A stretch of 21,261 nt of DNA from an uncultured euryarchaeote. Lineage in GTDB: Archaea > Thermoplasmatota > Poseidoniia > Poseidoniales > Poseidoniaceae. Shown here one piece after another: positions 1 to 21,261 of the stretch (its first letter is position 1; each line of letters starts with the position of its first letter). A program made the translations under genes and the position numbers. Under the pieces are notes generated by a model. That model made no database searches. It was not told the origin of the DNA and saw nothing but the letters and a program-made list of their open reading frames with translations. The DNA lies in NCBI GenBank assembly GCA_937899865.1, contig CALBRH010000061.1, positions 1-21,261 of the forward strand, read 5' to 3'.

Positions 1-490
1 GTCGTCCAAAGTGATTCCTTGGTACTGCCTTGTGAGTTCTTGAAAAGTATTCAAACCCTGATAAAACAGATTTGAGATAACTACGTAGTTTTGGTTTTAC
101 CCAAAAGACGTACGGAATATATGATACTATTTTCGGGATTCCGGCAAGCAGGAAAGGCTTAACGGAAATAGTCAATTGCGATTCACTTTCAGATATGGAC
201 TTAATAGACCACTCAACAAAAGATTGGAGCCCACCCTGCTCGCCAATTAGTAGTGTGTATCCTCTGCCTTTTTCCCATGTTTGAAACCGACGAATATAGG
301 TTCGGCCATTAAGGTAGACAAGGCGATCTGTATGTACTTCATCACTCCACTCCAATACCTCATTAGTTTGGCAAAATGGATGGCAATCATTTAGATTTCC
401 AGGAGTACTAATCAAATCCCATAATTCGCTTGAAGAGATATCAAAACGCTTAGTCACGGTTACGGGAGAGTTGGTTTTGATGCTCTGCAT
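1..490 (-). CDS. SRPBCC/START-superfamily (polyketide cyclase-like) protein, 3' end truncated by the window edge
   Basis: Not in the ORF track. Hand translation from ATG at 490 gives 163 open codons to the edge: MQSIKTNSPVTVTKRFDISSSELWDLISTPGNLNDCHPFC...YLKSVLSGFEYFSRTHKAVPRNHFGR. The N-terminal 'LWDLISTPGNLNDCHPF' and the C-terminal amphipathic helix fit the SRPBCC pattern (recalled, not searched). Confidence 0.75.
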   Translation of the reverse strand, partial: MQSIKTNSPVTVTKRFDISSSELWDLISTPGNLNDCHPFCQTNEVLEWSDEVHTDRLVYLNGRTYIRRFQTWEKGRGYTLLIGEQGGLQSFVEWSIKSISESESQLTISVKPFLLAGIPKIVSYIPYVFWVKPKLRSYLKSVLSGFEYFSRTHKAVPRNHFGR

Positions 491-629
491 GTTTGTGTCC
501 TTATTGTCGAGGCAAATGAAATATTGTTATTTTCAACAAACATATTTTCACTTTCACTTTACAATCATAGAGATAATTGTGAAGGTCTAGTAAATATTCA
601 TGTACCTTTGACAAAAAGGAAAAAGTCTT

Positions 630-923
630 ATGAAATCTTGGGATGAGGTCAGAAAACAATTTCCAAATTGGGAATTGATAGGACGCTTATGGCAACATGT
701 TAGAGGTAGGTATTGTACAAGGTGTGGAAAAGATATCATGCGCAAAGCTGTAGGTTTGAGAATTGTTCGAGGATTTGAGTATGAAAAGATCTGTAGAAAG
801 TGCTATTGGAAAAAGCATACCTATGGTGATAATTGGACTTTAACTGATGATGATGGACAGGAAAAAATCACAGACGGCAAAGGGAATTATACGCTTATCA
901 ATTGGATTATTGAGAAGAAATGA
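630..923 (+). CDS. Small basic protein with two CxxC motifs (putative zinc finger)
   Basis: 97-aa ORF with CTRC (aa 29-32) and CRKC (aa 55-58); AGGA upstream of ATG; divergent from the SRPBCC gene. Confidence 0.6.
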   Translation: MKSWDEVRKQFPNWELIGRLWQHVRGRYCTRCGKDIMRKAVGLRIVRGFEYEKICRKCYWKKHTYGDNWTLTDDDGQEKITDGKGNYTLINWIIEKK

Positions 924-968
924 TGGTGAAAATTCATTTTCTTTTGCTGAATCAAATACACTATTTTA

Positions 969-985
969 TCTTGATTAAATCAAGA
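969..985. promoter_or_regulatory. 17-bp palindrome, possible operator or terminator hairpin
   Basis: TCTTGATT-A-AATCAAGA: perfect 8-bp inverted arms in the gap between the Zn-finger gene and the large surface-protein gene. Confidence 0.35.
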
Positions 986-1049
986 AAAATTTGAAACAAC
1001 AACCCAAAACCGTTTAACCGTCTTATTGCCAGCGAGCACTGTGAACAGT

Positions 1050-3974
1050 ATGAAGCGCGATGATGACAACGTTGGTGGCCGCATTATTTCATCTGCAATT
1101 GTACTACTTATTCTCACCTCTTTAGCACCTTTAATCAGTTCGGGTATTCCTACTCAGCAAGCCGTTTTGGGCGACTCTCAAGTGTTTTCATCAAGTTCAT
1201 CAAACGAGTCATATGATTTGTTTATTGATTCATCAACTTCTGAATCAGGGGGAGATGGTTCAATTTCAACTGCAGAACCAGATGGCTCATCAGAGGAACT
1301 TAGTGTCTTATCAACAGTCGAATTCTACACCAATGAAATGATTAGTGACATTCGATTTTATGGTGAAGGCGCTAACAATTACATTGAGTTGAGCATATAT
1401 CTGAAATTTACTGGTAATGATGGCGCTACTACTGATGTTACGTTTAGATTGTTATCTGGTAGTTCTACTGTTGAACAAGTAGTTCTTGAATTAGATGACC
1501 CTTGTACTGAAGGAGGTGGCTTTGGTGGCGTGGGAGGCGGTTCTTGCACTTATGCTGTTAACGTAATAAATTTCGAGATACAAGAGTCTGGCTTCTTGGT
1601 TGAAAACGGTAAAAAATTAGGGCTTGAAATAGATGCAACTATTGATGGCTGTCAAGGAAGTGGTGGATTCACAGGCGGTGGAGAAAACTGTGATGTTGAA
1701 GTGCAGTTTGGTGATATTGATTCAACCAACAGTTTTTCTAAACTAGAAGTTAAGGCTAATGCTTTGGCAAATTCAGCAGTTAAGGTTCACATGCCTGGCT
1801 CTGGATGGACAGATAACGAAGTCTTGGAGTGGTATCCAAACCATCGTCAAGAGTTTAGAGAAATGCAATTTACTCTACAAGTTAAAGACGCATTTGGTAG
1901 GGATGACATCGAGAGTGTTAATCTAATTATGAGTTCAAATGAAGGCGCAACAACAATTTTCAATGAGGAATTTGAAGATGATGATTTAATTCTAGATAAT
2001 AACGGACTAGTTGGTAATTTCACCTATGTTTTTGATCAAGGCATTGAGCCAGGAGAATATGATGTTACACTTGAGATAAAGGATATTCAAGGTCATACTG
2101 TATTGTTTGAACATCAAGGATTAGAATTTATGGAACACGGAATTTATCTGTCTTTGCCGTCCAATCAACCAGATACAGTTTTGATTGCTCCAGGTCAAAC
2201 ATCAAGCGTTGAATTCCTAGTAGAACACACTGGCTCAACATCTTCAGATTTAGAGGTTGTTTTTGATTTAGCTCGTTCATTACCATCTTCATGGTCAGAC
2301 CCAATATGGGATAAGCCACAGGGCTATTCATTACAGGGTGGCGGTACATCTGCAAGACCGATTCTGCAAATTGATGTACCTGAAGGAGATTTGTCAAATA
2401 CCCCAGAAAAACTTGAGGTAGAAGCCAGAGCATTTGCTGACATTGATGGAACAGTTACTGAAGTAGCAGTGGTAGACATTATCCTCAATATCGAAGAAGT
2501 AGGTGTTTATGCGCCACCTCGAGTTTCCATTTACGAAGATGAAGAGCATCAAATCCAAATTTCAGATTCAACAAGACCTGAATTTTATGATGAAACTCTT
2601 TCACATTATGTTGACTCAGACGAGATAGGCGATTTCTATATTGATATTTTCAATTCAGGTTTTGATACAGATTCATTTTTCATTAGAGTAAATGAAATGC
2701 CTATATCTTGGCAATACAAATTCTTTGATAATGATACAGGAATGGAATTGACCGAGGAAGGAATAAATTCAGTAACTCCAGATATTGGTTCACATGATAT
2801 TTTGTCAATTAGGATGGAGGTGTATCCCCCAACTGATAGAGAAGCACAAGATATTGGATTGGTTTCTTTGGATATAACTAGCTCAGGAGATTCTGAGTTG
2901 CAAACTGAAAGTAGTTTTACTGTTCATAGGACATTTGGAATACTTGCAGAAGTTATTTCCGATAGCGATGGTGGTGTTTTAGGAACGGTTGGTCCAGTTG
3001 ATCCGGGTTCGGATGTAAGTTATACAGTAAGGGTTTCAGATACCAGCGATATTGCTGGCGAGACTACTTGGAGAATAGTTAATCCAAAGGATTTAGCGCG
3101 AAACATTGATGCAGACATGGGTTATAGTTCATGGGATTATTCAATAACTGATAATCAAGAAAATGAGGTTATCGTCATAAACTTAGCAGCAGAAACCTAT
3201 GAAGACATAAATCTTGGAATCACATTACCAGAGAATGTAGAAGCGGGCAATCAAACCATATACCTTAGAGTTTCAGAGGAAGGCGTTGATTCAAATGAAG
3301 CTAGATACTTCGATTTGCCAATTATCGTTAAGGTTGAGGAAGATGTCCAACCAGGTCGACTACCAATTACTCAGAAGAGTGAATACACAAGATTTTCTTC
3401 TCAAGAAACAAGGAGTATTGAATTTAGAATTTCCAATGACAATAACGTGCCATTAGATGTAGTTATTGAGTTAGAAGAGCCTACTGGATGGGATGGTGAA
3501 ATTGCAGCATCATCTTCACAAGTTGGTGGTGGTTTCTTACTTGTAACATTACCAGCATACACGAGTAAAGATTTCTTTGTTGAACTTACGGCTCCAGATA
3601 ACCTAAAGGATGGTACAGATGTTGAATTTGTTTTACGAGTCACTCCTATGGATGATGAAGTTCCATACAATTCCACTTATACTCAATTGTCCAAGTTTAA
3701 TTTCAAGACTGAATGTACTGGAATTGGATGTTTAATGAATGAAATTTACGACCCTGAGCCTCAAACCTTAGCCCTCGGTGCTGGGTTAGTACTATTGTTT
3801 ATCCTTGCAGTATACCGTAGAGGTCGTTATGATTCAAGTGGAAGTTATGTTGAAGTTCCAGTTGAAGATCAGATGAAATTAGATGAAGAAGAAGTAGTTC
3901 AAATGGAAGTGCCAGAACCTGTAGTTGAAGAAGACGATGATATTGAATTGCTAGATGAATTAGACCAAATCTAA
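1050..3974 (+). CDS. Large acidic secreted protein with a C-terminal membrane anchor; multiple Ig-like/beta-sandwich domains (COG1470/NEW3-like); probable cell-surface protein
   Basis: Long ORF (track start TTG 1026; ATG 1050 preferred). Hydrophobic N-terminal signal (IISSAIVLLILTSLAPLI), repeated beta-strand-rich acidic modules, TM helix LALGAGLVLLFILAVY followed by RRGR and an acidic tail. Confidence 0.85.
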   Translation: MKRDDDNVGGRIISSAIVLLILTSLAPLISSGIPTQQAVLGDSQVFSSSSSNESYDLFIDSSTSESGGDGSISTAEPDGSSEELSVLSTVEFYTNEMISDIRFYGEGANNYIELSIYLKFTGNDGATTDVTFRLLSGSSTVEQVVLELDDPCTEGGGFGGVGGGSCTYAVNVINFEIQESGFLVENGKKLGLEIDATIDGCQGSGGFTGGGENCDVEVQFGDIDSTNSFSKLEVKANALANSAVKVHMPGSGWTDNEVLEWYPNHRQEFREMQFTLQVKDAFGRDDIESVNLIMSSNEGATTIFNEEFEDDDLILDNNGLVGNFTYVFDQGIEPGEYDVTLEIKDIQGHTVLFEHQGLEFMEHGIYLSLPSNQPDTVLIAPGQTSSVEFLVEHTGSTSSDLEVVFDLARSLPSSWSDPIWDKPQGYSLQGGGTSARPILQIDVPEGDLSNTPEKLEVEARAFADIDGTVTEVAVVDIILNIEEVGVYAPPRVSIYEDEEHQIQISDSTRPEFYDETLSHYVDSDEIGDFYIDIFNSGFDTDSFFIRVNEMPISWQYKFFDNDTGMELTEEGINSVTPDIGSHDILSIRMEVYPPTDREAQDIGLVSLDITSSGDSELQTESSFTVHRTFGILAEVISDSDGGVLGTVGPVDPGSDVSYTVRVSDTSDIAGETTWRIVNPKDLARNIDADMGYSSWDYSITDNQENEVIVINLAAETYEDINLGITLPENVEAGNQTIYLRVSEEGVDSNEARYFDLPIIVKVEEDVQPGRLPITQKSEYTRFSSQETRSIEFRISNDNNVPLDVVIELEEPTGWDGEIAASSSQVGGGFLLVTLPAYTSKDFFVELTAPDNLKDGTDVEFVLRVTPMDDEVPYNSTYTQLSKFNFKTECTGIGCLMNEIYDPEPQTLALGAGLVLLFILAVYRRGRYDSSGSYVEVPVEDQMKLDEEEVVQMEVPEPVVEEDDDIELLDELDQI

Positions 3975-4063
3975 AATAAATTTCAGTCTTAGTTCGATAC
4001 ATTGTATGAACATCGTACCATTTGCCTTATGAAGCATAAAAACAGGCGTAACATGTTGGTAGT

Positions 4064-7000
4064 ATGCGTAAGCGTTACATTGTCTCACAGCCGGCTGCGA
4101 ATTTGCAGATTGTTAAGCATAAAGATGCCATCAAATCATTGTCGCTTATTGCGCTTATGTTGCTATCTACAATAGCCTCAATCAACTTCTTTGCAATCGA
4201 TGCAAGTGCATCAAGCACCGATCAAGATGGTGATGGCCTTACTTATGGTTTAGAATACTTGATAAATTCATTTCCTAATGACCCTGATACAGATAATGAT
4301 GGATTGCCAGATGGTTGGGAATGGAAATATGGATTAGATCCTCTTTCAAGTGCTAATGATGATGGCGCAGTTGGAGATCCAGATGGCGATGGAATGTCAA
4401 ATCTTCAAGAATACAATTACTTGATGCCATCAGGTTGGGATAACCCAGCAACACCAAACTTGTTGGATAATGGTATTTGGTGGAATGGTACAGTACCAGT
4501 AAATAATTGGAATGAGGAAGATTCACTGCAATACTTACGACCTCTTTGTGGCGATGCAGGTTCAGACGGAAATGGTAACACTATTCTTTGTGATGAAGAC
4601 CCAGTTGGAAACATCTGTGCTAATGGTTTTGATGATGACCAAGATGGTTTGTTGGATTCAGCAGACCCAGATGGCGATGGTGATGCAGACTGTTCATCTG
4701 ATGATGATGATGGCGATGGCTTGATTGATGAGGATGTAAATGGTTGGGATACTGATGGTGATGGGATGCCAGACGGTTGGGAAGCAGCTAATGGTTTAAA
4801 TGCAACATCCCCTTCAAATTTTGATGGTCCAAATGGCGACCCTGATGGCGATGGCTTGAACAATTTGCTTGAATATATCAATCCAACATGGAATACAATG
4901 TGTGGCTCAATACCATGTTTTAGACCAGGTACAGAAGGTAATCCAACAGAGACAACATCTCCTTGTGACCCGGTAACTGGAGTTGGACCAGGTGGTTGTG
5001 CAACTTATACTGCTGAAGTAGATGGAATCACATCGACTAATCCTCAACGTGCAGATAGTGATAATGATGGTTTGAATGATTCTTATGAAGCACTTGTATT
5101 GTTAACAGACCCAACAGCATCTGATACCGATAATGATGGAATTCCTGATGGAGTTGAAGTAAATGGATTATATGGTAACCCTCCACAAGCAAGTGACCCA
5201 CGTAATAACAATACTGATGGCGATGCGCTAGATGATGGCGAAGAAGATAACAATAGTAATGGTGTTTTAGATCCCGGTGAAACCGACCCTACTCGAAAGG
5301 AAGATTCTGGGGATGAAGACCAAGATGGAATTCAAAATTGGGAAGAAAATCTATCATGTACACTTTGGAATGTAGCGGATTCTGATTTTGGTGGAGTGAA
5401 TGATGGTGATGAACTAAATGTAACTCATGGCACCGATCCATGTGACTCATTCATAAATTTCGAAACCACGATAAATAGCTGGGATTCAGGGAACTCCCTT
5501 TTATCAATTCAAGATGTATCAGGATTTAATCCGAATGGAGGTGAAGGCTGGTATAATTTGTCAGGTACATTAACTCCGTTTACTTATGAGCGAGTATCAG
5601 GTCAAGCATTGGTTGCTGTTTCTACAGGTCCTTCTCCAGGAGTTACTCAAGTAGTGAATAGAAATGGTTCATTCTGTCATACAGATGCAACAGCTGCAGG
5701 TACATTGACAACAACTCAACAGTATTGTGATGATGATTACGAAGACTCTGATGGAGATGGACTTGCAGATTGGGAAGAAATTCTTGGAGTATATGGATGG
5801 TTTTCAAATCCAAGCCAAGTTGATACTGATTCTGATGGCGTAAGTGATTTCGATGAAGTATTCGACTTTACAGATCCGAACGAACCGTGTAATAATCTTC
5901 TTGACGATGACAATGATAATCTTAACAATTATTTTGAGGATACCATAGGATGTGACTTGATTTGGATAGGTATAGGTAATGGTAGTACTGATGCATGGGT
6001 TACTAATCCAACAGTATTCGACACCGATAGTGGAGGTGTTGACGATCGAACAGAATATTTTGATGGAACTAATCCTGAGTCTAATCCATTAGATGACGTA
6101 CTTCCAGAAGATTTTGATGGCGATGGAATCCCAGATGCCATAGAGAATCTAACTGGAACCGATTGGACTAACCCTGATACAGACGGTGGTGGGATGTTAG
6201 ATGGAGACGAATGTCCAATTGCATTTTGGGGTACATTATGTACAAACTCACCTTATGACCCATTTGATCCTACAGATGATATTGTAGAAGATGGTGTTGT
6301 ATTTTGGGCTAACAATACTACTGGTGAAGTAGATATCAACCAAATTCACCGATGGAGATTGAATACTAACGATTTTTACACAGGTTCTACTTATGCAAAC
6401 CTACAAGATATTCATCCATTCTCACCTATATTGACAAATGTAGATAATTCAAGTCAATTACCCGATGATAGTTTTTCTAATTCAACTATTGATTGGGAAA
6501 TAACCTATAGAGAACTTATTGGCCTTGGCAATATACCGGTTTCTTCATATTATCGTAATCTTACATTCTGGTCCGATCCTGCTGCAACGTTACTTAGGTC
6601 AAACGATACGCACAACATCAAAGTTGATTTAGGTGAAATCAATAGATTAAATCTAAGGCAAGAAGAATATTTCTTTGATTGGGATTCACTTGCTGCTAAC
6701 ACAATTGTAAGTCAAGACTTTGATTACCAACTTGTAGTCCCTTCAGAATTTGATGATCAACAGTCTTCTGAATATTTTGTCACTCAAACAGTTAACTCAG
6801 TTACTCAAAATGCAACCTCACAAGATGCTTATACTGTAGCAAAATCGTTGAGCGATTTCTTACGTCTAGGCAATGAAACATTCGAGTTCAATTTATATCA
6901 TACTCCAGTATCAAATCCTACTGGACAAGATATAACATCTTACGTTCTTCAAAGTGGTTTTGGGCAGTGTAAAGACTACAATACTGCCTTTGTAACTATG

Positions 7001-10000
7001 GCTAGGATAGCTGGTCTACCTGCTAGATATGTTACAGGTTATGTTGGTGGCGAATGGAATGGTGCAGGTTACACAGTTTCAACACAAGATTATTCATCTT
7101 GGGGTGAAGTTAAACTTTCTTTTGATTCTGGATCGGGTGAAATTGACTTAGGATGGGTTCCGTTTGATTCTTGCCCTGCTTCTGAAAATTTGACAATTCT
7201 TAATCAAACAATTTCACCGTTTACAATCGATCGGGATTTATCGGATACCTTTAATTTCTCAGGACAATTTGTATTTGCAGATAATTCAACTCCAATTGCC
7301 AACTACGATTTATCAGCATATTTAGTACCTTTAGCTAATCCTCAAGCAGAGTTAGTTGAGGAAATGTTAGTCGGTGAAGTTCAAACAGATGGTAATGGTA
7401 ATTTTTCTTTTAATGACTCCCTCTCTATTTCTCTCAATCCCGGTGTGTATTCCTTATTAATCAGGCATGGAGCCTTCGAGTTAATATCCCAAAATGTCAT
7501 TTTATTCTCTAGTTGGTTGAACTTGACGGATGATTCGGTAATTACACACGAATTCCCACTTGTAATTGGAGCACCAGTTGTGGGTGCTGGTTCAACTACA
7601 ACGATACAAGGTCAAATCAGTTATGAGAACTCTCCAGAGGACTATTCATTTGAAAGTGGAGATGTTAATATTTATTTGACTTTCATATCCTCTTTTAATG
7701 GCACTAATAACCTATCAGGACTTGTAACCCCTTCCGGGGCATGGTCCGTTAATGTAGAGTTAGATGAAACAGAGACACTTGGAATAATAAATGCTGAGTT
7801 ATGGTTTGAAGGATGGGTAGAAGAATTTGATCCTCCAATTGCAATCTCAGAACACCATTTGCGTCCTTCCAACCTAAGCATCAGATTGGATGTTAGAGAA
7901 GCTCCAAATTTGACTGCAACAGTCGAAGGACCGCTATCAAACAAAAGTATCTTGGTGGTAGATCAAGACATTTGGGTAAATGGTTCTGCACAATCTCTAG
8001 GCCCTAGTCCAACAGACATGGAGGGTCAATTAGTACTCTCAATGCGTGAAAATGGTTCATTTAGTTCATGGAGTGAAATATTTAATATTACAGTAAACGG
8101 TACTTTTTCTATTCAGCAACAATTGACAGCACAATTAGCAAATTTTGGTGCTGGCGAGGTTGAAGTTAGATTAAGGTTCATACCAGTCTCAATTCAAGCA
8201 ACTGACGATGCAAATCTGTCTTCTAGTGCGCCATATAAGTTGAAAAGTTTCCTGCAGTTTGAATTTGAATCAACTTCACAATTACGAGGTTATGATGGTT
8301 CGTTTGGAGTGTCTGTTTTAGACCATCGTGGAGAACCCGTTAGATCAACGGTTGGAGATTTTGATTTCTTTTTCAATAATTCATGGTTCAACACTACGTC
8401 TAACATATCGGGACAATTTCAGAAAGTAATCAATTTGGATGCTAATTTAACTGCTGATGATTATGTTATTGGAGTAGTTTACAATGGGAGTGATGATTAT
8501 TCTCCGTCAACTGGGACTGGATTTTTGAGGGTCAAAGCAGAAATTGGATGGAACATCACAATCAGCCAAAATTGGACACATTTGGGCGATTCATTGTGGA
8601 TAAATGGCACAATATTCGATGGAGTCTATCAAACCCCAATTCTTGGAGATAATATTTCTCAGTACTCTTTGGTATTGGTTACTGAGGATGAAAGGATTGT
8701 TGATTTAGCACAAGGAATTGTAGATAATCAAACCTCAACTTTCTCTGAAAACATTACAATTCCAAACAACTTACCATCAAATGCTTACGATGTTGAAATA
8801 AGATTTGACTTTTACAGTCAGCAACCAGAAGGAGGCCCATACTATGCCTCAGAAGATCCAATAGTTGACGAATCAACCGGTTCAATATCTGCTCTCCCTA
8901 CCCCAGTAGTCTTGGTTGGAATAGAATCCGAATTTGTTGTAAGTTTAGCCGAAGAGCGAGAGAGAACCACACTTACTAACAATGATATCGAATTATCGGC
9001 TATTGTAGGTGATCTTGCTGATTTAAGTTTACTGCAAGGTGTCTCTGTTGACTTTTATTTCGATTATAATTCAACAAATGTTTCAATGGGTAGTTCAGTT
9101 AGCGATCCTAATGGATTTGCAAACCTTACTTGGACCGCAGCTGGAATCGCACCTGGATTATATGATATTCTAATTGTTGTCGCAGATGATTTGACAGATC
9201 CTTTAGCCAAGGGTAATTCTCGACGCACTGGAAATAGTACAGTCATTAATGTCACTATACAAGGTAATACTGATATAAGAATTGATTCAATACCAAGTAA
9301 CGTTATCGCTGGCGTCGATTTCAATGTTGTTGGACAAGTTATTGATGATGATGATAATTCTCGTGTATTAGTAGAATCAGTTAACTTAAGAGTTAATTGG
9401 TTGAATAATGAAAATGAGACATTAGTTAGTTCTTACACTACTACTACTAATGGTTCATTCAATATGTCTGTACCTACTGACACGCTTAACAATGGAACAG
9501 TTCGTGGAGCTAAAACTTTGGTAATTTCAGTTGTTGAGGATTCATCAAAATTATATCTGACATCATCAGTTGAGACACCAGTATTTGTATTAGGAGTAAC
9601 TCAATTTGAATCAATTCAACCATTGAATGCAATAGTTGTCAACCGCGGCGATAGTGTCAACATAACATCTAGGCTAGTTGAATCATCCAATTTGTTCCAA
9701 CCACTATCGTCATATGATGTGAACTACAAGTTTAGAGGTAGTTCAATTGGTACAGTACTAACCGATAACGAAGGATTTGCTAACATTACTCACACCATAC
9801 CATTTACGCAACCACTCGGTTTGACAAATGTAGAGATTACCTTTGCTGGAACTATTGATTTGGTAGGTAGCAACGCTAATTTCTCAACAATTAACGTCCG
9901 TTCTCTAACTTTCTTAGTAATTGATGACATTACAGCAAATCCTGTGGCTGGAGAATTATTCAATATTTCTGGACAGATTACTTCTGACAATGGAAGTGGA

Positions 10001-12985
10001 TTAGAACAAATCGATGGAACCGTTTTACCAGCAAATATTCTGTTTGAAATTAATGGTGAATCGCTTGGATTTACGGTGACAGGCGGAGTAGTTGGACAAG
10101 ATGGATTCTGGAATGCATCTATTCTTTTGTCGCCAAACTTTGCTGCAGGAAATAATACATTAGGTGCGACATATATTCCTGCAGTAAACTTCTATCTAGG
10201 TTCCAATAATACGAGTTTATTCGATAGTAGAGGATTCACTGAAATTCGATTCATAGATCCAATACTTGACTTACAAGGTCAGCCAAGTTTGAATGATAGA
10301 GTCGAGAGAGGCAATGATGTTGAAATTGAGGTTTTATTAATCGATAATACTGGTGAACCGGTTTCAGGTCAATTGATTACAATTTCACTCAATGGTACTG
10401 ATATCAATACAATTATCACGACCGCAGAGAATGGTACTGCCTTCGGAGTTTTAACAACACCTGCTAACATGTCAGTAGGTGTCAAAGATGTTAATGCAAT
10501 TTACACAGGTACATTTGGAACTACAGGTCTTTTGGGTTCAGAATCAAATACTTCATTTGTTGTACTTGCTGAAACAAATATTACGATAACAGAATATTCA
10601 GAGAGTTTGATCGCTGGTGATTATCTTACTGTCAACGGTACTCTACTAGATGACTTGGGACAGAGTTTAGCGGTTCTTGATGTTCCATCTTCAGCGGTAG
10701 TACACCTAATGATTGACGGAGCATCAGTTGCAAGTACAGAGACAGACGCATCAACTGGACAATTTAGCCTTGGATATTCCCTGCCACAGGACATTTCTGC
10801 TGGCGCTCACACCATTACAGTAGAATTCTTTGGTGGCCGAGATTGGGTAGACCCAATTGGCGTTGGAGAGCCATCAAATCCAGAATATTATCTGCCAACA
10901 TCCACAACTGTACCTTTCAATATTAGTGTGCCTACTCAAATCACCTTGCTTACACCAGGAGGCGATGTTAATCGAGAAGAAGTAATGACCATTGAAGGAT
11001 TATTACTTGATTTAGTTGATAATCCACTACCTAATTTAACAATTGAAGTTTGGTTAGACGGTGATTTCATGACGAATGTCGATACTGATGAAGACGGGTT
11101 ATTCACTGCGATATATCCAGTTTCTGCTGATGCAGAACTTGGCCCTGTTCTACTAGAAATCAGATTTAATGGAAGTACATTTTATTTGCCAAGTTATACT
11201 AATGCGACTTGGAATATCTTTAGCCATATTGTATTGAGTGTTGAAGTGCCAGAAACAGTGGCAGTTGGACAAAATATAACGATAACTGGAAGTGTGGCAG
11301 ATAATCAACTAAATCCAATTGCTGGCCATCAAGTTGAACTAATTATTGAGGGAATTACCATTACTTCCGTGACTACAGACTCATCAGGTGCATTTTCTTA
11401 CGATTGGACAGTTTCAGATCTGTTTGAATTTGGTAATAGGACAATAACAGCTTATTCTGGTAGCCAAGGCTACTACAGAGCAAATAGTACTAATGCAACA
11501 TTCTTCCTTGCTCACAGAGCAGATATGACTGTATCATTTGATAGTAATGCTCAGGTAACTAGAGGCGAACTTTGGGAAATGTCAGGAAGGCTGTTTGATA
11601 TTGATTCACTGACTAATGAAGGTTTAGAAAATGAAATCTTAGAAATATATCTTGATGGAGAGTTAGTGGCAACAACTCAAACTACAACTAATGGAGATTG
11701 GAGCGCAATTATTTTTGCCACTCAAGATTTGTCAAGAGGATTACATGAGATAGAAATTGTATTCCCAGGGACATTATCACACATCGGAACCGATGAAATG
11801 CTAATTGGCTATGTATGGGCAGACCTTGACATTTCTATTGATTCAACATCAACAACTGTAGCGATAAGGTCAGATGGAACATTTGGACCAATATCAATTA
11901 CTGGTTCTATTTCAGAAATCGGTGGAACAGGAGAAATCTTTGAGAATCTAGCAATAAATGTTGGAAATGGTACAGATTGTGAATCTCAAAGAGAAGGTGC
12001 AAGATGTATACCTTCCAGTTTGATAAATATTGATTGGCTAAATGGTAATTTTACAATAGATACTGTTATACCATCATGGTTTGAAGCAGGTTCACAATAT
12101 ATCCACTTGGATGTTCTCGAAAATAACACATACTATCTTAACAGTGAATCGATAAGTAGACAAATATTCATCAAGTTAAATGTTGATTTCGAATGGGAAA
12201 TCGCCCAAATAGATGAAAGTGGCAATAAAGATGTATTTGGTAGTATAACCATTATCGCTAATGATACAGGTCTTGGAGTACCGGGAGTTTCAGTTACTTA
12301 CACACTCAAGAATGAATCTAATGGCCAACTTGCAAACCCATTGACAGTAGTAACAGACCCTTCAGGTGTAGCAGGATTTGAATTCAATTCAGACCCTCCA
12401 TATGGTGATTATGATAGATGGGGATATGTTTACGTTGATGCAATAATTAGTGATCCAATTATCTCAGACAATAGCCAAATTCAGTTTGAAAGTTTACGCT
12501 CATCTGAGGAATTTAATCCTAAGTATAAGTTCGATGAGGAAGAAGTGAAAGTACCAACATGGGCCTATGTACTGCTCGCATTGGTTGCTATTTTGGCTGG
12601 TGTCGGAGTTGTAATTTATCTTCGAAGAGCAAATAATGAATTATTACAAGAGGCAGCAGAAGTATTTGCTTATACTGCTGAACTTCTAGCTGCTGGAGAT
12701 TCGATTAGAGAAGCAATTTTCAATTGTTATCAAAATCTATGTACTGTTTTACAACAAAATGGCTTCCTAAGAAGGGATTTCGAAACTGTAAGAGAATTCG
12801 AAGTTGCGATTAGACAAGCCATGCCACAAATCTCGGATGACGCCTTATTGGCACTTGACAATATGTTCGAAATGGCAAGGTACAGTCGTGATGAAATGGG
12901 TGCTCAACATCAGCAAGCAGCACAGATGGCTTTGGAAAAGATGATTCAAGAGATCGCAAACCTAAGCGCGATACCTAACAGATGA
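4064..12985 (+). CDS. Giant (2973 aa) surface protein: signal peptide, DxDxDG Ca-binding repeats, transglutaminase-like domain, Ig-like repeats, TM helix, DUF4129-like cytoplasmic domain
   Basis: About 20 DxDxDG-like motifs in aa ~50-740. TGase-like motifs GQCKDYNTAFVTMARIAGLPARYVTGY (Cys969) and GWVPFD (Asp1035). About 1750 aa of beta-rich repeats. TM WAYVLLALVAILAGVGVVIYL from aa 2833. C-terminal YQNL...ETVREF...FEMARYS matches the DUF4129 pattern as recalled. Confidence 0.9.
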   Translation: MRKRYIVSQPAANLQIVKHKDAIKSLSLIALMLLSTIASINFFAIDASASSTDQDGDGLTYGLEYLINSFPNDPDTDNDGLPDGWEWKYGLDPLSSANDDGAVGDPDGDGMSNLQEYNYLMPSGWDNPATPNLLDNGIWWNGTVPVNNWNEEDSLQYLRPLCGDAGSDGNGNTILCDEDPVGNICANGFDDDQDGLLDSADPDGDGDADCSSDDDDGDGLIDEDVNGWDTDGDGMPDGWEAANGLNATSPSNFDGPNGDPDGDGLNNLLEYINPTWNTMCGSIPCFRPGTEGNPTETTSPCDPVTGVGPGGCATYTAEVDGITSTNPQRADSDNDGLNDSYEALVLLTDPTASDTDNDGIPDGVEVNGLYGNPPQASDPRNNNTDGDALDDGEEDNNSNGVLDPGETDPTRKEDSGDEDQDGIQNWEENLSCTLWNVADSDFGGVNDGDELNVTHGTDPCDSFINFETTINSWDSGNSLLSIQDVSGFNPNGGEGWYNLSGTLTPFTYERVSGQALVAVSTGPSPGVTQVVNRNGSFCHTDATAAGTLTTTQQYCDDDYEDSDGDGLADWEEILGVYGWFSNPSQVDTDSDGVSDFDEVFDFTDPNEPCNNLLDDDNDNLNNYFEDTIGCDLIWIGIGNGSTDAWVTNPTVFDTDSGGVDDRTEYFDGTNPESNPLDDVLPEDFDGDGIPDAIENLTGTDWTNPDTDGGGMLDGDECPIAFWGTLCTNSPYDPFDPTDDIVEDGVVFWANNTTGEVDINQIHRWRLNTNDFYTGSTYANLQDIHPFSPILTNVDNSSQLPDDSFSNSTIDWEITYRELIGLGNIPVSSYYRNLTFWSDPAATLLRSNDTHNIKVDLGEINRLNLRQEEYFFDWDSLAANTIVSQDFDYQLVVPSEFDDQQSSEYFVTQTVNSVTQNATSQDAYTVAKSLSDFLRLGNETFEFNLYHTPVSNPTGQDITSYVLQSGFGQCKDYNTAFVTMARIAGLPARYVTGYVGGEWNGAGYTVSTQDYSSWGEVKLSFDSGSGEIDLGWVPFDSCPASENLTILNQTISPFTIDRDLSDTFNFSGQFVFADNSTPIANYDLSAYLVPLANPQAELVEEMLVGEVQTDGNGNFSFNDSLSISLNPGVYSLLIRHGAFELISQNVILFSSWLNLTDDSVITHEFPLVIGAPVVGAGSTTTIQGQISYENSPEDYSFESGDVNIYLTFISSFNGTNNLSGLVTPSGAWSVNVELDETETLGIINAELWFEGWVEEFDPPIAISEHHLRPSNLSIRLDVREAPNLTATVEGPLSNKSILVVDQDIWVNGSAQSLGPSPTDMEGQLVLSMRENGSFSSWSEIFNITVNGTFSIQQQLTAQLANFGAGEVEVRLRFIPVSIQATDDANLSSSAPYKLKSFLQFEFESTSQLRGYDGSFGVSVLDHRGEPVRSTVGDFDFFFNNSWFNTTSNISGQFQKVINLDANLTADDYVIGVVYNGSDDYSPSTGTGFLRVKAEIGWNITISQNWTHLGDSLWINGTIFDGVYQTPILGDNISQYSLVLVTEDERIVDLAQGIVDNQTSTFSENITIPNNLPSNAYDVEIRFDFYSQQPEGGPYYASEDPIVDESTGSISALPTPVVLVGIESEFVVSLAEERERTTLTNNDIELSAIVGDLADLSLLQGVSVDFYFDYNSTNVSMGSSVSDPNGFANLTWTAAGIAPGLYDILIVVADDLTDPLAKGNSRRTGNSTVINVTIQGNTDIRIDSIPSNVIAGVDFNVVGQVIDDDDNSRVLVESVNLRVNWLNNENETLVSSYTTTTNGSFNMSVPTDTLNNGTVRGAKTLVISVVEDSSKLYLTSSVETPVFVLGVTQFESIQPLNAIVVNRGDSVNITSRLVESSNLFQPLSSYDVNYKFRGSSIGTVLTDNEGFANITHTIPFTQPLGLTNVEITFAGTIDLVGSNANFSTINVRSLTFLVIDDITANPVAGELFNISGQITSDNGSGLEQIDGTVLPANILFEINGESLGFTVTGGVVGQDGFWNASILLSPNFAAGNNTLGATYIPAVNFYLGSNNTSLFDSRGFTEIRFIDPILDLQGQPSLNDRVERGNDVEIEVLLIDNTGEPVSGQLITISLNGTDINTIITTAENGTAFGVLTTPANMSVGVKDVNAIYTGTFGTTGLLGSESNTSFVVLAETNITITEYSESLIAGDYLTVNGTLLDDLGQSLAVLDVPSSAVVHLMIDGASVASTETDASTGQFSLGYSLPQDISAGAHTITVEFFGGRDWVDPIGVGEPSNPEYYLPTSTTVPFNISVPTQITLLTPGGDVNREEVMTIEGLLLDLVDNPLPNLTIEVWLDGDFMTNVDTDEDGLFTAIYPVSADAELGPVLLEIRFNGSTFYLPSYTNATWNIFSHIVLSVEVPETVAVGQNITITGSVADNQLNPIAGHQVELIIEGITITSVTTDSSGAFSYDWTVSDLFEFGNRTITAYSGSQGYYRANSTNATFFLAHRADMTVSFDSNAQVTRGELWEMSGRLFDIDSLTNEGLENEILEIYLDGELVATTQTTTNGDWSAIIFATQDLSRGLHEIEIVFPGTLSHIGTDEMLIGYVWADLDISIDSTSTTVAIRSDGTFGPISITGSISEIGGTGEIFENLAINVGNGTDCESQREGARCIPSSLINIDWLNGNFTIDTVIPSWFEAGSQYIHLDVLENNTYYLNSESISRQIFIKLNVDFEWEIAQIDESGNKDVFGSITIIANDTGLGVPGVSVTYTLKNESNGQLANPLTVVTDPSGVAGFEFNSDPPYGDYDRWGYVYVDAIISDPIISDNSQIQFESLRSSEEFNPKYKFDEEEVKVPTWAYVLLALVAILAGVGVVIYLRRANNELLQEAAEVFAYTAELLAAGDSIREAIFNCYQNLCTVLQQNGFLRRDFETVREFEVAIRQAMPQISDDALLALDNMFEMARYSRDEMGAQHQQAAQMALEKMIQEIANLSAIPNR

Positions 12986-12988
12986 TAT

Positions 12989-13468
12989 TCACCATCTAAG
13001 GTATAGTCTGTTATTGTAAAAGTTGGCTTGTATATTAAATTCAGGTGAATCATTTGGAATATTCATGATTCGTTCAAGTTCTTGGCCGTCTTTTTCAGTA
13101 AGGTTAAGTTTGATTACAGACTCATTCTCACTTGTTTTTTGATAAATCTCAATATCTTCAATTTCTAATCCTTTCAATGGTATAGATAAGCCATCGGGAT
13201 TTAACCTACCGTTAAGTTCTTTGACAAACCAGTCTAGTTTTCGACTTGGCTCTGTACTTGCAATATGGTCTTCTGGAATCATGCCCGAACTGACTAAGAC
13301 TTGCAAGTGTCTATCTTCGACTTCGGTCAAGTGATCAGCATCTTTCCAGAAATTAGTGTGTAGGTTTTGTACATCACTCTCTAGGCCACCGTAGTCTAGA
13401 TTTTCTAAATCTTCGATGAAAGATTCTGGTTTGTCGTCTGAAATATCAACCAACTCCCAGTCTGTCAT
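12989..13468 (-). CDS. Hypothetical acidic protein (159 aa)
   Basis: ORF with a strong archaeal SD (GAGGTGAT, 13472-13479) just upstream of ATG; co-oriented with and downstream of the helicase; converges on the giant gene with a 3-bp gap. Confidence 0.75.
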   Translation of the reverse strand: MTDWELVDISDDKPESFIEDLENLDYGGLESDVQNLHTNFWKDADHLTEVEDRHLQVLVSSGMIPEDHIASTEPSRKLDWFVKELNGRLNPDGLSIPLKGLEIEDIEIYQKTSENESVIKLNLTEKDGQELERIMNIPNDSPEFNIQANFYNNRLYLRW

Positions 13469-13513
13469 GCCATCACCTCAGCGACAAACCTCAATGAACC
13501 TTTTTATTGGATT

Positions 13514-15556
13514 TCAAACTCTCTTCACTCTTCTAAAGAATCTCTTGGCAAATGCTTTTGTTGAATTTGGGTCATTGGAAGTATTCATTTTCATAGCATG
13601 TGGATAACATTCACGATATATTCGGTTGTCATTTCTATTATCTAATAACAGGATTAACGCTCTATCTTCTACCGATCTAATTGGTCTGCCCATCGCCTGT
13701 AAAATAGCGTTAATTGCAGGTTGTGTTACTGTGTATCGCCAAGCATTTTGACTACCAAATTTATCGGAGATGTATTCCTTCAAAGAGTCAGATAAAACGG
13801 AAGGCGGCGGATTAGGTATGCCGATGCAGACAACTGAGCCAAGTACACCATCATCATAATCAATTCCTTCAGATAGTCTTGCCCCAAATACTCCACACAA
13901 CAATACCCGATTACCATTTTTCCGTTCATTTTTTAGTTTTGCAACGACTCTATCAATGTCATCTTTTACCCAATCTCTTGATTCGGTTATTTTAGTAACT
14001 CCGGAAAAAAATATTCCGCCAAGAATTTCATCCAATAATCTGTAAGATGGACAAAATACTGCTATGTGGTCTTCACTATGCTCAATCAATGCTTGAATGT
14101 GAGCTCTAATTTTATTCCACATGTCCTCAGATCTCTGATTATATTTTGTTGTAACATCTCGAGCGACTAAAACAGGTCTTCTTTCTCCGGCAAAAGGTGA
14201 TACATACGATGTTTTAGTTGTCAGGTTTTTTGGCAAAGCAAGTATGTCAGCATACATAGATGGAGGGTGAAGTGTACCGGACATGAGGATGGAACCTGCT
14301 GATTTTGAAAATAGGGGTCCTGATAATATTCCAGGGTCCAGCAGGTGAGTAGTAATTTTTCCTTCTTTTCCTTTAGGAGAGAATACCATACAAAGTGCAG
14401 TGGTATTACCAAATCTAATTATTGATTCGACAATATGGGAAATTCTGTGGGCATCTGGTTCACTTGAATCTTCATCATCTTCAACTTCAACACTTACTTG
14501 GCTTAAGGTGTAGGCTAATTTTTCAAATCGATTTTGAGTTGGTGATTTTGCTTGGAAATCATTTTCTGAATCAAGTTTCATTTGTCCTGATACTCCTTCA
14601 TATTCATTGCAAGCTGCATGAATTAATTTAGTAAAGTCATCAATTTTAACTATTGATTCTTCATCTTCATTCACCTTTTCATGTAAGGTTTTGAAGTAAT
14701 TTGCCATTTTGACACGTAGCAACTTGATTACTTCAAATGCCCAACTCACATCTTCAAGTAATTGTGGAGATGAGTTTGATGAACTTCTCATCGCTATATT
14801 TTCTAAACTACCCATAAATTCCTCTAATTCCATTGCAGCATTTCTAACAATAATAGGAGTTATTACTCGCTCCATACTCATCCTTATTCTATCAGGTAAA
14901 TTGTGCGCTTCATCAACAATGATTATTGAATTCTGTAATGATACACCCATGGATGGTAGCGAATTCTCTCTTACTTGTTCAGCAAAAACATGATTATAAT
15001 CGCAGACTAAAATATCACAATCTTTCACTGCACTTCGACAAGTTTGCCATGCACAAACACCAAAAGTTTTGGATTTTTCAACAATATCAAACACATGACG
15101 TGGTTCTTGAAGAATGTAATTTCTAACATCTTCTTTCAATCTTGCTCTAGCAGATTCACTTGACCCTTGCTCACATAGGCATCGACCTGTTTGTATGTCA
15201 ACCACTTCGCACATCGATTCTCTTCCAATGATATCAACGACTTTGATATCACGATGGGTATTTCCAAGTCTTGAGTTAATTTTTCTAACAGTCTCTATGA
15301 CTATTTTGTGTTGAGATTGTCGCCCGGTTAAGAATAGTATGTGTGGTTTTGTCGAGGTATTCATTGCAACTTCTAATGCAGCAGCGATTGAAGCAGCGGT
15401 TTTTCCAATACCAGTTGGAGCAGCTGCAATATGATGGCCTTTGTTTCTTAATGATTCACGACATTCTCTAATCATGTCAATTTGTCCAGGACGAGGTTTG
15501 TCATGGGCTAAAAACGGGAATTCATCGATACCGATATCTGGATTATTTCCCGCCAT
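13514..15556 (-). CDS. xpd: XPD/Rad3/DinG-family SF2 5'-3' DNA helicase with Fe-S domain
   Basis: Q motif RPGQ, Walker A APTGIGKT, Walker B DEAH, SGT motif III, SEGID motif V, QAMGRPIR motif VI; candidate Fe-S cysteines C116, C126, C128, C168. Confidence 0.9.
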   Translation of the reverse strand: MAGNNPDIGIDEFPFLAHDKPRPGQIDMIRECRESLRNKGHHIAAAPTGIGKTAASIAAALEVAMNTSTKPHILFLTGRQSQHKIVIETVRKINSRLGNTHRDIKVVDIIGRESMCEVVDIQTGRCLCEQGSSESARARLKEDVRNYILQEPRHVFDIVEKSKTFGVCAWQTCRSAVKDCDILVCDYNHVFAEQVRENSLPSMGVSLQNSIIIVDEAHNLPDRIRMSMERVITPIIVRNAAMELEEFMGSLENIAMRSSSNSSPQLLEDVSWAFEVIKLLRVKMANYFKTLHEKVNEDEESIVKIDDFTKLIHAACNEYEGVSGQMKLDSENDFQAKSPTQNRFEKLAYTLSQVSVEVEDDEDSSEPDAHRISHIVESIIRFGNTTALCMVFSPKGKEGKITTHLLDPGILSGPLFSKSAGSILMSGTLHPPSMYADILALPKNLTTKTSYVSPFAGERRPVLVARDVTTKYNQRSEDMWNKIRAHIQALIEHSEDHIAVFCPSYRLLDEILGGIFFSGVTKITESRDWVKDDIDRVVAKLKNERKNGNRVLLCGVFGARLSEGIDYDDGVLGSVVCIGIPNPPPSVLSDSLKEYISDKFGSQNAWRYTVTQPAINAILQAMGRPIRSVEDRALILLLDNRNDNRIYRECYPHAMKMNTSNDPNSTKAFAKRFFRRVKRV

Positions 15557-15621
15557 AACTTACAGCCAATGTCGGCGATTCTAAAGGATTCGCCTCGCGG
15601 CTGCACTAATATTGAATAGAT

Positions 15622-15772
15622 GTGCCCAGTAAAGTGGGGTCTGGACACGTGGGAACCACCAATCAGCTTGCTGGGGTGGAATTTGAGTCCCCCCAGCCGC
15701 CTCCATGGGGGGGAAAAGGAGAATCTCTGTTAGATGCTCCTTCGTCTGATCCATCACGTGCAAGGCGGGCAC
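15622..15772. ncRNA. Candidate structured non-coding RNA of unknown family
   Basis: 58% GC (88/151, hand count) in a low-GC window. Nested complementary segments: GTGCCC/GGGCAC (15622-27/15767-72), CACGTG/CACGTG (15646-51/15755-60), ATCAG/CTGAT (15662-66/15746-50), with inner hairpins GCTGGGG/CCCCAGC and AAGGAG/CTCCTT. Confidence 0.4.
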
Positions 15773-15863
15773 GTATCCTTAAATTGTTGATAGTGATGAA
15801 GTTGGATCTATCTTCATCGCCACCGAGGGTAGCATTACGATTGTTATTTTCGTTATGCTTCAT
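15663..15863 (-). CDS. Possible small hypothetical protein (66 aa); competes with the ncRNA interpretation
   Basis: ATG preceded by GAGGGG about 8 nt upstream, 26 bp after the RHH gene stop. No recognisable domain, and its 3' half overlaps the foldable GC-rich element. Confidence 0.25.
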   Translation of the reverse strand: MKHNENNNRNATLGGDEDRSNFITINNLRIRARLARDGSDEGASNRDSPFPPHGGGWGDSNSTPAS

Positions 15864-15889
15864 TTTCCCATCCCCTCTGCACTCTCACC

Positions 15890-16261
15890 TTATTCTTGGT
15901 ATTCTTGGCTTTTCAACGTCAAGGCTCTAGATTCTTCTAGAGCTTTTTCGAGTAGTAATGTTTCCTCAGCTCTTGCAACTGATTCTTTAATGTATAATTT
16001 CAAACCTTCAAGAGCCGCTTGCTCTTTACTTGTGCCTTCTAGTTCGTATAGCATCTCTAAATGCATCTTATCTCTTCTACCTAAGGCAATTTTGATTGTA
16101 TCCATATCTGGTAGTTTTGGTTGTCCTCTAAGATACTCTTGGATTGCAAGTCTGACTACATCGGATCTATTTCTGGCACCCAATTGGCCAATTTTAGCAT
16201 CGATTAGCATCAAATCCTCTTCATTGATACGAAGAGAGATGTGTTGACTAGGTGCTCCCAT
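15890..16261 (-). CDS. Ribbon-helix-helix (CopG/MetJ/Arc-like) DNA-binding protein, probably two RHH units in tandem
   Basis: ISLRINEEDLMLIDAKIGQLGARNRSDVVRLAIQEYL is a typical RHH (alternating beta strand, NRS-x-x-I/V-R helix). A second similar unit follows (TIKIALG...KEQAALEGLKLYIKE). GAGG SD upstream. Confidence 0.85.
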   Translation of the reverse strand: MGAPSQHISLRINEEDLMLIDAKIGQLGARNRSDVVRLAIQEYLRGQPKLPDMDTIKIALGRRDKMHLEMLYELEGTSKEQAALEGLKLYIKESVARAEETLLLEKALEESRALTLKSQEYQE

Positions 16262-16293
16262 GTGTCTTCCTCAACCAGTCGTAGTACAGTCAG

Positions 16294-16301
16294 CATATAA
16301 A
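16294..16301 (-). promoter_or_regulatory. Archaeal TATA box for the RHH gene
   Basis: TTTATATG on the minus strand about 33 nt upstream of ATG 16261, with purine-rich sequence further upstream. Confidence 0.55.
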
Positions 16302-16454
16302 TGTGTTCATTTTGGTGACGAATCGTAACACGCTGGTAACACAGTCTAATTCGCCTTTACATTTGAAACTTATGGCTCGCAGTAACTTGAATAAATGAAT
16401 TGATTTCGTCATCTAACTGATAGAATGATATACCTTGAACGGTTACAATGTATT

Positions 16455-16904
16455 ATGAGCGTAACACCAAGTCGTGGCTTGTATCTTTATCTGAGAACTC
16501 TCAAAATTGCGATGAATGATGAAATTGTTACTGATGATGAAGCATCAATACTTCATGTGCTAGCCAATGCTCTTGGAGTTTCACCAGGCGACACAGCAGA
16601 GTGCCTATCTATAGTTAGAGGTGAAGAGAAGAATCCATTCGATGATTTAGAAGAAGATTATTCTGGACATCACTTAGGAGATATTACAACATACCAAAGT
16701 GCACTTATTGCAGCACTTGATGATGAAGTTATTACTGAGGATGAATGGTCTATGCTTGATGTACTTCGCAAAATAATAGGAATGCAGCCAGACCAACATG
16801 CAATGATCGAAGAATCAATTAGGGCTATGTCTGAAGTTGATGACAAAGGCGAAAGGAGAATCGAGCGATTAAACCGTTTTAGCACCGTTTGCCCTTTCAA
16901 TTAA
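16455..16904 (+). CDS. TerB-like helical protein with an internal duplication
   Basis: Track ORF 16425-16904; second Met (16455) preferred. Two copies of A-x-x-D-x-x-(V/I)-T-x-D-E-x-x-x-L-x-x-L-x-x-x-x-G (AMNDEIVTDDEASILHVLANALG / ALDDEVITEDEWSMLDVLRKIIG), the pattern recalled for TerB-like folds. Confidence 0.6.
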   Translation: MSVTPSRGLYLYLRTLKIAMNDEIVTDDEASILHVLANALGVSPGDTAECLSIVRGEEKNPFDDLEEDYSGHHLGDITTYQSALIAALDDEVITEDEWSMLDVLRKIIGMQPDQHAMIEESIRAMSEVDDKGERRIERLNRFSTVCPFN

Positions 16905-16943
16905 AATTAACCAATTCTAACTAAATAATGGGGCAATCATTAG

Positions 16944-18347
<1,404 letters not shown>

Positions 18348-18374
18348 TTTTCTAATCACTCAATGTATAGAGCT

Positions 18375-18466
18375 CCATACAGAGGGTAGCGTCTGTATCG
18401 GCCCACTGAATCCCCTTTGTATCGGAAAATAAAATGCAAAGGGGTTTGGGATAACCCCTTGCAACT
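18375..18466. repeat. Cluster 1 of the degenerate 12-bp box CCCTTTGWAWCG (6 copies, both orientations)
   Basis: Boxes at 18375(rev), 18389, 18402, 18413 (exact CCCTTTGTATCG), 18432(rev), 18455; hairpins ATACAGA/TCTGTAT and CCCCTTTG/CAAAGGGG. Confidence 0.75.
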
Positions 18467-18491
18467 TATCCAAATCAGTTTGTTGATTGAA

Positions 18492-18890
18492 TCAATACTG
18501 AGGGGGTTGTTGAAACTGTTGTTGCATCATAGGTTGTTGCATTTGTTGCATCATAGGTTGTTGATATTGTGCATCTATGAGTGCTTGAATATCATTTCTA
18601 AGTGCATTTGCTTTCCCTTTATTCATGCCATGAATTTGTAAAACATTTGTTCCACCAGTTGTATCAACGGTTACCAAATCCCAAAGCAAACCTTTCTTTA
18701 TTCTGACAGAAGATATTTGTCTAGCATTCATTCTTTCTTCATCAGATAGCCAAAACAAGATGACACCTCTGCGATCAAAGGTTGTAATTCCGTTCCCGTC
18801 TACTGTTATTGATTTTGGAAAAAACAATTTAGCCCACCAATGAAATGTACATATTGCCCAAAATCTACTCTGCTGGTATTTACCTGGCAT
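18492..18890 (-). CDS. Small protein with a bacterial PH-like domain and a Gln/Pro/Met-rich C-terminal tail
   Basis: 132-aa ORF. The beta-rich core (ITVDGNGITTFD...ISSVRIKKGLLWDLVTVDTTGG...IHGMNKGKANALRNDI) resembles bPH domains; the tail is QYQQPMMQQMQQPMMQQQFQQPPQY. Confidence 0.65.
   Translation of the reverse strand: MPGKYQQSRFWAICTFHWWAKLFFPKSITVDGNGITTFDRRGVILFWLSDEERMNARQISSVRIKKGLLWDLVTVDTTGGTNVLQIHGMNKGKANALRNDIQALIDAQYQQPMMQQMQQPMMQQQFQQPPQY
18519..18563. repeat. 21-bp direct repeat (period 24) encoding the QQPMMQQ tail
   Basis: TTGTTGCATCATAGGTTGTTG at 18519-18539 and 18543-18563. Confidence 0.9.
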
Positions 18891-18939
18891 GAATCTTCTA
18901 AAGGTTTAGCATATTTTGAATTAACTCAAGAATATAATG

Positions 18940-19043
18940 CAATTCAAAGGGGGGCCCTTTGTATCGTATACGATAACAAGGGTACCGTTTGAAACGCCAC
19001 TGTTTCAGAGGGATACCCATTGAAACGGGTAGGATTCAAAGGG
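18940..19043. repeat. Cluster 2: tandem array of 3.5 degenerate palindromes, period 30-31 bp
   Basis: CAATTCAAAGGG-ggg-CCCTTTGTATCG-tata / CGATAACAAGGG-ta-CCGTTTGAAACG-ccac / TGTTTCAGAGGG-ata-CCCATTGAAACG-ggta / GGATTCAAAGGG; unit starts at 18940, 18971, 19001, 19032. Confidence 0.85.
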
Positions 19044-19045
19044 AA

Positions 19046-20275
19046 TTAGTATTCTACTTGATTGGCATTGATTGTGATGTCATATTCGTAGAGCCCCTTC
19101 TTACTATTTCGCTTGCGTATTGTGTTAATGATTGGGGTGCCATATCCCAACTCCCTCATCATTTCTGCTAGCAATAAATGGGTAGGGACATGAACACCAT
19201 AAAATAACGAGTTTCCCACGATGTAGTGGAGAGTTGCATTAGGTGTTAGCAACTTTTTCAATGATTGTAGGTGCAAGTACATATCATGAAAATACTTGTG
19301 AACATACTTGGCCATTAGATGTGGATTTTTCTTTTCATTTTTCTCTCCTACACATATAATTTCGGATTTCAATTTCTCAATTTCAAGACGTTCTGGTAGT
19401 GTAATTATTGGTTCCCAATCATTTAGTTTCGAGGTGGCTACCCCCCATGTCCCACCAACGCATTTCCAATCCAATTGTCCTGCCTCAGAAGGTTGATCAA
19501 GAAATTCAGTCCAATACATGAATGGCCGTAATTCTCGAAGGTAAGACATCCTGTTGCAATATGGTGGTGAAGTTATCACGAGGTTGTGGGGTTCCAGTAC
19601 CACCGAAAAATTGGTACTGTCATCAAGAATGACACGTGACGAACTAGGCAAGGAAATGGATAGGCCAAGGGACATATTGCTCAGTGCATCATCAGCCAAT
19701 TTCTTGAAATCATCTGTAGAAAAATTTTCCGCACCCTTTCCAAATGAAAGTGATTGGTGATTCCGCTTGATATTAGACATTGATTCGACAAGTTGCAAAT
19801 GAGCACACGTCAATAGTTTGTATTCGTCCTTACTTTCCTTGGATACTACATTATTCAGATACCAGCGCATTTTCCCCAATAACAAAACTGTTTTTTTTGT
19901 CCACCATCGGTCAATATTATGCATCTTTGGAACGATTTTTTTTCGAGAATTAGACAAGGCATACTCAATGACAGCAGACCAAGTGCTGGATAATTTATCT
20001 GAACCAATATCACTGTAGTCTCCTAATTTGAGATTGCCTAACCAATGGAGGAATGGATTAATTTCAATTGCTATCGAACTGAATCCCATACTGGCAGCTG
20101 TGAGAGGCGTTGTTCCAGTGCCCGAGAATGGATCCAGCACAGAATAATTTTCTGAATCGTATTGTTCAAGTATTCTACCTACCAATTCTCTTGAGTAGGC
20201 AGGGGTCAGTGTGAACCAATTGTGCCTTGGGATTGACTTGTTGGCCTTGAAGGTTAAATCACTCCTCTGTTGCAT
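19046..20275 (-). CDS. Site-specific amino-DNA methyltransferase, alpha-class motif order, probably N4-cytosine
   Basis: Motif I DPFSGTGTT (from D48) precedes catalytic motif IV ITSPPY (S236). SPPY is typical of m4C MTases. C-terminal 'IVGNS...HVPTHLLLAEMMRELGY' also fits. Confidence 0.9.
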   Translation of the reverse strand: MQQRSDLTFKANKSIPRHNWFTLTPAYSRELVGRILEQYDSENYSVLDPFSGTGTTPLTAASMGFSSIAIEINPFLHWLGNLKLGDYSDIGSDKLSSTWSAVIEYALSNSRKKIVPKMHNIDRWWTKKTVLLLGKMRWYLNNVVSKESKDEYKLLTCAHLQLVESMSNIKRNHQSLSFGKGAENFSTDDFKKLADDALSNMSLGLSISLPSSSRVILDDSTNFSVVLEPHNLVITSPPYCNRMSYLRELRPFMYWTEFLDQPSEAGQLDWKCVGGTWGVATSKLNDWEPIITLPERLEIEKLKSEIICVGEKNEKKNPHLMAKYVHKYFHDMYLHLQSLKKLLTPNATLHYIVGNSLFYGVHVPTHLLLAEMMRELGYGTPIINTIRKRNSKKGLYEYDITINANQVEY

Positions 20276-21050
20276 TTAATCCCAACCTTGTATGAAGATG
20301 CCCCAATATTCTTTCACGTAGAGTCGAACCTACACGAGAGAATGCAGCCTCTAAGTCATAGTCCAAAAAGTCATTGATAAATGCGTAGGGGCAAGACCCA
20401 GCATTTCCTTCTGAACCAGATGCCGGAACAAGTACTGGTAACCCACTCGCTCTGTAGTTTCGTATCACACCTCTATTGTAACTGTTAGATGCGATTACGA
20501 CAACGCCAAGTAATCCTTCTTCGCGTGCTCTAGATACAATTTCTGTGTCACCAGCAACACGCTTAGAATCTGCACTTTGATAGCCCTGTCGAATTTCAAA
20601 TACAATCCCCCGAAATTCCTCAATTGGGGGTGGTTCACCCATCATTGATGCGATTTCGTATAGTTGTCTTTGCTTATTTGCATCAGTAATCATGTCACGT
20701 CGGATAAGTAAATCCAATTCACGGTTATGCCCATTTGAAGAAACAAAAGTCCACTTCAATTCATCTGGGTTGGAGCAATTTATCCAATCTTTACTTACTG
20801 AAATTAACCTAAATAACCGTTCAATACCAACCCCTAATTGTCGATATACCGAAGTCATCACTGAACTTCCGGCATGTGCAGTGTAAATGGTAGGGTCATT
20901 TAGACCAACAATGGAGTATAATGGGTCGTTATTCCTTGTTTCAACCCAATCGGCGAGCGAAACCCCTCTACCCCCACCAAACTTCGGCAAAGAATCACTC
21001 GCAAGGATGGGGTCACATATACATTCAATCAATTCAGCATCCGTGACCAT
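20259..21050 (-). CDS. Putative Type II restriction endonuclease (PD-(D/E)xK-like), cognate to the MTase
   Basis: Start reassigned to ATG 21050 (263 aa) because the track's longer start runs through the repeat cluster. The gene overlaps the MTase start by 17 nt. Candidate catalytic residues lie in ELDLLI...FEIRQGYQSADSKR, with a preceding helix TSVYRQLGVGIERLF. The function call rests mainly on linkage to the MTase. Confidence 0.6.
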   Translation of the reverse strand: MVTDAELIECICDPILASDSLPKFGGGRGVSLADWVETRNNDPLYSIVGLNDPTIYTAHAGSSVMTSVYRQLGVGIERLFRLISVSKDWINCSNPDELKWTFVSSNGHNRELDLLIRRDMITDANKQRQLYEIASMMGEPPPIEEFRGIVFEIRQGYQSADSKRVAGDTEIVSRAREEGLLGVVVIASNSYNRGVIRNYRASGLPVLVPASGSEGNAGSCPYAFINDFLDYDLEAAFSRVGSTLRERILGHLHTRLGLNATEE

Positions 21051-21140
21051 GTCAAATCGAGAGAATGACACTTGATAGTAATGACGGTGTGCGGTATTCA
21101 AATTAATCGATAGAATGCAAATGAAATAATCGAACCCTAC

Positions 21141-21254
21141 TATTCGCAAGGGTCTATCCCAATACCCATTGAAACGGGTTTGCAATTTCAAAGGGCTTTC
21201 AGTCCGTCCTTCGATAGGCTACCCTTTGTATCGAGGGGTATACGAAGGATTGAC
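21141..21254. repeat. Cluster 3 of the 12-bp box (6 copies), including a long imperfect hairpin at 21202-21254
   Basis: Boxes at 21141(rev), 21165, 21184(rev), 21207(degenerate), 21222 (exact CCCTTTGTATCG), 21238(rev, degenerate). ATACCCATTGAAACGGGT at 21162-21179 is identical to 19013-19030. Confidence 0.8.
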
Positions 21255-21261
21255 AATGCTT

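Follow-up and report, generated by a model that had tools for sequence, protein, structure and literature searches.

A strain-variable gene cassette array behind gdhA in Poseidoniales archaea, probably exchanged by site-specific recombination at a TA dinucleotide, with a small serine recombinase as candidate enzyme

The region behind gdhA in the window (the whole stretch of 21,261 nucleotides analysed here, from a Poseidoniales genome) appears to form one edge of an array of mobile gene cassettes whose content varies among strains. In the explanation that we propose, a cassette would be a unit of 0.5-3 kb that holds a single gene or a few, along with the promoter region that belongs to them, and would have an outward-pointing 12-nt box at both ends. 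A box-TA-box arrangement would join neighbouring cassettes to each other, and also to the two core genes that frame the array. Cassettes would be gained, lost and exchanged by site-specific recombination with the crossover limited to the TA, and because the TA is symmetric they could sit either way round. The comparisons below demonstrate the cassettes themselves, their exact junction, one precise insertion, movement from species to species and the distribution. We hold exchange of this kind at the TA to be very probable. The explanation as a whole, in which a cassette-borne serine recombinase is the favoured enzyme, is in our judgement the probable one, if only by a modest measure. The features of the window on which the argument draws are as follows.

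16992-18347, plus strand: gdhA, a core gene and the left anchor of the array (Pfam ELFV_dehydrog, E = 1e-88)
18375-18491, plus strand: A element variant 1, about 100 nt, partly palindromic, from the TA (covariance model R1, E = 6.8e-35)
18375-18400: junction J1, formed by the fixed half-site on the gdhA side, TA (18387-18388) and the first half-site of the ORF cassette
18389-18982, minus strand: cassette 1 (the ORF cassette), with A element, 132-aa ORF with an AT-rich upstream region, and end hairpin
18492-18890, minus strand: the 132-aa ORF
18971-18996: junction J2, between cassette 1 and the RM cassette, TA at 18983-18984, within a tandem hairpin array (18940-19043)
18985-21219, minus strand: cassette 2 (the RM cassette), a type II restriction-modification (RM) pair
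19046-20275, minus strand: methyltransferase (PADLOC MTase_II, 1.7e-33)
20259-21050, minus strand: restriction enzyme (PADLOC REase_II, 3.1e-34)
21117-21233, minus strand: A element, a diverged inverted copy that is the right end of the RM cassette (R1, E = 1.7e-21; nhmmer, E = 7e-17)
21208-21233: junction J3, between the RM cassette and the next cassette, TA at 21220-21221
21222-21261: first 40 nt of the next cassette, ended by the contig end

The junction site is 26 bp long and consists of a 12-nt half-site, TA and a second 12-nt half-site, with the two boxes inverted. The half-site consensus beside the TA is CGATACAAAGGG, and the 26-bp site is an imperfect palindrome. The functional unit is this pair of inverted boxes around the TA, not the single box from which an earlier, sequence-only reading of the window had started. 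That reading had described clusters of a 12-mer, CCCTTTGWAWCG, in both orientations in the three gaps after gdhA, and the clusters, with their alternating orientation, are real: allowing up to two mismatches there are 17 matches in the window, compared to 4.5 ± 2.0 expected (0 of 100 shuffles reach 17), and 12 of the 17 lie in the three gaps (2 + 7 + 3). Exact copies number three, one per gap as had been claimed, at 18413, 18955 and 21222. The first 18.3 kb, where the same reading had noticed no clusters, contains five scattered matches, all with two mismatches. Its count of about 19 boxes requires a looser definition than the two mismatches that we scored. The boxes in gaps 1 and 3 are parts of a conserved element of about 100 nt, which we call the A element. 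As for the cargo, the assignment of a restriction enzyme and methyltransferase agrees with the PADLOC matches, and the minus-strand orientation given for the array genes is correct for both of them and for the 132-aa ORF. The 'PH-like' label of the 132-aa protein has to be dropped, because its sole match is a sub-threshold one to Helicase_IV_N. No tRNA or tRNA-like genes were found in the window, and a generic scan for CCC...GGG hairpins, too crude for use, gave no enrichment relative to shuffled sequence.

In the whole genome (G000, 91% complete) there are 363 two-mismatch matches to the 12-mer in 2.01 Mb, which is the background frequency, and these form only seven clusters, of which three are in the window. 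This frequency disagrees with a dispersed REP-like family, an alternative that had been put forward for the boxes. A more specific version of the idea is that the boxes work like REP/BIME or IS200/IS605 sequences, as single-stranded DNA hairpins cut at the foot by an HUH (Y1) enzyme. The boxes are indeed tandem hairpins in alternating orientation, as expected of short intergenic palindromes of the REP/BIME type, and GTAG, which forms the foot of some REP/BIME sequences, can be read across the TA at many junctions. However, junctions of the form GGG-TA-CCC have no GTAG, the copies number tens rather than hundreds and are clustered at cassette joints instead of dispersed, and neither Y1_Tnp (PF01797) nor RAYT was found in any of 121 genomes of the family in searches in which control genomes scored. 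We consider a hairpin-cutting enzyme of this type highly improbable.

The strongest evidence for cassettes comes from contigs of other strains, which we gathered from public data through identical encoded proteins (GdhA, the methyltransferase, and the anchor on contig C6). Contigs of the same species with an identical GdhA are 99.7% identical through the half-site and the TA, and then run into six different continuations. At the opposite anchor, which follows a 145-aa gene where contig C6 ends, there are seven different continuations. One contig (L097) links gdhA, a single 0.55-kb cassette and C6, at 99.6% identity. At the joins the partner sequences share the TA alone, with the flanking bases travelling with their own side. 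Both anchors show the same picture, a constant anchor site to which separate cassettes attach at one precise position, to be read with the caveat that metagenome contigs may be chimeric at cassettes held in common. At an unrelated locus we again found six continuations, after GGG-TA, and in other genera the modules have been rearranged, and the breaks lie at A elements. The terminal gene of contig C54, which other species had suggested as the far side of the array, was rejected because same-species contigs show the 145-aa C6 gene.

These comparisons support the suggestion of the sequence-only reading that cassettes are shuffled here, since contigs of one species diverge in six ways at a single TA after gdhA. 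The genes beside the boxes vary: gdhA is followed by any of six sequences, and the RM cassette is found among differing neighbours, with its breakpoints within the box clusters. Nor are the repeats evenly scattered, as copies of the A element are few and clustered. Over a wider range, gdhA is kept in 30 of 30 relatives searched, while the cargo downstream of it has no DNA match in any of the 30. Excised circles and empty sites had been named as a further check, and among the contigs compared at the gdhA and C6 anchors we saw neither a circle junction nor an anchor-to-anchor empty site, which counts against our explanation.

The RM cassette is at least 99.5% identical in eight contigs with differing flanks, two of which are from other species. 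It has four different left contexts, with every break between 18982 and 18983, and three different right contexts, with every break at the TA at 21220-21221. Two of the contigs (L090 and L091) run on through the 40 nt at the right end of the window, in L090 into a 327-aa gene. These two contigs also differ by one precise insertion: the ORF cassette is present in L090 and absent from L091, and it is inserted exactly at a TA. Cassettes have moved between species, because L090 carries the RM and ORF cassettes at 99.7% identity although its core genes are only 65-76% identical to those of G000, and the RM cassette alone is 99.5% identical in L089, from another species.

The single TA in L091 corresponds to one TA on each side of the inserted cassette in L090. 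Duplication of a TA upon insertion is what an element of the IS630/Tc1-mariner type does, so a cassette might be a transposon or MITE-like unit with terminal inverted repeats, moved by a DDE transposase. The ends of a cassette do resemble inverted repeats, but only weakly, matching at 7 of 12 and 6 of 12 positions, and would make poor terminal repeats for such a unit. Moreover, the insertions are invariably beside another box and never at an arbitrary TA, and none of 151 genomes from the order gave a DDE_3 match in a search in which controls scored. We give this explanation very little credence.

The A element marks the start of many cassettes. It is present in 113 of 151 Poseidoniales genomes, in 1-24 clustered copies each (9-24 copies per genome in five genomes that we searched with lax filters). 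In the window's assembly there are eight A element loci, every one less than 3 kb from a contig end. Copies in other species and families are 85-96% identical, whereas gdhA in the same organisms is only 68-80% identical. Of 45 aligned copies, 43 have the TA, and the two half-sites together form an inverted repeat. Within one array, A elements occur in both orientations, often head to head, so the cassettes are not co-oriented. The window's own cassettes happen to share one orientation.

The structure of the A element raises the question of whether it acts mainly in RNA or transcription, together with the hairpins, as a terminator, insulator or 3'-UTR structure, with exchange occurring by ordinary homologous recombination over A. 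In 43 of 59 cases the gene upstream has its 3' end towards the 5' end of A, and the next start codon usually follows 35-65 nt downstream of the element. Two of its hairpins contain compensatory changes, with 83% pairing in H1 and 77% in H3, and the similarity among species extends over a length sufficient for homologous recombination. But homologous recombination would spread the breakpoints, and the breaks that we observed are all at one dinucleotide, beyond which the far side shares at most about 12 nt. The case for RNA structure is also weakened by other results: RNAalifold found no consensus fold in 45 copies, H1 is lost in one A subfamily, there is no match in Rfam at E ≤ 1, and the A element does not have a T run of the archaeal-terminator kind. 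An alternative helix (GGGGTT/AACCCC) showed no covariation. We therefore think it quite unlikely that A elements are primarily RNA or transcription elements.

Stretches of the A element are similar to the T-phi terminator of phage T7, and the genome holds a T7-type RNA polymerase. We rejected identity with the T7 terminator and treat the resemblance as chance, because the polymerase gene is 52 kb from the nearest A element and no match at E ≤ 1 came from BLASTN searches of 50,697 phage records with two A variants. Carriage by viruses was rejected as well, because a 22-mer from the A element has no exact match in IMG/VR and the serine recombinase described below has no close relative there.

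For site-specific exchange at the TA, the enzyme that we favour, tentatively, among the few recombinase families that were searched, is a small serine recombinase that is itself borne on a cassette and would act in trans. Resolvase-domain genes are present in 21 of 151 genomes of the order. Seven of the 13 short ones have a co-oriented A element 5-185 nt upstream, and five of these seven loci have an extra half-copy of A. The median number of A copies is 7 in genomes with a recombinase and 2 in genomes without one, though the genomes are not independent of each other. The serine recombinase family has 1238 clusters, most of them on contigs 1-5 kb long. The proteins are about 235-285 aa long, and their similarity to large serine recombinases such as CcrB, XisF and TP901-1 is limited to about half the length of the latter, the N-terminal ~250 residues; the nearest NCBIfam models are CcrB and CcrC, with scores well under their cut-offs. 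A recombinase linked to the array, for which the sequence-only reading had proposed to look, is absent from the window and from the assembled genome, but small serine recombinase genes do lie inside the arrays of relatives. If the recombinase acts in trans, arrays without one, as in G000, would resemble integrase-less attC clusters.

The architecture of the junctions is consistent with such an enzyme. The sites of small serine recombinases (hix and gix, and res site I of Tn3 and gamma-delta resolvase) consist of inverted 12-bp half-sites with a 2-bp crossover, and the res region adjoins tnpR. J1, J2 and J3 likewise have the form 12 + TA + 12, and in seven loci a region of about 100 bp with multiple palindromes lies directly upstream of the recombinase gene. 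The box sequence recurs in the further palindromes of the A element, which may serve for accessory binding, by analogy with res. There are also differences. The hix, gix and res systems invert or resolve one fixed segment and have no arrays of exchangeable cassettes, unlike Poseidoniales, and the archaeal candidates resemble large serine recombinases in the N-terminal ~250 residues alone. The SCC elements with Ccr serine recombinases are similar in having the recombinase on the mobile unit and in inserting at the 3' end of a core gene, and they carry the CcrB and CcrC proteins whose models are nearest, well below cut-off, to the archaeal ones. However, an SCC is one large element that occupies a single site, the end of rlmH, in contrast to many sub-kilobase cassettes at several loci.

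Several observations count against a serine recombinase. None was found in G000 or in its closed relative G042, both of which carry A elements. The recombinase might be ordinary cargo, since some copies have no A element nearby (L107, L109 and L125) and another is frameshifted (L022). In addition, exchange of one strand pair by a tyrosine recombinase would also fit a junction at one point. The same cassettes and sites could then be served in trans by a universal housekeeping tyrosine recombinase similar to XerA, acting on a single strand pair at the TA. Of 151 genomes from the order, 147, among them G000 and G042, have a single-copy Phage_integrase gene, and this distribution fits the spread of the A element better than does the sporadic serine recombinase. 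In G000, which has no Y1_Tnp or Resolvase match, it is the only Phage_integrase gene and is on contig C65, unlinked to the array. Another way to read the junction is as a 6-bp centre, for example GGTACC, flanked by arms of about 10 bp; in Xer sites the arms are 11 bp long and the 6-bp centre is conserved.

Use of a housekeeping enzyme would parallel bacterial Xer-exploiting elements and the pdif modules of Acinetobacter plasmids, which contain 1-3 genes bounded by short inverted recombination sites, occur in many contexts and have no recombinase of their own. The Poseidoniales cassettes are also bounded modules found in many contexts, with a universal host recombinase on hand. But their arrays are chromosomal and archaeal, and their partners share the TA alone, with no common centre of 6-8 bp: beyond the TA the centre differs between partners (GG, GC or CC on the left; CC, GC or GG on the right), and ordinary tyrosine recombination is intolerant of such differences. 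The Phage_integrase gene was never linked to an array in the loci that we examined. We know of no dif site of these archaea with which to compare the junctions, and a scan for a core single-copy dif-like site resembling the box pair found nothing convincing, with full sites located almost only at contig ends. On this evidence we consider a XerA-like enzyme unlikely, and keep the cassette-borne serine recombinase as our tentative choice.

A known system with a similar organization is the integron. Like integrons, the Poseidoniales loci are arrays of small discrete cassettes beside a fixed anchor, with one exact join within an imperfect palindrome. As with integrons, including the integrase-less attC clusters (CALINs), the cassettes are common to several species and most arrays have no recombinase nearby. 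There are differences as well. The R'' and R' motifs of attC sites (RYYYAAC and GTTRRRY) are missing from both strands of all three gaps, as the sequence-only reading had stated, and there is no IntI beside the window's array. The cassettes occur in both orientations with their own upstream regions, and are not read from one promoter; cassettes meet at a symmetric TA with a 12-nt box on either side, and the candidate enzyme is a serine recombinase, not a tyrosine recombinase. We found no description of such an integron-like system. Integrons in archaea have been reported by Ghaly et al. 2022 (PMC9668308), in whose main text neither Poseidoniales nor Thermoplasmatota is mentioned.

We suggest, with some reserve, that cassette exchange in Poseidoniales could be a serine-recombinase counterpart of the integron, one in which the recombinase is itself a cassette, there is no preferred orientation, and several chromosomal hotspots serve to move defence and metabolic genes between species, genera and families. 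This would be a cassette system outside the integron paradigm, in archaea. Poseidoniales are uncultured, are among the most abundant archaea of the surface ocean, and have few recognisable mobile elements. The arrays bear on how their flexible genome turns over. The analysis supplies an exact 26-bp site, cassette boundaries, anchors behind core genes and a candidate enzyme family, and it accounts for the breaks in assemblies of Poseidoniales genomes at the arrays. It also gives a rule for spotting cassettes in metagenomes together with their cargo, which includes defence genes such as the RM pair. Confirmation of the enzyme would extend the known set by a compact recombinase together with its site.

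The window is one entire contig (C61) of the 65 that make up the 2.01-Mb assembly of the source genome, G000. Scanning it with the 12-mer box CCCTTTGWAWCG and allowing at most two mismatches, we found 17 matches against 4.5 expected. Twelve of the 17 fall in the three gaps downstream of gdhA, and the three exact copies lie where the sequence-only reading had placed them. Across the whole assembly the box is not evenly scattered: its frequency equals background and it forms only seven clusters. Boxes meet in junctions of 12 + 2 + 12 nucleotides (box-TA-box), in which the two half-sites form an inverted repeat around the TA; the half-site consensus adjoining the TA is CGATACAAAGGG. The window contains two complete cassettes (one with a 132-aa ORF, the other with a type II restriction-modification pair) and three junctions:

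18375-18400, strand not given, junction (box-TA-box)
18971-18996, strand not given, junction (box-TA-box)
21208-21233, strand not given, junction (box-TA-box)

We gathered contigs that encode an identical GdhA protein and whose DNA upstream is 99.7% identical to the window. All of them keep the 40 nt past the gdhA stop codon, through the box and its TA (18387-18388), beyond which they continue into six different sequences–four variants of a conserved ~100-nt element, A, and two short hairpin types. The cargo beside gdhA varies between strains while the box persists, in line with the sequence-only inference of cassette shuffling. In scaffold L097, gdhA is followed by a single 0.55-kb cassette and then by the end of another G000 contig, C6 (99.6% identity), so the array sits between two convergent genes, gdhA and a gene for a 145-aa protein. 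This second anchor is also a box plus TA, with seven different sequences beyond it among contigs encoding an identical 145-aa protein. The same pattern recurs at an unrelated locus, where six continuations follow GGG-TA, and modules have been shuffled between three other species with breaks at A elements. Homologous recombination could exchange cassettes, but it does not explain breakpoints confined to one dinucleotide.

The restriction-modification cassette (PADLOC E-values 3e-34 and 2e-33) is at least 99.5% identical among contigs sharing an identical methyltransferase. To its left stand four different neighbors, every one meeting it at 18982|18983, and to its right three different ones, every one meeting it at the TA at 21220-21221, so the flanked genes are not fixed. 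Loci L091 and L090 have a left flank in common; in L090 the ORF cassette is inserted precisely at the TA and is bounded by a TA on either side. L090 and another locus, L089, come from other species, with core genes only 65-76% identical to those of G000; because their cassettes are 99.5-99.7% identical to the window, transfer was recent. In L089 (8420-8500) the restriction-modification cassette lies in an island beginning just past a tRNA gene; no such island adjoins the corresponding tRNA in G000 (contig C44, ~57980-58080). Cargo elsewhere is mixed, including a zinc-dependent dehydrogenase, acyltransferases, regulators, an HNH nuclease and a C5 methylase. The "PH-like" fold suggested for the 132-aa product found no confirmation; the 3' end of its ORF (18505-18572) has tandem 24-27-nt repeats encoding a Gln/Met/Pro-rich C-terminal tail. 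Elsewhere in the window, a 2973-aa ORF (4064-12985, + strand) probably encodes a giant surface protein, judging from precomputed Pfam matches to an identical product in other contigs (including Transglut_core and Big-type domains).

Element A occurs in gap 1 and in three other G000 copies (93-97% identity), and copies in other species and families are 85-96% identical even where gdhA identity is only 68-80%. By iterated profile searches, the element in gap 3 is a diverged A in reversed orientation, and head-to-head pairs are common. Two hairpins persist across 45 aligned copies, with pairing in 83% and 77% of cells and with compensatory changes. One subfamily lacks the first, and RNAalifold gave no consensus fold for this alignment. 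Covariance model searches found 9-24 copies per genome in five genomes, clustered at few loci, and matches in 113 of the order's 151 genomes and 21 of its 22 genera. Among genomes of 185,579 species, a 25-nt core of A occurs in only 26 stretches, all in Poseidoniales-type records, some of them single-cell genomes; public records carrying A are labeled Poseidoniaceae or Poseidoniales. In 43 of 59 cases A has its 5' end toward the 3' end of the upstream gene, and A elements may have a second role in transcripts.

All related loci in the G000 assembly are within ~3 kb of a contig end. Further box-TA-box-like sites near contig ends (C65 95178, C23 45246, C62 8 and C46 7392) suggest that there are more arrays than the A-element model detects. 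In another genome, G011, a second contig with a gdhA end (C60; L045 3253-3473) joins the final 90 nt of a gdhA resembling that of G000 to a mosaic A and different cargo; the contig represents either a strain variant or another population.

Serine recombinases confine crossover to a symmetric dinucleotide between two inverted 12-bp half-sites. By likeness of site architecture, the crossover at the TA would be the work of such an enzyme. The TA is present in 43 of 45 A copies, and the bases flanking it move with their own side, so partner sites have only TA in common. The main rival is the universal XerA-like tyrosine recombinase, found in 147 of 151 genomes, which would need to work without a central region common to its partner sites. 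IS630-type DDE transposases were found in none of the 151 genomes, and we rejected a REP/RAYT identity, with no Y1 transposase found in 121 genomes.

Resolvase-domain genes are present in 21 of 151 genomes. Thirteen are short (234-283 aa), with a Resolvase domain and part of a Recombinase domain, and are most similar to roughly the N-terminal half (~250 residues) of CcrB, XisF and TP901-1 integrase. Seven of the 13 have a co-oriented A 5-185 nt upstream, five of these with an additional half-copy, an arrangement recalling adjoining res and tnpR; in further contigs the gene lies within an A-initiated cassette. The family forms 1238 clusters, almost all from 1-5 kb contigs, so the gene may often be lost from binned genomes. 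Genomes with the recombinase have a median of 7 A copies versus 2 in those without, a comparison confounded by relatedness and assembly quality. No serine recombinase was found in G000 or its closed relative, though both have A elements, so the enzyme could be mere cargo. One copy (L022 ~9400-9480; G009 contig C3) is frameshifted right after the catalytic-serine motif and is probably inactive. Downstream neighbors include several short repeated Cys-rich ORFs in the same cassette (L141-L150, 3790-4230) and, immediately after a recombinase gene with an upstream A, a C5 cytosine DNA methylase gene (L108 2319-3461).

We found no literature linking marine group II archaea to serine recombinases or cassettes, and the main text of a paper on archaeal integrons (PMC9668308) does not mention this lineage. 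Integrons use IntI, whereas the Poseidoniales cassettes have no IntI and lie in both orientations, and the three gaps of the window, as the sequence-only reading had noted for the boxes, lack attC motifs. The cassette system of Poseidoniales is therefore integron-like in its working, yet without the integron's defining features.
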